64,000 bases of DNA, from positions 160,001 to 224,000 of the forward strand of contig CAWCFX010000004.1 in the NCBI GenBank assembly GCA_963795085.1, read 5' to 3'. Both the position numbers and the translations under genes were made by a program. Positions within the stretch are counted from its first letter, which is position 1. Each line of letters opens with the position of its first letter. Positions 1 through 64,000 of this stretch are shown in pieces. Source of the stretch: an uncultured Gemmatimonadales bacterium (GTDB taxonomy: Bacteria; Gemmatimonadota; Gemmatimonadetes; Gemmatimonadales; GWC2-71-9). Below the pieces are notes generated by a model. It did no database searches. It saw nothing but the letters and a program-made list of their open reading frames with translations, and had not been told where the DNA came from.

Positions 1-1
1 C

Positions 2-211
2 GGCTCACCTATCCTGCCCCTGGCCATCACCGGCACCCGCGACGCATTGGCCAAGCACGATTGGCGGTTCGGCCGGGCCGATGCCCACGTCCGGGTGCTT
101 CCGCCGGTCGAAGTCACCGGCTACACCCTCAAGACCGCGGGCGAGCTGCGCGACCTGGTGCGCGACCAGATCGCCGCGGCACGGGACGAGATGCGAAAGG
201 AAAAGGTATGA
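2..211 (+). CDS. C-terminal part of a lysophospholipid/1-acyl-sn-glycerol-3-phosphate acyltransferase-like protein (5' truncated by the window edge)
   Basis: Frame 2 is open from the edge (GSPILPLAITGTRDALAKHDWRFG...), resembling the PlsC 'PIxPvaixGT' block; its TGA overlaps the next ATG (ATGA, 208-211). Confidence 0.6.
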   Translation, partial: GSPILPLAITGTRDALAKHDWRFGRADAHVRVLPPVEVTGYTLKTAGELRDLVRDQIAAARDEMRKEKV

Positions 212-591
212 ACGCCCGCACGGTGAGCCAACTGGCCCTGCTCGTGGGAGTGACGGGGTGCGGGGACCCCCCGCGCCAGGAAGCGCCGGCGTTCAACCCA
301 GGCCCGGCTCCGTCCGAGCTGGCGCTGGGAGAACAGGAGTTCAACCGAACCTGCGCGGCCTGTCATGGCAGCCTGGCGATGGGCACCGATGCAGGCCCGC
401 CCCTGGTGCACATCATTTACGAGCCCGGTCATCACGCCGACGAGTCCTTCCGCCGTGCGGTGACCCTCGGCGTGGTTCCCCACCACTGGAACTTCGGGCC
501 GATGCCGCCCCAGCCATCCGTCACGCCGGCGCAGGTGGATGCGATCGTCCGGTACGTGCGATGGCTGCAGGGGAAGGCGGGGATCACCTGA
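208..591 (+). CDS. monoheme cytochrome c lipoprotein
   Basis: Signal peptide with lipobox VTG-C, heme motif CAACH, distal Met in GPMP; start moved to ATG 208. Confidence 0.85.
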   Translation: MNARTVSQLALLVGVTGCGDPPRQEAPAFNPGPAPSELALGEQEFNRTCAACHGSLAMGTDAGPPLVHIIYEPGHHADESFRRAVTLGVVPHHWNFGPMPPQPSVTPAQVDAIVRYVRWLQGKAGIT

Positions 592-1525
592 CCTGCCAGG
601 CCTTCCCCAATCCGGCCGGCGCCATGACCCGGCCCCGCACACCCGCCAGCGCAACGAGGGTCATCAGGTACGGCAGCATCAGGAACAGCTGATATGGCAC
701 CGCGAAGCCCAAGGCCTGGAAAAGATATTGCAGCGCGGTAAGCACCCCAAAAAGGCCCGCCGCCACCGCCACGCCAACGGGATGCCACCGGCCCAGCACC
801 ACGATGGCAATCGCCACGAATCCCCGCCCCGCCGTCATCCGCTCGGCGAAGGTGCCCACCTGGGCCAGCACCAGGGTCCCTCCAGCCAGTCCGCCCAGCG
901 CACCGCCCAGGATCACCCCACCGGCCTGGGTCCACCCCACACGGACACCAGCGGCATGCGCCGCCTCGGCCGATTCCCCTGATGCCCGCAGGTTCAGGCC
1001 CCAGCGGCTCCGGTAAAGCACCCACCACGTCAGGGGGACCAGGACGAAACCGAGGTAGACCAGGACGGGCTGATCGAAGAGCGCCGGCCCCACGACCGGG
1101 ATGCGGCTAAGCAGCGGGACGGGGAGGGGGACGAAGGTCTCGACCGACGGACTCGCTCCCGCGATCCCGTGGGTCTGCCGGGAAATCGCCCCGGTAATTC
1201 CCACGGCGGCCAGAGTGAGTGCGGTGCCGGTGATGATCTGATCCGCCTTGAGCCAGATCGACACCAGGGCCAGCACCACCATCAGCACGGTGCCCGCCGC
1301 CATGGACAGCACCACGCCTGCCCAGGGACTTCCGGCCTCGGTCCCCAGCACAGCGGCCAGCGCCCCCGACAGCATGGCCCCTTCCAACCCCAGGTTGATC
1401 ACCCCACCGCGCTCCGAGATTGTCTCGCCCAGGGCCGCAATCAGCAGAGGCGTGGCCACCCGCACGGCCGCGGCCAGGAATCCGCCAGCCATCAGAAGGA
1501 GTGAGGGTTCCGTGGTCTCACCCAT
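584..1525 (-). CDS. ABC transporter permease (nucleoside/simple-sugar BPD_transp_2 type)
   Basis: ERGGVINLGLEG and GRGFVAIAIV motifs, hydrophobic; start trimmed to MGETTEP. Confidence 0.88.
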   Translation of the reverse strand: MGETTEPSLLLMAGGFLAAAVRVATPLLIAALGETISERGGVINLGLEGAMLSGALAAVLGTEAGSPWAGVVLSMAAGTVLMVVLALVSIWLKADQIITGTALTLAAVGITGAISRQTHGIAGASPSVETFVPLPVPLLSRIPVVGPALFDQPVLVYLGFVLVPLTWWVLYRSRWGLNLRASGESAEAAHAAGVRVGWTQAGGVILGGALGGLAGGTLVLAQVGTFAERMTAGRGFVAIAIVVLGRWHPVGVAVAAGLFGVLTALQYLFQALGFAVPYQLFLMLPYLMTLVALAGVRGRVMAPAGLGKAWQVR

Positions 1526-2565
1526 CAGGCGCCCGGTTCCCCGTCCGGAACCCTGATGGCAATGGCCCGCCGGGACTGTGTCTCGCCGAGCAACACGGCC
1601 AGAATGATGACGGCCTCCACCACGTAGACCACGACCGAGGGCACGCCGGCGTCCCGCTGCATGGCCGCGGCCCCGGTTTCCAGCGCGGCAAACAGGACGC
1701 CTGTCACGATAATCCCAACCGGGTTCAGGCGCGCCAGGAGTGCCACGGCGATGCCGGTGAAGCCGAACCCGGGCGAGAGATTCTGAAACAGGGCGAAGGT
1801 GACCCCGGTAACCTCCATGCCCCCCGCCAGCCCGGCGAACATGCCAGAGATGAGCAGGACCACGGCAATCAGGCGGCCGACCGGAATCCGCCCGCTCACC
1901 GAGGCGGCCCTCGGGTTGGCACCCGCCGCACGAACTTGAAACCCCCAAAGGGTCCGTGAGCGGATGAAACCCAGCCCGGTGGCGAGCACCAGCGCCGCGA
2001 CAAATCCCCAGTGCAGCCTGCTGCCCCAGAGGAAGGGCAGCCGGGCCGCTTCGGCGACCGGATCGCTCTGGGGGTAAAACCCCCGAGCCTCCTGCAGCGG
2101 GCCCTGTACCATCAGGCTCACCAGCGCTTCGGCGACGAAGTTGAGCAGGAGAGTCGAAATGACTTCCAGAACGCCAAAGCGATAGCGCAACCATACGGGT
2201 ACCGCGATCCACAGGGCCCCGGCGAGCACCGCGGCCAGCAGGGGGAGGGTCACGGCGAAGAGCGGGGGCCAGTCACCGGCATGGAGGCCCACCCAGGCGG
2301 CCGCGATAGCCCCGGCGTAAAACTGGCCCTCCGCCCCAATGTTGAAGGCGCCGGCCTGGAAGGCGAGAGCAACCCCCAGGCCGATAAGAATCAATGGTAC
2401 CGCCCGAACCAGGGTGACGGAGGTGAACGCATACCAGGAACCGAACGCTCCGCGCCCCATGGCCCCGAGCGCCGGGAGAGCGTCGAAGCCCGCCAGTTCG
2501 AGTCCGACCACGAGGACGAGGATGCCGGCGACCAGCGCCCCGACCGCCCCAGCCAGCCCCCTCAC
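1525..2565 (-). CDS. ABC transporter permease (nucleoside/simple-sugar type)
   Basis: FNIGAEGQ and GFTGIAVALLA motifs; GTG start overlaps the ATPase stop. Confidence 0.88.
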   Translation of the reverse strand: MRGLAGAVGALVAGILVLVVGLELAGFDALPALGAMGRGAFGSWYAFTSVTLVRAVPLILIGLGVALAFQAGAFNIGAEGQFYAGAIAAAWVGLHAGDWPPLFAVTLPLLAAVLAGALWIAVPVWLRYRFGVLEVISTLLLNFVAEALVSLMVQGPLQEARGFYPQSDPVAEAARLPFLWGSRLHWGFVAALVLATGLGFIRSRTLWGFQVRAAGANPRAASVSGRIPVGRLIAVVLLISGMFAGLAGGMEVTGVTFALFQNLSPGFGFTGIAVALLARLNPVGIIVTGVLFAALETGAAAMQRDAGVPSVVVYVVEAVIILAVLLGETQSRRAIAIRVPDGEPGA

Positions 2566-4037
2566 CCGGCCACCCCAAGCATCAGGCGGCCAATCGTCTC
2601 CCGGCTGGACCCCGGCGGAGGATTGTGGGCCCGGCCATTGGCCACCACGATGATCCGGTCGCACCATTCGAGCAATTCGTCCAGGTCGCTCGAATGAATT
2701 AGTACCGCGGCACCTTCCGCAGCCGCCGTTCGCAACCGGCCGAATGAAACTTGCGCTGCGCGAATATCCAAGCCGCGTCCCGGGTTCTCGGCCACCAGGA
2801 CCCGGGGTCGCAGTGCCAGCGCGCGGGCCAGGATCAGTTTCTGTTGGTTGCCTCCGCTCAGGGTCCCGGCCAGGGTATCGGGACCCAGTGCGGCAATCTC
2901 ATGCTGACGGACCAGTCGAGATGTTTCCGACCTGGCCCGCGCACGATCGATCAGGCCGTGCGAAATCCAGGCTGCCCGGCCGCCCAGCCCCAGGGTCATG
3001 TTCTCGGCGAGGGTGAAATCGGCGATCACTCCCTCAACCGCGCGATCCTCCGGGACCAGTGAAACCGGCTCCGCGACCAGCAGACGGCCAGAGGCATGGG
3101 GGACCAGGCCGGCCACCGCGCGCAGGAGTTCCCGTTCCCCGTTTCCTTCGACTGCGGCGATGCCCACGGTTTCGCCGCCCCGGAGCTGGAAACTCGCCTC
3201 CCGGATCCCGGGCCCTTTTCCATCCAGCGGAGAAACCGTGACACCCTCGGCACTCGCCAGCACCGCGCCAGGAGTCGGAGCCGGGAAGTGCTCCCCTGGT
3301 ATGAGCGCCTCGCCCAGCATGGCGGCCGCCAGCTCCGACGTGCTCCGCCCGGCGGTTTCGCCGGAGAGGACCACCCGGCCATGCCGGAGCACGGTGACCC
3401 GATCCGCAAACCGGATCGACTCATTCAGCTTGTGAGTGATGAGGACCGCGGATGATCCGCCGTCCACCAGCCGGCGTACCAACCCCAGCAGGTCGCCAGC
3501 CTCGGCGGGGGAGAGCGAGCCGGTGGGTTCATCGAGAATCAGAATAGACGCCTTCCCCGCCAGGAGCTTGAGAAGCTCCAGCCGCTGCAGCGCGGCGAAA
3601 GGAAGGATATCGGCAGGTGCCGACGGATCGAGGGCGAACCCGAGGTCCTCGTTGAGCCGGCGAACGGTCGCCGTGAGCTCCCCCCAGCGGAGCGGCCCTT
3701 CCATACCGAGGGCGACATTTTCGAGGACAGTGAAGGCAGGCACCGTCGCAAACTGCTGGTGCACCATGCCAATTCCGGCCCGCCGGGCGTCCCGCGGGTT
3801 ACGAATTCTGATCGGCGTCCCGTTCACGGAAAGCCCACCGCGATCGGGGGACACCAGCCCGGCAGCGATGCGCATCAGGGTGGTCTTTCCCGCCCCGTTT
3901 TCACCCAGGAGGGCATGCAGTTGCCCGGTCGCCACGGAAAAATCGGCCCCGCGGACCGCCTGCACAGAGCCGAAGCTCTTGTGGATTCTACGAAGTTCGA
4001 GACGGGGTTCTCCCAGCGCCCGCCGCAGGCTGCTCAC
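2562..4037 (-). CDS. ABC transporter ATP-binding protein with two NBDs (sugar/nucleoside type)
   Basis: GENGAGKTT, LDEPT and LSGGNQQK motifs. Confidence 0.9.
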   Translation of the reverse strand: MSSLRRALGEPRLELRRIHKSFGSVQAVRGADFSVATGQLHALLGENGAGKTTLMRIAAGLVSPDRGGLSVNGTPIRIRNPRDARRAGIGMVHQQFATVPAFTVLENVALGMEGPLRWGELTATVRRLNEDLGFALDPSAPADILPFAALQRLELLKLLAGKASILILDEPTGSLSPAEAGDLLGLVRRLVDGGSSAVLITHKLNESIRFADRVTVLRHGRVVLSGETAGRSTSELAAAMLGEALIPGEHFPAPTPGAVLASAEGVTVSPLDGKGPGIREASFQLRGGETVGIAAVEGNGERELLRAVAGLVPHASGRLLVAEPVSLVPEDRAVEGVIADFTLAENMTLGLGGRAAWISHGLIDRARARSETSRLVRQHEIAALGPDTLAGTLSGGNQQKLILARALALRPRVLVAENPGRGLDIRAAQVSFGRLRTAAAEGAAVLIHSSDLDELLEWCDRIIVVANGRAHNPPPGSSRETIGRLMLGVAG

Positions 4038-4807
4038 AACCCGGTGTCGTGGCGGTGGAATTCCCAGGGAACGTCAAAGCGATCGGAAAGATGGCGGGCC
4101 AGGCGCTGGACACCCAGTATCTCGGTGGCGTAATGGCCCGCATAGATCACGTTGATCCCCCCTTCAGCTGCATCAAAATATGTGTGGTGGGCGCCCTCTC
4201 CGGTGATGAAGGTGTCGAGCCCGGCCGCGATGGCTTCCCCGATGGCACTGCCACCGGCGCCGGAGATGATACCGACCCGGGCGGCATGGTCGGGCCCGCC
4301 TGGAATCAGCTTGCTCCGGGTTTCAAGGCCGGCATCGAGCCGCCGGACCAGGTCGTCCATCGTGATAGTTAGCTCACCCCAGACCCCGATTGGCACGCCG
4401 CGATGCTGTCCAAACCATCCCTGTACGGGCATGCCCAGCATTTCAGCCAACGCGACGTTGTTTCCCATCTCCGGGTGCACATCCAGCGGAATGTGCGCAC
4501 TATAGACCGCAATCTCGTGCTGCAGGAGGGACCGGAGCCGCCGGTATCGCCGGCCGGTGACCGGCTGATTGCCGTCCCAGAACAGCCCATGGTGGACCAG
4601 CAGGAGTCGGCCCGGACCGTCCCGCCCGCTGATCCCGTCAATGGTGTCCTGGGTCGCGTCGACCGCGGCGACGATGCCGGTAACCGTGCCGCTGTTGGCC
4701 ACCTGTAAGCCGTTCAGCGCCTGGGGCGAGTCCGGAACCTCCGCGATGCGGAGATAGGTGTCGAGATAGGCAGCAACGGTCTCCAGGGGAATGGATCGTG
4801 GGGGCAC
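4034..4807 (-). CDS. Nif3-like dinuclear metal centre protein
   Basis: NGLQV, LLVHHGLFW, HIPLDVH, GHYATE motifs. Confidence 0.92.
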   Translation of the reverse strand: MPPRSIPLETVAAYLDTYLRIAEVPDSPQALNGLQVANSGTVTGIVAAVDATQDTIDGISGRDGPGRLLLVHHGLFWDGNQPVTGRRYRRLRSLLQHEIAVYSAHIPLDVHPEMGNNVALAEMLGMPVQGWFGQHRGVPIGVWGELTITMDDLVRRLDAGLETRSKLIPGGPDHAARVGIISGAGGSAIGEAIAAGLDTFITGEGAHHTYFDAAEGGINVIYAGHYATEILGVQRLARHLSDRFDVPWEFHRHDTGL

Positions 4808-4810
4808 GGG

Positions 4811-5828
4811 TCAGGGCCCCGACGCGAGGACGGAAGCGGCCGGTGTCACCGGGTCCAGGAGCCCCCCGATGATCGAATCTCGCGCCGCGGTTACTTTTGC
4901 CACCAATTCCGGGGGCAGGGTTGCCGCAACGTCGGGGTGGGTCTGAAACCGGATCACGCCGCTTTCCAGACCGAACGATTGGATCCGGTGTGTGAAACGC
5001 CCCTCCTGGAGTTCCCGTGCCACCGCAAGGAACGCCCGGGGCAGGTCAATCACCACCGATCCGACTACCCGCCCCGGGGCCAGTTCCGCCTGGTCGCTGT
5101 TGGCGCCAAAGGCAAACACGCCGGGGGATTCCTTCACGGCCTGGAAGAGTCCGAGCGCGGCGGCGTCGGCGTTATGGTGGAGCATGTCCGCGCCCAGGCG
5201 GATGAGTTGAAGCGCGGCTTCTCGCCCAGCGGACACGTCGTCAAAAGAGTTGAGATATATCGACCGGGTCTGGGCCGCCTGGTTCACGTGAAGGGCACCG
5301 TTGGTCCACCCTTCGTACCCCAACCGGATCGGCGGCAGCTCGATCCCGCCGACAAAACCGAGAATGCCGCTTCGGGTCAGCCCTCCCGCGACCATGCCGG
5401 CCAGGTAGGTTCCCTCGTGAAACCGAAAAATCAGCGGGGAGACGTTCGCCGCCTGCCGCTCCCCCGAAGTGATAATGAACGTCGTCCCGGGATACTCCAC
5501 CGAGACCCGCTCCGCGGCGCCCTGAAACTCAAACCCGTGACCGAAAACCAAGAGAGTACCCGTCGGCGGCGTAGCTGCGAAGGTTGTCCTCCTGTTCACC
5601 GGGCGTCCGGGCTTCGACCTGGCTGATCTGGGCACCCAGGGAATCTCGAATGGCAAGCAGGCCCGCATAGGCACCTGAGTTCCAGGCGGCGTCAGCAATG
5701 GATCCCGGGGTAATGAGGGCGACCCGGAAACCGGGACCTTCCGCGCTCTTGCCACAGCCGACTGCCAGCAGTGCCATGACACCATAGGGCCAGAACATGG
5801 CAAGTCGGGGCTTTGTCCGTCTAACCAT
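4811..5828 (-). pseudogene. BMP-family ABC substrate-binding lipoprotein interrupted by a single frameshift near 5550-5556 (or an assembly error)
   Basis: N-half (lipobox LAVG-C, DAAWNSGAY) is in ORF 5529..5924; C-half (LVFGHGFEF, GTYLAG, GFVGG) is in ORF 4811..5803. One extra base separates them. Confidence 0.8.
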
Positions 5829-5936
5829 AATGGTCGTCAGATTCGGGGATCCCCGCGTAAAAGCCATGATTTCCACAGGTTTACGGGACTTATCAACTAT
5901 TTTTGTGGGAAAGGGCACTTCCAAATGTGATCTATG

Positions 5937-6362
5937 TCACTCGCTCTTGGAGATTGGTACGGATTCGTACGCGTCCATCTTCCCCATCTTGATTTCTCCG
6001 TTGACCTGACCTCCCTCCAGAATGGCGATCCGGGCGGTTACGATATCTCCCTGGATAATGCACGAGGCCTGCACCTCCACCCGGTCTCCCGCCCTGACCG
6101 TCCCCCGCACCTCTCCGCCCAGAATCGCTTCCCGGGTTTCGAGGTCCCCTTGTACCACGCCGCCCGGGGCCAGGAGGATCTGTTCCGCGGCGCGTACCGA
6201 CCCCTGGACCCGGCCCTCTACCTTCACTACCCCGTCGGTTTCGACATCCCCGATGATGGTCATTCCCGCGCCAATGATGGAGAGACTTCCCTCCCCGCGC
6301 CGTCGTTCCTCCGGCTTCTTGGCGGGCGATCCTGCCGGTCGAGACTGCGAAAAGATGGCCAT
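5937..6362 (-). CDS. bactofilin (polymer-forming cytoskeletal protein)
   Basis: SIIGAGMTIIGDV...VEGRVQG...IQGDI...LEGGQVNG beta-helix repeats. Confidence 0.92.
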   Translation of the reverse strand: MAIFSQSRPAGSPAKKPEERRRGEGSLSIIGAGMTIIGDVETDGVVKVEGRVQGSVRAAEQILLAPGGVVQGDLETREAILGGEVRGTVRAGDRVEVQASCIIQGDIVTARIAILEGGQVNGEIKMGKMDAYESVPISKSE

Positions 6363-6365
6363 GGT

Positions 6366-7148
6366 TTATCGTCCCTGCGTGAGGACCGCGCGGGGGTCTA
6401 GGCTCTGACCTTTTCGCGTGATCTCGAAGTGAAGGTGAGGAGCGCTGGAGCGGCCGCTGTTGCCCGACAGGCCCAGCACCTCACCGGCTGACAGGGCCTG
6501 TCCCGGGGCAACCAGGACTCGCGATAAATGAGCGTACCGGGTTTCGTACCCGTCGCTGTGCCGGATGAGGACGTAGAGGCCGTATTCGGCATCCCGGGCG
6601 GATTCCGCCACGCTGCCGGGTCCGGCTACTCGCACCGGGGTTCCGACTGGTACGGCGATGTCGACTCCGGAATGCGCCACCGCATCTCCTACGCCCAGTT
6701 GGCCACGAGTGACGTACCCGGCGTTTCGCAGCGGCCAATGCGATAACACCGAGGCCGTGCCGCCCTGCTGGCCGCTCGCCGCGGAGATCACGATAGGGGG
6801 TGCCACCGGCAGAGCGCCGGAGCCCGGGAGCCGGCTGCCGAGGTCGGCGCCCAACATCCCCCTGACCTTGGCATATTGCGCTTCAAGGCTGTCTACCGTC
6901 GCGACCAGCCGCCGGATCTGGGCATTCTCCTCGCGAAGCGTGGCAATCTCCGAGCGGAGGCCCGGGACTTGGGCGGCGACCCCGATGATGGGCACATAGA
7001 GGATCGCGGCGACCAGCACCAGGCCGAGCACCAGGGTCAGCACCACCAGGCCGGAACGAAACAACCAGAGGGGAATACGAAGCGATCGCGAATCCACCTC
7101 CCCATCACGATGGATGAGAACCGTGATCGCGGGCCGGGCCGGTTTCAT
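6366..7148 (-). CDS. membrane-anchored M23 family peptidase
   Basis: N-terminal TM, coiled coil, HSGVD, YAHL, PHLHFE. Confidence 0.92.
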   Translation of the reverse strand: MKPARPAITVLIHRDGEVDSRSLRIPLWLFRSGLVVLTLVLGLVLVAAILYVPIIGVAAQVPGLRSEIATLREENAQIRRLVATVDSLEAQYAKVRGMLGADLGSRLPGSGALPVAPPIVISAASGQQGGTASVLSHWPLRNAGYVTRGQLGVGDAVAHSGVDIAVPVGTPVRVAGPGSVAESARDAEYGLYVLIRHSDGYETRYAHLSRVLVAPGQALSAGEVLGLSGNSGRSSAPHLHFEITRKGQSLDPRAVLTQGR

Positions 7149-8026
7149 CCGTCGAAGGGTTCGCCCAGAATGATCTCCAGCAGCCGGGCCAGATCCTCGT
7201 TGGAGTAATAGCTGATCGAGAGCAAACCCCGGCCTTTGCGTTTGGCGGTCAAGCGGATATCGGTTCCCAGGCGGCGGCGTATGGCATCCTCAATCTTGCG
7301 GGCCTGGGCGGACGCCGCGGTCGCCGGCTGGTTACCCGAGCGGGCTCGCCGGGCAGCCGGGCGGCCGCCCCGCGCATGCTCCTCCATTTCGCGTACCGAC
7401 CATTGCTGGGCGGCGGCCTGTTCGGCGGTACGGACGATCTGCCGCGAATCGGCAAGCGAAAGGAGCGCGCGGGCGTGGCCAACCGACAGCGCGCCCTGGT
7501 GCAGCATGGCGCGAACTTCGTCGGGAAGCTTGAGGAGCCGGAGGGCGTTCGCCACGGTCGACCGATCTCGGCCGACCAGCCGGGCGACCTCGGCCTGGGT
7601 GACGCCGAACTCATCGATCAGGCGCTGATAACTGACTGCTTCTTCGACCGCGGATAACTGGTCCCGCTGGAGATTCTCGATCAGGGCCAGGGTAAGCAGC
7701 GTTTTGTCGTCGACATCCTTGACCACGGCCGGAATCTTCGCCCACTCCAGCCGCTGGACCGCGCGCCAGCGACGCTCGCCGGCGATGAGCTGGTACGATC
7801 CATGGTTCTGACGGACCACGATGGGCTGCAGCAGTCCGGAGACCTGGATGGAGTCCGCCAGTTCATTCAAGGCCGCCTCATTGATCTCCTGGCGGGGCTG
7901 AAACGGATTCGGACGAATGGAGCTGACGGCGATCTCGACCAGCTCACCTGAGCGCTCCGCCTGTTCCCTGCTGACCGGTCCCAGCAACGCCTCGAGGCCC
8001 CGACCCAGCCGGCGGGTTTCGCTCAT
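7145..8026 (-). CDS. parB: chromosome partitioning protein ParB
   Basis: LGRGL, NPFQPR, GERRWRA, ENLQR and HTH. Confidence 0.97.
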   Translation of the reverse strand: MSETRRLGRGLEALLGPVSREQAERSGELVEIAVSSIRPNPFQPRQEINEAALNELADSIQVSGLLQPIVVRQNHGSYQLIAGERRWRAVQRLEWAKIPAVVKDVDDKTLLTLALIENLQRDQLSAVEEAVSYQRLIDEFGVTQAEVARLVGRDRSTVANALRLLKLPDEVRAMLHQGALSVGHARALLSLADSRQIVRTAEQAAAQQWSVREMEEHARGGRPAARRARSGNQPATAASAQARKIEDAIRRRLGTDIRLTAKRKGRGLLSISYYSNEDLARLLEIILGEPFDG

Positions 8027-8841
8027 GGGTGCACCTCAGGGAGCGCGGCGGGAATCTCGGGAGGCGCCGTGGCGGCTTCGGCGCGCCGGAGCAATTCCTG
8101 AGCGACCGATAGGTAACTCTTGGCCCCCACGGACTGGATGTCGTAAAGCAGAATGGGCTTCCCGTAACTGGGCGCCTCGGCCAACCGGATATTGCGGGGA
8201 ATGACCGTCTGGAACATCCGCTGGTCGAAGTATTCCTTGGCGTCCTCGGCCACCTGGCGGCAGAGATTGAGCCGGGAGTCGTACATGGTGAGGAGAACGC
8301 CGTCGATCGCCAGATTCGGATTGAAGTTCTGCTGGACCAGCTTCACCGTGTTGAGGAGCTGGCTAATGCCCTCGAGTGCGTAATACTCGCACTGGATCGG
8401 GATGATGACGCCGTCAGAGGCGGTCAGCACGTTCAGCGTCAGCAGGCCGAGCGATGGCGGGCAGTCGATCAGCACGAACTCATAATTGCCGACGATGTCC
8501 TCCAGCGCACGGCGCAACGCCAACTCGCGCTCCGGCCGGTCCACCAGTTCGACTTCCGCCCCAACCAGGTCCTGGGTCGCCGGCACGATCTGCAGGGCCG
8601 GCAGGTGAGAGTCCTGCAGAACTATGTCGCTGAAGCGCCGCCCGTCAATCAGCGCGTCGTAGAGAGAAAAACGAATCTGGTCGCGGGGCACACCGACGCC
8701 GCTCGTCGCATTTCCCTGCGGATCAGCATCGATGAGAAGGGTACGCTTCTCGGCGATGGCCAGAGACGCGGCAAGGTTGACCGCGGTTGTGGTCTTCCCG
8801 ACTCCGCCCTTCTGGTTAGCAATTGCTATTACTCTGGCCAT
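8023..8841 (-). CDS. parA: chromosome partitioning ATPase ParA/Soj
   Basis: NQKGGVGKTT, DPQGNAT, DCPPSLG, LAEAPS. Confidence 0.97.
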   Translation of the reverse strand: MARVIAIANQKGGVGKTTTAVNLAASLAIAEKRTLLIDADPQGNATSGVGVPRDQIRFSLYDALIDGRRFSDIVLQDSHLPALQIVPATQDLVGAEVELVDRPERELALRRALEDIVGNYEFVLIDCPPSLGLLTLNVLTASDGVIIPIQCEYYALEGISQLLNTVKLVQQNFNPNLAIDGVLLTMYDSRLNLCRQVAEDAKEYFDQRMFQTVIPRNIRLAEAPSYGKPILLYDIQSVGAKSYLSVAQELLRRAEAATAPPEIPAALPEVHP

Positions 8842-8956
8842 TTGCTCCTAAGTCTCTGTGGAACAAGAAGTTATGAGAGAACAACCAAGATATTGTAGAT
8901 GGTGAACTTCAGGATATTAGAATATAGAGGCGAAGGCGAACCCCGTAAATACCAAA

Positions 8957-8972
8957 TGTTTCACGTGAAACA
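8957..8972. promoter_or_regulatory. parS: parS site
   Basis: Perfect palindrome TGTTTCACGTGAAACA, matching the canonical parS consensus, just upstream of parA. Confidence 0.95.
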
Positions 8973-8994
8973 CCCGGCAATGGGGGAACCGGGG

Positions 8995-9010
8995 AGTTTC
9001 ACGTGAAACT
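8995..9010. promoter_or_regulatory. parS: second parS site (variant outer bases)
   Basis: Perfect palindrome AGTTTCACGTGAAACT, touching the mnmG stop codon. Confidence 0.85.
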
Positions 9011-10874
9011 ATGGAGTCGGCTGATTCCTGCGACGCAGGACCTCACTCACGACTCCCTGCAGGTCGTTCGGGGAGAGCCCAGGGATGCGACTGGCTTGCC
9101 CCAGGGTGGCCGGCCGTACGCGGCCAAGTTTTTCCCTCGCTTCGAACGAGAGAGATTTGAAGTCCTGATAGGGAAGTTCAGGATCTAGCTGAAATGAATT
9201 CATCTTGCTGAGTCGATCCGCGACTCCCCGCTCACGGCTCAGGTAGCCACCGTACTTCAGCTCCATGTCGGCCCACACCGCATCTACCGGATCAACATCA
9301 ATCGCTGCGGACCTCAGCAAGTCCGATAATCCAACATTAGGCCTCCTGGCAACCTCTGAGATCTTCATCGACTGGGCGAGGGGGGTCGAACCAGCCGCCC
9401 GCAAAACTGGGTCGGCCATCTCCGGGGAAACCGAAGTTCCGCTCGCCAGTCCCAGCACCGCTTCCTCACGCTCCAGCCGACCTTCCGCGGAGGCACGCGC
9501 TTCCCCGGTCAGAAGGTTATTGCGAATCGCAATGGGTAACAGCCGTCGTAGAGCATTGTCCTGGCGAAGCAGGAGCCGGTACTCCGCACGTGACGTAAAC
9601 AGCCGATACGGCTCATCCACCCCTCGGTTGACCAGGTCATCCACCAACACGCCGAGGAACGCCTCGTCCCGGCCGACCACTACCCCCTCACGGTTGAGAA
9701 CAGACGCCGCAGCATTAATGCCGGCCAGGACTCCCTGTCCCGCCGCCTCCTCATAACCGGTCGTCCCATTGATCTGGCCCGCAAAGAAGAGCCGCTCCAC
9801 TTCACGCACCTGCAGTTCGGGCGTGAGCTGGGTCGGAGGGAAATAATCGTACTCGATGGCGTAGCCGACCCGCGTCATACTTGCGTTGGCCAACCCCGGA
9901 ACTTTTCGGAGAAACTCCAGCTGCACGGCAGCCGGTAGCGACGTCGAGAGTCCGTTCACATACATCTCGGTCGTGTCCAGGCCTTCCGGCTCCAGGAAAA
10001 CCTGGTGACGAACCGCGTCCGGGAATTTGACGATCTTGTCCTCCACGGATGGGCAGTAGCGCGGACCTCGCCCGCTGATCGCACCACCGTAAAGAGCTGA
10101 CTCCCGGATGTGACGGGAAATGACCTCCTTCACCTCTTCTCCGGCATAGGTCAGGTAACAGGGTAGCTGCTCGGGATGGGGATGCTGCTCGTAGTAGGAG
10201 AACCAGTACGGATCAGCGTCCCCATCCTGGCGCTCAAGTTTACTGAAGTCCACGCTGCGCCCATCGATACGCGGTGGCGTACCAGTCTTGAAACGTTCGA
10301 CTGTAAGTCCAAGCTGTGTAATGGCTTCCGCTAACTCTATGGAGGGAACATCGCCCGCCCTCCCAGCCGGAATCTGGGTTGTGGTACCCATATGGATGCA
10401 GCCCCGCAGGAAGGTCCCGGCGGTGACAACCAGGGCCCCGCAGGACCAGTGGCGGCCCTCGCGGGAACTGACCCCCACCACCCGGTATCCCTGGAGCGCG
10501 ATTCCCGATATCGTACCCTGCGCAAACTCCAGATTGGGGCAGCGCTCGAGCAGCGCGCGCACGGCCCGGCGGTACAACCCCCGGTCACACTGGGCACGGG
10601 GCGACCACACAGCTGGGCCCTTGGACCGGTTGAGCATCCGGAACTGAATGCGAGACATGTCCGTCGCCCGGCCCATGATGCCGCCGAGAGCGTCCACCTC
10701 CCGCACCACCGTCCCCTTGGCGATCCCCCCAATGGCGGGGTTGCAGGACATCTGGCCGATGGTCTCCAGGTTTTGAGTGACCAGCAGCGTTCGGGCACCC
10801 GAACGTGCCGAAGCCGAGGCAGCTTCGACTCCTGCGTGCCCCCCTCCAATCACGATGACGTCGTATCGGTCCAT
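9009..10874 (-). CDS. mnmG: tRNA U34 carboxymethylaminomethyl modification enzyme MnmG (GidA)
   Basis: GGGHAG, MSCNPAIGG, GPRYCPSVEDK, GQINGTTGYEEAA. Confidence 0.97.
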   Translation of the reverse strand: MDRYDVIVIGGGHAGVEAASASARSGARTLLVTQNLETIGQMSCNPAIGGIAKGTVVREVDALGGIMGRATDMSRIQFRMLNRSKGPAVWSPRAQCDRGLYRRAVRALLERCPNLEFAQGTISGIALQGYRVVGVSSREGRHWSCGALVVTAGTFLRGCIHMGTTTQIPAGRAGDVPSIELAEAITQLGLTVERFKTGTPPRIDGRSVDFSKLERQDGDADPYWFSYYEQHPHPEQLPCYLTYAGEEVKEVISRHIRESALYGGAISGRGPRYCPSVEDKIVKFPDAVRHQVFLEPEGLDTTEMYVNGLSTSLPAAVQLEFLRKVPGLANASMTRVGYAIEYDYFPPTQLTPELQVREVERLFFAGQINGTTGYEEAAGQGVLAGINAAASVLNREGVVVGRDEAFLGVLVDDLVNRGVDEPYRLFTSRAEYRLLLRQDNALRRLLPIAIRNNLLTGEARASAEGRLEREEAVLGLASGTSVSPEMADPVLRAAGSTPLAQSMKISEVARRPNVGLSDLLRSAAIDVDPVDAVWADMELKYGGYLSRERGVADRLSKMNSFQLDPELPYQDFKSLSFEAREKLGRVRPATLGQASRIPGLSPNDLQGVVSEVLRRRNQPTP

Positions 10875-10939
10875 GCCTGAAAATAACACGGGCGGGTCCG
10901 AAGACCCGCCCGCCTCCGCCAAGGCCTCCGACCCCTCCG

Positions 10940-12253
10940 TTACCCCGTGCGGATCCAGCGGTACAGTTCTTTGAGCGAAGGCTTCTTGCCGTACATCAGA
11001 ATCCCCACCCGATAGATCCTGCCGGCCAGCCAGGCGATCAGCGCCATGGTGCTCACAGTGAGCGCCAGGGAGAGCAGAACCTCCACCACCGGCACCGTGG
11101 TGAGCGAATAACGCACCGGCATGATGATCGGGGCGAAAAACGGGATCATGCTCAAGGTTAACGCCAAACTCCCATTGGGCTCGTTCAGCAGGGAAAACAT
11201 GCTGATAAAGCCGGTCGCGACCACCAGCGTGAGCAGGGTGCTGGCCTGCTGCGCCTCCTGCATGGTATTACACATCGCGCCCACTGCGGCGTACGCCGAC
11301 GCGAACAGAAAAAATCCTGCCAGGAAGAAGAGCAGAAAGACAGCGAGCAGCCCGCCGCTGATGGCGGGAATGGGCATCTGAGCCGCGGCCTCCGGCGGCA
11401 TGTCGAAGATCCCGGCGATCTGGACCGCGTTGGCCGAGAGAAGCATGGCCGTCCCGACCCAGATGGTGAGCTGCAGGAGCCCCACGGCACCGACGCCGAT
11501 CACCTTGCCGGCCATCAACTGGAAGGGTGTCAGGCTGGAGGCCAGAACCTCCATGATGCGGTTGGTCTTTTCCTCGATCACCGAGGTCATGACCTGGATG
11601 CCGTAGATCAGCAGGGAGAAGTAGAGCAGGAAGGACATCACATAGGCGAGTACAAAGGACGCCTCTCCGCTCTCCCCTGTCTCCCTGCCGTCGGTGACCT
11701 TGGCGGTCTGCATCCGGACCCGGCCCGAAGCCTGACGCACCAGGTCCGGATCAACCCCCTGGCGCTCCAACCGCTCGGTCCGGATGACGGACTCGACGAT
11801 CCGCTCCAGCACCGCCATGTCGCCGAAACTGCCGACATTATTGCCCAGATACTGAACTTCGCCCGGCTCCAGCGCCCGCTCGTCGATCAACAGGAGCCCG
11901 TCGATGCTGTGCAGGGTGTCCCGGGCGAGACCAGTGAGCGGAACCAGGGAGTCGCGCACCGCCTGGAGCCTGCCCTGCGCCAGGACCCTGGTCACCGAGT
12001 AGCGGCGGGGGTCCTCCGGCCGGCTACCCCGGCGCGCTTCGGTCAGCGCTTGCTCCAGTTCCGCACCCAACTGGCCGTCGGCGTCATCAACGATGACGAT
12101 GTGTTTCGCGTCAGTGCCCCGGCTGGCCAGAAACACCGGGAGGACCATCAGGAATCCCATAAGGATGGGGCCCAGAACGGTGCCAATGACAAAGGCCTTG
12201 GTCTGAACCCGGGTCGAGAACTCCCGCCGGATGACCGCCCAGAGCTTATGCAT
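10940..12253 (-). CDS. ABC-2 type exporter permease (NatB-like)
   Basis: VIRREF N-terminus, EEKTNRIMEVL, multiple TMs; start overlaps the ATPase stop. Confidence 0.9.
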   Translation of the reverse strand: MHKLWAVIRREFSTRVQTKAFVIGTVLGPILMGFLMVLPVFLASRGTDAKHIVIVDDADGQLGAELEQALTEARRGSRPEDPRRYSVTRVLAQGRLQAVRDSLVPLTGLARDTLHSIDGLLLIDERALEPGEVQYLGNNVGSFGDMAVLERIVESVIRTERLERQGVDPDLVRQASGRVRMQTAKVTDGRETGESGEASFVLAYVMSFLLYFSLLIYGIQVMTSVIEEKTNRIMEVLASSLTPFQLMAGKVIGVGAVGLLQLTIWVGTAMLLSANAVQIAGIFDMPPEAAAQMPIPAISGGLLAVFLLFFLAGFFLFASAYAAVGAMCNTMQEAQQASTLLTLVVATGFISMFSLLNEPNGSLALTLSMIPFFAPIIMPVRYSLTTVPVVEVLLSLALTVSTMALIAWLAGRIYRVGILMYGKKPSLKELYRWIRTG

Positions 12254-13205
12254 GAACAGCCTCGCTGGCAACGGCCTGGGCGGCTTCCGGGCCGACCTTG
12301 GCGATGAATATCGCGTGGAGTGACGGCTCGATAACTTCGAAACGCACCAGTCCCACCCCTGCATCAACCAGTGACTTCAGCAGGCGGCCGGCCTCCGCCC
12401 CGGGAGCCAGCTCGACCTCGGCGGTAGAGCCGGAATCGTCCACCCGGGACACCAGGGTGCGGTCCTGGAGCACCGCCGTCGCCAGCTTGCCGCCGCCATC
12501 GCTGAAGCCGAGCGCGACGTTGCGCTGGCCGAAACCGCGTTTGATCTCGCTCAACGAGCCGTCGAGGACCTTCTCCCCCCGGGCGATGATGGCGATATGA
12601 TCGCACATCCGCTCAGCCTGTTCCATGATATGGGTCGAGAAGACCACCGTCTTGCCCGAGCGGGCCAGGTCCACGACGACTTCCTTCATGACCTGGCTGT
12701 TTACCGGGTCCAGTCCGCTGAAAGGCTCGTCGAGGATGACCAGATCGGGGTCGTGCAGCAAGGTGCTGATAAACTGGACCTTCTGCTGCATGCCCTTTGA
12801 CAGGTCTTCGACCTTGCGGTGGGTCCAGTCGGAGATGCCCAGCCGGGCCAGCCACTCGCCGGCCTTGACCGCTGCCACCTTTCGAGAGACGCCTTTCGCC
12901 TCGCCCAGGAAAACCAGGTGATCGAGCACCTTCATCTTCTTGTAGAGACCGCGCTCTTCCGGAAGAAACCCGATCCGCTCCGACTGGCTCCTCCCGCTCG
13001 CTTCCTGGCCGAAGAGAAGCACTCGCCCCTCGTCCGGCACCAGGATGTTCATGACCATGCGAATGGTGGTGGTCTTACCGGCGCCGTTCGGGCCGAGCAG
13101 GCCGAAGATCCCTCCTCGAGGGACTTCGAGATCGAGTGCCCGGACAGCGGTATGGCCGGCGAAGCGCTTGGTTACGCGCTCCAGCGTCAGGATGGAGTCG
13201 CCCAT
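12246..13205 (-). CDS. ABC exporter ATP-binding protein (NatA-like)
   Basis: GPNGAGKTT, LSKGMQQK, LDEPFSGLDP. Confidence 0.93.
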   Translation of the reverse strand: MGDSILTLERVTKRFAGHTAVRALDLEVPRGGIFGLLGPNGAGKTTTIRMVMNILVPDEGRVLLFGQEASGRSQSERIGFLPEERGLYKKMKVLDHLVFLGEAKGVSRKVAAVKAGEWLARLGISDWTHRKVEDLSKGMQQKVQFISTLLHDPDLVILDEPFSGLDPVNSQVMKEVVVDLARSGKTVVFSTHIMEQAERMCDHIAIIARGEKVLDGSLSEIKRGFGQRNVALGFSDGGGKLATAVLQDRTLVSRVDDSGSTAEVELAPGAEAGRLLKSLVDAGVGLVRFEVIEPSLHAIFIAKVGPEAAQAVASEAVHA

Positions 13206-13238
13206 TGTTTCCCGTGGTTATGGCAGCCACAAATATAC

Positions 13239-13264
13239 AAAGGCCCCGCCTTCCAGGCGGGGCC
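13239..13264 (-). terminator. probable intrinsic terminator of the suf operon
   Basis: GGCCCCGCCT-3nt-AGGCGGGGCC stem followed by a short TTT on the minus strand. Confidence 0.55.
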
Positions 13265-13284
13265 AGGGGTTGTACCCGCTCCGG

Positions 13285-13572
13285 CTAGGCTGAAGCCAGG
13301 GAACTCAGCGTGGCGAGCCGGCGGACCGCCCCGGGGTGGACCAGCACATGGGGCCGGTCCACCCGAACGCCGAACCGGGCGGTCCGGGTCACGAAGTCCT
13401 CGGGCCCGGGACCTCCGGGAACGGGACTGAATACGCTGACGCCAACCAGGTGGACCCCGGCATCATCCTCGCGGTCGAACCGCCCGATGTAAACCTCGGA
13501 CCCGGTGGTTTCCAGCACCACGGTAATGCCATGCAGCTCCTGGTGCCCGGGGTGAAAGACGTGGCCGGTCAT
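13285..13572 (-). CDS. hypothetical protein, last gene of the suf operon
   Basis: MTGHVFHPGHQELHG...; start overlaps the bacilliredoxin stop; protein-like composition. Confidence 0.7.
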   Translation of the reverse strand: MTGHVFHPGHQELHGITVVLETTGSEVYIGRFDREDDAGVHLVGVSVFSPVPGGPGPEDFVTRTARFGVRVDRPHVLVHPGAVRRLATLSSLASA

Positions 13573-14003
13573 GCCTGCGCCGGTACCGCGCAATACTTGT
13601 CGAAGGCAGCGGCCAGGTCCTGGGCTACCTCCTGTGGCGACCGGCCTTCGATCATGTGCCGATGGACCATGAACACCGGCTCGCCGTCGCGCAGCAGCGC
13701 GAAGGAAGGCGAACTGGGCTGATAGTCAGCAAAGTACTGGCGGGCCCGGGCCGTGGCCTCGATGTCCTGGCCGGCGAAGACCGTCACGACCACCTGGGGT
13801 TTCACACCGTGCTTGAGGGCCGCCTCGAGCGCGGGCCGGGCACCGCCGGCGGCGCAGCCGCAGACCGAGTTCACGAAGACCAGGGTGGTGCCTTTCGCGT
13901 CGCCCAGGGTCTGATCCACGTCAGCCGCCGTCCGGAGTTCGCGCGCGCCGATCCGGCGCACGTCCTCCCGCATCGGGGCGACCATTCGTTCATCGTACGG
14001 CAT
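13569..14003 (-). CDS. BrxA/BrxB-family bacilliredoxin
   Basis: VNSVCGCAAG, TVFAGQD, PSSPSFAL, RHMIEGR. Confidence 0.92.
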   Translation of the reverse strand: MPYDERMVAPMREDVRRIGARELRTAADVDQTLGDAKGTTLVFVNSVCGCAAGGARPALEAALKHGVKPQVVVTVFAGQDIEATARARQYFADYQPSSPSFALLRDGEPVFMVHRHMIEGRSPQEVAQDLAAAFDKYCAVPAQA

Positions 14004-14447
14004 TCAGGACTCCTTGCTGGGTGTTTCGAGTGCATTGCGTAGCGCGTGCCAGGAAAGACTGGCACACTTGACCCGGGTCGGAAACTGGGAAACCCCGGAG
14101 AAGACCGCCAGCTTTCCCAGCGGCCGGGCCTCGCCTTCGACGGCCAGGGTCCCGGTCACCATGCGATGGAAGAGCTGGTACATCGCGTCGACCTCGGCGA
14201 TGCGCTTGCCGGCCACTGCGGCGGTCATCATGGAGGCCGAGGCCTTGCTGATCGCGCAGCCGGTTCCTTCGAAGCTGACCTTTTCGATCCGATCGCCGAT
14301 CACCTTTACCCAGACCTTGAACCGGTCGCCGCACAGGGGGTTGTAGCCCTCGGCGGAGCGATCGGAATCGGAGAGCGCATGAAAATTCCGGGGATTCCGA
14401 TTGTGGTCGAGAATCACGCTCTGATACAGTTCCGCCAGGTCGCTCAT
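14004..14447 (-). CDS. sufU: SUF system NifU-family protein SufU
   Basis: NPLCGD, GCAISKASAS, RVKCA. Confidence 0.95.
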   Translation of the reverse strand: MSDLAELYQSVILDHNRNPRNFHALSDSDRSAEGYNPLCGDRFKVWVKVIGDRIEKVSFEGTGCAISKASASMMTAAVAGKRIAEVDAMYQLFHRMVTGTLAVEGEARPLGKLAVFSGVSQFPTRVKCASLSWHALRNALETPSKES

Positions 14448-15697
14448 CAGGCGAACACCTCCCGCACCCGGGACAGGCCACCCAGGAGGGCGTCGACCTC
14501 GGCGCCGGTGTTGTAGAGACTGAACGACGCCCGGATGGTCGCGGGGACGCCGAATCGCCGCATCAGGGGCTGGGCGCAGTGGTGGCCGACCCGAACCGCG
14601 ACGCCCTCCTGGTCCAGGATGGTACCCGCATCGTGGGGGTGCACCTTTTCCACGACAAACGACACCAGGCTGGCACGCTGCTCCCCACCGGCCCCGATCA
14701 GCCGGACGCCCGGCATGGCCTGGAGCCCCGCCACCGCGGCGGCGAGGAGCTGGTCCTCGTGCCGGCGGGCGGCGTCCAATCCCACCTCCCTCAGGTAGTG
14801 ACAGGCTGCGGCCAGTCCGATCGCGCCGGCGATGTGCGGGGTACCGGCTTCAAAACGGCCGGGAATCGGGGCATAGGTGGTGCCATCAAAGGCGACCGAG
14901 TCGATCATTCCCCCGCCCCCCTGGTAGGGCTCCATCTCCTCCAATCGTTCCCGCCGGCCGTACAGGACTCCGATTCCGGTAGGTCCCAGCATCTTGTGGC
15001 CCGAGCAGGCAAAGAAATCGCATCCCAGGGCTTCCACGTCCACCGAAAGGTGGGCGGCGGACTGGGCACCATCCACCACCACGATCGCCCCGGCTGCATG
15101 GGCCAGGTCGGCGATCTGCCGAACAGGGTTGATAGTCCCCAGGACATTGGAAAGGTGGGTCAGCGCGACGACCCGGGTGCCGGGACCGATGAGACGGCCC
15201 GCGGCCTCCAGGTCCAGGTCGCCAGCCTCGGTTACCGGAACGACCCGGATGACCGCCCCCACCTGGCCCGCCAGCATCTGCCACGGCACAATGTTGGAGT
15301 GATGTTCCATCTCGGTCAGCAGGATCTCGTCGCCGCTCCGGAGCCGGGGCCTGGCCCAGGCCTGCGCCACGAGATTGATGCCCTCGGTGGTGCCCCGGGT
15401 AAAGATGATTTCCTCCGGCCGGGCCGCGCCGAGGAAATCGCGGAGCGTGGACCGGGCATCCTCATACCGCGCCGTGGCCAACTCGCTCAGCCGGTGCACC
15501 CCCCGGTGGATATTGGCGTTTTCCTCCTCGTAATACCGTCGCAACGCCTCCAGGACGGCCCGCGGTTTCTGCGAGGTGGCCGCATTGTCGAGGTAGGACA
15601 GCGGCTTCCCGTTGACCACGGTGCCCAGAATCGGAAACTCACGCCGGACACGCTCGATGTCGAGCACCCGGGCCGGAGCCGATGCGATCGCCGTCAC
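14447..15697 (-). CDS. sufS: cysteine desulfurase SufS
   Basis: YLDNAATSQKP, SGHKM, RVGHHCAQP. Confidence 0.95.
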   Translation of the reverse strand: MTAIASAPARVLDIERVRREFPILGTVVNGKPLSYLDNAATSQKPRAVLEALRRYYEEENANIHRGVHRLSELATARYEDARSTLRDFLGAARPEEIIFTRGTTEGINLVAQAWARPRLRSGDEILLTEMEHHSNIVPWQMLAGQVGAVIRVVPVTEAGDLDLEAAGRLIGPGTRVVALTHLSNVLGTINPVRQIADLAHAAGAIVVVDGAQSAAHLSVDVEALGCDFFACSGHKMLGPTGIGVLYGRRERLEEMEPYQGGGGMIDSVAFDGTTYAPIPGRFEAGTPHIAGAIGLAAACHYLREVGLDAARRHEDQLLAAAVAGLQAMPGVRLIGAGGEQRASLVSFVVEKVHPHDAGTILDQEGVAVRVGHHCAQPLMRRFGVPATIRASFSLYNTGAEVDALLGGLSRVREVFA

Positions 15698-15704
15698 CGG
15701 GCCC

Positions 15705-16967
15705 TCATCCCAGCGAGGACTCCAGCCGCTCGAAGACCAGGCGTTCGAGCAGGTGCCGGAGCGGGTCCTGGTCGATCTCGCCCAATACCTCCGCGGCGAA
15801 CCCGTAGGTCAGCATCCGGCGGGCCCGGGCCGCGCTCAGGCCCCGGCTTGCCAGGTAGAAGAGCCCGATTTCGTCCAGCCGGCCGACCGTTGCCCCGTGG
15901 GTGCACTTCACGTCGTCGGCGAAGATCTCCAGCTGGGGCTTGGTATCCACCTTGGCCCCGTCAGACAGCAGCAGGTTCTTGTTGGTCTGCTTGCCATCGG
16001 TCTTCTGCGCCTCCGGCCGGACATACACCTTGCCGTTGAACACCGCGTGCGACTGCCCGTCGAGAATGCCCTTGTATACCTCCCGGCTGCTGCAGTTCGG
16101 AGCGGCGTGCTCGATCCGGGTCTGGTGATCGATGTGCTGCTTGCCGTGGAGCATATAGAGGCCGTTCATGGTGCACACGGACCCCTCGCCCTCCATGACC
16201 GAGTAGACGTTGGTCCGGGCGAGGGCCCCGCCCAGCGCGAACGAGAACGACTTGAAGCGGCTGTCCCGCTGCTGCCGCGCCTCGATGGTCCCGACGTGGA
16301 AGGCCTGTTCGCTCTCCCGCTGGAGCTTGATGTGCTCGACCCGGGCGTTGGGGCCGACAGCCACCTCGGTCACGGCGTTGGTGAAGTAGGGTCCATCCGC
16401 CGTGGCGCCGAACGTCTCGATCACGGTCAACTCGGACGATTCATCCGCGACAATGAGGTTTCGAGGGTGAGCCGCCCAGGGCCCGGCGGCACCATCGGCC
16501 AGGAACAGGAGGTGCACCGGGATCCCGGCCCGGCAGCCCCTGCGAATGCGGATCACCGCACCGTCGGCCATCTGCGCAGTGTTGAGCGCAGTGAAGGCGT
16601 GGGTCCGGAAGTCGGCAATCGCGCCCAGGCTCTCCTGGATCTGGCCGGGGTTGGATTGCAGCGCCTGGGCCAGGCTGGTCACGGTTACGCCCTCGGGCAG
16701 GGCAGCGCCGCCGGACAACTCCGGGTGGTACCGCCCGTTGACGAAGACCATCTCGTGGGCCGGCAATCCCAGCCGGAACGACTCGATCTCTTCCGGGGAA
16801 ATGCTGCGGCCCCGGTCGGGGGGCGCCTGCCACGATTCCTGCGCAATCGGGGCCACGCTGGTGAACTTCCAGTCCTCGTTCCGGGGGGTGGGATAGCCTT
16901 CCCGGGCAAACTGTTCCGCGGCCCGCTGTCGCAGGCTTTCGATCCCGGCGGCCGTCGCAGTACTCAC
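15705..16967 (-). CDS. sufD: Fe-S cluster assembly protein SufD
   Basis: EDWKFT, KPQLEIFADDVKCTHGAT; GTG start overlaps the sufC stop. Confidence 0.93.
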   Translation of the reverse strand: MSTATAAGIESLRQRAAEQFAREGYPTPRNEDWKFTSVAPIAQESWQAPPDRGRSISPEEIESFRLGLPAHEMVFVNGRYHPELSGGAALPEGVTVTSLAQALQSNPGQIQESLGAIADFRTHAFTALNTAQMADGAVIRIRRGCRAGIPVHLLFLADGAAGPWAAHPRNLIVADESSELTVIETFGATADGPYFTNAVTEVAVGPNARVEHIKLQRESEQAFHVGTIEARQQRDSRFKSFSFALGGALARTNVYSVMEGEGSVCTMNGLYMLHGKQHIDHQTRIEHAAPNCSSREVYKGILDGQSHAVFNGKVYVRPEAQKTDGKQTNKNLLLSDGAKVDTKPQLEIFADDVKCTHGATVGRLDEIGLFYLASRGLSAARARRMLTYGFAAEVLGEIDQDPLRHLLERLVFERLESSLG

Positions 16968-17713
16968 GCCGCCTCCCCGCCCAGCCACTCGTATCCCTTC
17001 GCCTCCAACTCCAGGGCCAGCTCCTTGCCGCCCGACCTCACGATCCGCCCCTGCGACAGCACGTGGACAAAGTCGGGGACGATGTAGTTCAGCAGCCGCT
17101 GATAATGGGTTACCAGGATGGTGGCATTGTCGGGACGCCGAAGCCGGTTCACGCCTTCGGCCACGATCCGCAGGGCGTCGATATCGAGCCCGGAATCGGT
17201 TTCGTCCAGGATCGCCAGCCGGGGCTCGAGGACGGCCATCTGGAGAATCTCGTTGCGTTTCTTCTCTCCGCCGGAAAACCCGCTGTTGACGAACCGGGTG
17301 AGGACGCCCTGATCCCACTCGACCAGGTCCAGTTTCTGGTCCATGAGGTCGGCGAAATCGAGGGGGTCCAGTTCCTCCTCGCCCCGGGCCTTGCGGATCT
17401 CGTTGTAGGCCGAGCGCAGGAAGTAGCCGTTGGTCACGCCGGCGATCTCGACCGGGTACTGGAAGGCAAGAAAAACGCCGGCACGGGCCCGGTCTTCCGG
17501 TTCCATGTCGAGCAGGTCCTGCCCGTCATAGGTGGCAGACCCGCCGGTGACCACATAGCCGGGGTGCCCGGCCAGCACCTGCGCCAGGGTGCTCTTGCCC
17601 GATCCGTTGGGGCCCATGACCGCGTGCACCTCTCCCTGGTTGACGGTGAGGTTGATGCCCTTGAGGATTTCCGTGTCGCCGGCCGTGGCCCGCAGTTCCT
17701 TGATCTCCAGCAC
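16964..17713 (-). CDS. sufC: Fe-S cluster assembly ATPase SufC
   Basis: GPNGSGKST, FSGGEKKRNE, LDETDSGLD. Confidence 0.97.
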   Translation of the reverse strand: MLEIKELRATAGDTEILKGINLTVNQGEVHAVMGPNGSGKSTLAQVLAGHPGYVVTGGSATYDGQDLLDMEPEDRARAGVFLAFQYPVEIAGVTNGYFLRSAYNEIRKARGEEELDPLDFADLMDQKLDLVEWDQGVLTRFVNSGFSGGEKKRNEILQMAVLEPRLAILDETDSGLDIDALRIVAEGVNRLRRPDNATILVTHYQRLLNYIVPDFVHVLSQGRIVRSGGKELALELEAKGYEWLGGEAA

Positions 17714-17763
17714 GCTGTTCTCCGAATTTGAAATGCCTGTCGTACCCGGCGAAGTCGCCAGGG

Positions 17764-19209
17764 TTATCCGACGCTGCCTTCGAGGCTCACGCCAAGCAGC
17801 TTCTGCGCCTCGACCGCAAACTCGGTCGGCAGGTTCAGGAACACCTCTTTGCAGAATCCGTTGACGATCATGCTGATCGCGTTCTCGGTGTTGAGGCCCC
17901 GCTGCTTGCAGTAGAAAATCTGGTCTTCCCCGATCTTGGACGTGGACGCCTCATGCTCAACGGACGAGGAGGGATTCTGGACGTCGATATAGGGAAAAGT
18001 GTGGGCCCCGCACTGGTTGCCGATCAGCATGGAATCGCACTGGGTGTAGTTCCGGGCATTGGCCGCCTTGGGCAGGACCTTTACCTGGCCCCGGTAGCTG
18101 TTGTTGCCGTGGCCGGCCGATATCCCCTTCGATACGATGGTGCTGCGGGTGTTCTTCCCGAGGTGAATCATCTTGGTCCCGGTATCGGCCTGCTGCCGGC
18201 CATTGACGACGGCGACGGAATAGAACTCGCCCACACTGTCGTCCCCCTGGAGGATGACGCTGGGGTATTTCCAGGTGATCGCCGAACCGGTTTCCACCTG
18301 GGTCCAGGAAATCTTGGACCGGGCGCCGGCGCACTTGCCCCGCTTGGTGACAAAATTGTAGATCCCGCCCTTGCCGTCGGCGTCCCCCGCGTACCAGTTC
18401 TGGACCGTGGAGTACTTGATGGTCGCCCCTTCCATGGCCACCAGCTCGACCACCGCGGCGTGCAGCTGCTTGGTGTCGCGCTTGGGTGCCGTGCACCCTT
18501 CGAGGTAGCTCACGTAGGCGCCTTCGTCGGCGATGATCAGCGTCCGCTCGAACTGGCCGGCGTCGGCGGTGTTGATGCGGAAGTAGGTGGACAGCTCCAT
18601 GGGGCAGCGCACCCCTTTGGGGATATACACGAACGATCCATCGCTGAACACCGCGGAGTTGAGCGCCGCGAAGAAATTGTCATTGTAGGGCACCACCGAA
18701 CCGAGATACTTCTCGATCAGCTCCGGGTGCTCACGTACAGCTTCGGAGAAGGGACAGAAGATGACCCCGTACTCCGCGAGCTTATCTTTGAACGTGGTCG
18801 CCACCGACACGCTGTCGAAGATGGCGTCCACCGCCACGCCGGCCAGCATTTTCTGCTCGCTCAGCGGAATACCCAGTTTCTCATAGGTCCGGAGCAGTTC
18901 GGGGTCGACCTCGTCCAGGCTGCCCAGGGGCTTAATGCTCCGGGGCGCGGAGTAGTAGATCACGTCCTGGTAATCGATGGGCGGGTAGGTGATGTTGGCC
19001 CAGTGATGGGGCTCCTGCATGGTCAGCCAGCGCCGGTAGGCCTTGAGCCGCCACTCCAGCATGAAAAGCGGCTCCTGCTTCTTGGCCGAAATCAGCCGGA
19101 CGACATCCTCGCTGAGGCCGGGTGGCAGCGCGTCGCTCTCGATGTCGGTGACGAAACCATACTGGTATTCCCGCCCAACCAGGGATTCAACGGGTGACGG
19201 TGAGGACAT
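17764..19209 (-). CDS. sufB: Fe-S cluster assembly protein SufB
   Basis: [33 protein letters not shown]-terminus; start trimmed to MSSPSP. Confidence 0.97.
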
Positions 19210-19211
19210 GG

Positions 19212-19928
19212 CTACTTCTTCCCCATAGGGGTGATACCCGGCGAGCCCGAATCTCCGTCGGGTCCCCGCTCGGGAAAATGAATGCTGTACTCGCAGACCT
19301 GGCAGCCGTTCAAAATGTGGCTCGTGCGCTCCACCCCCGCGGCCAGGACCTCCCGCAGGAACCGCTCTTCCAGTTCGCAGATCTCGGGGAATCGCTCCGC
19401 GACCGCCTTGATGGCGCAGTGGTGCTCGGTGAGCATCATACCGCCAGCGGTTTCCCCCCACGCGGCCATATATCCACCCTCCTCAAGGATGCCGGCGACC
19501 CGCTCCAGCCGCTCCGCACCGGTGGCGTCGGCCAGTTCGGCCTGCAGCCGCCGGGCCAGGGCCCCGAAGCGCTCCTCCATCACCTCCAGCACCGCCGATC
19601 TACCCGAGGGCCCCGGCACCCGGGCAAGCGCCTCAGTAAGCAGTTCTTCGTTCCGGCGGGGAAACAGGTCCTCTCCGGAGGCGGTAAGCTGGTAAAGATG
19701 TGCCGGGGCTCCCACGCCGCGCTGCTCCCGCCGACGTGCAACCAGACCATCGCCTTCCAGTTCCCTCAGGTGGTGACGCACCCCGTTCAGCGACACCAGT
19801 AGCCGGTCGGCAAGATCTCCGGCAGTCAGCCCGCCCACGGACTGCTTGAGTGATATCAACACCTGGCCTCTCAGGCCCCGGTATCCCGGAGGCAGGAAAT
19901 CAGCCTCAGGAAATGGAACAGGTCGCAT
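19212..19928 (-). CDS. sufR: SufR-like Fe-S-sensing HTH regulator
   Basis: N-terminal winged HTH; C-terminal HHCAI...EICELE...C cysteines; first gene of the suf operon. Confidence 0.8.
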
Positions 19929-19934
19929 AGGATG

Positions 19935-19983
19935 AATCTAGACTCCGGCAGCGTACCCGTCAACTAAACACCAAGGTTTGGTT
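19935..19983 (-). promoter_or_regulatory. sigma70-type promoter of the suf operon with an adjacent inverted repeat
   Basis: TTGACG (19963-19958)-N17-TAGATT (19940-19935); palindrome AACTAAAC-N6-GTTTGGTT at 19962-19983. Confidence 0.65.
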
Positions 19984-20158
19984 AAAACTATTAACCACCA
20001 TCGTCGCATAGACTTCCCACCGGGTCACCAGAATGTGGCAACCCCTGTGGCGTTTAAGTAGCTGCACTGGCTACCTCCTTCCTGATTTTCCAGGCTATTG
20101 TGGGCCGGTGGTCGAGGTACAAGATTGGGGACCCGAAACAACGATCCGAGGAAAGACC

Positions 20159-20731
20159 ATGAGCATCCACCCGATACGCCTGCTGGGCGACCCGATTCTG
20201 CGGTCCAGCTGCGAGTATATCGCCAAGCCCGGTTCTACCGCGGCCCGGATAGTTATTGATGATCTTACCGAGACCCTGAAGGACCTCAAGGCTCGGCTCG
20301 GGTGGGGTCGGGGGTTGTCGGCCCCCCAGATCGGGGCCCCGGTTCGGATCATCTACGTCGAGGTCGACAAGCCGGTGGCCATGATCAACCCGGAGATTAT
20401 CGACGTAGGCAACGAAGATTTCAGTGTCTGGGATGACTGTTTTTCGATCCCTGACATCCTGGTCCGGGTTTCCCGAGCTTACCGGATCAAGGTCCGATAC
20501 CAGGACGCGCGGGGCGTCACCCGGGAGGCAGAATACGATGGCGCGTTCGCGGAACTGGTTCAGCACGAGATCGACCATCTCGATGGCGTGCTGATCGTGG
20601 ACCGTCCCCACGGTCTTGACCCGTTCTGTATCCGGCAGGAATGGGCCCGGCGGTACTCCAAGATGGGGCGCTACGGCGAGCCGGAGCAGCGAACCGCCTC
20701 CTACGCCACGCCGTTGGGAGGGTTGATCTGA
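20159..20731 (+). CDS. def: peptide deformylase family protein (variant motif II)
   Basis: GRGLSAPQIG, DDCFSIP, QHEIDHLDG. Confidence 0.88.
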   Translation: MSIHPIRLLGDPILRSSCEYIAKPGSTAARIVIDDLTETLKDLKARLGWGRGLSAPQIGAPVRIIYVEVDKPVAMINPEIIDVGNEDFSVWDDCFSIPDILVRVSRAYRIKVRYQDARGVTREAEYDGAFAELVQHEIDHLDGVLIVDRPHGLDPFCIRQEWARRYSKMGRYGEPEQRTASYATPLGGLI

Positions 20732-20741
20732 CCGAGTCCAG

Positions 20742-22784
20742 CTAAAACCATCGGCCCAGACGCACCAGGAGGGCATCCCGCCCGCCTGTGCTCACTCCAT
20801 ATTCCACCCTGATGGGGCCCAGCCCTGTCACCAGGTTGAGTCCAGCCCGGACTCCGGACCGGAGCGGCCCTGACGGTCCCAACCCGTCATTACCACCGGT
20901 TGCGCCGAGCATTGGCTCGATGCGAGCAAACAACTGGCCTGCCAGCGGATACAAAAGAACGATGCTGCCGGACAGCTCCCGTTGGCTTCTCTCTTCCCCA
21001 ATGTGGAGTCCGGCGAAGCCGTCCACGCCGCCGAGGACAAACTGGTGCTGGAAGGGGAGGCTTTCCCCCGCGCCATAGCGCGCCCGGGGCCGAAGCCGGA
21101 GTGGTCCCAGACGAATCGTCGCGATTCCTTCCAACTCTACCCGGCGATACTCGCCATTGGCTGCTGCCCCCAGCCGAACCAGTGGTTCGGCCAGCCGACC
21201 GGCCTTGACTACTTCAAACCGAACTCCGATGGCCCCCTTGCCGCGGTGGCCCGGTTCATCCCACGCCCGGGCCTCCAGGCCGAAGGTGGACTGCCACCCC
21301 CTCGGCCCGTGAAAATCCAGGCCAGCCAGCATGGCCGCCTCATGGACCTTGAGGGGTGAACCTTCGGTGCCCCCCTGGAACCGGCGCACCAGCTCCCGGC
21401 TGGCCTGGAACCCCACCACCGGCAGCAATACAGGCCGGATGGCGGCGGATAGGCGAACTCCCACCTGGATGTCCTGCCGAAGCTCGCCCAGGAACGCGGC
21501 GCTGGCGGCTTCCAGGTTGCGGCGCAGGAAATTCCGGTTGACCTGCCCGATCCAGATCCGGCCACCCAGATCGTTATCATAAGCCGCGCCAACGGCGACA
21601 ACCCGGGTCGGACCCAGTTGGGGCGTGACCTCGAATCGGACGGTATCTCCGGACCCCTTTGGGTAGAGCCAGACCGCGGCATAGCGGTCCGATGAGCCCA
21701 GGCGAAGAACCGATGTCCGCAGATCCCGGAGGTGTACGGTATCGCCGGTCCGGACGCGTAGGAGGCGGTACAGAATGGCGCTGTCCGCGCGAGCGGCTCC
21801 GGCAAACGAGATTCCCCCAATCACGGTGGGGAGGGTCGCCCGTCGTGGCGGCGTGGGTGGGCCAGGGAGACACCCGGCGCCCGCGAGTGACGCCATGGCG
21901 GCGGCCATCCCGCGGTCAACGAGGGTTCGAATGGCGGACGGCGAGAAATCGAGGCTCGGAAATCCCTCGACATCGGGGCGGACGGCTATGTCGTCCGCCC
22001 AGAGAGAGTCCCCCGGCTGGCGAAACAGATTGCCGATGAGGTGGTCAATCAGGACCAGCGTCGATTGCAGGTTGAGGGAATCGGGCGGCTGTTCAGTCGT
22101 AATGGAAACGATGATCCGCCGAGCCCCTTCGGCGCGGGCGACCGCGATGGGAACGTTGGCGGAGAGCCCGCCATCGCCAAGGTACCTTCCCGCCAGCTGC
22201 TCCGGCTCGAACAGGAGAGGGATCGCGGCGCTGGCCCGCACCGACCTCGCCAGGTCCCCCGAGGAAAAGACGAACGGGCGGCCGGAGAGAAGATCGGTGG
22301 CAACGGCCCGGAACGGGATCGGGAGAGAGTCGAAATCGCCGCGTGCCGCAATGTTACCCCGAAGAAACGCGGCATTGAGCAGCGCGTTGATTTCGGCGCT
22401 GAGCACCGCCGCCCGCTGAAACGTCAACCCTCCCGCTTCCTCCTCCCAGACAATGGCGGGCTGAAGCAGCCCGATTGACGAGGGCACCCGGGGTTCGTAG
22501 GTCCGAAAGAACCGGGTGAGGGAGACGCCTCGCGCCAGGGAGTCGATCTCACGGCCACTGTACCCGCTGGCATACAGGCCCCCGACGATAGCCCCCATCG
22601 ACGTGCCAACCACGATATCAGGCCGGATCCCAAGACTGTCCAGGGCGCGCAGCACCCCAACATGGGCCAGGCCCTTGGCCCCGCCGCCCGAAAGCACCAG
22701 GGCGGTTCGGGGGGGCGTACATTCCTGGCCCAGCAGGGGGCCAGGCGACCAGAAAAAGAGTAGTAGCGGAAGCCAGCGGGGCAT
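20742..22784 (-). CDS. patatin-like phospholipase with C-terminal POTRA/beta-barrel region (PlpD-like)
   Basis: Signal peptide, LSGGGAKG, GTSMG, DGG; C-terminal aromatic residue. Confidence 0.85.
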   Translation of the reverse strand: MPRWLPLLLFFWSPGPLLGQECTPPRTALVLSGGGAKGLAHVGVLRALDSLGIRPDIVVGTSMGAIVGGLYASGYSGREIDSLARGVSLTRFFRTYEPRVPSSIGLLQPAIVWEEEAGGLTFQRAAVLSAEINALLNAAFLRGNIAARGDFDSLPIPFRAVATDLLSGRPFVFSSGDLARSVRASAAIPLLFEPEQLAGRYLGDGGLSANVPIAVARAEGARRIIVSITTEQPPDSLNLQSTLVLIDHLIGNLFRQPGDSLWADDIAVRPDVEGFPSLDFSPSAIRTLVDRGMAAAMASLAGAGCLPGPPTPPRRATLPTVIGGISFAGAARADSAILYRLLRVRTGDTVHLRDLRTSVLRLGSSDRYAAVWLYPKGSGDTVRFEVTPQLGPTRVVAVGAAYDNDLGGRIWIGQVNRNFLRRNLEAASAAFLGELRQDIQVGVRLSAAIRPVLLPVVGFQASRELVRRFQGGTEGSPLKVHEAAMLAGLDFHGPRGWQSTFGLEARAWDEPGHRGKGAIGVRFEVVKAGRLAEPLVRLGAAANGEYRRVELEGIATIRLGPLRLRPRARYGAGESLPFQHQFVLGGVDGFAGLHIGEERSQRELSGSIVLLYPLAGQLFARIEPMLGATGGNDGLGPSGPLRSGVRAGLNLVTGLGPIRVEYGVSTGGRDALLVRLGRWF

Positions 22785-22916
22785 GGCTGCAAGTTAGCCG
22801 GGAAAGCTCCCCAGGGGCGCACCACCCCTTGCGGTTAGGGGATGCACTTCGTATAAATCCCCTCGGCAGGAAGCTTGCAGCAGGCATACCCACGGTTCCC
22901 GGAGGATTGACGCGAC

Positions 22917-23180
22917 ATGACGTATGTAATTACCGAGCCCTGTATCGGCGTGAAGGACCGGGCCTGCGTGGATGTCTGCCCCGTCGATTGCATCTATGAG
23001 GGAGAGGACCAGTTGTACATTCACCCGGACGAGTGCATCGATTGCGGTGCCTGTGAGCCGGAATGCCCGGTAACGGCAATATTTCCTGAAGAGGACGTGC
23101 CGCCCCAATGGACGAGCTATACCGAGAAGAACAAGGAGATATTCAACGGCGACACGCCGCCGGGCCGGCCTCAGAAATAG
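22917..23180 (+). CDS. ferredoxin (7Fe/8Fe FdxA type)
   Basis: [11 protein letters not shown] and [12 protein letters not shown]. Confidence 0.95.
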
Positions 23181-23203
23181 ACCCTGTCGCGGCTCATTGA
23201 CCC

Positions 23204-23235
23204 AAGGACCCTTCGCTGACGGAGGGTCTTTTTTT
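23204..23235 (+). terminator. intrinsic terminator after the ferredoxin
   Basis: AGGACCCTTC...GGAGGGTCTT stem followed by a T7 tract. Confidence 0.8.
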
Positions 23236-23382
23236 AGCCGCTGAGAGCAGGGATGTCGATCCACGGGGCCGAACTGCTTGGCCGCGGCCCCGGGACCGAA
23301 TCTCAAGGAAGGAACTGCGAACCAGAAGCGGCTGAGTAGCTCATCCGCCGAAGAATCCTACGGCGTCGCCCCCGGGCCGGTT

Positions 23383-24594
23383 TCACGGGGCCAGTCCATT
23401 CAGGAACTCCTGCAGAATCCGGGTGGTTTCGCCGGGTTGTTCGACTGGGGGAAGGTGCCCGGCGCTGGGGACGACCCGGAGGACTGACCCGGGTATCGCA
23501 TCATGCATCCGCGTCATGTCGGCCAGCGGAACCAGCTGGTCCATTTCGCCGGCGATCAACAGGATCGGGACGGCGAGCGTGGGCAGCAGCGAGGTACTGT
23601 CCGGCCGGTCCCGCATGGCCGCGAGCGCGCCCGCGATGCCTGCGACCGGGGTGCGCTCCATGATCTGGCGAACCTGGCCAAGAAGGCTGTCGTTCTGGTA
23701 GGAAACCGGCGCCAGGATCCGGGGAATCATGGCTTCCGCGACGGCCGCGGCCCCGCCATCCCGGGCCTGCGCGGCCGCCTGGTCCCGGGCCCTCCGCCCT
23801 TCGACCGATTCCGCCTCCGCGCGGGTCGAGACCAGTACCAGCCCGCGGACCCGCTCGGGCGAGGACCGCAGCAACTCCAGCGCGATATACCCACCCATGG
23901 ACAATCCACAGATTACCGCCTGACCCAGGTCGAGGGAATCCATCAGGGCCACCAGGTCGCCGGCGTAGGTCGCCATGCTGTACCCGAGGTCGGGGGCGTC
24001 CGAATGGCCCATGCCTCTCAGGTCCGGTGCCACGCAGCGCCAGCCCCGGAGGTTTTGGACCTGGTCCCGCCAGATGGTCCGGTCCAGGGGATAACCGTGA
24101 ACGAAGAGAAGAGGCGGACCTTCACCCTGGTCGTCATAGGCCAGGGTGACGCCGTTCACGGTGATGGATGATCCGCGAGGAACTGCCGAGGGGCCCGTCG
24201 CGCCGGGGTCGAGGAATCCGAGCCCGTCGGGAACCGGCACCGGTTTTCCCTGGCGATCCACGCACACGAAGACGAAGTCGGCCGTCGCGATGAGGCCGGC
24301 GGCGGCGGCGCGGCGGGCGACCTGCCGGAGGGAGAAACTGGTGCGACCCTGGTGCAGCAACGTCTGCGTGAAGCGGAGGGCTTCGCCCGGAAACGCGGAA
24401 GCCTGGTACTCGATTGTGGCCTTGCGAAGGGCCGGCCAGGCGCCGGCGCGGGTGAAGAAATCAATGCCCGGCCCCTGCCGAAGGGTTTCCCAGCGGGCCC
24501 GCTCAAAGAGGCGGAGGAAGGACGCCTGGTTGACGTGTCCGAAGGAATCGCAATCGTCCGGGTACACCATCAGTTCGATTTCAGCGCTCGTCAT
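23383..24594 (-). CDS. acyl-CoA thioesterase (hotdog) / alpha-beta hydrolase fusion
   Basis: N-terminal DCDSFGHVNQ; C-terminal HGYP, GLSMGG, GEMD, AGHL. Confidence 0.82.
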   Translation of the reverse strand: MTSAEIELMVYPDDCDSFGHVNQASFLRLFERARWETLRQGPGIDFFTRAGAWPALRKATIEYQASAFPGEALRFTQTLLHQGRTSFSLRQVARRAAAAGLIATADFVFVCVDRQGKPVPVPDGLGFLDPGATGPSAVPRGSSITVNGVTLAYDDQGEGPPLLFVHGYPLDRTIWRDQVQNLRGWRCVAPDLRGMGHSDAPDLGYSMATYAGDLVALMDSLDLGQAVICGLSMGGYIALELLRSSPERVRGLVLVSTRAEAESVEGRRARDQAAAQARDGGAAAVAEAMIPRILAPVSYQNDSLLGQVRQIMERTPVAGIAGALAAMRDRPDSTSLLPTLAVPILLIAGEMDQLVPLADMTRMHDAIPGSVLRVVPSAGHLPPVEQPGETTRILQEFLNGLAP

Positions 24595-24705
24595 GTCGAG
24601 CCTCCCGGCCATCAGGCGGAGATTGACCCGTGCGAAACCCGCCGAAGGAATCTACCTTCAATCCAGTCAGGACGCCGAATCCACCTTTCGCCGATTGGGC
24701 AGTTC

Positions 24706-25875
24706 GTGAGCATACCTTTGGACCGGCCCTCGGCCGGGCTCCTTCACATAGAATCGAATGAAGCCGCGGCGGCCTTTTTCGAAGCGATCGCGGGCGAGGC
24801 CATCATCGCGGTGGATACCGAGGCGGCCAGCTTTCACCGGTACGTTGACCGGACCTACCTCCTGCAGATCTCCACGCGGGGACGGACGGCGGTCATCGAC
24901 CCGCTCACCGTGACCGACCTTGGGGCTTTGGGGACGATGCTCGCCGATGGTGGCGTCGAGGTCATCTTTCATGATGCCGATTACGATCTCCGGATGCTGG
25001 ACCGGGACTACGGGTTCCGGGCCGCCCGGTTGTTTGACACCAGGATTGCGGCTCAACTGCTCAACGAGCCAGGCATTGGACTGGCGGCGTTGCTGGAGAA
25101 GTATCTCGGGGTAACGCTGGACAAGAAGTACCAGCGGGCGGACTGGTCACGTCGGCCGCTCATTCCGGAAATGCTCCGCTATGCGGCGATGGATACCCAG
25201 CACCTGCCCGAGTTACGCGATATCCTGCGGGACCAGCTGGTCGGTGCGGGAAGGCTGGCATGGGCCGAGGAGGAGTTCGGCCAGTTGGAATCCATACGGT
25301 GGAGCCCGGCGGAGGACGAAGGATTCTGGCGGCTCAAGGGTGCCAAGGTTCTTCGGGGGCCGGCCATCGCCGTTCTCCGGGAGCTGTATCAGTGGCGCGA
25401 CCAGCTGGCCCGACAGCTGGACCGCGCCCCGTTCCGGATCCTCAATAACGAAACCCTGCTGGACCTGGCCCGGGTGCAACCGCGGGACCTGGCGGCGCTG
25501 GGCGCCATGCGCGGAATTGGGGGAGACACTTTGGGCCGGCGGGGTACCGAGTTACTGGCCGCAGTCGAACGGGGCCTGGCGATTCCCCTCGCCGATATTC
25601 CCCGTGCCGAGCGAGGGGTCCGGACCCGGCCGGACCCGGCGGTGCTGGACCGCATGGAGCGGCTCAAGGCGGCGCGCAACGTGGCCGCCGCACGGCTCAA
25701 CCTCGCTCCCGGAGTGCTCTGCCCCAACGGGACGCTGGAAGCGGTTGCCCGGGCAGAGCCCCGGACCGCCGGAGACCTGGCGGCGATAGCGGGCCTGCGC
25801 ACCTGGCAGCGAATGGCGATTGGCGAGGAACTGCTGGCCGCGGCGGCCGACCCACCCACGCGGCAGGGGAGCTAA
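24706..25875 (+). CDS. rnd: ribonuclease D with HRDC domains
   Basis: AVDTE, HDADYD, FDTRIAA, ADWSRRPL, YAAMD; start uncertain. Confidence 0.9.
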   Translation: MSIPLDRPSAGLLHIESNEAAAAFFEAIAGEAIIAVDTEAASFHRYVDRTYLLQISTRGRTAVIDPLTVTDLGALGTMLADGGVEVIFHDADYDLRMLDRDYGFRAARLFDTRIAAQLLNEPGIGLAALLEKYLGVTLDKKYQRADWSRRPLIPEMLRYAAMDTQHLPELRDILRDQLVGAGRLAWAEEEFGQLESIRWSPAEDEGFWRLKGAKVLRGPAIAVLRELYQWRDQLARQLDRAPFRILNNETLLDLARVQPRDLAALGAMRGIGGDTLGRRGTELLAAVERGLAIPLADIPRAERGVRTRPDPAVLDRMERLKAARNVAAARLNLAPGVLCPNGTLEAVARAEPRTAGDLAAIAGLRTWQRMAIGEELLAAAADPPTRQGS

Positions 25876-26183
25876 CCCCCGAGGAAGGCCCGCACCCGGG
25901 GATCGATCTTTTCAGGAGTCCAGTACGGCTCCCAGACGATCTCGACGTCGACCGAATTGACTCCTTCCAGGGCCTGCACCGTGCGGGTAACATCCCCGAC
26001 GATCTCCGGGCCGGCCGGACACCCGGGCGAGGTGAGGGTCATCCTGACCTGTACATCGCCTTCCTCATTGAGTTCGACATCATAGACCAGCCCTAGATCC
26101 ACGATATTCAGATTTAACTCCGGATCCTTGACCGCGCGAAGCGATTTGCGGATAAACTCCGGGGTCAGCGATGCATTGGCCAT
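25872..26183 (-). CDS. metal-sulfur cluster assembly factor (DUF59/SufT-like)
   Basis: VKDPELNLNIVDLGLVY and TLTSPGCP. Confidence 0.92.
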   Translation of the reverse strand: MANASLTPEFIRKSLRAVKDPELNLNIVDLGLVYDVELNEEGDVQVRMTLTSPGCPAGPEIVGDVTRTVQALEGVNSVDVEIVWEPYWTPEKIDPRVRAFLGG

Positions 26184-26227
26184 GTTCCCCTCCTCGTTGG
26201 CGCGTCCCGGCTGGAAAGATAATGGAT

Positions 26228-27421
26228 TCAGCAGGCAGACTGGGGAGACTGGCAGGAGTATGAGGCACCCACCACGGCGGCGTCCGCCACCTGGGCGCGG
26301 ACCAGGCGGAGGTCACGGAGGGAACGTCCCACCTGCGGATTCAGGCTACGATTGGTGAGCAGGACTACGAAAAGGCCCTTGTCCGGGTCGATCCACAACT
26401 GGGTTCCGGTCCAGCCGGTGTGCCCATAGGCGGAAGGCGAGAGAAGGGTACCGAACACGCTACCGCCTTCAATCCCCGGGTCGGGAGAATCCCATCCAAG
26501 AAGCCGGGTACCGCTTGCCTCACGACGCTCCAGGAACCGGGCCATTGAGCCGGCGGACACCAGGCTGCTTTCGGCAACCACTCCATCCCGCAGCCACCAC
26601 TGGGCGAAGCGGGCAAGGTCGCTCGCCGTCGCGAACAGGCCGGCGTGTCCTGACACCCCACCCTGGTCGCGCGCGTTCCGGTCATGCACGACACCCGCGA
26701 TGGTGACCCGGCCATCAGCGTAGGTCGGCGCGGCCCGTCGCTGGCGGGGGGGCGGCGGATTGAACCCGGTTTCCCGCATGCCCAGCGGGGCAAGGACTTC
26801 CCGGTCGACGAAGCGAGCCAGCGATTCGCCGGTGATCGCCTCGATGACCATGCCGAGGAGCATGGCGTTAATATCGCTATACACGGCGCTCCGGCCGGGG
26901 TTGCGGACCGGCTCCTCCCGGAGGACAAGGCTGGCAATACCGGCGGGCGTGGAGCTTCGCTTGAAGAAGTCGCCGTAGGGGCGAAGGCCGCTGGTGTGAT
27001 CCAGCAGCATTCGCACCGTAATGGGGCGCTGGGTGGTCCGGTCGAAGCGCCTCAGGTAGCGGTGCACCGGCGCATCGAGGTCGAGCCGGCCCCGGTCCAC
27101 CAGAATCAGGGCCGCGCTCGCGGTGGCGACGACCTTGGTCAGCGAGGCCAGGTCGTAGAGCGTCGAATCGGGTACGGGCTGGCTGGCCCTGCTGGCCCAG
27201 GAGAGACGGCCAAATCCGCGCGCGTGAAGGATGGATGTCCTGGTGCCCACGACGACGACCGCCCCGGGGTACACACCTCGAGCGACGCCCGCGGCGACGG
27301 CCGCGTCGAGATCGGCGAAGGGTGCTTCGGGGCCGCGGACGGCGTGGGCACCCGGCAGGACCAGGAGGCCGGCCAGGAGCGCCGTCGCTCCCCGGAAGCG
27401 GGAAGGAGGGGCGGCCATCAT
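26228..27421 (-). CDS. serine hydrolase (beta-lactamase-related)
   Basis: SLTK, YSD, GHAGLF, GHTGWTG; signal peptide. Confidence 0.88.
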   Translation of the reverse strand: MMAAPPSRFRGATALLAGLLVLPGAHAVRGPEAPFADLDAAVAAGVARGVYPGAVVVVGTRTSILHARGFGRLSWASRASQPVPDSTLYDLASLTKVVATASAALILVDRGRLDLDAPVHRYLRRFDRTTQRPITVRMLLDHTSGLRPYGDFFKRSSTPAGIASLVLREEPVRNPGRSAVYSDINAMLLGMVIEAITGESLARFVDREVLAPLGMRETGFNPPPPRQRRAAPTYADGRVTIAGVVHDRNARDQGGVSGHAGLFATASDLARFAQWWLRDGVVAESSLVSAGSMARFLERREASGTRLLGWDSPDPGIEGGSVFGTLLSPSAYGHTGWTGTQLWIDPDKGLFVVLLTNRSLNPQVGRSLRDLRLVRAQVADAAVVGASYSCQSPQSAC

Positions 27422-28188
27422 GGCCCGATGCTGTCTTTCACCGACCCCGCTGGCAGCTGGTATAGCAGCGTCACCGTGTGACGATCGCGCCGCGAGAGCT
27501 CCGTAATGCGGGGTTCGGGGAACATGACATCGGTTGCGAGGGCGGAGTGAGGCAGGCCCAGGGCGTGTCCAACCTCGTGGATGGCAACCGACATCAGGGC
27601 GGTGGAGGGCAGGGACCGTCCCCGGCCATCAGCCATCGCCAGTGTTATCACTGCCCGCTGCACCCTCCCGAACTGGTCCCAGGTCAGGTCGGTCTGACCG
27701 GTACGGTCTATCGGAAAATGGGAGATCCACTTGACCACCATGTCCGCGGAGACGGTATCGGGCGTGAAATCAAAATGCAGGTCCAGGCCCAGGTTCTCCC
27801 ACTGCCGGAAAGCGTCCCTGACATACCCGCTTCGGGATCCACCGGTCGCGCCCGGTTCGATGAAGGCGACCCGGACGGGCCGGCCGATGGGAATGGGCCA
27901 GCGGCGCAACACGGAATCGGTGGACAGGAGGAGCGAGTCGAGATAGGTCTCCCGCCCCTCGGAATTGAGGGTACGGCGGGTCGCCAGGCGAGCCAACCGC
28001 TCAATCGTGGGGGTGCCGGTTTCGCTGGAGAGACGGGTCACTATCGGGGGTGGAGCCTCGGCCAGGTTAGGCTGATGGGTGCTCGTCGGAGTGTCTACTA
28101 CAACGCTGCGGCCAGGCCGTCCCAGTCGATCGGCCAGGATGAGGGCCAGCACCAGCAGCGTAAGTATCGGCAGGAAAAACCGTTGCAT
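27418..28188 (-). CDS. matrixin-family (M10) metalloprotease
   Basis: HEVGHALGLPH with Met-turn DVMFP. Confidence 0.88.
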   Translation of the reverse strand: MQRFFLPILTLLVLALILADRLGRPGRSVVVDTPTSTHQPNLAEAPPPIVTRLSSETGTPTIERLARLATRRTLNSEGRETYLDSLLLSTDSVLRRWPIPIGRPVRVAFIEPGATGGSRSGYVRDAFRQWENLGLDLHFDFTPDTVSADMVVKWISHFPIDRTGQTDLTWDQFGRVQRAVITLAMADGRGRSLPSTALMSVAIHEVGHALGLPHSALATDVMFPEPRITELSRRDRHTVTLLYQLPAGSVKDSIGP

Positions 28189-28345
28189 TACGAAGACAAG
28201 TTCGGGTTTGGGGGCCTCTTCTGGAGTGATCGAGTGGGCCCCTCGGTCTAATCTGCAAGATTTGGGCTGTCTGGCGCCCCCCTAGGCCCCCGTCTACTAT
28301 TGGCGCGGCCATCGGCCATCCCCGGTTCCGAGGAGAGGCAACACC

Positions 28346-30607
28346 GTGCTACGAAATCTGGCCCGCCTGCTGGTGCGCTGGCGCTGGCCACTGATTGCCA
28401 TCTGGGCCGTGCTGGGAGGGATTGGCGTCTCCCAGGCACCTCGAACCCAGCACCTGCTCAATCTTCGCGGGGGCAGCAAGTCCCCCACGGAGGCCTCCCA
28501 GGTAGATGACCTTCTCCGGGACCGGTTTGACCGGCCGCTGAGCGAGTTCCTCGTGGTCACCATTGAGTCCGGCACCCCGGTTTCCCGTCCCGAAACCGAG
28601 ACCCGGTTGTCGCGGCTGGGGGGTGGGCTTGCCTCGCTCCCCTACGTGCGGGAGGTCATCTCGTTCCAGTCGACCGGCGATTCCACCTTTCTGGGTCCCG
28701 ACGGTCGTTCCGCCTTCCTGCTGGTGGCGCTTCGGGTGCCCACGGCGGACAGTGCGGGGGGCCTGGTGACACCGCTGCGGAAGGAGATTCGGCAGCGACT
28801 TGCGGCGGATCAGGCCGCCGATTCGCTCCGGGTACGAGTCACGGGGCGGGCGGCGCTCGACCTCGACGTGCGCGCCGTGAGCGGCGAAGACAGCGTTCGC
28901 GGCGAACTGCTGGCCCTGCCACTAACCCTGATTATCCTGGTCTTTGCCTTCGGCGCGCTGGTGGCGGCGGCCCTGCCCCTGCTTATCGGCTTTCTGGCCA
29001 TCGCCTTGAGCCTGACCATCATCGGAGTCGCCGCCCGGTTTACTCCGATGTCGGTATTCGTGCTGAACCTCACGACGATGATCGGCCTGGGCGTCGGTAT
29101 CGATTACTCCCTGCTGATCGTGACCCGGTTCCGGGAAGAGCTCAACCGTGGCCTGCCCCGGATGAACGCGGCCATCCGCACCGTGTACACGGCCGGGGGG
29201 GCCGTGGTGACGTCAGGGCTGACGGTCATGGTAGGGTTTGGAGCCCTGCTCTTCACACCCCTGACCGAAACGAGAAGCGTGGGGCTGGGCGGACTGGTGG
29301 TGGTAAGCGTGGCGGTGGCCCTGTCGCTGACGCTGCTCCCGGCGCTGCTCGCGGTGCTGGGGCGGGGGATTGACGGTCCCCGGTGGATTGCCCGGCGGGT
29401 GGCATGGTACCATGCTCCGCGGGTCTGGGAAAAGTGGGCCCGCAGCCTGAATCGGCACCCGCGCCGGGCCCTGGCGCTGGGGGGGCTCGCCATCGGGATC
29501 CTGACGGCGCCGGTGTTCCTGATCAAGATCGGGCTGCCGGCCCACAACTGGTGGACACCGGGGACCGAGGCGGGCCAGGGCATTGCCGTGCTCGACTCGA
29601 TGGGAGTCGCCGGCATCATTACGCCCATCCGGGTACTCGTCGAAGCGCCGGAGGGCGAACGGGTGGTGGGCGCCGCCAACCTGCGCACGCTCAGGGCCCT
29701 GAGCGATTCATTCCGCGCCGATCCCCGGGTGCAGGATGTGCGCAGCGTAGTGGATCTCCGGGACAACCGCTCCATCCTGAGCTACTCCCTGCTGTACAGC
29801 GACATGAGCGCCGCCCGGGCCCAGTACCCCGAGTTCCTGGGCGCCTACCTGAGCGGGGACAGCCGGATCGCGCTGATGGACGTGCTCCTCGCCGACAGCA
29901 CCTCGCTCACGTCGGCCATGGACGTGGTGCGGCGGGTCAGGAGGCTGGGCATGGTGGTGCTTCCCGACTCCGGCGGAGCCACCCTCCGCACCGGGGGTTT
30001 CTTCGCGTCCAGCGTGGACCTCCAGTCCGACCTGTTGCGCCGGTTCCCGCTGGTCGCGCTGCTGATCGTCCTGACGACCGGCATCATGCTCGCCATCGCC
30101 TTCCGGTCGGTGCTGGTTCCGATCAAGGCCATCATCATGAACCTGCTGTCGGTCTGCGCAACCTTTGGGTTGATCGTGCTGGTCTTCCAGTATGGATGGG
30201 GCAGCGCCATCCTGGGCCTGGCCGGCCCAACCGAGGCCATTTACGTCGTGATCCCGGTGCTGGTGTTCGCCGTGGTCTTTGGGCTCAGCATGGACTACGA
30301 AGTCTTCCTGCTGACCCGGATCAAGGAGGCGTTTGACCGAACCGGACGGAACGACCAGGCGACCATGGAAGGCCTGAGCGCCACCGCCTCGGTCATCACC
30401 TCCGCCGCTCTCATCATGATCCTGGTGTTCGGCGTCTTCGCCTTTGCCCGGGTGCTGGCGATGCAGTTCCTGGGGTTTGGACTGGCGGTGGCGGTGCTGC
30501 TGGACGCGACGATCATCCGCATGGTGCTGGTGCCGGCGTTCATGCAGCTGGCCGGAGAGTGGAACTGGTGGCCAGGCCACCGGCGAGAAGGACGGGCGGG
30601 GAGCTAG
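28346..30607 (+). CDS. MMPL/RND family transporter
   Basis: GLGVGIDYSL, RFREEL, FGLSMDYEVFL, two TM bundles. Confidence 0.92.
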   Translation: MLRNLARLLVRWRWPLIAIWAVLGGIGVSQAPRTQHLLNLRGGSKSPTEASQVDDLLRDRFDRPLSEFLVVTIESGTPVSRPETETRLSRLGGGLASLPYVREVISFQSTGDSTFLGPDGRSAFLLVALRVPTADSAGGLVTPLRKEIRQRLAADQAADSLRVRVTGRAALDLDVRAVSGEDSVRGELLALPLTLIILVFAFGALVAAALPLLIGFLAIALSLTIIGVAARFTPMSVFVLNLTTMIGLGVGIDYSLLIVTRFREELNRGLPRMNAAIRTVYTAGGAVVTSGLTVMVGFGALLFTPLTETRSVGLGGLVVVSVAVALSLTLLPALLAVLGRGIDGPRWIARRVAWYHAPRVWEKWARSLNRHPRRALALGGLAIGILTAPVFLIKIGLPAHNWWTPGTEAGQGIAVLDSMGVAGIITPIRVLVEAPEGERVVGAANLRTLRALSDSFRADPRVQDVRSVVDLRDNRSILSYSLLYSDMSAARAQYPEFLGAYLSGDSRIALMDVLLADSTSLTSAMDVVRRVRRLGMVVLPDSGGATLRTGGFFASSVDLQSDLLRRFPLVALLIVLTTGIMLAIAFRSVLVPIKAIIMNLLSVCATFGLIVLVFQYGWGSAILGLAGPTEAIYVVIPVLVFAVVFGLSMDYEVFLLTRIKEAFDRTGRNDQATMEGLSATASVITSAALIMILVFGVFAFARVLAMQFLGFGLAVAVLLDATIIRMVLVPAFMQLAGEWNWWPGHRREGRAGS

Positions 30608-30619
30608 CCCGGGCGGCGG

Positions 30620-31009
30620 TCAACTGCAGTTGACGTCGCCCTCGACCGTGGCGGAGCCCACGGGGGTGGCGCTGCCGTGGAAGAGGTAGCACTGGCGCGG
30701 GGTCAGCGGATTGGAGATGGTGGCGGACCAGCCAGCCACCGTGGCTTCATTGATGGCCAGGACGTTGCCCGGCGAGAGGGTGACGTTGAGGGCAACCGGG
30801 TCCACGGAATACGCGGAGTTGGCGTAGTAGAAACCCTCCTGCGACGTGGCCAGGTTGCGCAGGTCGGACTGCATGGTGGCAACGATGGTCTTTTCCTTGT
30901 TGCCGGCCAGCCGGGGGAGGGCAAAGACCGCGAGCAGCCCGATAATCACCACCACGACGAGCAACTCGACAAAGGTGACTCCGCGGCGTGCTTGGCCTGG
31001 GGTCTTCAC
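30620..31009 (-). CDS. type IV pilin-like protein
   Basis: Prepilin motif G|VTFVELLVVVVIIGLL; SD AGGAGG upstream. Confidence 0.88.
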   Translation of the reverse strand: MKTPGQARRGVTFVELLVVVVIIGLLAVFALPRLAGNKEKTIVATMQSDLRNLATSQEGFYYANSAYSVDPVALNVTLSPGNVLAINEATVAGWSATISNPLTPRQCYLFHGSATPVGSATVEGDVNCS

Positions 31010-31018
31010 GGGTCCTCC

Positions 31019-33811
31019 TTAGTGTTTCGCATCCAGCCAGTTGGGCCCCACCCCGATATCCACCACCAGCGGCACCTTGAGTTCGACCGCGGTCTGCATG
31101 TGATGGCGGACCAGCTCGGTCAGGGCCGGCACCTCCGACGGAGGTGCCTCGAAGACCAGTTCGTCGTGGACCTGGAGCAGCATGCGCGCGTTGAGGCGCT
31201 GGCCCCGGATGGCCAGGTGGATATTGCGCATAGCGACCTTGATCAAATCGGCGGCCGACCCCTGGACCGGTGAATTGGCGGCCGTCCGCTCGCCAAAGGA
31301 TCGGACGTTGAAACTGCGGTCCCGGATCTCCGGAATGTAGCGCCGCCGCCCGAAGATCGTCTCGACGTAGCCCGCCTCCCGGGCCGTCTTGACCATCCGG
31401 TCGAGGTAGGCCCGGACCCCGGCGAACCGCTGAAAATACTGCGCAATAAACGCCCGTGCCTCATCCTGGCCGATCCCCAGTTGGCGGGCCAGTGCGAAGG
31501 GGCCCTGGCCGTAGATCGTGGCGAAATTAATGGTCTTCGCCTGGCTCCGCATTTCGGCGGTGACATTCTCCAGGGGCACTTCGAAAATGATGGCCGCCGT
31601 CTGGCGGTGAATGTCGCCTCCCTGCCGGAACGCCTGGATGAAGGCCGCGTCATCGGAGAGATGGGCGATAAGTCGCAGCTCCACCTGGGAATAGTCGGCC
31701 ACCAGGAAGACGCTGCCGGCGGCGGGTACGAACCCGCGGCGAATCTCCTCCCCCCGCGGTGTTCGGATGGGGATGTTCTGCAGGTTGGGATCGCTGGAGC
31801 TGAGCCGGCCGGTGGCCGCGCCGGTCTGGTTGAAGCTGGTATGGATCCGCCCGGTCACCCGATTGACCCGGGCCGGCAACACCTCGACGTAGGTGGACCG
31901 AAGTTTCTCCAGTTCCCGGTACTCCATGATGAGCCGGGGAACTTCGTGCCCCTGCTCGGCCAGCTGCTCCAGCACATCGGCATCGGTACTGGGGCCGGTC
32001 TTGGTCTTCTTGAGAATGGGCAGTTGGAGTTTGTCGAACAACAGCTGGGCCAGTTGCCGGGGAGAGTTCAGGTTCAAATCGCCCCCGGCAGCCGCGATGA
32101 TTCTCTGCTCCAGGGCCTGGAGATCGGCGCCCAGCTGGCGGGAGAGCGTGGCGAACACGTCTGCGTCGATGCCGATCCCGGCCCACTCCATGTCGACCAG
32201 GACGTTGACCAGGGGAATCTCGATATCCCGCAGCAGCGGCTCCAGCGCCTGGTCCCGGAGCGGCGCGGCGAATACCTGGTGCAACGCCAGAACGGTGGCG
32301 CTGCCAGCACAGCAGTAGGTCGCCGCGGCCTCGAGGCCCACCTCCGCGAAGGGGGTCTGCGATTTTCCTTTTCCGACCAGGTCGACCATGCCGGCCATGG
32401 GCCGGCCCAGGTGCTCAAGGCTCAGGGTGTCGAGCGCGTGCGAGCGGCGGCCGGGATCCAGAACAAAGCTGGCGAGCATGGCGTCCCACGCCACCCCCGC
32501 GAGCTCGACGCCCTCCCGCCGGAGCGCCTGCCAGTCGTACTTGAGATCGTGCCCCGCCTTCGCTGCCAGCGGGTCCTCCAGGAACTCGCGGAGCGGGGCC
32601 ATCCGTGGATCGGAAAGCGGAGGCAGGTTCGCGACCGGCGGGCCAACATCCATGATGTCCACCGGGCGCCGGTGGGCCAGCGGCAGATACCACATCGCTT
32701 CCTGGCTGGTCGCGAGGGACATGCTGACCAGGGTGGCGTCCCGCAAATCGTTGCCCGCCACCTGGGTGTCGAGCGCCACCAGGGGCGCGGTCCGGAGCCG
32801 GGCCACCAGCGCGGGGATATCGGCGGGATCGGAGACGATCGTCGCGGCGGCCGCCGGGGCCGGGGCCGGCTCGCCCAGTGCCAGGGGCCCGGGTGGCGAT
32901 GCCCCGGGCGCCTGCAGGCCCAGGCGGTTGGCCAGGGTATAGAACTCCAGCTCCGCCAGGATCCGGGCCAGCATGTCCCGATCCGGCTCTTTATCGACGA
33001 AAGTTTCCCAGGACGCCTGGAAGGGCACGTCGCACTGAATGGTGACCAGGCGCCGGGAGAGCCGGGCATTGTCAGCCTGGGCAAGCAGCGCTTCGCGGCT
33101 CCGCTTGGCCTTCACCTGGGCGGCGCCGGCCAGCAGGGTCTCGAGATCCCCGTATTCCTGGAGGAGGGCCACCGCCCCTTTCTCGCCGATGCCGCGCACC
33201 CCGGGGACGTTGTCCGAGCTATCGCCGACCAGGGCGAGATAATCCACCACCTGGCGCGGCTCGATCCCCAGCCGCTCGGCGGCGTTGCCGAGGTCCACCC
33301 ATTGCTCGTCCACGCCGGCCGGTCCGCCCCGGCCCGGGTTGAGCAGCGCCACACCGGGCCGGATCAACTGGTAGAAATCCTTGTCGCCCGAGACGATAAC
33401 CGAATGCCAGCCGCGCTCCGCCCCCTGCAGGGCCAGGGTCCCGATGACGTCGTCGGCTTCGTAGCCATCCACGGTCACGAGGGGAACCCGAAACGCCTGC
33501 AGCAACTGTTCGACCCGTTCTACAGCCCGGTCGAAATCTACCTGCAACTCGTCATCCAGCTTTTCGCGGGTGGACTTGTACTCGGGATACACCTCGGTAC
33601 GGAACGAGTCTCCGGCGTCGTTGATCCAGACCAGGAAATCGGGACGGTACTTCTCCCGCAGCCGGACCAGGAAGTTGGCCACTCCCCACGCGGCGGAAGT
33701 GTTTTCCCCCCGGGACGTGCGCAGCGGCCGCGACATCATGGCGAAGAAGGCCCGATAGATCAGCGCGTAGCCGTCGACCAGGAAGAACTGCGGCGGATTG
33801 TGGTGAGGCAT
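31019..33811 (-). CDS. polA: DNA polymerase I
   Basis: LVDGY, EADD, DYSQVELR, KTINF, QVHDEL; start trimmed to MPHHNPP. Confidence 0.97.
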   Translation of the reverse strand: MPHHNPPQFFLVDGYALIYRAFFAMMSRPLRTSRGENTSAAWGVANFLVRLREKYRPDFLVWINDAGDSFRTEVYPEYKSTREKLDDELQVDFDRAVERVEQLLQAFRVPLVTVDGYEADDVIGTLALQGAERGWHSVIVSGDKDFYQLIRPGVALLNPGRGGPAGVDEQWVDLGNAAERLGIEPRQVVDYLALVGDSSDNVPGVRGIGEKGAVALLQEYGDLETLLAGAAQVKAKRSREALLAQADNARLSRRLVTIQCDVPFQASWETFVDKEPDRDMLARILAELEFYTLANRLGLQAPGASPPGPLALGEPAPAPAAAATIVSDPADIPALVARLRTAPLVALDTQVAGNDLRDATLVSMSLATSQEAMWYLPLAHRRPVDIMDVGPPVANLPPLSDPRMAPLREFLEDPLAAKAGHDLKYDWQALRREGVELAGVAWDAMLASFVLDPGRRSHALDTLSLEHLGRPMAGMVDLVGKGKSQTPFAEVGLEAAATYCCAGSATVLALHQVFAAPLRDQALEPLLRDIEIPLVNVLVDMEWAGIGIDADVFATLSRQLGADLQALEQRIIAAAGGDLNLNSPRQLAQLLFDKLQLPILKKTKTGPSTDADVLEQLAEQGHEVPRLIMEYRELEKLRSTYVEVLPARVNRVTGRIHTSFNQTGAATGRLSSSDPNLQNIPIRTPRGEEIRRGFVPAAGSVFLVADYSQVELRLIAHLSDDAAFIQAFRQGGDIHRQTAAIIFEVPLENVTAEMRSQAKTINFATIYGQGPFALARQLGIGQDEARAFIAQYFQRFAGVRAYLDRMVKTAREAGYVETIFGRRRYIPEIRDRSFNVRSFGERTAANSPVQGSAADLIKVAMRNIHLAIRGQRLNARMLLQVHDELVFEAPPSEVPALTELVRHHMQTAVELKVPLVVDIGVGPNWLDAKH

Positions 33812-33836
33812 CTCTGAAAGTAAGGGGGCCGGACCC

Positions 33837-35186
33837 TCAGGAGCCCCGGCCCTGCCTCCTGCGGCGATCCGCGACCCGGTCAAACTCGGCGCGGGACCCG
33901 GTACTCAGCCGGTACCGGCTGAACCCGGTCTCGTCCACGAAGGTGAGCACCACGCGATCCTCCGTGTACACCCAGCGGATGACGCGGCCCTGGCTCATGG
34001 GGCTCGAATCGTAGATCTCGTCGGGTTCCCCGAGGACGATAAATACCTCGCCCCGGTCGGTGCGCCAGCCGGCGACGCCCTCGTCGCGGAATAGCTGGTT
34101 GGCCCTCGCCAGCCGGGAAAAATAGCGGTCGAGGGCCTCGTTCTCCGGGGTGGCACGGTTGGGATCGGTGGTGGTGTAAAACTGCCGCCAGAGCCGGGGA
34201 CGGTCCACCGGGTCGGCTTTCCCGAGGGTGTCGAGCAGGGCTTTCCGGTCGAAATAGCGAAGCAGGGTGATCATCTCTTCATAGTTGGTGACCACCCAGG
34301 CCGTCGAGAGTGAAACGATGGCCGACTTCTGCCGTACCGCGGGACCCTCACCGACCACCAGCCGGAGCTCACCCAGCGGGGCGCTGTCGGGGGTAAGCCG
34401 GATGACCTGGCCCTCGACGGCCCGGCCGCCGGCGAAGCGAAGCGAATCCTGGAACACGATGCTGTCGGCGGCGTCGTGAATCTGGAAGGGCACCGCCCTC
34501 GGCTCGGCGAAGTTGTAGCCCTCGACATAGGCCAGCAGGGTGTCGCTGCCGTAGGCCACGGTTCCCCGCGGGTTCATGACCAGGCTGAGCGCATCCTCCT
34601 GCCCAGCCCGGCCGGTAACTTCGTATGCCACCAGGGGCGCGGAGATGGTCCCGTCCGGAAACGCCGGGACCGTGGTCGTCGTGGTGACCTGCCCCTGCTG
34701 CGAGGAGGTCCGGTCCCGCACGGTCACCGTGAGCTTGTAGCCGCCGGGAAGCAGGTGGAAAAACTGCTGGAACAGCACGCTTTCGTCGTTGCGCAGTGTC
34801 TCCTGGAAGGTGTTGACCTGGACGACCTCGTCGCGGCTTACCCGGATGGGCGGCGCCCCGGTCGGCTCGAAAACCATTTCCACCCGATACCGCGCCACGA
34901 AGCGATTGTCTTCGCGCTGGAACGAAAGCACCCGGTTTTCGAGGGAGAGGCCGACGCCGGCGATGGTCGAGTCGCCCGGACCGGCGACGTACACCAGGTC
35001 CCCGATGAAGGAAACCGGGCCGGGGGCGACCAGCCGGCCCAGCCGCTGGTACACGGTCCCCATGTCCAGGACTTCGGTAATGGATCCTCCGGGGGCCGGG
35101 GCGTTCTCCGAACCCACCCGCTGCCAGCTGCCGCAGCCGAGGACGCCTGCCAGCACGACCATGCTCCATACCCGCTGATTTTTCAC
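33837..35186 (-). CDS. GWxTD domain-containing lipoprotein
   Basis: Lipobox VLG-C; GWRTDRGEVFIVLGEP. Confidence 0.88.
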   Translation of the reverse strand: MKNQRVWSMVVLAGVLGCGSWQRVGSENAPAPGGSITEVLDMGTVYQRLGRLVAPGPVSFIGDLVYVAGPGDSTIAGVGLSLENRVLSFQREDNRFVARYRVEMVFEPTGAPPIRVSRDEVVQVNTFQETLRNDESVLFQQFFHLLPGGYKLTVTVRDRTSSQQGQVTTTTTVPAFPDGTISAPLVAYEVTGRAGQEDALSLVMNPRGTVAYGSDTLLAYVEGYNFAEPRAVPFQIHDAADSIVFQDSLRFAGGRAVEGQVIRLTPDSAPLGELRLVVGEGPAVRQKSAIVSLSTAWVVTNYEEMITLLRYFDRKALLDTLGKADPVDRPRLWRQFYTTTDPNRATPENEALDRYFSRLARANQLFRDEGVAGWRTDRGEVFIVLGEPDEIYDSSPMSQGRVIRWVYTEDRVVLTFVDETGFSRYRLSTGSRAEFDRVADRRRRQGRGS

Positions 35187-35311
35187 GCTGCCCCCGATCT
35201 GCCTGTAGTACCACGCGTTACATTGGGGTCGAAGGTTAGCGGCCCCGGTTTGAAAGCGTCAAGTCGGGGAGTCTTGCTGGCGCCCGAGGGAGCGAGTACC
35301 TTGCCAACCCA

Positions 35312-36214
35312 ATGACGCAAGAGAGTCTGGTTGGACGCACAGTTGCCGGCTATCGCCTGCTCCAGCATGTAGGCGAGGGCGGCACGGCAGCGGTCTATCG
35401 CGCCGAGCACGCCGAACGCGGCCTGACGGCGCTGAAAGTGTTGCGTTCCCGCATGGGCCAGGACCCCGTCGCCGTCAAGCGATTCCTCAGGGAAGCCGAG
35501 TACGGCGCCCGGGTCAACCATCCCAACATCGTAAAGACCTACGAATTCGGAGAGACGGACGGGCTCTATTACCTGGCGCTGGAATGGGCCGAAGGAGAGC
35601 CATTGGCCACGTTCGCCACCCGCTCGGGCCAGCTGGCGCCAGAGGTGGTGGCAACGATCATTGAGCAGCTGGGCGGTGCCCTGGCGTCGGCGCACAAGGA
35701 AGGGATTATCCACCGCGACCTCAAGCCGGCCAATATCATGTACGACCCGGCGACCCAGAAGGTCCGGCTGCTGGACTTCGGCATCGCGCGGGATTCCGAA
35801 CTTCAGCCCGAAGAACGGCTTACCCGCACCGGCTTCTTCGTCGGCACCCTTCAGTACGTGGCCCCCGAAGCGTTGAGCGGTGAGTTGGTGAACGAGCAGG
35901 CTGACGTCTACAGCCTGGCGACAATCACCTATTACCTCCTGGTGGGGACCCTGCCCTACAACGGCCGGTCCCCGCGAGAGCTCTTCCAGCAGCTACTCTC
36001 CCAGCCTCCCATTCCGCTGAACCAGGCCAGGAAGGGCCTCCGCTTTTCCAACGACCTCGAGGCCGCGGTCATGAAAGGCCTGGAACGCGACAAGGCCAAG
36101 CGGTCCCAGACGGTGGAGGAGTTTGTCAGCGGAGTACTCACCGCGGTCCGGTCGGAAGGGGAGAAAAAAGGTGGAGGCCTGCTCGCTGGCCTTTTCCGCC
36201 GGAAACCTTCGTGA
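35312..36214 (+). CDS. Hanks-type Ser/Thr protein kinase (no TM segment)
   Basis: ALKVL, HRDLKPANI, DFG, GTLQYVAPE. Confidence 0.93.
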   Translation: MTQESLVGRTVAGYRLLQHVGEGGTAAVYRAEHAERGLTALKVLRSRMGQDPVAVKRFLREAEYGARVNHPNIVKTYEFGETDGLYYLALEWAEGEPLATFATRSGQLAPEVVATIIEQLGGALASAHKEGIIHRDLKPANIMYDPATQKVRLLDFGIARDSELQPEERLTRTGFFVGTLQYVAPEALSGELVNEQADVYSLATITYYLLVGTLPYNGRSPRELFQQLLSQPPIPLNQARKGLRFSNDLEAAVMKGLERDKAKRSQTVEEFVSGVLTAVRSEGEKKGGGLLAGLFRRKPS

Positions 36215-36762
36215 CTCCTTCCAGGGACCTCGTCGCTCTTCTCCTGGAGCGCTCGGTCCGGCACGGCGACTTCATCCTGGCCTCCGGTGCCCGTTCCTCT
36301 TACTACATCGACGCCCGCCTTACCACCATGTCGGCCCAGGGCCTGGCCCTGATCGGCGCTCTTGGTCTCGAGGCCATCCGTGCGGCGGGGTGGGCGCCCC
36401 GCGCCGTCGGCGGCCTGACCATGGGAGCCGATCCGGTCGCCTTCGCGATTGCCCGGGCCAGCCTTGGCCAGGGCGAGGTGGTGGAGGCGTTCAGCGTCCG
36501 CAAGGCGGTGAAGGAACACGGAACCGGCCGACGGATCGAAGGGAATTTTCAGGCCGGCGACAGCGTGGTCGTCGTCGAGGACGTCATCACCTCGGGCGGC
36601 TCGGCGCGTCTGGCCGCGGAAGCCGTGAGCGCCGAGGGTGGCAAAGTGCTCGGTATCCTGGCTGTCGTGGAGCGGGAGGCCGAGGGGCGACGAGCGCTGG
36701 AGGTACTGGGGTATCCTGTAGTAGCCCTTGCCACTGCTGCCGATCTAGGGTTGATCAAGTAA
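36211..36762 (+). CDS. pyrE: orotate phosphoribosyltransferase
   Basis: FILASG, YYID, RKAVKEHG, VEDVITSGGS. Confidence 0.93.
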   Translation: MTPSRDLVALLLERSVRHGDFILASGARSSYYIDARLTTMSAQGLALIGALGLEAIRAAGWAPRAVGGLTMGADPVAFAIARASLGQGEVVEAFSVRKAVKEHGTGRRIEGNFQAGDSVVVVEDVITSGGSARLAAEAVSAEGGKVLGILAVVEREAEGRRALEVLGYPVVALATAADLGLIK

Positions 36763-36777
36763 CGGCGCTGCAAAGCC

Positions 36778-37701
36778 TTAAAGCCCCTCCGGGGGCTTTT
36801 TCTTTTGGGGATCACCCCGTACTACAGGCGCTGGCTTTTCCGTCGTCCCATTCCCTGCTGCCAGGGGATGAAAACAGCGCAACGCCTCGAGGTACGGGGT
36901 GATCATGACGTCGAGAAACCGGCGCATAGCCATGGGGAACGGCAGCCGATGACGGAACTCCGTCGAGGTGATACCCATAATGGCACGGACGTGCCGGCCG
37001 AAACTCTGGGGCGAAGAGAATTCCAGCCGGTACGCGACATCGGCTATAGAGAGCCCCGGGCGTTCCAGCAGCACTGCCGCATGGAGCAGGCGTATCGCGG
37101 CCAGGTAGCTCTTGGGAGAGGGCAGGTGCGCCCGCCCGAAACGGGACATGAGGGTGCTGGGGCGAATCTGGAGCCGGGCAGCCAGTTTTCGGACAGTCAC
37201 GGTATCCGGGGCCAGTCGGACCATTGCTTCAAAGCAGAACCGGGTGTCCGGTGGGACGTCCCCCAAAACGTCAAATAGCTGGGCCTGGATCCGGGCGGAC
37301 GCGCGGGTGGCAGGGCCGGACACCAGGTCGCGCAGACGCTGCCAGCCACTGGGCGAGGTTACATCCACCACCTGACGGACCCCGGAGGCGCCGAGGCTCA
37401 GCAGGGTCTCAGTCGACCGGGGGTCATGGCGGGACACCAGCGCGACAGCCGGGATCTCGGGAAAGTCCCGGAGGAAATGGCTGAGGTCGTCCAGCTGGCC
37501 GGCCTGGCATCGGTGCACCGACACCAGGACTGCGTCCACCGGACGTTCCCGCACCACCCGGATGGCCTCAGGAATGGAGTCGCGGTGAACCAGGGAGAAG
37601 CACCCGGTCCCCGCCGCGTCCACGCTGACGCGCTCGCCGGGCAGCAGCACGGTGGCGATAGTATGCCCGGACACTCCCTGCTCAAACTGCGCGTAGTGCA
37701 T
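36778..37701 (-). CDS. AraC-family transcriptional regulator with a receiver-like N-terminus
   Basis: C-terminal SIADVAYRLEFSSPQSFGRH. Confidence 0.85.
   Translation of the reverse strand: MHYAQFEQGVSGHTIATVLLPGERVSVDAAGTGCFSLVHRDSIPEAIRVVRERPVDAVLVSVHRCQAGQLDDLSHFLRDFPEIPAVALVSRHDPRSTETLLSLGASGVRQVVDVTSPSGWQRLRDLVSGPATRASARIQAQLFDVLGDVPPDTRFCFEAMVRLAPDTVTVRKLAARLQIRPSTLMSRFGRAHLPSPKSYLAAIRLLHAAVLLERPGLSIADVAYRLEFSSPQSFGRHVRAIMGITSTEFRHRLPFPMAMRRFLDVMITPYLEALRCFHPLAAGNGTTEKPAPVVRGDPQKKKPPEGL
36779..36806. terminator. probable bidirectional terminator between pyrE and the AraC gene
   Basis: AAAGCCCC-TCC-GGGGGCTTT hairpin followed by a T-rich run. Confidence 0.6.
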
Positions 37702-37924
37702 GATCTGGAATGGGTGAGAATACCCCGGCTACTTACAGACCGCCCATCAACCGGGGCTCAAATCATTACGGGAACGCCAAAATGCAGGCTCGCTCATCGG
37801 GCAACCCTTTCCCCGTTCATGGCATCTATCATCCAGGGGCCTGTTCCCTGTCCAACCTGTGTATTCGTATTAACTTGAGAGACCCGCCACCACCGCCCGG
37901 TGGTGCCTAAAAAGGGATCCACCC

Positions 37925-40900
37925 GTGAGAATTGAGCCCGGAGAGCTTGTGGCCCGGCTTCAGGCCGCGTTGGGCGCCCAGTACCGCATCGAGCGGGAAC
38001 TGGGCCGTGGCGGCATGGGCATGGTTTTCCTGGCCACCGACACCACGCTCGACCGGCCGGTCGCGGTGAAAGTCATGCACCCCGACCTTTCGGTGCACGG
38101 GTCCATCACCCAGCGGTTCCTGGCTGAGGCCCGGATGATTGCCCGCCTCCGGCACCCCAACATCGTCAGCGTGCATACCGCCGGCGAGGCAACCGGCATC
38201 TTCTATTACGTCATGGATCACGTTCCCGGCGAATCCCTGCGGGAGCGGCTCAACGCCGCCGGAAAACTGGATCTCGCCGAAACGATCCGCATCACCGGGG
38301 ACATCGCCGACGCGCTGGCGGCGGCGGGCGCCGCCGGGTTAGTGCACCGGGACGTGAAGCCGGAAAACATCCTGCTCGACAGCGCGACCGGACGGGCCCT
38401 TCTGGCGGATTTCGGGATTGCCCGGGTTGCGGCTGTCGACGCCGATGCCCAGCTGACGGGACAGGGCATCGCGGTAGGTACCCCCACCTACATGAGCCCG
38501 GAGCAGGCCGCGGGCGAAGTGGTCGATTCCCGTAGCGACCTTTACGGGCTCGGGGTAGTTGCCTACGAGATGCTGGCGGGACAGCCGCCGTTCCGGGGAC
38601 CCAATGGCGCGGCCGTGATCTCCGCGCAGTTGTCCGAAAAACCCGCGCCCATCGACCGGCTCCGGCCCGGTCTTCCCCCGGCGGTCAGCCAGGCCATCAT
38701 GCGGGCGCTGGAAAAATCCCCGGAGCACCGCTGGCAGACCGGCGCCGAGTTCCGCCGGGCACTGGCCGGCGAGGGCGGCGCGGTAGTCCGGCGCCGGCGA
38801 ACCCCGCGGGCGGCCGCGGTGGCCGGAGTTCTGGCACTGCTGCTCGCCGTGGTCGCGGTCGCCATGGCGCTGACCCGGCAGGATGGCCCCCCGCGGGGCG
38901 AGAACCCCCGCCATTCGATCCTGATTCTCCCGTTCGACAACCTGCGGGATGACCGCAGCGTCGACTGGTTGCGCGAAGGCAGCGTCAACATGCTCTCGCT
39001 CAACATGTCGCAGTGGAACGACCTGAACGTGGTGGACCATGAGCGACTGCACGATTTGTTGCGCAACCACGAACAGACGGCGGACGAGCAGATCGGCCTC
39101 GACATGGCCCGGCGGCTGGCCCGGGATGCCGGTGTCTGGACCGTCGTCCTGGGCGACTACACTCAGAACGGCGACTCGCTCTACCTCTCAGCCCGGGTCT
39201 ATGACGTGGCCACCGGAGAGCGGATCAGCGTGGCCCGGGTGGATGGGCTGGGAGAGCCCGATGCCCGCCCTCTGTTCGACCAGTTGGCGGCCCGGCTGCT
39301 GGATCTCTCGGGAGCCCCCGGCGAGGAGCGGCGTGACCTGGCTTCGCTCACGACGCCCTCCCTGGAGGCGTACCGCGCCTATCTTCGCGGGATCGACCAG
39401 CTCACCCGCTGGGAACTGGGAAGCGCGGAGTCGGAACTGGAGAGGGCCGTCAAGCTCGACAGCACCTTCGGGCTGGCCTATTACAAGCTGGCCCTGACCA
39501 GGGGATGGCTGGTGGGCGCGAACGACAGTATCGCGGAGGCGGCGATCCAACGGGCCACCCGTTTCGGCGACCGCCTGCCGCAGCACGAGCGCACAGTGAT
39601 CCGGGCCTACCGGTCCTTCATCGAAGGGGATTTCCTCAGCAGCCAGGCGCTGTACCGGTCTTTGCTGGAACGGGATTCCGCCGACACCGACGCCTGGTAC
39701 GGCCTGGGCGACGCCCTGTTCCACGATACCAGCAGCACCCGGTACGCCTCCAACCAGAGCCAGTCGCTCCGTGCCTTCCGGCGAACCCTGGAGCTGGACC
39801 CAACTTATTCGCTGGCCTACGAACACATCATGAACATGCTTACACGGTCGTCGGAGGACGATCCCTACCTTGCCCTGGTCAACACTGATTCGTTCGTGGA
39901 GGTGTACGTCAAGCCGGGCACCCGGCAACTGGACAGCGCCCGGGTGCGGAACGCGGTCACACTGGCACGGGCTGAGGCAGTATCCACCGGACGGCGGTGG
40001 GTGGCCAGTCAGCCCGAGGCGGTCCGATCTCACACCAACCTGATCGAGGCGTATTTCTCGAGCCGCGACTACCAGTCGGCACTGACGGAACTGGGCCGGG
40101 TCCGCTCGCTCCCGGCCGGTTCCCACCGGGCCGACCTGGTGTTCGCCGAGGGGCGGATCCGGTTCGCCAGTGGCGACCTCGATGGCGCGACCCGGGTGTT
40201 CCGGTCGGCGCTGGACTCTCTCACGCCGTCGGACTTCGCCACCGCAACGCCGATGAGCTTTGTGGAGATCAACAACGCCGCCGCCCTGTTCTCGTACCTG
40301 GGGAAACTGGAGGACGCCGCCCGGGCCATCGGTCTCGCCGATTCGGTCCGGCAGGCCAGCCGGGGCGATGGCCGGGGGCAGGACCCGGGGTTTGACCACT
40401 TCGAGCAGGTTGCCCTGGGCTGGCTCTATGCGGGCGCCAGTGGAGCAACGAGGGAACTCCGGCAACTCTGGTCCCGGGCCGCCGAGGACGCCCGCACTGC
40501 GCCGGCGGCCGCTCGCCCCGAGATCGCCCGCACCGGAACCCCGGCTGCCCTGGGGTTGTTCCTCGGGCCCGCGGGTGACCCCGGACCCCTGAGGGACGAG
40601 CTTCCCATCCTCACCCGGGAGGCCATGGTCAAGGAAGTCCGGGCCCTGCTGGCGCTGGACAGCGGCAAGGCGGACGAGGCACGGAGGATCCTGGCCGAGA
40701 CGGATACCGCGGGGACCAAGCACATGGGCTGGAGTGGGGATATCGGCGACCGGCGCCCGTATGCTGCGCAGGCGTACTACGTGCTGGGTGACTACCAGCG
40801 CGCGGTGGATATCCTGAGCGATTTTGAGACCCGTAGCTTCAGCAAGCGCGGTTTTGACCACCGGTGGGGCATGATTGGGCGGGTGCGGCTGTTGCGGGCG

Positions 40901-41050
40901 GCCGCCCTCGAGAAACTGGGCCGCAATGCCGACGCGGCGGCGCAGTACCGGGCGGTCCTGGCGCAGTGGAAGGATGCCGACGCGGCGATGGTGGGAGCCT
41001 ACCTGAAGCAGGCGGAACAGGGCCTGGCCCGCACGACCGGGGCCGGATGA
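37925..41050 (+). CDS. membrane Ser/Thr kinase with extracytoplasmic TolB-N/TPR-like region
   Basis: GRGGMG, HRDVKPEN, DFG, GTPTYMSPE; TM segment; SILILPFDN; TPR-like helices. Confidence 0.92.
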   Translation: MRIEPGELVARLQAALGAQYRIERELGRGGMGMVFLATDTTLDRPVAVKVMHPDLSVHGSITQRFLAEARMIARLRHPNIVSVHTAGEATGIFYYVMDHVPGESLRERLNAAGKLDLAETIRITGDIADALAAAGAAGLVHRDVKPENILLDSATGRALLADFGIARVAAVDADAQLTGQGIAVGTPTYMSPEQAAGEVVDSRSDLYGLGVVAYEMLAGQPPFRGPNGAAVISAQLSEKPAPIDRLRPGLPPAVSQAIMRALEKSPEHRWQTGAEFRRALAGEGGAVVRRRRTPRAAAVAGVLALLLAVVAVAMALTRQDGPPRGENPRHSILILPFDNLRDDRSVDWLREGSVNMLSLNMSQWNDLNVVDHERLHDLLRNHEQTADEQIGLDMARRLARDAGVWTVVLGDYTQNGDSLYLSARVYDVATGERISVARVDGLGEPDARPLFDQLAARLLDLSGAPGEERRDLASLTTPSLEAYRAYLRGIDQLTRWELGSAESELERAVKLDSTFGLAYYKLALTRGWLVGANDSIAEAAIQRATRFGDRLPQHERTVIRAYRSFIEGDFLSSQALYRSLLERDSADTDAWYGLGDALFHDTSSTRYASNQSQSLRAFRRTLELDPTYSLAYEHIMNMLTRSSEDDPYLALVNTDSFVEVYVKPGTRQLDSARVRNAVTLARAEAVSTGRRWVASQPEAVRSHTNLIEAYFSSRDYQSALTELGRVRSLPAGSHRADLVFAEGRIRFASGDLDGATRVFRSALDSLTPSDFATATPMSFVEINNAAALFSYLGKLEDAARAIGLADSVRQASRGDGRGQDPGFDHFEQVALGWLYAGASGATRELRQLWSRAAEDARTAPAAARPEIARTGTPAALGLFLGPAGDPGPLRDELPILTREAMVKEVRALLALDSGKADEARRILAETDTAGTKHMGWSGDIGDRRPYAAQAYYVLGDYQRAVDILSDFETRSFSKRGFDHRWGMIGRVRLLRAAALEKLGRNADAAAQYRAVLAQWKDADAAMVGAYLKQAEQGLARTTGAG

Positions 41051-41071
41051 GGTTATAGTTTGGCTGTGGGA

Positions 41072-41460
41072 GGACGTGGTGCGATGGTCGCGGTGGCCGC
41101 AAGGTCATCGAGGAAAGTCCGAGCTCCATCGGGTAGACTGCCAGGTAACGCCTGGGCGCCGGGAGGCGACGGCAGGGCCACAGAAAACAAACCGCCCTGT
41201 GCGAGCGCAAGCAGACACGGGGCAAGGGTGAAAAGGTGGGGTAAGAGCCCACCGCGGTCCTGGTAACAGGGCCGGCACGGTAACCCCCAGTCGGAGCAAG
41301 GCCAAATAAGCGGCGAGGTGTGACCCACACCGACCATCCGGACCTTCGGGTTCGGGAGCCGCGGGTAGGCTGCTAGAGGTGGCCGGCGACGGCCATCCCA
41401 GACAGATGACCATCCGTTCGCATTACGCGGACGAACAGAACTCGGCTTACCACCACGCCC
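41072..41460 (+). ncRNA. rnpB: RNase P RNA, bacterial type A
   Basis: GAGGAAAGTCC, GGGTAAGAGCCCACC, GAGCAAGGCCAAATA and ACAGAACTCGGCTTAC; P1 formed by GGACGTGGTG/CACCACGCCC; TATAGT -10 at 41054-41059. Confidence 0.97.
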
Positions 41461-41462
41461 TG

Positions 41463-41499
41463 CCCCGGCCAGACTGCGTCTGGCCGGGGTTGGTTCTTT
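41463..41499 (+). terminator. rnpB terminator
   Basis: 12-bp stem CCCCGGCCAGAC/GTCTGGCCGGGG then TTGGTTCTTT. Confidence 0.75.
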
Positions 41500-41595
41500 C
41501 AGATCATAAAAGGCCCATCTCGCGCAGGACAGCAACCTTCGGCGCTGCGCCACCTGGGACGCGCCTACAGGCTGCCCGTGGGGAAGGCCGGCGGG

Positions 41596-42780
41596 TCAGT
41601 TCCGGACCAGCTCCACCCGCCGGTTGGCCTGCCGCCCCTCGGGAGTGTCGTTGCCGGTCGCCGGCTTGGAGGCACCCAGGCCGACCGAGGCCAGGCGGGC
41701 CGATTCCACCTTGTATATGCTGACCAGGGCGGCCTTGACGGCGGCCGCCCGCTTCTCGGAGAGGGCCTGATTGGCGGCGGCGTTGCCGACGTTGTCGGTA
41801 TGCCCTTCGATTGTCAGGGTCAACTCAGGATGCTCGGTCAGCATCTGGGCGATTTCCTTGAGCGTGGGCGAGGACTCCGCCCGGATCTGGTCGGAACCGG
41901 TATCGAAATAGATGCCCTGGGTCGCTACCCGGCCGCTGGCCGCGAGCTCGTCATACAGTTTTTTGCCGCCGGCCATGATGCTGATGTTGCCGATGAAGAT
42001 GGGTTCGTTCTCCCGGCCGGCCGTCTCGATCGAAATGGTATTGGAACGCCCCAGGTCGGCGTTGGGAATGTTGGCGACCCTCGCGTCGTTCATGTACACC
42101 TTGACGTAGCGCCCGTCTGCCATGATCCGACCCCGCAACATCTCCCCCGGGCTCAAGGTGCGCGGGGTCAAGGCCTGCGTTTGATGGGTAGCCCCGAAGA
42201 CTCCGCCCTGGCCCTTGTCTCCATAAAGGCGGAACCGGACATCGTCCCCCGCACCGTCGGCAAACTTCAGGACCATCCAGATATTGGCATGCGGCAGAGT
42301 GGCGTCAAATTCAACGGTGAATCGTTCCGGAAGCTGTTCTGGCAAGGCGATGCTGAACTTGGCCGGATAGCTCGTAGCCCGGAGAAGGCGGATGCCCTGC
42401 CACTCTGCGACCTCCATGTTGCCGTCCCCGAACTCCAGTCGGCGCGGAAAGTCACCCACGTTGTCCCTGGTAAAGTCTTCCACGAACAATGGACGGGTCC
42501 CGGGGGTAAAGTCATAGTTGACCCAAGCCCCCTCCCCAACCCGTTCCTGGGAGGCGGGACCGGAGGCTGGCGCGTCGGTCTTGCTGGAGTCGATGACTAC
42601 CTGCTTGCCCTCGGCGCGGGCCCGCTCCTGGCATGCGGTATCGGCCAGGGCGCAGGTGATCCGTCCCTGTACGGCCTCCTGGGCTTTGCGGCGCAGGCCG
42701 CCCAGCTGGGCGGCAGCGGTGTCCGCCAGCAGGAACAGCAGGGTCGCCGAGCCGGCCGCGATCATAAGCGACTTTTTCAT
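41596..42780 (-). CDS. OmpA-family peptidoglycan-binding protein
   Basis: Signal peptide; IYFDTGSD, IEGHTDNVG, LSEKRA, NRRVE. Confidence 0.9.
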   Translation of the reverse strand: MKKSLMIAAGSATLLFLLADTAAAQLGGLRRKAQEAVQGRITCALADTACQERARAEGKQVVIDSSKTDAPASGPASQERVGEGAWVNYDFTPGTRPLFVEDFTRDNVGDFPRRLEFGDGNMEVAEWQGIRLLRATSYPAKFSIALPEQLPERFTVEFDATLPHANIWMVLKFADGAGDDVRFRLYGDKGQGGVFGATHQTQALTPRTLSPGEMLRGRIMADGRYVKVYMNDARVANIPNADLGRSNTISIETAGRENEPIFIGNISIMAGGKKLYDELAASGRVATQGIYFDTGSDQIRAESSPTLKEIAQMLTEHPELTLTIEGHTDNVGNAAANQALSEKRAAAVKAALVSIYKVESARLASVGLGASKPATGNDTPEGRQANRRVELVRN

Positions 42781-43005
42781 ATGCCTCGGTCCTTCAAGGT
42801 GGATGGGGGGTTGGACGGCCGGCATGGCGGTTGGAACGCCAAGGGGCCGGACCACAAGATAAGGCAATTGCCGCCGGTGAGGTTACGGTCAGGTATGCCC
42901 TGACCCTCCGGTCAGGTTGCGCTGATCTCAACCTTGCTCCCGCGCCTGCCCGGGGTAATCTTACCCGGCCCCGTGTCACTTTTTCCGGCCACCCGGTCGC
43001 TCGAG

Positions 43006-43221
43006 ATGGCAGCAACTTCCAATAATCATCCGGCCTATCCCCGAACCTGGGAGAACGTGGCCCACCTGCGGGTGTTCCGGGCCGCCGCCGGCGACTGGGA
43101 CAAGGTGGTCGGCTGGCGATCCGACATGATCAAGCGGGGATGGCGCCTGCTGCGAGTTTCGACGGAAGCCGAGGAGATCGTGGCCGTCTTCGGCAAGACC
43201 AAGCTGGGGCCGGGCACCTGA
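43006..43221 (+). CDS. small hypothetical protein
   Basis: Protein-like 71-aa ORF filling the gap before the next gene. Confidence 0.6.
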   Translation: MAATSNNHPAYPRTWENVAHLRVFRAAAGDWDKVVGWRSDMIKRGWRLLRVSTEAEEIVAVFGKTKLGPGT

Positions 43222-43266
43222 GCCGGCTCCGTTGCCACGCATAACGACCCCAAAAAAGGCTTGACC

Positions 43267-44049
43267 ATGTCCGTGCGCACCTCGATGTATGCCGTTGTCT
43301 CGCTGGCGATGGCCGGCGGCTGGGTCGCCGATGCTCCCATCACCACGAAGTACCGGGTGGACACCCGGGTCGAGCAAGTCCTCGACCTCAGTTCCTTCGG
43401 CCAGGGGGAGCAGCGAACTACCCTGGGAATGGTCAATTTTCTCACCATTACCATGGACGACACCACAGGGGGGAGAACGGTTCACGTGGTGCTCGATTCC
43501 ATCGTGAAGTCCGACACCAACCCGATTCCGGTGCAGGCCTCGCTGGACAGCGCCCGCGGGCGCACCTGGCACGCGCTGATGGAACCCGGCGGGAAGCTGT
43601 CCAATCTTCGCCGGATGGATAGCACCAGCGGCGGCCAGGTGGGCGACCTGGTCACCAATTTCTTCCCCCGGGTCAAATCTGGAGCCAAGGTAGGCGACCA
43701 GTGGAGCGACACCACGGAAACCGACAGTGACCAGGAAGGCCAGTCGCTGACCACCCGAACCGTGACTAACTACAGTGTCACCGGGACGGAGACCATCAAC
43801 GGTTCGCGGGCCCTCAAGGTCGAGACCGCCTTCAGTCTGGCCCAGACCGGCGAAGTCGATCAGGCGGGTAACACCTTCGCGGTGGATGGGACCGGCACGG
43901 GGACGTCGACCTACTATGTGACCCAGGACGGCCGATACCTTGGCGGTACGACGACTACCACGGCGGATCTTCAGATCTCAGGAGCGCAGGTTCCGCAGCC
44001 GATCCCCGTGCAGGTCAAGAACACGGTGACCGTCAGCACGATACGGTAG
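43267..44049 (+). CDS. secreted beta-rich hypothetical protein
   Basis: Signal peptide; Thr/Val-rich strands; FFPRV...KVGDQWSDT. Confidence 0.75.
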   Translation: MSVRTSMYAVVSLAMAGGWVADAPITTKYRVDTRVEQVLDLSSFGQGEQRTTLGMVNFLTITMDDTTGGRTVHVVLDSIVKSDTNPIPVQASLDSARGRTWHALMEPGGKLSNLRRMDSTSGGQVGDLVTNFFPRVKSGAKVGDQWSDTTETDSDQEGQSLTTRTVTNYSVTGTETINGSRALKVETAFSLAQTGEVDQAGNTFAVDGTGTGTSTYYVTQDGRYLGGTTTTTADLQISGAQVPQPIPVQVKNTVTVSTIR

Positions 44050-44072
44050 CAGCCCGGAGGGCGGCGTGCCGG

Positions 44073-44108
44073 AAGCGCGGCTCCCTGAAAAGCGGGGCCG
44101 CGCTTTCT
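44073..44108 (+). terminator. probable terminator hairpin
   Basis: AAGCGCGGCTCC...GGGGCCGCGCTT followed by TCTC. Confidence 0.5.
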
Positions 44109-44190
44109 CGTTGTCCGGTGCGGCGCTACCTTGGAATAACCTTGGACGGGACCGGCCGGCCCGTCCGCCACCACGCGCCCCCCGTTGCCC

Positions 44191-45060
44191 ATGCCGTACC
44201 GCCGTGTCGTTCCGTGTTTTGCGCTGTTCATTCTCGCCAGTTGTTCTTCCGGCGGCGGCGGTAGCGCGCGGCCCGAATCGTCGGGGCATCCAGAGCCGGA
44301 AATCGGATCCCCCGGGGGCAAGCGGAGGGGAGCGGTGGAGTACGGGGAAATGCCCCGGGGCCGCTATCGGCTCGACAGCCGGGACAGCCTGGCGATGGAA
44401 ATGCCGGACGGATCCTTTCAGCGAACCGTAACGGTGAAATCCGCCTTCCTGACGCTGGGTCTCCGGTCCCAGGGCAGTTACTTCGCCGCCGACATCCGGC
44501 TGGACAGCATTGTGTTCGACCGGATCACCCCGCTCCAGCCGATGGCCGACAGTGCCCGCGACACCCGGTGGGTGGGGCGGATGGCCCTGACCGGGCGCTT
44601 CGATTCGCTGAGCACGGCGAAGCCCACGATGCTGGGCGAGCAGGTCCGCGCCATGCTCAACCGGCTGGTGCCGGTCCTGCCGGACTCGGGGGCGGCACCG
44701 GGGGAGCGCTGGACCGACAGTACCAGCGTACCATACAGGGTGATGGCGGGATTCGACGCGACTGAGGAGCGCCGGGCGGAGTTCCGCGCCGGCAAGTGGG
44801 AATCCTCCGGCGACACCAGCATGCTTCCGATCCAGAGCACGATGACCTACGCTGTCTCCGGCAGCGGCTCCGGGTTCGGGCAGGAGATTCAGATCGAGGG
44901 TGGCGGCCGGACCCGGGGCACTCATCGCCTGTCTGCCGCGGGCATCCTGCTGCGCGCCGAGGTAACCGATTCGGTCACGATGACGCTGACCGTTCCCGCC
45001 GTGGGACAGAGCGTGCCCGCGGTGGTGGTCACCACCTACAGCCTTACTCCGCTCTTCTGA
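44191..45060 (+). CDS. lipoprotein, probable paralog of the upstream beta-rich protein
   Basis: Lipobox ILAS-C; LVPVLP...APGERWTDST. Confidence 0.75.
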   Translation: MPYRRVVPCFALFILASCSSGGGGSARPESSGHPEPEIGSPGGKRRGAVEYGEMPRGRYRLDSRDSLAMEMPDGSFQRTVTVKSAFLTLGLRSQGSYFAADIRLDSIVFDRITPLQPMADSARDTRWVGRMALTGRFDSLSTAKPTMLGEQVRAMLNRLVPVLPDSGAAPGERWTDSTSVPYRVMAGFDATEERRAEFRAGKWESSGDTSMLPIQSTMTYAVSGSGSGFGQEIQIEGGGRTRGTHRLSAAGILLRAEVTDSVTMTLTVPAVGQSVPAVVVTTYSLTPLF

Positions 45061-45116
45061 AGTATCCCACCGGCTGGAAACAGCCCGGGCGGGCGCTCGC
45101 GCTCGCCCTCCGCGCC

Positions 45117-45953
45117 ATGGTCGGCGCCGGCGCGTTCTGGCTGCTCGGCGCCTGGCCTCCACCGGTCTGGTACGGATCCCACTGGCCCGCCGAGACCGCC
45201 TTCATGCAGATGCGGGGCGGCGAGGGACGCCGCTACCACCCGGTTCCGCTCGACTCCATACCGGAGCGGGCGCGGAAAGCGGTCACTATCGGTGAAGACG
45301 ACGATTTCTGGAATCATCGCGGCATTGACTGGAAGTCCCTCCGGCAGGCCCTGGGATACCGGCGGCGGGAATTCTCCTGGTCGTCACCACGCGACCGGGA
45401 GGAGCTGCTTCCCCTCCTGGCCCGGGCCTGGGAACGGCGGGACGCGCTGCGGGGCGCCAGCACCATCACGCAGCAACTGGCCAAGAATCTCTATCTATCG
45501 CCGTCGCGAAATCCGCTGCGAAAGGTCAAGGAAGCCTTCACGGCCTTCCGGCTGGAAGGCGCCCTGAGCAAGGAACGCATCCTGGCACTATACCTGAACG
45601 TTGTCGAACTGGGAGACGAAGTGTGGGGATTCGACGCGGCGAGCCAGGCATACTTCAAGCGGCCCGCCAGCCGCCTTTCGACCGAGCAGGGCGCGGCGCT
45701 CGCTGCAACGCTTCCCTTTCCCCGGTCATCCAACCCTGGCTACCGGCCGGGGCGAATGCGCTGGCGTCAACAGCTGATTCTGCGGAGACTGCGGGGAGAG
45801 AACGTGGAAGTGCCCCGCATTGAGGTAGAACCCTCGCCACTGCCGCCGCCGGCCGACAGCTTCGTTCCTATCATGCCCGATCCGGAACCGCCCGTGCTCC
45901 CCGTCGACACCGCGCCGAGCGCGCCGACGCCCGGAGACTCGGCCGTGCCTTAG
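45117..45953 (+). CDS. mtgA: monofunctional peptidoglycan transglycosylase
   Basis: EDDDFWNHRG, RGASTITQQLAKNL, RKVKE, YLNVVE; start uncertain. Confidence 0.88.
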   Translation: MVGAGAFWLLGAWPPPVWYGSHWPAETAFMQMRGGEGRRYHPVPLDSIPERARKAVTIGEDDDFWNHRGIDWKSLRQALGYRRREFSWSSPRDREELLPLLARAWERRDALRGASTITQQLAKNLYLSPSRNPLRKVKEAFTAFRLEGALSKERILALYLNVVELGDEVWGFDAASQAYFKRPASRLSTEQGAALAATLPFPRSSNPGYRPGRMRWRQQLILRRLRGENVEVPRIEVEPSPLPPPADSFVPIMPDPEPPVLPVDTAPSAPTPGDSAVP

Positions 45954-47017
45954 TTCACTGGCGGGGTGGATGCGGCCAGCCGGCGCGCGTCCCGCCGCAT
46001 CGCACGGTACTGCCGGAAGGTGACCATCCGCCGGCGATCCTCGTCCCAGAAGCGAAGCCGCAGGGTCTTGATGCTCTCCCGGAACGTCAAGGTCACCACG
46101 TTCTGGAACATCGGGTTCTCGGCATGGCACTTTTCCAGCCGGTAATTCGGGATCCGGGGGTTCAGATGGTGGACGTGATGGAAGCCGATGTTGCCGGTAA
46201 ACCACTGGAGGGGGCGCGACAGCTTGAAGTAGGAACTGCCCTCGACCGCGGCCGTGGCGTAGGACCACTCCCGCCGGGAGGCCCAGTAGGCATCATCGAA
46301 CTGGTGCTGAACATAAAACAGCCAGATGCCGGTAGCACCAGCCAGGAAAAAGACCGGCAGGTACACCATCACCACCGCCTTGAGCCCGATCAGGAGCGAG
46401 AAGAGGGAGACCAGGGCGACCAGCGTGATGTTGGTGGCTTGTACGCTCATGCGCTCCTTCCAGCCGGCGTCGGGACCCAGGGCCTGGAACCGCTGCTTCA
46501 GGGCCAGCCAGATGGGACCCAGCCCGAACATCACCACCGGGGACCGCCCGGTGAGGTAGCGGACCCGGCCCAGCCAGTTGAGGGCGAGGTACTCTCTGAC
46601 GGTCAGAGTGGTGATGTCGCCATGGCCGCGCTTGTCGAGATTGCCCGAGCTGGCGTGGTGTACGGCGTGGTCGTGCCGCCACTGCACATAGGGCGTCAGC
46701 GTGAGAACGCCGGTCACGAAACCGACCACGTCGTTCCAGCGGCGGGAAGGGAAGAAGGAGCCATGCCCGCAATCGTGCATGATGATAAAGGTCCGGACCA
46801 GGAAACCCGCGCAGGGAATGGCCAGGCCGAGGGTCAGCCAGTAGCTCACCGAAAGGGAGAAGTACATGGCGACCAGCAGGGCAACGAAGGGGACCAGGGT
46901 GTTGCCGAGCTGGAAGAGGCTCCGGCGGACATCGGGGGATTGGTAGCGGGCGACAACGGCTTTCCAGTCGTTGGCCGGGGACCCTGGCTGGAGTGCTGCT
47001 TGGGCGGTTTCTGTCAT
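45950..47017 (-). CDS. membrane fatty acid desaturase (Des-like)
   Basis: His boxes HDCGH, HDHAVHH, HHVHH; start trimmed to MTETAQ. Confidence 0.92.
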   Translation of the reverse strand: MTETAQAALQPGSPANDWKAVVARYQSPDVRRSLFQLGNTLVPFVALLVAMYFSLSVSYWLTLGLAIPCAGFLVRTFIIMHDCGHGSFFPSRRWNDVVGFVTGVLTLTPYVQWRHDHAVHHASSGNLDKRGHGDITTLTVREYLALNWLGRVRYLTGRSPVVMFGLGPIWLALKQRFQALGPDAGWKERMSVQATNITLVALVSLFSLLIGLKAVVMVYLPVFFLAGATGIWLFYVQHQFDDAYWASRREWSYATAAVEGSSYFKLSRPLQWFTGNIGFHHVHHLNPRIPNYRLEKCHAENPMFQNVVTLTFRESIKTLRLRFWDEDRRRMVTFRQYRAMRRDARRLAASTPPVN

Positions 47018-47145
47018 AGCGACCCCCTGGGGCTTTCTAACACGACGACCCTCCAGCGTCCTGCCGAGGGTCATCAGGGCATGGGGCCAAAGGGCCCCAG
47101 GTCGGAATATACCACCTTGCAGACCTGGTCGCCCGGTTGGGGGAC

Positions 47146-48258
47146 TCAGTCCACCAGCCGGAGGGGCATGACCAGGGTGAGATAACTCGCGGTGTCGTCC
47201 CACCCGACCGGTTCGCAGGTCGCCGCGCGCTCCGGCCCCTTGAAGGTCATCCGGACCTCGTCGGTGGGGATGTACTTGAGGATCTCGAGCAGGTACGCGG
47301 CGTTGAAGCCGATCTCCAGCGGGTCGCCCTCGTAGCTGACCGTGACCTCCTCCTGGGCCTCGCCCAGGTCGGGGGTCTGGACCGAGAGCTTGCAGGACCC
47401 GCTGGCGAACTGCATCCGGATCCGGTGGGTCTGGTCGCTGGCCACGATGCTCATGCGGCGGAGTGCGGAGGTGAGGGCCGACTTGTCCGCGGTGGCGGAC
47501 TTGTCGTTCTCCCGGGGAATCACCTGCTCGTAGTTCGGATAGGGTCCTTCGATGAGCCGGGTGTAGACCTGGGTCGTCGGCGACCGGAAGCCAAGATGGT
47601 TGTCGCTGCGGGCGATCTCCAATTCCTCTTCCGAGCCGAAGAGCCGGCGGATCTGCTCCAGCGCCTTGGGAGGCACGATCAGGTCGGCCTGTTTGCCGGC
47701 GGCGGCCTTGGCGGGAATGTCCATGCGGGCCAGCCGGTGGCCGTTGGTCGCCACCATCCGCATCCGCTCGGGGCGCAACTCCCAGAGGACACCGTTGAGA
47801 ATCGGACGGCTTTCCTCGGTGCTGGCGGCAAAGGCCACGTGCCCGATCAGCTTCTGGAGGTCGGTCGCCGAGCTCTTCCAGGCGTTGTCGAATTTCACGG
47901 CGGGGAAGGCCGGGAACTCTTCCCGCGGCAGCCCCAGCAGCCGGAACTTGGTACGGCCGCACTCGATGGTCATGCGCTGTTCGCCGGAGCCCGAAAAACG
48001 GATGGCCGCACTGGGCAGTTCCCGGACGATCTCGACCAGCTTCTTCGCCGGCAGGGTGATGGCACCTTCCTGGTCCACCGAGGCCGCAATGGTGGTGGAC
48101 ACGCCGATATCGAGATCCGTTCCGGAAAGCCGAAGACCGTCCTTGCTGGCTTCAACCAGGATGTTGGAGAGCACAGGTAGCGTCGTCTTGGTGGGTACGC
48201 TTGCCGCCACGGCAAGCAGGCCTTCCTGGAGCTGCTCTCGCGCAATGGTGAACTTCAT
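47146..48258 (-). CDS. dnaN: DNA polymerase III beta clamp
   Basis: GTDLDI, RPILNGV, ATNGHRLA, YPNY, LVMPLRL. Confidence 0.98.
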   Translation of the reverse strand: MKFTIAREQLQEGLLAVAASVPTKTTLPVLSNILVEASKDGLRLSGTDLDIGVSTTIAASVDQEGAITLPAKKLVEIVRELPSAAIRFSGSGEQRMTIECGRTKFRLLGLPREEFPAFPAVKFDNAWKSSATDLQKLIGHVAFAASTEESRPILNGVLWELRPERMRMVATNGHRLARMDIPAKAAAGKQADLIVPPKALEQIRRLFGSEEELEIARSDNHLGFRSPTTQVYTRLIEGPYPNYEQVIPRENDKSATADKSALTSALRRMSIVASDQTHRIRMQFASGSCKLSVQTPDLGEAQEEVTVSYEGDPLEIGFNAAYLLEILKYIPTDEVRMTFKGPERAATCEPVGWDDTASYLTLVMPLRLVD

Positions 48259-48478
48259 GCCACTCCCCGGTGAGGCTGGAATAAACTACTAAAACCCGGA
48301 TTAATAATACTAGAAGCAGTAGTAGAGGCTCTGGATATGTGGATGCCGCCTCCAAGTGCTGGCGGTGTCCGCCTTTCAGGCCTTCTGCCGCTGTTGACAT
48401 CGTGTGGGTGATGGGGAGAGGTGAGGAGTGTTCTCCCTGTTGTCCGCATTTCCCACACTACTGCATGTGTCCCGGCGA
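48259..48478. promoter_or_regulatory. oriC: candidate oriC (dnaA-dnaN intergenic)
   Basis: Several degenerate DnaA boxes, a tandem box pair at 48330-48346, DnaA-trio-like repeats at 48311-48325 and an AT-rich tract at 48279-48310. Confidence 0.8.
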
Positions 48479-49873
48479 CTATTGTGCAAACAGCTCCTGG
48501 CGGGCCATCTCGATGCGCTCCCGGAGGCTGCGGTCGCGGGCGATCTGGCGCTGCACCTTGTCCACGCTGTGAATGACCGTGGAGTGATCCCGGCCGCCGA
48601 ACGCCTGGCCGATTTCGACCAACTGCATCTGGAGCAGGTCCCGCGCGAGGTACATGGCGATCTGGCGCGGGACTGTCAGGGTCTTGATGCGCGCCTTGGA
48701 GCGCAGCCCCTCCGGCGTTACGCCCCACCGGCGGGCAATCACTTCCTGGACCTTGTCGATCGTCGGGAGAGCCTTGTGGGCCGGCGTCCCGGCCTCCTCG
48801 CCGACTCTAATCTTATCGGACAGGGCGTCCCGGGCCAGTTCGATCGACACCTCCCGGTGCTTGAGCGAGGCGAAAAGCAGGAGCTTGATAATGCAGCCTT
48901 CGAGTTCCCGGACGTTGCTCCGCACGTGTTCGGCGATAAACCGCAGCACGTCGTCCGGAATGGTCAGCTCCAGGTGGTCCTGCTCCTGCTTCTTTCGGAG
49001 AATGGCGATCCGGTGTTCCAGGTCCGGCTGGCCGATGTCCGCCACCATGCCCCACTCGAAGCGGCTCACCAGCCGGGCTTCCAGGCCGGGGATCTCCTTG
49101 GGGGGCCGGTCGGAGGTCAGGACGATCTGCTTCTTGCCCTCATACAGAGCGTTAAATGTATGAAAGAACTCCTCCTGGGTCATTTCCTTGCCTTCCAGGA
49201 AATGCACGTCGTCCACCAGGAAGAGGCCCACATCGCTCCGGTAGCGGCGCCGAAACTCCGGCATGGTACGGCTGTGGATGCTTTCGATGACCTCGTTGAT
49301 GAACTGTTCCGCCCCCACGTACAACACCTGGGTGGACGGGTCCCGCTCGCAGACGGCGTGGGCAATGGCCTGCATGAGGTGGGTCTTGCCCAGGCCGGTG
49401 GCGCCGTAAATGAAGAGCGGGTTGTACGTCTTTCCGGGGGATTCCGCCACGGCATGGGCGGCGGCGGCGGCCAACTCGTTGGACTTGCCGATAACGAAGG
49501 TATCGAAGGTGTATCGCTCGTTGAGCGGTTGAGTGCTGCTGTTGCCGCCGGCCGGGGCCGCGGCCGGCGCGGCCGAGGCCTGGGGGGCCACGAAGAAATC
49601 CATCTGGGGCCGCCGCTGGCGGTCCTCCTGGACCTGGAAGACCACGGCGGTGGGCCGGCCCACGACCGGCTCAGCCAGGCGGGACAACAGGCTGGCATGC
49701 TTGGACTCGTTCCACTGCGCCGCGAAATGATCCGGGGCGCCCACGATCAGCCGGCCGTCGTCGAGGGCTATGGCCTCGGCGGGTTCAAGCCAGGTACGGA
49801 CCGTATGTTCCGGTAATTCGCGATGCGCCTCTTCGAGGATGCGCTTCCAAGCTTCTTTTGCGGACAGCTGCAT
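48479..49873 (-). CDS. dnaA: chromosomal replication initiator DnaA
   Basis: YNPLFIYGATGLGKTHL, QEEFFHTFN, NVRELEG, GGRDHSTV. Confidence 0.99.
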   Translation of the reverse strand: MQLSAKEAWKRILEEAHRELPEHTVRTWLEPAEAIALDDGRLIVGAPDHFAAQWNESKHASLLSRLAEPVVGRPTAVVFQVQEDRQRRPQMDFFVAPQASAAPAAAPAGGNSSTQPLNERYTFDTFVIGKSNELAAAAAHAVAESPGKTYNPLFIYGATGLGKTHLMQAIAHAVCERDPSTQVLYVGAEQFINEVIESIHSRTMPEFRRRYRSDVGLFLVDDVHFLEGKEMTQEEFFHTFNALYEGKKQIVLTSDRPPKEIPGLEARLVSRFEWGMVADIGQPDLEHRIAILRKKQEQDHLELTIPDDVLRFIAEHVRSNVRELEGCIIKLLLFASLKHREVSIELARDALSDKIRVGEEAGTPAHKALPTIDKVQEVIARRWGVTPEGLRSKARIKTLTVPRQIAMYLARDLLQMQLVEIGQAFGGRDHSTVIHSVDKVQRQIARDRSLRERIEMARQELFAQ

Positions 49874-49912
49874 CAGGACTCAACAATCGGTGGGTGCTTT
49901 CAAGGGCAGACG

Positions 49913-49941
49913 ATTGTACCGGGCAGATGTGGAAAAGTCAA
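49913..49941 (-). promoter_or_regulatory. dnaA promoter overlapped by a DnaA box
   Basis: TTGACT-N17-TACAAT on the minus strand; TTTTCCACA at 49936-49928. Confidence 0.75.
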
Positions 49942-50003
49942 CCTTGACCTAAAGGCATGGCTGTAGGTAGCTTCTCGGGCTCATTGGAGGATACAAGGAT
50001 CGC

Positions 50004-50165
50004 ATGAAACCGTCATACAGGCCGCGGAACCGGCGGCGAATCAACAAGCATGGATTCCGGGCCCGGATGGCCACCAGGTGGGGCCGCGAGGTCCTGTCCC
50101 GGCGCCGCAAGAAGGGCCGCAAGCGGTTGACCGTCTCCCTGCCGTCGAAGCACGGAGGGTCCTGA
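50004..50165 (+). CDS. rpmH: 50S ribosomal protein L34 (below the ORF-track length cutoff)
   Basis: [44 protein letters not shown], divergent from dnaA. Confidence 0.97.
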
Positions 50166-50515
50166 CGCCGAGCGAGCGACTGGTGCGAGCCCGAAGGCTC
50201 GCCCGGAGCTCGGATATCCACCGCTGCCTCGCGGAGGGTAAGCGTCACCGCACGGCGCACTTAGAAGTCATCTGGGCCGAGAATGATACGGGCCACCCGC
50301 GGATGGGACTGATCGTTCCCCGGTTCCAGTCATCCGCAGTGGCCCGCAATCGTGTGCGGCGGCGCCTGCGGGAGGTATGGCGGCGGGAAATACAGGCCCG
50401 GCAGCCGGCCTGGGATCTGATCCTGCGGGCCCGGCCGGCCGCGTACCAGGCGACCTTTGCCGAATTGCGGGGAGAGTTACTGGCGTGGCGCGACCTGGTC
50501 ATCCCGTCCAGCTGA
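50162..50515 (+). CDS. rnpA: RNase P protein component
   Basis: RMGLIVPR and [13 protein letters not shown]; position after rpmH; start uncertain. Confidence 0.92.
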
Positions 50516-50748
50516 CCTTCCGCTGGATCGTCGCCCTGCCGCGTCGCGCGGTGGCGGGCCTGATCCGGGGATACCAGGTGGCCATTTCCCCGCTCTTGCC
50601 AGCAAGTTGCCGGTTTCACCCCTCATGCTCCCAGTACACCAGGGAAGCCGTGATCCGGTATGGCGTGTTCCGAGGCGGTTGGATGGGTTTGCGGCGTCTG
50701 GCGAGGTGTCACCCGTTTCACCCCGGTGGTTTTGATCCAGTTCCCTGA
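50485..50748 (+). CDS. yidD: membrane protein insertion efficiency factor YidD
   Basis: [31 protein letters not shown]. Confidence 0.95.
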
Positions 50749-50761
50749 TCCCTGATCGTCC

Positions 50762-52465
50762 ATGGACCGTCGTATAATCTGGGCCATCGTTGCGATGATG
50801 CTGATCGCAATCCTGCCCTCTCTTTTCCTCAAGCGATCTCCTCCGCCCAGCATCCCCGCCAGCCAGCCGGCGGGACGACCGGACATCGGTTTCCGCCAGA
50901 CTCCCGAGGTTCCCACGATCGGCGCCCCTCCCGGCGTGGCCGTCGAGGACAGCCTGCATGATCTGGTGGCTGAGGCGGACACGGTGACGGTCAATTCCGG
51001 TGTGTACTCATATGGCATTTCGACCATCGGCGGCCGATTCTCCCGGGTTACCCTGCCGACCTACCGTTCGATGGCGCCCGGCGACCGGGAGGCGCCGGTC
51101 CAGCTGCTGCATCCGGATGGCAACCTCCTTGGGCTTCGGGTTCTCGCGGGCGGAGATACCCTGCACCTGGACCGGATGGCCCTCACCCCCTCCGCCTCCC
51201 GGCTCAGCGTCAACGGCCCGACGCAGCTCACGCTGAGCGGGGGGCGGGGCGGGGTCGGCGTCCGGTTGACCTACGAGTTCGTTCCCGACAATTACCTGGT
51301 CCGGATCCAGGGCCAGGTGACCGGTTTGGGGCCGAACGGCGGGGTGCTGATGGTGGGCATGGGGCCGGGGATCCGGAACACCGAGGCCGATTCCATCGAC
51401 AACCAGCGCTCGCTGGCCGTGGTGACGATGGCCAACGGGGCCCAGGCCACCAACTTCCATAAACTCGACGCCGGCCAGACCACCCCGTTCGAGGGACCCT
51501 TCCAGTGGGTGGCGGTGAAGTCGAAGTACTTCGTCACCGCGCTCTTCACGCTCGATTCCACTCAGCCCCGGATCGCGGGAGTCACCGCGAGCCCGCCGGC
51601 CAGCGCGGGGAAGAACCCTACCCGCGCCGACATCCAGGTCAGCCTGCCCCTCGGCGCCGATGGCCGCTTCGGTTACCAGCTGTACGCTGGGCCCATGGAG
51701 TACGACCGCCTTCGGGCCATCGGACACGAGTTCGACGATGTGAATCCCTATGGCTGGCCCGGGTTCCGGACCGTCATCCGGCCGGTCGCGGTAGCCGCCC
51801 GCTGGCTGCTGGTGTGGATGCACGATAATCTGCACCTGGCGTATGGCATGGTCCTGGTGTGTTTCGGGATCATGATCCGGATCATCCTGTGGCCGCTTAA
51901 CCAGAAGGCCATGCGGTCCAGCATGGAAATGCAGGCCATCCAGCCGCAGCTCAAGGAGATCCAGGACCGCTACAAGAATGAGCCGCAGAAGCTCCAGCAG
52001 GAAATGTTCAAGCTGTACAAGGAGCACGGCGTCAATCCGTTCGGCGGGTGCTGGCCGCTGCTCATCCCGATGCCGGTGCTGTTCGCGCTGTTCTTCCTGC
52101 TGGGGAACACCATCGAACTGCGGGGCGAATCGTTCCTGTGGCTGCCTGACCTCTCCCGGGCCGACCCGTATTTCATCGTGCCGGTGCTGATGGGCCTGTC
52201 GATGTTCGTCCTGAGCAAGGTCGGATCGAAGGGGCTGCCCCCCAGTCCCCAGACCAAGATCATGCTGTATGTCATGCCCGTCATGATGACGGTGCTCTTC
52301 GTGAGCTTCCCCTCGGGGCTCAACCTCTACTACGCCGTCCAGAACACGGCCAGTATCCCGCAGCAATGGCTGCTGGCCAAGGAGCGGGCCCGGCGCAATC
52401 CGGCGCCCTCCCCCGCGCCGGCCAAGGCCGCCGCCAAGACCAAGATCAAGACCCGGAAGAAATAA
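50762..52465 (+). CDS. yidC: membrane protein insertase YidC
   Basis: N-terminal TM, periplasmic domain, NPFGGCWP, LPDLSRADP. Confidence 0.97.
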   Translation: MDRRIIWAIVAMMLIAILPSLFLKRSPPPSIPASQPAGRPDIGFRQTPEVPTIGAPPGVAVEDSLHDLVAEADTVTVNSGVYSYGISTIGGRFSRVTLPTYRSMAPGDREAPVQLLHPDGNLLGLRVLAGGDTLHLDRMALTPSASRLSVNGPTQLTLSGGRGGVGVRLTYEFVPDNYLVRIQGQVTGLGPNGGVLMVGMGPGIRNTEADSIDNQRSLAVVTMANGAQATNFHKLDAGQTTPFEGPFQWVAVKSKYFVTALFTLDSTQPRIAGVTASPPASAGKNPTRADIQVSLPLGADGRFGYQLYAGPMEYDRLRAIGHEFDDVNPYGWPGFRTVIRPVAVAARWLLVWMHDNLHLAYGMVLVCFGIMIRIILWPLNQKAMRSSMEMQAIQPQLKEIQDRYKNEPQKLQQEMFKLYKEHGVNPFGGCWPLLIPMPVLFALFFLLGNTIELRGESFLWLPDLSRADPYFIVPVLMGLSMFVLSKVGSKGLPPSPQTKIMLYVMPVMMTVLFVSFPSGLNLYYAVQNTASIPQQWLLAKERARRNPAPSPAPAKAAAKTKIKTRKK

Positions 52466-52516
52466 GGGCGCGCTCCCTCCGCGCGCCCGCCGGGCTTTCG
52501 CCATTACGTTTCAGCC

Positions 52517-53845
52517 ATGCTGTCCGATCCGATTGCCGCCCTGGCTACGCCCGCCGGGCGGTCCGCCCTCGCGGTCGTGAGGCTGAGCGGGGAGGGAGCG
52601 TTTGCGGTCGCCGGGGCCGTCATCGAGAAGTTCCGGCCCTCCCCTCCCCGCCAGGCCCGGCTGACCCGGTTTCGCCGGGCCAATGGGTCCATCATTGACC
52701 AGGGCATCTACATCGTCTATCCCGGCCCGGGAAGCTATACCGGGGAGGACCTGGTCGAATTCTCCACCCATGGCGGGTTGGTGGCCGCGCCGGCCCTGCT
52801 GGGCGCACTGTACGCCGCCGGAGCCCGGGCCGCGGCCGCCGGAGAGTTTACCCGGCGGGCCGTCCTGAACGGCAAACTGGACCTGCTCCAGGCGGAAGCC
52901 GTCGGTGACCTGATCGACGCCACCGTGCCAGCCCAGGCCCGGCTGGCCCTGACCCAGCTCGATGGCGCACTCTCCCGGCGGATCGGCACCCTCCGGACGA
53001 ACCTGATCGACCTGGAGGCCCTCCTCAGTTATTCCATAGATTTTCCCGAAGAGGACGATGGCCCGCTGCCGATCGAGCGGGTGCTGGCGGTGCTTGATGA
53101 GACCCTGCACCAGGTGGGACAACTGCTGCGCTCCGGCGCCACCGGCCAGCGTGTGCGGGAGGGCGCCCTGGTGGTCATCGCGGGTCGCCCCAACGCGGGT
53201 AAGTCGTCGCTGTTCAACGCGCTGGTTGGCACCGACCGGGTGCTGGTGAGCGAGACCCCCGGAACCACCCGGGACGCGGTGGAGGCGTTCACCGATTTCG
53301 AGGGCTGGCCGATCCGGCTCATGGATACGGCCGGGCTGGGAGACTTTGCCCAACGAGTGGACCAGATGGGGGTAGGCGTGAGCCGGCGCTACATCGAGGC
53401 CGCCGACCTGGTGCTGCTCTGCGTCGAAACAGGGCGCAACCTGGACGAGGAAGAGGTTCGCCTCCGGGACGACCGGGTGCTGCTGGTGCGCACCAAGCAC
53501 GACCTGGCTGCATCCCCCCTGTCCGAGGACGGCGTTCCCGTATCGGCACTAACCGGGGAAGGTCTCGACGTGCTGGCGCGGGGGGTGGTGGCGCGGGCGT
53601 TCGGGGAAGGGATCCCCCTGGCCGACCTGGAGCCCGCCCTGACCCGGGAACGCCACCGGGAGCGGCTCTATCAGGCCCAGGCGTCATTGGAACTCGCCCG
53701 GTCACAATGCACTCCCCAGGGCGACCCCGTGCTGGTGTCCCATCATGTCCGGCTGGCGGTCATCCAGCTCGAGGAACTGATTGGGACGGTGGACCTGGAG
53801 GCCGTGCTCGACCGGGTCTTCACCAGTTTCTGTATCGGCAAGTGA
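52517..53845 (+). CDS. mnmE: tRNA modification GTPase MnmE
   Basis: SYTGED, GRPNAGKSS, GTTRD, DTAG, FCIGK. Confidence 0.97.
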   Translation: MLSDPIAALATPAGRSALAVVRLSGEGAFAVAGAVIEKFRPSPPRQARLTRFRRANGSIIDQGIYIVYPGPGSYTGEDLVEFSTHGGLVAAPALLGALYAAGARAAAAGEFTRRAVLNGKLDLLQAEAVGDLIDATVPAQARLALTQLDGALSRRIGTLRTNLIDLEALLSYSIDFPEEDDGPLPIERVLAVLDETLHQVGQLLRSGATGQRVREGALVVIAGRPNAGKSSLFNALVGTDRVLVSETPGTTRDAVEAFTDFEGWPIRLMDTAGLGDFAQRVDQMGVGVSRRYIEAADLVLLCVETGRNLDEEEVRLRDDRVLLVRTKHDLAASPLSEDGVPVSALTGEGLDVLARGVVARAFGEGIPLADLEPALTRERHRERLYQAQASLELARSQCTPQGDPVLVSHHVRLAVIQLEELIGTVDLEAVLDRVFTSFCIGK

Positions 53846-53876
53846 CCGCCAGGGGTGGAACCCCGAGGAGAATGTA

Positions 53877-54452
53877 ATGACCACGTCGTGGCTCCCCTCG
53901 CTCGCCGCCGCCATGGCGGCGGCTGAAACCAGCGGTAAGTCGATTCTCCTTGCCGTGCATGCCCCTGGTTGAATGGGTTGCAAGGCCATGGATACCGTGA
54001 CGTATCCCGACCCGGAAGTGGCTGCCTTCATCGCGGCCGAGTTTGAGGCAGCGCAGGTGCACATCGGCGACCCGGACCAGGCCTCCCGCGATAGCATCCG
54101 GCGTTACCGACTGCTCTGGGCGCCCGGATTCGTGGTTCTGGGCAGCAAGGGTGACGAGTTACGGCGCTTCTTAGGCTTCCAGCGGCCCCGGGATTTCATC
54201 GCGGACCTGCGGATGGGGCTGGGCAAGGGCCGCCTGCTTCAACGACGGTATGACGAGGCGTTTCGGGAGTTTCGGGCGACGGCGGACCTCGACCCTCCAG
54301 CACCGGTCAGCGACGAGGGAGTCTACTGGGCTGGTATTGCACTACACTACCGGGACAAGACCGATCTGGAATTCCTGCACCAGTACTGGGAGGAGTTGCG
54401 GCGGCGGTTTCCGGAGAGCCGGTGGTGGACGGCGGCGGACGTTTTCAGGTGA
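53877..54452 (+). CDS. probable selenoprotein: thioredoxin-fold protein with UxxC motif and C-terminal TPR-like helices (191 aa, Sec32)
   Basis: SD GAGGAG (53865-70), ATG 53877, in-frame TGA 53970-72 giving ...KSILLAVHAPG-U-MG-C-KAMDTVTYP; SECIS-like hairpin immediately downstream. Confidence 0.82.
53975..54013 (+). promoter_or_regulatory. putative bacterial SECIS element
   Basis: Lower stem GGGTTG/CGACCC, upper stem GGATAC/GTATCC, apical loop CGTGAC starting 24 nt after the UGA. Confidence 0.7.
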
Positions 54453-54485
54453 GAAGTGAGAGGGGACACTTCTCACTTCTCACCT
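54447..54485. terminator. 15-bp perfect inverted repeat built from 7-mer repeats, between convergent genes
   Basis: AGGTGAGAAGTGAGA-9nt-TCTCACTTCTCACCT; contains both stop codons. Confidence 0.65.
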
Positions 54486-54679
54486 CGCTTGTGGCTGCCA
54501 TCGCAGAAGGGCCGATTTTCGGACCGGCCACAGCCGCACAGCTTGATGACTCCGGGCTGTTTGAACGGGGGAATCGGGATTTCGTTGCCATCCGGGTCCA
54601 TGATGCGCGCGGCGCCATGAATGACGATCGTGCCGGAGGGTTTGACCGTAATGCTGATCGGTTCCTCCGGCTGGCTCAC
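54473..54679 (-). CDS. CDGSH iron-sulfur domain protein
   Basis: LCGCGRSENRPFCDGSH. Confidence 0.93.
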   Translation of the reverse strand: MSQPEEPISITVKPSGTIVIHGAARIMDPDGNEIPIPPFKQPGVIKLCGCGRSENRPFCDGSHKRGEK

Positions 54680-55620
54680 GCGGTTTGGACTCCCCGGGCC
54701 GCGTCCTCCGCCACTTGGAAGTCCCGGGCCGGTGCCCGCACCGCCTGGGAGATCCCTCGTTCCGCCACCAGCGACTCGGCCATCCGCCAGCCCAGGTAGT
54801 ATCCAGACCGCTCCGGCAGCACTCGTCCGTTGACCAGCCTCGCTGCGGGGCTCATCCCGCCGCTGAGATAGCGCAGCCGGAGCCCCAGCCCGGCCCGCTC
54901 AAGGTCGGGCTCCGCGGAGCGCCGGAGGAACGAGTCCAGTTCCCGGAGGCGGTTGTACTGGCGCTTGGGATATCCGAAGTAATTGGCCGGCACGAAGCCC
55001 GGCGCCACCGCCTGGGCGGCATGGACGGCCACCCCTTCGTTGATCAGCAGCTCGCGGAGGGTGGCGCGGCTGCCAGTGGTCCAATAGTCGTAGTACCCAC
55101 CCGCTTCATGGATCAGCCGGCGCATGTCGCTGTTGCTGGTCGGAGAAGTGTAGCGGACCAGGTGGGCGTACTCGTGTCCCACCCAGATGGGAATGAGCTC
55201 GGGAGTCAGGCCGAGGCTGTAGGTGTCAGGGTTGGCGCGGCCGGTGAAATGCTCCAGGCAAATGAACATGACCCCGCGGCCGCCCACCACCAGCTCTCCC
55301 GCGTTGGCGGCACCCATCCCCACCATGATATAGCAATCGGCCGGCCGGTCCACGCCAAGGACTTCCTCGGCCCGGTTAAGGGCCTGCTCCACGATTTCGA
55401 CGACGTCCACGGAGGCGATCAACTCCCAGAGGTCACTGCGGTCAGCGCTCATGGCCTGGCTGATGATCTCGGCCGCCGGCGGACTGTCGAGGTCCATGAC
55501 GTAGTTGTGCCAGTACGCCTGGAGCAGCGGGCGGTGATTATCGAGATACTTGTAGTAGGCCTTTTCGCGGTCGGGGGCCTCGAGGACCGCCAGGAATTCC
55601 GGAAGGAGATTGATCAGCAC
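54676..55620 (-). CDS. putative Zn-dependent peptidase (DUF2268-like)
   Basis: HEYAH, downstream NEGVA, ERSGYYLG. Confidence 0.7.
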   Translation of the reverse strand: MLINLLPEFLAVLEAPDREKAYYKYLDNHRPLLQAYWHNYVMDLDSPPAAEIISQAMSADRSDLWELIASVDVVEIVEQALNRAEEVLGVDRPADCYIMVGMGAANAGELVVGGRGVMFICLEHFTGRANPDTYSLGLTPELIPIWVGHEYAHLVRYTSPTSNSDMRRLIHEAGGYYDYWTTGSRATLRELLINEGVAVHAAQAVAPGFVPANYFGYPKRQYNRLRELDSFLRRSAEPDLERAGLGLRLRYLSGGMSPAARLVNGRVLPERSGYYLGWRMAESLVAERGISQAVRAPARDFQVAEDAARGVQTA

Positions 55621-55929
55621 GCGAGAGAATATGGAAGCTTGAACTCTCCGCGCAAGGCGTCTTGACAGGCTGGGTTATCGTAGTGCCGCTGCGCGCAGCC
55701 GGGCCCGCTCCGCCCGCGGCTGCAACACCGGGTCGGCCCGGTGCCATGCATTGGCGACCCGTTCATAGTACGAGCGGGCCTCGGCGGTCCGGCCGGCCTG
55801 GTCCGACGCCAGAGCCATCAGTCCCCAGAGCTCGGTGGGGGTGGCATAGGTGTTTGCGCCGTCGAATGGTCCCGTGAGGGCCGGCTCGATGATGGCGATT
55901 GCCTCGACGCGGTACCCGGGGCCGGGTCC

Positions 55930-56304
55930 CGGGCGAGCCTGCCGGATCCGGACATCGACATGACCCTGGTCGCTATGGCTTCCGTTTCTCCCGCCCGGTT
56001 ACCGCGGGACAGCACGTCATCCGGGTCGTCAGCGCCGGTCCCCAAGTCCACGAAGTGGTCCTGGTGAAGGTCAACCCGGGCCGGACGATCCGGGACCTGG
56101 TGGAGTGGGAGTTGTCCGGCGGGAAAGGCGCCCCGCCCGGCGAATTCCCTTGGCGGCGTGGTCGGGCTCAGCACCGGCGGATGTAAGATCTTCGCCGATA
56201 ATTTCACCCCCGGGTGATTACGGGCTGATCTGCTTCCTTCCCGAGGAGGGAGACGGCAAGCCGCACACGGAACACGTATGATCCACCAATTCACTGCTCG
56301 GTAG
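55930..56304 (+). pseudogene. degraded gene for a cupredoxin-like metal-binding protein, at least 4 frameshifts
   Basis: Switching frames gives PDPDIDMTLV-YGFRFSRPVTAGQHVIRVVSAGPQVHEVVLVK...GEF-LGGVVGL...FTPG-DYGLICFLPEEGDGKPHTEH-MIHQF. Confidence 0.7.
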
Positions 56305-56311
56305 ACAGACA

Positions 56312-56342
56312 ACGAGCAGGCCGGCGGTGCCGGCCTGCTCGT
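56312..56342. terminator. 14-bp hairpin between convergent genes
   Basis: ACGAGCAGGCCGGC-GGT-GCCGGCCTGCTCGT. Confidence 0.7.
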
Positions 56343-56357
56343 GTCTCTTCCTGCGGC

Positions 56358-57188
56358 TCAGTGATTTTTCTTCCGGCGGGAGACTTCGTCCAGGAACCGG
56401 CGTTCGTCGGCGGTCAGGCTTCCAATACCCTGCTCGTTGATCTTGTCCAGCACCCGGTCCAATTCTACCGCCTGGGGGTCGGCTGCCGGCCGCGGTGCCG
56501 GCCGCGGCTGCTCCGCCTGGTGCTCGGTGTCGCGGTGGCTCTGAACCATCACGACCCGCTCGACCTGCCGCTCCGGCGGCAGGGGGGCCTTCCGGGAGAG
56601 GGCCTGGATCCGGAAGAAGAGGTAGCCCGCCAACATGCCGCCCAGGTGCGCAAAGTGGGCGACCTTACCGGTGGGGCTGTTCATGAAAATCAGCCCGAAC
56701 AGCGCCGACGCGCCCGCCATGACCATGACCAGGGTACGGGCCCGGATCGGAATGGGAAAGGGGAACACCAGGATCTCGGCATCCGGCCAGAACATCGCAA
56801 AGGCCAGCGCGACACCGAGAACCGCACCCGAGGACCCGATGAACGGATCCACCCGGAAGAGGCCCGAGAGGCCGAGAGCGAAAATGGCCGCGCCGGCCCC
56901 GCAGTAGAGATAGTAGAGGAGGAAATTCCGGCCCCCCATCCGTTCCTCAACGGCCGTTCCGAAGAAGTACAGGGCGACCGAGTTGCCCAGAAGGTGGATC
57001 AGCCCGCCGTGCACGAACATGTAGGACAGAAAGGTCCAGGGACGGGTAAAGGCGCGCTGGAACACCGGCGTAAACTGGAGCACGTCGATCACCCGGCCCG
57101 ATGTCAGCACTGTCGCCAGCAGCAACGCCATGACGGCGTTCGCCACCAGCAACCGGCCGACCCAGGGTGTCATGCGGGGAAGCGCCAC
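56358..57188 (-). CDS. rhomboid intramembrane serine protease with C-terminal DUF6576-like tail
   Basis: HLLGN, GSSG, AHLGG, LDRVLDKINEQGIGSLT. Confidence 0.92.
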   Translation of the reverse strand: MALPRMTPWVGRLLVANAVMALLLATVLTSGRVIDVLQFTPVFQRAFTRPWTFLSYMFVHGGLIHLLGNSVALYFFGTAVEERMGGRNFLLYYLYCGAGAAIFALGLSGLFRVDPFIGSSGAVLGVALAFAMFWPDAEILVFPFPIPIRARTLVMVMAGASALFGLIFMNSPTGKVAHFAHLGGMLAGYLFFRIQALSRKAPLPPERQVERVVMVQSHRDTEHQAEQPRPAPRPAADPQAVELDRVLDKINEQGIGSLTADERRFLDEVSRRKKNH

Positions 57189-57235
57189 GTCCCTCTCCCG
57201 TTGCTATGCAGTGCCGGCAGGCACCCTGCCTGCCC

Positions 57236-58234
57236 TCATGAGATGGCGGACCGGCAGATCCGGTCGCACAGGTCCTCAAAGCTGATCCCCGCCGCCCGCG
57301 CCGCCTGCGGCAGCAGGCTCGTGGATGTCATCCCGGGAAGGGTATTGGCCTCCAGGCAGTACAGGCCGCCAGCCGGGTCGAGCCGGAAATCCACCCGCGA
57401 ATACCCGCCCAGCTTGAGCGAATGATGCGCCACCACCGCAAGCCTGGCGCATTCAGCCGCCACGGGATCCGGCAGGGAGGCCGGGAAGATCTCCTCCGAC
57501 ATGCCGGGGGTGTACTTGCATTCGTAATCGAAAATCTCGTGCCGGGGGATGATCTCTCCGACGGGGAGGGCCTCACCATCCAGCACCCCCACGGTCAATT
57601 CCCGCCCGGGCACAAACGCTTCGATCATGACCTCGGTGTCGTATTTGGCGGCCAGTTCAATTGCCGATCTGTAATCCCTGCCGTGCTTTACGACGCTGAG
57701 GCCGACCGTGGACCCCTGCCGGGACGGCTTGACCACCACGGGCCATCCCAGCGCCTTCTCCACGGTGCCGGCATCGGCCGGAGCCATCAGCCAGTCCGCC
57801 GTGAGTACCCCTGACGCCCGGAAGAGTCGCTTGGACACATCCTTGTCCATGGCGAGGCCACTCCCCAGCGGTCCGCTCCCGGTGTACGGCACCCCCAGGA
57901 TATCGAGGATCGTCTGGATGGTCCCATCCTCCCCTCTCCCGCCGTGAAGCGCCAGGAACAGGACCTCGGCGTCCCGCACCACCGCGAGATCCCGGAGCCC
58001 GGAAAGCAGAAACCCCTGCTCCAGCGCCGCCAGTTCTCCCGGAGACGGGGGCGCGGTGCCCACCCGCCCCGGCAGGAGGGATGGCTCATCCCGTTCCGGG
58101 ATGAATCCCCGGGCGGTGTCCACCACCGCGACCTGGTGTCCGGCGCCCCGGAGCGCCGCGATTACCTGGACCGCCGAGGCGAGAGCGACATCGCGCTCGG
58201 TCGAGGTTCCGCCCGTCAATACCGTTACCCGCAA
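57236..58234 (-). CDS. ddl: D-alanine--D-alanine ligase
   Basis: GGTSTERDV, LHGGRGEDG, KPSRQGST, EANTLPGMT; TTG start chosen after GGAG. Confidence 0.94.
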   Translation of the reverse strand: MRVTVLTGGTSTERDVALASAVQVIAALRGAGHQVAVVDTARGFIPERDEPSLLPGRVGTAPPSPGELAALEQGFLLSGLRDLAVVRDAEVLFLALHGGRGEDGTIQTILDILGVPYTGSGPLGSGLAMDKDVSKRLFRASGVLTADWLMAPADAGTVEKALGWPVVVKPSRQGSTVGLSVVKHGRDYRSAIELAAKYDTEVMIEAFVPGRELTVGVLDGEALPVGEIIPRHEIFDYECKYTPGMSEEIFPASLPDPVAAECARLAVVAHHSLKLGGYSRVDFRLDPAGGLYCLEANTLPGMTSTSLLPQAARAAGISFEDLCDRICRSAIS

Positions 58235-58292
58235 GGTGGTCGCTCCAGGAGGAAAGTGCTGTGAGATAGGCAGCATCCCGGCCGCCGGCGCA

Positions 58293-59681
58293 CTACCGGC
58301 TGCCGATCATGTGCTGGAGGACATCGTACCGGCTCACGATCCCTATGGTCTTTCCCGCCTGCTGCACCAGGACGGCCGGGCTCTCGCGGGTCAGCATGGC
58401 GGCCAGGCGATCTACCGTGACCGATGCTTCCACGATGGGAAAGGGCGGGTCCATGACTTCTCGCACCGGCCGGTCGAGCAGGGCCGGCTGGGCCAGGGCC
58501 CGGGTCATCAGGGTTCCCTCGGTCAACCCACCCACGCACTCGTCCTGCTCCATGACCGGGATCTGGCTGACTTCCCAGGTGCTCATGAGATTGAGCGCCT
58601 GGCGCACGCCGGCCGACGGGGCCAGGCTGACCAGGGCCGGGGCGGAACCGTCCCGGCGGCTCAGCAGGTCCTGCACGGTGGGCCGGGGCAGGTCCAGCAT
58701 CTGGTTTTCCTGCATCCACTCGTCGTTGAACACCTTCGAGAGGTAGCGCTCCCCCATATCGCAGATCAAGGTCACCACCATGGCCTCCGGGTCGTCGACT
58801 TCACGGGCCACCTGGAGCGCGAGGGCGACATTGTGCCCCGAGGACCCACCGGCGAGAATGCCCTCCTCGCGGGCCAGCCGCCTGGTCATGGCAAAGGCAT
58901 CGCGGTCCGGCAGCTGGCGGAATTCGTCCACCCAATCAAACCAGAGCGTCTCCGGAATCTTGTCGCCGCCAATGCCCTCCACCTTGTAGGGATGTCCGTC
59001 CCCCATGGTGCGGGTGCGGGAGTAGCCGGTATAGAGTGATCCCACCGGGTCTCCCGCGATGATCCGCACCTTCGGATTCTTCTCCTTGAGGTACTTCCCT
59101 GCCCCGCTGACGGTGCCGCCGGTGCCGGCGCCGATTACGACATGGGTGACCCGGCCGCCGGTCTGCTCCCAGATCTCCGGGCCTGTCGTGGCATAATGGG
59201 CCTCAGGGTTGACCTGGTTGTAGAACTGGTTGGCGAGCACCGCCCCGGGGGTGTCCCTCACGATCTGCTTCGCCTTCATGACATAGTGATCGGGATGGTT
59301 GGGGGGCACCGCGGTGGGCACCACGACCACTTCGGCGCCGAATGCCTTGAGGAGACGGACTTTCTCCTGGGACATCTTGTCGGGCATGGTGAAGATGCAG
59401 CGGTAGCCCCGGATCGCGGCCGCCATGGCGAGGGCCACGCCGGTGTTTCCGGACGTCCCTTCCACGATGGTGCCGCCGGGAGCCAGTGTGCCGCGTCGCT
59501 CGGCATCCTCGATGATCGCAATGCCGATGCGGTCCTTGACCGAACCGCCGGGGTTGGCGATCTCGGCCTTGCCGAGGACCGGCGTCCGGATTCCGGCCGA
59601 GATGCGGGAGAGCCGGATGAGCGGTGTCCAGCCGATGGTGTCGAGGATGGAGTCCACGGGCTGCCGGTTGGGATGAGTCAC
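58293..59681 (-). CDS. cystathionine beta-synthase (PLP domain plus CBS pair)
   Basis: NPGGSVKDR, TSGNTG, GTGGT, VEGIG, C-terminal CBS domains. Confidence 0.9.
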   Translation of the reverse strand: MTHPNRQPVDSILDTIGWTPLIRLSRISAGIRTPVLGKAEIANPGGSVKDRIGIAIIEDAERRGTLAPGGTIVEGTSGNTGVALAMAAAIRGYRCIFTMPDKMSQEKVRLLKAFGAEVVVVPTAVPPNHPDHYVMKAKQIVRDTPGAVLANQFYNQVNPEAHYATTGPEIWEQTGGRVTHVVIGAGTGGTVSGAGKYLKEKNPKVRIIAGDPVGSLYTGYSRTRTMGDGHPYKVEGIGGDKIPETLWFDWVDEFRQLPDRDAFAMTRRLAREEGILAGGSSGHNVALALQVAREVDDPEAMVVTLICDMGERYLSKVFNDEWMQENQMLDLPRPTVQDLLSRRDGSAPALVSLAPSAGVRQALNLMSTWEVSQIPVMEQDECVGGLTEGTLMTRALAQPALLDRPVREVMDPPFPIVEASVTVDRLAAMLTRESPAVLVQQAGKTIGIVSRYDVLQHMIGSR

Positions 59682-60067
59682 TGCGAGGCCCCGCTGGGTC
59701 GGGGCAGGCGGAACTGCACCGGTTGAGTGAAGGCGGTCCCCACCGGCCGCCCGTCCCGCTGGGCCGGCGCGAAGCGCATCCGGGGAATCCCGGCAACGGC
59801 GGCGGAATCGAACTCAGGATACCCGCTTGATTCGGCCACCCGGGTAGAATCGGCGATCACGCTGCCCTGCTCGTCCACGAACAACTGGAGCGTGACGGTA
59901 CCTTCGACCCCCTGCTGGTACAGCGCGGGAGGGTAGACGACCGGGGGCTCCGCATCGAGGGCCACCGGCGGTTCGTCCCGCCGCTGGGATTCTCCGTCCG
60001 GGCCCGGCTCGTCCCTGCCGCCGCACGCCACGAAGAGAATCAGAGAGAGGAGCAGGAACAGGCGCAT
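59678..60067 (-). CDS. TonB C-terminal domain lipoprotein
   Basis: Lipobox FVA-C; YPPAL...GVEGTV...SSG...FAPA...PVQF. Confidence 0.85.
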   Translation of the reverse strand: MRLFLLLSLILFVACGGRDEPGPDGESQRRDEPPVALDAEPPVVYPPALYQQGVEGTVTLQLFVDEQGSVIADSTRVAESSGYPEFDSAAVAGIPRMRFAPAQRDGRPVGTAFTQPVQFRLPRPSGASQ

Positions 60068-60092
60068 GCGATTCTCCAGGGTGCGGCGGCGT

Positions 60093-62675
60093 TCAGGCCG
60101 GGGTGCCGGCCCGGCGCTTGAGCGCGGCAAGATGGTTCAGGGCCTCCAGCGGGGTCATGCCGTCGACGTCGAGGTCGCGGAGTTCGTCCATCATGGGATG
60201 CCGGGCGCCCTCAGCAAAGAGGTGCAGCTGGCTGGGGTCGCGCCGTTCAGGCTCCCCGGGGACCATCCGATGCTCTCCCTCGAGCGTGCCCAGGATCTCG
60301 CCGGCGCGCAGGATGACGTCCCGGGGCAGTCCCGCCAGCTGGGCGACGTGGATGCCATAGGAGCGGTCGGTGCCCCCCGGCTCCAGCCGGTGCAGAAAGG
60401 TGACGCTGCCTTCCAGTTCCCGCACGGCGACGTTGAAGTTCCGGGCGTGCTGCAGCCGCTCGGGCAACTGCATCAACTCATGATAATGGGTCGCGAACAT
60501 CGTCTTGCAGCCGATGCGATCGTGCAGGTGCTCGGTGACGGCCCAGGCGATCGCGACCCCGTCATAGGTGGAGGTCCCGCGGCCGATCTCATCGAGCAGG
60601 ACCAGGCTGCGCGCGGTGGCGTTGTGCAGGATGGCGCTCGTCTCGCTCATTTCGACCATGAACGTGGACTGCCCCCGCGCCAGGTTGTCGCTGGCACCGA
60701 CCCGGGTGAACAGCCGGTCCGCCACGCCGATCCGGGCCGTGCGAGCCGGTACGAAGGAGCCGACCTGGGCCAGCAGCACGCAGAGGCCGATCTGCCGCAG
60801 GATCGTGGATTTGCCCGCCATATTGGGGCCGGTGACCAGCAGGACCCGGGCGGCCGGATCAAACGCGACATCGTTGGGAATGAACGACTCGCGCGCCATC
60901 AGGCGCTCGATCACCGGGTGCCGGCTGCCCTGGAGGACCAGTTCGAAACCGTCGGTTACCGTGGGGCGGACATAGCGCTCCCGTACCGCGACCTGGGCCA
61001 GCGCCGCGTACACGTCGAGCTGGCTCACGCGGCGGGCCGCCCCCTGGATCCGGCCCGTCTCGGCCGCGACGAACTGCCGGAGCTGGGTAAAGAGTTCGCT
61101 CTCCCGGCGGGCGATCTCGTCCTCCGCCCCGAGGACCCGGGCCTCGTACTGCTTGAGTTCCGGAGTGACAAAGCGCTCGGCGCCGGTCAAGGTCTGCCGC
61201 CGCTCATAATCCGCCGGAACCCGGCCGGCATGCGCGTTGGTGATCTCCAGGAAATAGCCAAAGACCTTGTTGAAGCCGACCTTGAGCGACGGAATTCCGG
61301 TCCGCTCCCGCTCCCGCTGTTGCAGGGAAGCGATGTATTGCTTGCCGCCGTCCCGGAGCTGCCGCAGTTCATCCAGCGCGGGATCAAACCCCGGCCGGAT
61401 GACTTCCCCATCGGCCAGCATCGCCGGCGGCCGCTCGGCCAGCGCGGCTCCGAGTTGGGCGGCGAGGTCGCCGAGGAGGTCGAAGCCGCCGGTGATCCCG
61501 GTCAGCAGCTGGCTCCGGTCGGCCCCGGCGAGCCCGGTGAGCGATGCGAGGACATCGGGCAGCCGGGTGAACGAGTCGCGAAGCGCGCCCATGTCGCGGG
61601 GGGTGGCCCGCCCCGCCGCGACCCGTCCGGTCAGCCGCTCGAGATCGCGTACCCCATCCAGGGCTTCCGTCAGGCGTTCCCTGCCCCGCGGGTCCTGGGC
61701 CAGCACTTCGACGGCGTCCAGGCGGGCGTTGATGGCCTCGGGGTCGCAGAGCGGAGAAAGCAGCCAGCGGCGGAGTAAGCGGGCGCCCATCGGCGTAACG
61801 GTCGCGTCCAGGGCCTCGAGCACGGTGGCCCCCCGGGCACCCGCGCGCAGGGGCTCCACCAGTTCCAGGTTCCGGCGGGTCATTTCGTCCAGCCAGAGGT
61901 GGCTCTCGCTGCGCCGCACCTGGGGCCGTGAGAGGTGCGGCAGGCCAGCCGGCTGCAGTTCCGCCAGGTACCGAAGCAGCGCGCCGGCGGCACCGATGGC
62001 CGGCCAGTCATCTGGAGCCAGCCCCAGGCCATCGAGCGAGGCAAGCGCGAATCGCTGGGCGAGCTCCGGCCGGGCCAGCTCGGCGTCGAATTCCCAGCGC
62101 TCCCGCTCGGTGCGCAGGACGCCTTCCAGCGGCCGGGTGAAATCCGGGGGGACCACCAGCTCGGCGGGCGCCACTCGCGCCAGCGCCTCGTCGATGGCGT
62201 CGGCGTCGATCGTCTCCAGGGTGAATTCGCCGGTGCTCAGGTCAATCGCGGCAAGGCCGGCCCGCTCGGAGCCGGTCGCCAGGGCGGCGAGAAAGTTGTT
62301 GCGGCTGCCGGCGATGAAGGATTCATCGAGGATGGCACCCGGAGTCACCGTTTCAACGACCTCCCGCCGCACGATGCCCTTGGCCAGCCGGGGATCCTCC
62401 ACCTGCTCGCAGATGGCGACCCGGTGGCCATTCTGGACCAGTTGGCGCAGATACTCAGTGGCGGCTTTGACGGGAACGCCGGCCAGCGGGACGCCGTCTC
62501 CTCGCGAGGTGAGCGTGATGCCGAGAACGCGAGAGGCGAGTTCCGCGTCCTCGTAGAACATTTCGTAAAAATCGCCCATCCGGAAGAACAGGATGGATCC
62601 CTGGTGCCGGGACTTGATCTCCCGGTACTGTTGAATCAGCGGCGTGCCTGCCGGCTCGGCCAGCCGTCCGGTCAT
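60093..62675 (-). CDS. mutS: DNA mismatch repair protein MutS
   Basis: FRMGDFYEMF, GPNMAGKST, STFMVE, DEIGRGT, SYGIHVA. Confidence 0.98.
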   Translation of the reverse strand: MTGRLAEPAGTPLIQQYREIKSRHQGSILFFRMGDFYEMFYEDAELASRVLGITLTSRGDGVPLAGVPVKAATEYLRQLVQNGHRVAICEQVEDPRLAKGIVRREVVETVTPGAILDESFIAGSRNNFLAALATGSERAGLAAIDLSTGEFTLETIDADAIDEALARVAPAELVVPPDFTRPLEGVLRTERERWEFDAELARPELAQRFALASLDGLGLAPDDWPAIGAAGALLRYLAELQPAGLPHLSRPQVRRSESHLWLDEMTRRNLELVEPLRAGARGATVLEALDATVTPMGARLLRRWLLSPLCDPEAINARLDAVEVLAQDPRGRERLTEALDGVRDLERLTGRVAAGRATPRDMGALRDSFTRLPDVLASLTGLAGADRSQLLTGITGGFDLLGDLAAQLGAALAERPPAMLADGEVIRPGFDPALDELRQLRDGGKQYIASLQQRERERTGIPSLKVGFNKVFGYFLEITNAHAGRVPADYERRQTLTGAERFVTPELKQYEARVLGAEDEIARRESELFTQLRQFVAAETGRIQGAARRVSQLDVYAALAQVAVRERYVRPTVTDGFELVLQGSRHPVIERLMARESFIPNDVAFDPAARVLLVTGPNMAGKSTILRQIGLCVLLAQVGSFVPARTARIGVADRLFTRVGASDNLARGQSTFMVEMSETSAILHNATARSLVLLDEIGRGTSTYDGVAIAWAVTEHLHDRIGCKTMFATHYHELMQLPERLQHARNFNVAVRELEGSVTFLHRLEPGGTDRSYGIHVAQLAGLPRDVILRAGEILGTLEGEHRMVPGEPERRDPSQLHLFAEGARHPMMDELRDLDVDGMTPLEALNHLAALKRRAGTPA

Positions 62676-63511
62676 GGCTGCTCGACGACGAAGGGCCCGC
62701 CGCCCAGCCGGGCCCGGATCTGCGAGGCCGCGGCTGCCGCGTCGGCGCGAGTCCCAAACCGGCCAACCCGTACCTTGATAAATCCACCCTCCCGCACGAT
62801 GTACGGCTCATACCCGGCGGTCCGAAGCTGATTCGCGGTCGCCTCGGCGGCCGCTTCCGTCCCGGCGGCCACGACCTGGACCGCAAACCGCCCCCCAGCC
62901 GCGAGTGGTGGCGCGGCGCCCGGCGAGATACCTGGAGAGGGAGCCGCCGGCTGAGTCGCGGCGGCCGATTCCGCCGAACAGCGGGGCGCATAGAAGTTGA
63001 GCTGGTTCTGCAGTTCGACGTCGTTGCCCGACTGGGCCAGTCCCTGGGCCAGCCAGCGGCAGGCTTCGGCGGTGTTTCGCATCTCAAAGTAGGCGCGCGC
63101 ACCCCAGAACCAGACCGTGGGAAGCAGTGGGCTGCTGGGATAGTCGGCCCGGATCCGCTCCAGGCCGCGAACGCTGGCGTCTGCCCTGCCCGCCCCGAAA
63201 TCCTCCTGCGCCAGGCCCAGGAGTGCGTCGTCGGCCCACGCCGAGCCGGCAAACTCCACGGCGACCCGTCGGAAATTCCGGCTCCTGTCGTTCGCGTCGC
63301 GCGCGACCAGCCCCATGGTGTAGACGATCTCCGGGTAGAGCGGATCGGTTTCCCGGGTGGCCGAGATCATCTCGGCGATCAGGGCGCGAGCCGAATCGCC
63401 GCCGCCATCCTGGGCCAGCCGGACCGCGGCGACCAGACGGCTGTCATCCTGCGCCCAGCCGGGCGAGGACCCGGCCAGCACGGCCAGACTCAACAGGGCC
63501 CATTGCTTCAT
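62672..63511 (-). CDS. TPR + SPOR domain exported protein
   Basis: Signal peptide MKQWALL, TPR helices, FAVQV...KVRVGRF. Confidence 0.85.
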   Translation of the reverse strand: MKQWALLSLAVLAGSSPGWAQDDSRLVAAVRLAQDGGGDSARALIAEMISATRETDPLYPEIVYTMGLVARDANDRSRNFRRVAVEFAGSAWADDALLGLAQEDFGAGRADASVRGLERIRADYPSSPLLPTVWFWGARAYFEMRNTAEACRWLAQGLAQSGNDVELQNQLNFYAPRCSAESAAATQPAAPSPGISPGAAPPLAAGGRFAVQVVAAGTEAAAEATANQLRTAGYEPYIVREGGFIKVRVGRFGTRADAAAAASQIRARLGGGPFVVEQP

Positions 63512-64000
63512 GCGGCTTCCCCCCAGCGATGTTCGGTCATCTGCAGCACCAGGTCCGTCACTACGGCCTGCTCGTCGGATATCCGGGTGTTCTTGAGCGC
63601 CTGGTCCGCCTGGAGGGCGGCGCGCACGCCTTTGCGAATCCATTCCATAGGCCAGCCCGGTGCCCACCGAGCCCACTTCTCGGACTCGGTACGCCAATCG
63701 CCCAGGCCAAAGGGCCGCAGGCTGAGCAGCATTGCCATCACCTTCTGCTGCAGGGCCCGGTTGCGCAGCCCCCGGTCAAAGTAGAGACGGGCCGTCGCCA
63801 GCCCAGCCAGGGACGATCCCAGGGTGGCGACCATCTTTACGCCGGACATACCAGGTTGGTTCAGCAGCGGGCCGATCATGGGAAGGGCCCGGGCAACGGC
63901 ACCCTCCATTACGTGGTCGCGCCATCCGGGGAGCGTCTCGCCTTGACGTACCCCGACGATGTCGGCCACGAACTCGAGGGTCACCGGCTGGGGGACCGCC
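63508..64000 (-). CDS. holA: probable DNA polymerase III delta subunit, C-terminal part (5' truncated)
   Basis: VADIVGVRQGET...ALQADQALKNT resembles the HolA C-terminus; only a partial sequence is visible. Confidence 0.6.
   Translation of the reverse strand, partial: AVPQPVTLEFVADIVGVRQGETLPGWRDHVMEGAVARALPMIGPLLNQPGMSGVKMVATLGSSLAGLATARLYFDRGLRNRALQQKVMAMLLSLRPFGLGDWRTESEKWARWAPGWPMEWIRKGVRAALQADQALKNTRISDEQAVVTDLVLQMTEHRWGEAA

Follow-up and report, generated by a model that had tools for sequence, protein, structure and literature searches.

Background

Thioredoxin-fold selenoproteins with a UxxC motif are a well-known kind, and their chemistry is standard. The described systems closest to the gene reported here are the Thioredoxin_7/DsbH/DsbD-gamma reductases, the selenoprotein family named 'thiol:disulfide interchange protein', and the two-domain chaperedoxin CnoX/YbbN. 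A review of 2026 counts 119 selenoprotein families, and it gives the bacterial SECIS (bSECIS) model of Zhang and Gladyshev as a hairpin with a loop of 3-9 nt, a stem of 4-16 bp, a spacing of 16-37 nt after the UGA, a G within the first two loop positions and a free energy limit of -7.5 kcal/mol (PMC13188914). With the catalogued thioredoxin-fold selenoproteins the present locus has in common a selenocysteine (Sec) in the redox motif and a hairpin just after the UGA.

The locus lies in a stretch of 64,000 nucleotides from an uncultured Gemmatimonadales bacterium, and this whole stretch is called the window in what follows. One of its genes, on the forward strand at 53877..54452, is interrupted by a single in-frame TGA, and from the comparison of homologous sequences described below, the 'stop' codon that splits the gene almost certainly encodes an active-site selenocysteine.

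Results and Discussion

A gene split by one TGA codon

As read directly from the sequence, the coding sequence of the selenoprotein gene consists of 191 codons and a terminal TGA (54450-52), in the same frame as its start ATG (53877-79), and holds only one internal TGA, at 53970..53972 on the forward strand, after which the codons ATG-GGT-TGC follow directly. The mechanical list of open reading frames gives the gene in two pieces, 53781..53972 and 53973..54452, and if the TGA is read as U, a protein of 191 residues results, with ...LLAVHAPG-U-MG-C-KAMDTVTYP... around the codon. A hidden gene split by one TGA is what a sequence-only reading of this DNA had proposed, and its frame, coordinates and read-through length of 191 residues all agree with ours. 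It had also pointed to a strong Shine-Dalgarno (SD) sequence before ATG 53877 and to none before ATG 53973, and both points are borne out: a Shine-Dalgarno-like GAGGAG is read directly at 53865..53870 (forward strand), 6 nt ahead of ATG 53877, and no purine-rich SD is found by eye ahead of ATG 53973. The TGA codon (U32) opens a U-M-G-C motif and aligns with the N-terminal Cys of CxxC forms, and the Cys35 codon TGC (53979..53981, forward strand), the putative resolving residue of the UxxC motif, is the same in all 53 aligned sequences. The start and end points of the homologues are equivalent to those of the window gene. The terminal TGA at 54450 was considered as a second Sec codon as well, because a strong hairpin follows it, and was rejected, as 65 of 133 homologues end there in TAG or TAA.

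Fold and domains of the read-through protein

The read-through protein matches Pfam Thioredoxin_7 (PF13899) over residues 5-74, that is to say across the TGA, with 42.4 bits against a cut-off of 27 (E 7.8e-11). The Thioredoxin_2 and Thioredox_DsbH models also lie above their cut-offs, and so does PF13098 with 33.8 bits against 27. The AlphaFold2 model, which was run on an alignment of 53 relatives, has a mean pLDDT of 96.7 and a pTM of 0.92, and in it a strand at residues 22-28 leads to U32 and then to a helix at 33-42; as modelled, U32 occupies the classical CxxC position at the start of the helix after the central strand. By Pfam and AlphaFold alike, residues 1-31, which are encoded ahead of the TGA, make up the first strand and the first helix. 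The thioredoxin-fold domain delimited by Pfam, AlphaFold and structural matches covers residues 1 to about 103 (53877..54185, forward strand) and is of the DsbH/DsbD-gamma/Thioredoxin_7 type. Its closest type is DsbH (2ju5; Z 13.9, rmsd 1.9 over 117 residues), followed by a thioredoxin from Thermus thermophilus (2lst; Z 13.6, 28-30% identity) and by DsbD-gamma (1vrs; Z 12.4), and a Foldseek match for the domain has an E of 2.4e-7. Positions U/C32, C35, W81, P83, E147, Y150, W151 and W183 are invariant in the 53-sequence alignment, and W81-x-P83 would be the cis-proline loop. Since the fold begins already at residue 5, no signal peptide could precede it, and the selenoprotein is presumably cytoplasmic.

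Residues 104-187 (54186..54437, forward strand) form a helical domain with a near-invariant P-E-A-x-Y-W-x-G motif (146-153), and its helices in the AlphaFold model lie at 104-121, 125-136, 145-160, 164-177 and 182-187. It matches the TPR structure of BamD (5efr) with a Z of 11.6 over residues 103-191 and aligns in structure comparison with the TPR regions of YbgF and YfgM also, and among the 53 relatives the YbgF model TIGR02795 matches 45 and the BamD model 36. The TPR-like tail suggested by the sequence-only reading is backed by these structural and model matches; we call it TPR-like and not a member of YbgF or BamD, because helical-repeat Z-scores of such a size are common.

Comparison with known families

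Compared with the Thioredoxin_7/DsbH/DsbD-gamma reductases, the window protein has the same fold and the same active-site position, but Sec stands here in place of the first Cys, a TPR-like domain is added, and neither a signal peptide nor a membrane domain is present. For the window protein and its 53 relatives, no NCBIfam model comes near its cut-off, the nearest being TsoB, DsbD, VPGUxxT and Trx7/PDZ. More specifically, the DsbD model (NF001419) gives 40.5 bits against a cut-off of 330, only its last ~110 profile positions (465-570) being matched; the VPGUxxT type 2 model (NF041383) gives 12.7 bits against 275, and the motif is APGUMGC here (PG-U-xG-C) rather than VPGUxxT; the Trx7/PDZ model (NF041199) gives 12.4 bits against 300, with no PDZ match and with UxxC here instead of CxxU; and the model of a rhodanese-bearing thioredoxin gives 28.3 bits against 805, where only its C-terminal thioredoxin part matches and no rhodanese domain is present in our protein. 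The 'thiol:disulfide interchange protein' selenoprotein family (PF13098, UxxC) resembles the window protein in its Pfam match as well as in its UxxC motif, going by the review's description of the family (PMC13188914). A TPR tail occurs in none of the selenoprotein families listed in the sections covered (PMC13188914), and the full-text literature searched (including PMC13188914, PMC12013277, PMC13326102 and PMC9312934) mentions, in the parts covered, neither a UxxC selenoprotein with thioredoxin and TPR domains nor Gemmatimonadota, though BSepDB and the supplements may list the family. In short, this is a genuine, mis-annotated selenoprotein gene for a predicted UxxC thiol oxidoreductase, of a family that we did not find catalogued, the PF13098 UxxC family having been compared by description only.

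A profile search over 1.84 billion cluster representatives was used to see this family at large, and it returned 306 proteins at E<=1e-30. The best 150 of these 306 representatives comprise 67 CxxC forms, of which 50 have a single domain and a length of 171-230 aa, together with 58 short calls (<=170 aa) which begin just after position 32 and which, from where they begin, would most simply be Sec forms cut by gene callers. A further 6 are SxxC and 4 are CxxS forms, and 1 has W at position 32; the remaining 14 are 9 longer proteins without position 32 and 5 with some other residue there. The W-bearing relative (P0136, …FFNPG-W-GGCKELD…) is probably a gene call made under a table with TGA as Trp.

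The single-thiol variants in this set bear on another reading of the same selenoprotein, namely as a chaperedoxin like CnoX/YbbN, where the tail would hold unfolded or oxidised clients and the motif would form protective mixed selenenylsulfides rather than act as a general reductase. The SxxC and CxxS forms speak for it, as YbbN itself has an SxxC motif; so do the architecture of a thioredoxin domain with a C-terminal TPR domain, which recalls E. coli YbbN, the Foldseek alignment with 3qou over 201 columns, and the lack of a conserved operon partner (see below). However, the alignment with 3qou has an rmsd of 11.2 at 12% identity, so the domain arrangement differs; the thioredoxin domain belongs to another subfamily, of the Thioredoxin_7/DsbH type, and no CnoX sequence model matched; the tail, with ~85 residues, is much shorter than that of YbbN; and the motif here holds Sec. 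We therefore regard a chaperedoxin role as attractive but unlikely, and prefer the reading of the protein as a selenocysteine-dependent thiol-disulfide oxidoreductase.

Conservation of the TGA codon

Orthologues of the gene were searched in 60 related genomes of the order besides the window genome. Full-length orthologues are found in 4 of the 60, with 69, 61, 58 and 32% identity, and each of the four has exactly one internal stop, which is TGA at the same codon; in 32 other relatives with a match, only thioredoxin domains of larger proteins were found. Altogether 5 of the 61 genomes of the order have the gene, though selA is near-universal there.

In addition, 160 loci were fetched, 80 from species-representative genomes and 80 from metagenomes. 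Codon 32 is TGA in 147 of them, TGC (Cys) in 4, CGA in 1 and CAC in 1, the rest being 6 loci that do not cover the position and 1 that was mislocated (L206). As one of the two patterns used for scanning carried Cys at position 32, any bias in this sample would have disfavoured TGA. The 80 genome loci are labelled Gemmatimonadota (38), classes of Acidobacteriota (25), Myxococcota or 'delta' (7), Bacillota (5), Eisenbacteria (3), Methylomirabilota (1) and Verrucomicrobia (1), a tally counted by hand from the depositors' labels, whose classes we assigned to phyla ourselves. Upstream of the TGA the sequence is conserved as protein, W5, A16 and P30 being present in at least 90% of 53 sequences. The Sec/Cys exchange that is classically looked for in selenoproteins is found here many times over, since the 4 TGC loci and the 67 CxxC forms align with the TGA.

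A single locus of the class Vicinamibacteria (L085:3001-3558) has CGA (Arg) at the Sec codon together with an intact SECIS hairpin (6 of 6 pairs), and it is near-identical to a TGA-bearing metagenome locus (L136); the CGA stems either from a recent mutation or from an error of assembly.

As for the window gene itself, contigs from three other sequencing runs of two studies (X1, X2, X4) cover 53970-72 with the TGA unchanged and vary at nearby synonymous sites, one of them stopping 3 nt beyond the codon, and a sequencing error at the TGA is thus excluded. That the split is neither chance nor error is confirmed, because all 4 orthologues and 147 of the 160 loci have TGA at this codon and the contigs of other runs agree. 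The sequence-only reading had named several observations that would speak against it, i.e. Trp or another non-Cys residue at position 32 in homologues, no homology upstream of the TGA, another letter at 53970 in the reads, and a genome without Sec machinery. Every one of them was examined and the reading stood in each case: homologues have TGA or Cys at position 32 and not Trp, the 31 residues upstream are conserved and form part of the fold, the contigs of the other runs show TGA and no other letter, and the machinery is present as described below.

Public annotation presents a different picture, in that all 45 database homologues are shortened 'hypothetical protein' calls of 112-167 aa, which amounts to 51-82% of the read-through. 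These calls agree with the TGA as a true stop, leaving either a pseudogene or two products, a short peptide from the upstream part and a protein of 154-159 residues from the downstream part, and an ATG (53973) does follow directly after the TGA. However, a nonsense mutation is not expected at one and the same codon in 147 loci under at least 7 phylum-level labels with 31 upstream codons conserved as protein; moreover, the downstream piece would lack the first strand and the first helix of the fold along with its first redox residue, its ATG has no SD, and the full-length relatives carry Cys at the position. Accordingly a true stop is very improbable, and we keep to the codon as one for selenocysteine.

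A SECIS-like hairpin in two registers

Downstream of the UGA, at 53990..54007 on the forward strand, lies an 18-nt SECIS-like hairpin, GGAUAC-CGUGAC-GUAUCC, with a 6-bp stem and a 6-nt loop; the loop starts 23 nt after the UGA and has G and then U at its positions 2-3. Set against the bSECIS model of Zhang and Gladyshev, as the review describes it, the loop, the stem, the G and the spacing all fit, but the hairpin folded alone reaches -6.0 kcal/mol, which is weaker than the limit of -7.5 (PMC13188914). The z-score of the hairpin alone is -2.6; an 81-nt stretch around the TGA folds no better than its shuffles (z -0.40), and neither does a 43-nt stretch (-10.0 kcal/mol, z -0.01). Single-sequence folding is thus not distinctive, and it is only the comparison of homologous sequences that supports the hairpin.

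In the subgroup of the window gene, with 17 distinct sequences, 98% of the stem cells are paired and two pairs show compensatory changes, this covariation consisting of two single-sequence changes, a level which 8 of 500 shuffles reach as well. A larger subgroup of 111 distinct sequences has another hairpin, CUCGGC-UGGAU-GCCGAG, seven bases closer to the UGA, whose core helix is 99.2% paired, again with two compensatory pairs, one from G-C to A-U (4 sequences) and one from C-G to U-A (1 sequence). Altogether, all 146 Sec forms tested form 5-6 of the 6 pairs in one register or the other, and 137 of them form all 6; the four Cys forms have 2, 3, 4 and 3 of the 6 pairs, the His form has 4, and the CGA form has 6. 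With respect to the bSECIS model, the particular point is that two different hairpins in different registers occur within one protein family. GAT and TAT, the codons used in the stem, are in the minority among the Asp and Tyr codons of five neighbouring genes, with 25% and 29%. Because the same bases encode the conserved peptide MD(T/A)VTYP, the nucleotide conservation is in part that of the protein.

Selenocysteine machinery of the genome

The sequence-only reading implied that selA, selB, selC and selD would be found elsewhere in the genome, and this prediction holds, as selA, selB, selD and a tRNA-Sec were all detected in the window genome (93% complete, 6 contigs). The scores are 507.6 bits for selA, 313.9 for selB and 384.9 for selD, all above curated cut-offs, and the tRNA-Sec has 68.4 bits against a threshold of 47 and is also called by ARAGORN as tRNA-SeC with anticodon TCA. 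The selD gene, which is located outside the window (G000 contig C4:64282-65202; L001:1441-2540), is itself a selenoprotein gene, with an in-frame TGA in the active site ...SHGAG-U-ACKLG..., i.e. in the GAGUxxK site. Among 61 genomes of the order, a tally which includes one unpublished genome (G018), 54 have selA above the cut-off, so the use of Sec is the rule in the sampled Gemmatimonadales.

The remaining alternative, that UGA is read as another amino acid (Trp, Gly or Cys) through a variant code or near-cognate decoding, could appeal to the one database relative with W, itself most simply called under a table with TGA as W, but it is hardly tenable, as TGA terminates mnmE, the selenoprotein gene itself and 68 of 133 homologous ORFs, the genome encodes every part of the Sec machinery and its selD is of the Sec type, the codon is followed by a hairpin specific to the TGA forms, and the position is that of the catalytic Cys of the fold.

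Genomic neighbourhood

Upstream of the gene lies a cluster of the replication-origin type (window 48479-50748), in which dnaA on the reverse strand faces rpmH, rnpA, yidD, yidC and mnmE on the forward strand; here rpmH, rnpA and yidD are small ORFs identified by eye from their translations. The mnmE gene (52517..53845, forward strand; Pfam TrmE_N, MnmE_helical and MMR_HSR1) ends 31 nt before the selenoprotein start. On the other side, two genes on the reverse strand converge on the selenoprotein gene, one for a CDGSH iron-sulfur protein of 68 aa (54473-54679) and one for a DUF2268 protein, a predicted Zn protease (54676-55620), the two overlapping by 4 nt. Between the convergent selenoprotein and CDGSH genes there is a perfect 14-bp hairpin at 54450..54482, which starts at the stop codon; it folds with -22.7 kcal/mol (z -5.5), as well as none of 200 shuffles does, and probably terminates the convergent transcripts. 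Our terminator pattern scan missed this hairpin because it has no T-run. The scan for promoter and terminator patterns over 53600-54750 gave no match at all, and therefore says nothing for or against co-transcription with mnmE.

The order yidC-mnmE-gene-CDGSH-DUF2268-rhomboid is shared by just 8 loci of closely related Gemmatimonadales. In three relatives (L054-L056), compared with the window, L052, L053, L057 and L058, the selenoprotein gene by itself is turned round within the conserved slot between mnmE and the CDGSH gene, and thus converges on mnmE; in two other related loci the CDGSH and selenoprotein genes share one strand, unlike in the window, where they lie on opposite strands; and in all 8 related loci the selenoprotein and CDGSH genes are adjacent. 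In one of the 8 loci (L080:2640-3240) the gene is reduced to a remnant, in which some 15 codons from the N-terminus (MSHWHPALEAARAAA) and, in a different frame, the TPR-like tail (residues ~116-190) are left, the thioredoxin domain with the Sec codon having been deleted. By de novo clustering of the flanking ORFs, which were picked by GC3 and hence crudely, no neighbour is conserved in more than 9 of 133 loci and none hints at a substrate, and since no neighbour recurs widely, the selenoprotein gene behaves as a stand-alone unit. The co-transcription with rpmH-yidC-mnmE that had been suggested from the sequence is therefore plausible in the window, where the gap is 31 nt with no intervening pattern, but it does not extend to the family: the gene is not a conserved operon member, because it is inverted relative to mnmE in three related loci.

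A proposed mechanism

Taking these results together, our main reading is that of one gene for a cytoplasmic selenoprotein of 191 residues, in which UGA codon 32 would be read as Sec by means of SelB and the hairpin, and whose product would be a thioredoxin-fold oxidoreductase with a TPR-like tail; we give this reading a probability of roughly 0.9. In such a scheme, SelB carrying Sec-tRNA(Sec) would be recruited by the hairpin at 53990-54007, which lies within the coding sequence, and the UGA would thereby be decoded as selenocysteine. The resulting protein, with its U32-x-x-C35 motif, would act as a thiol-disulfide (selenol-thiol) oxidoreductase: the selenolate at residue 32 would attack an oxidised substrate, Cys35 would resolve the adduct as a selenenylsulfide, and a separate reductant would recycle the latter. 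The TPR-like C-terminal domain, with four to five helices and the PEAxYWxG motif, probably binds the substrate or a partner. A Sec-dependent thiol oxidoreductase is also what the sequence-only reading had arrived at; the Sec/Cys position, the fold and the machinery support it, and the redox chemistry itself is what we infer from them.

Conclusions

The gene described here sets right an annotation error found repeatedly in public data, as gene callers routinely truncate the family, which is widespread among soil bacteria: all 45 database homologues, as well as 58 of the best 150 of the 306 representatives, are cut N-terminally and have lost the catalytic residue. It also adds a selenoprotein to soil phyla which the reviews searched do not name in the parts covered. 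In addition, the family offers many naturally occurring Sec/Cys pairs along with two alternative SECIS hairpins, a large set which would be useful for training selenoprotein predictors and bears on how a SECIS element can be rewritten and still encode a conserved peptide. From an evolutionary point of view, a wider picture is possible, one that we put forward tentatively and with more doubt than confidence: an uncatalogued family, combining a Thioredoxin_7-type domain with a short TPR-like domain, would be common in soil Gemmatimonadota, Acidobacteriota, Myxococcota, Bacillota and others, with numerous Sec and Cys forms and with two SECIS hairpins having evolved within it, and its members may serve these bacteria as selenium-dependent, chaperedoxin-like guardians of client proteins.
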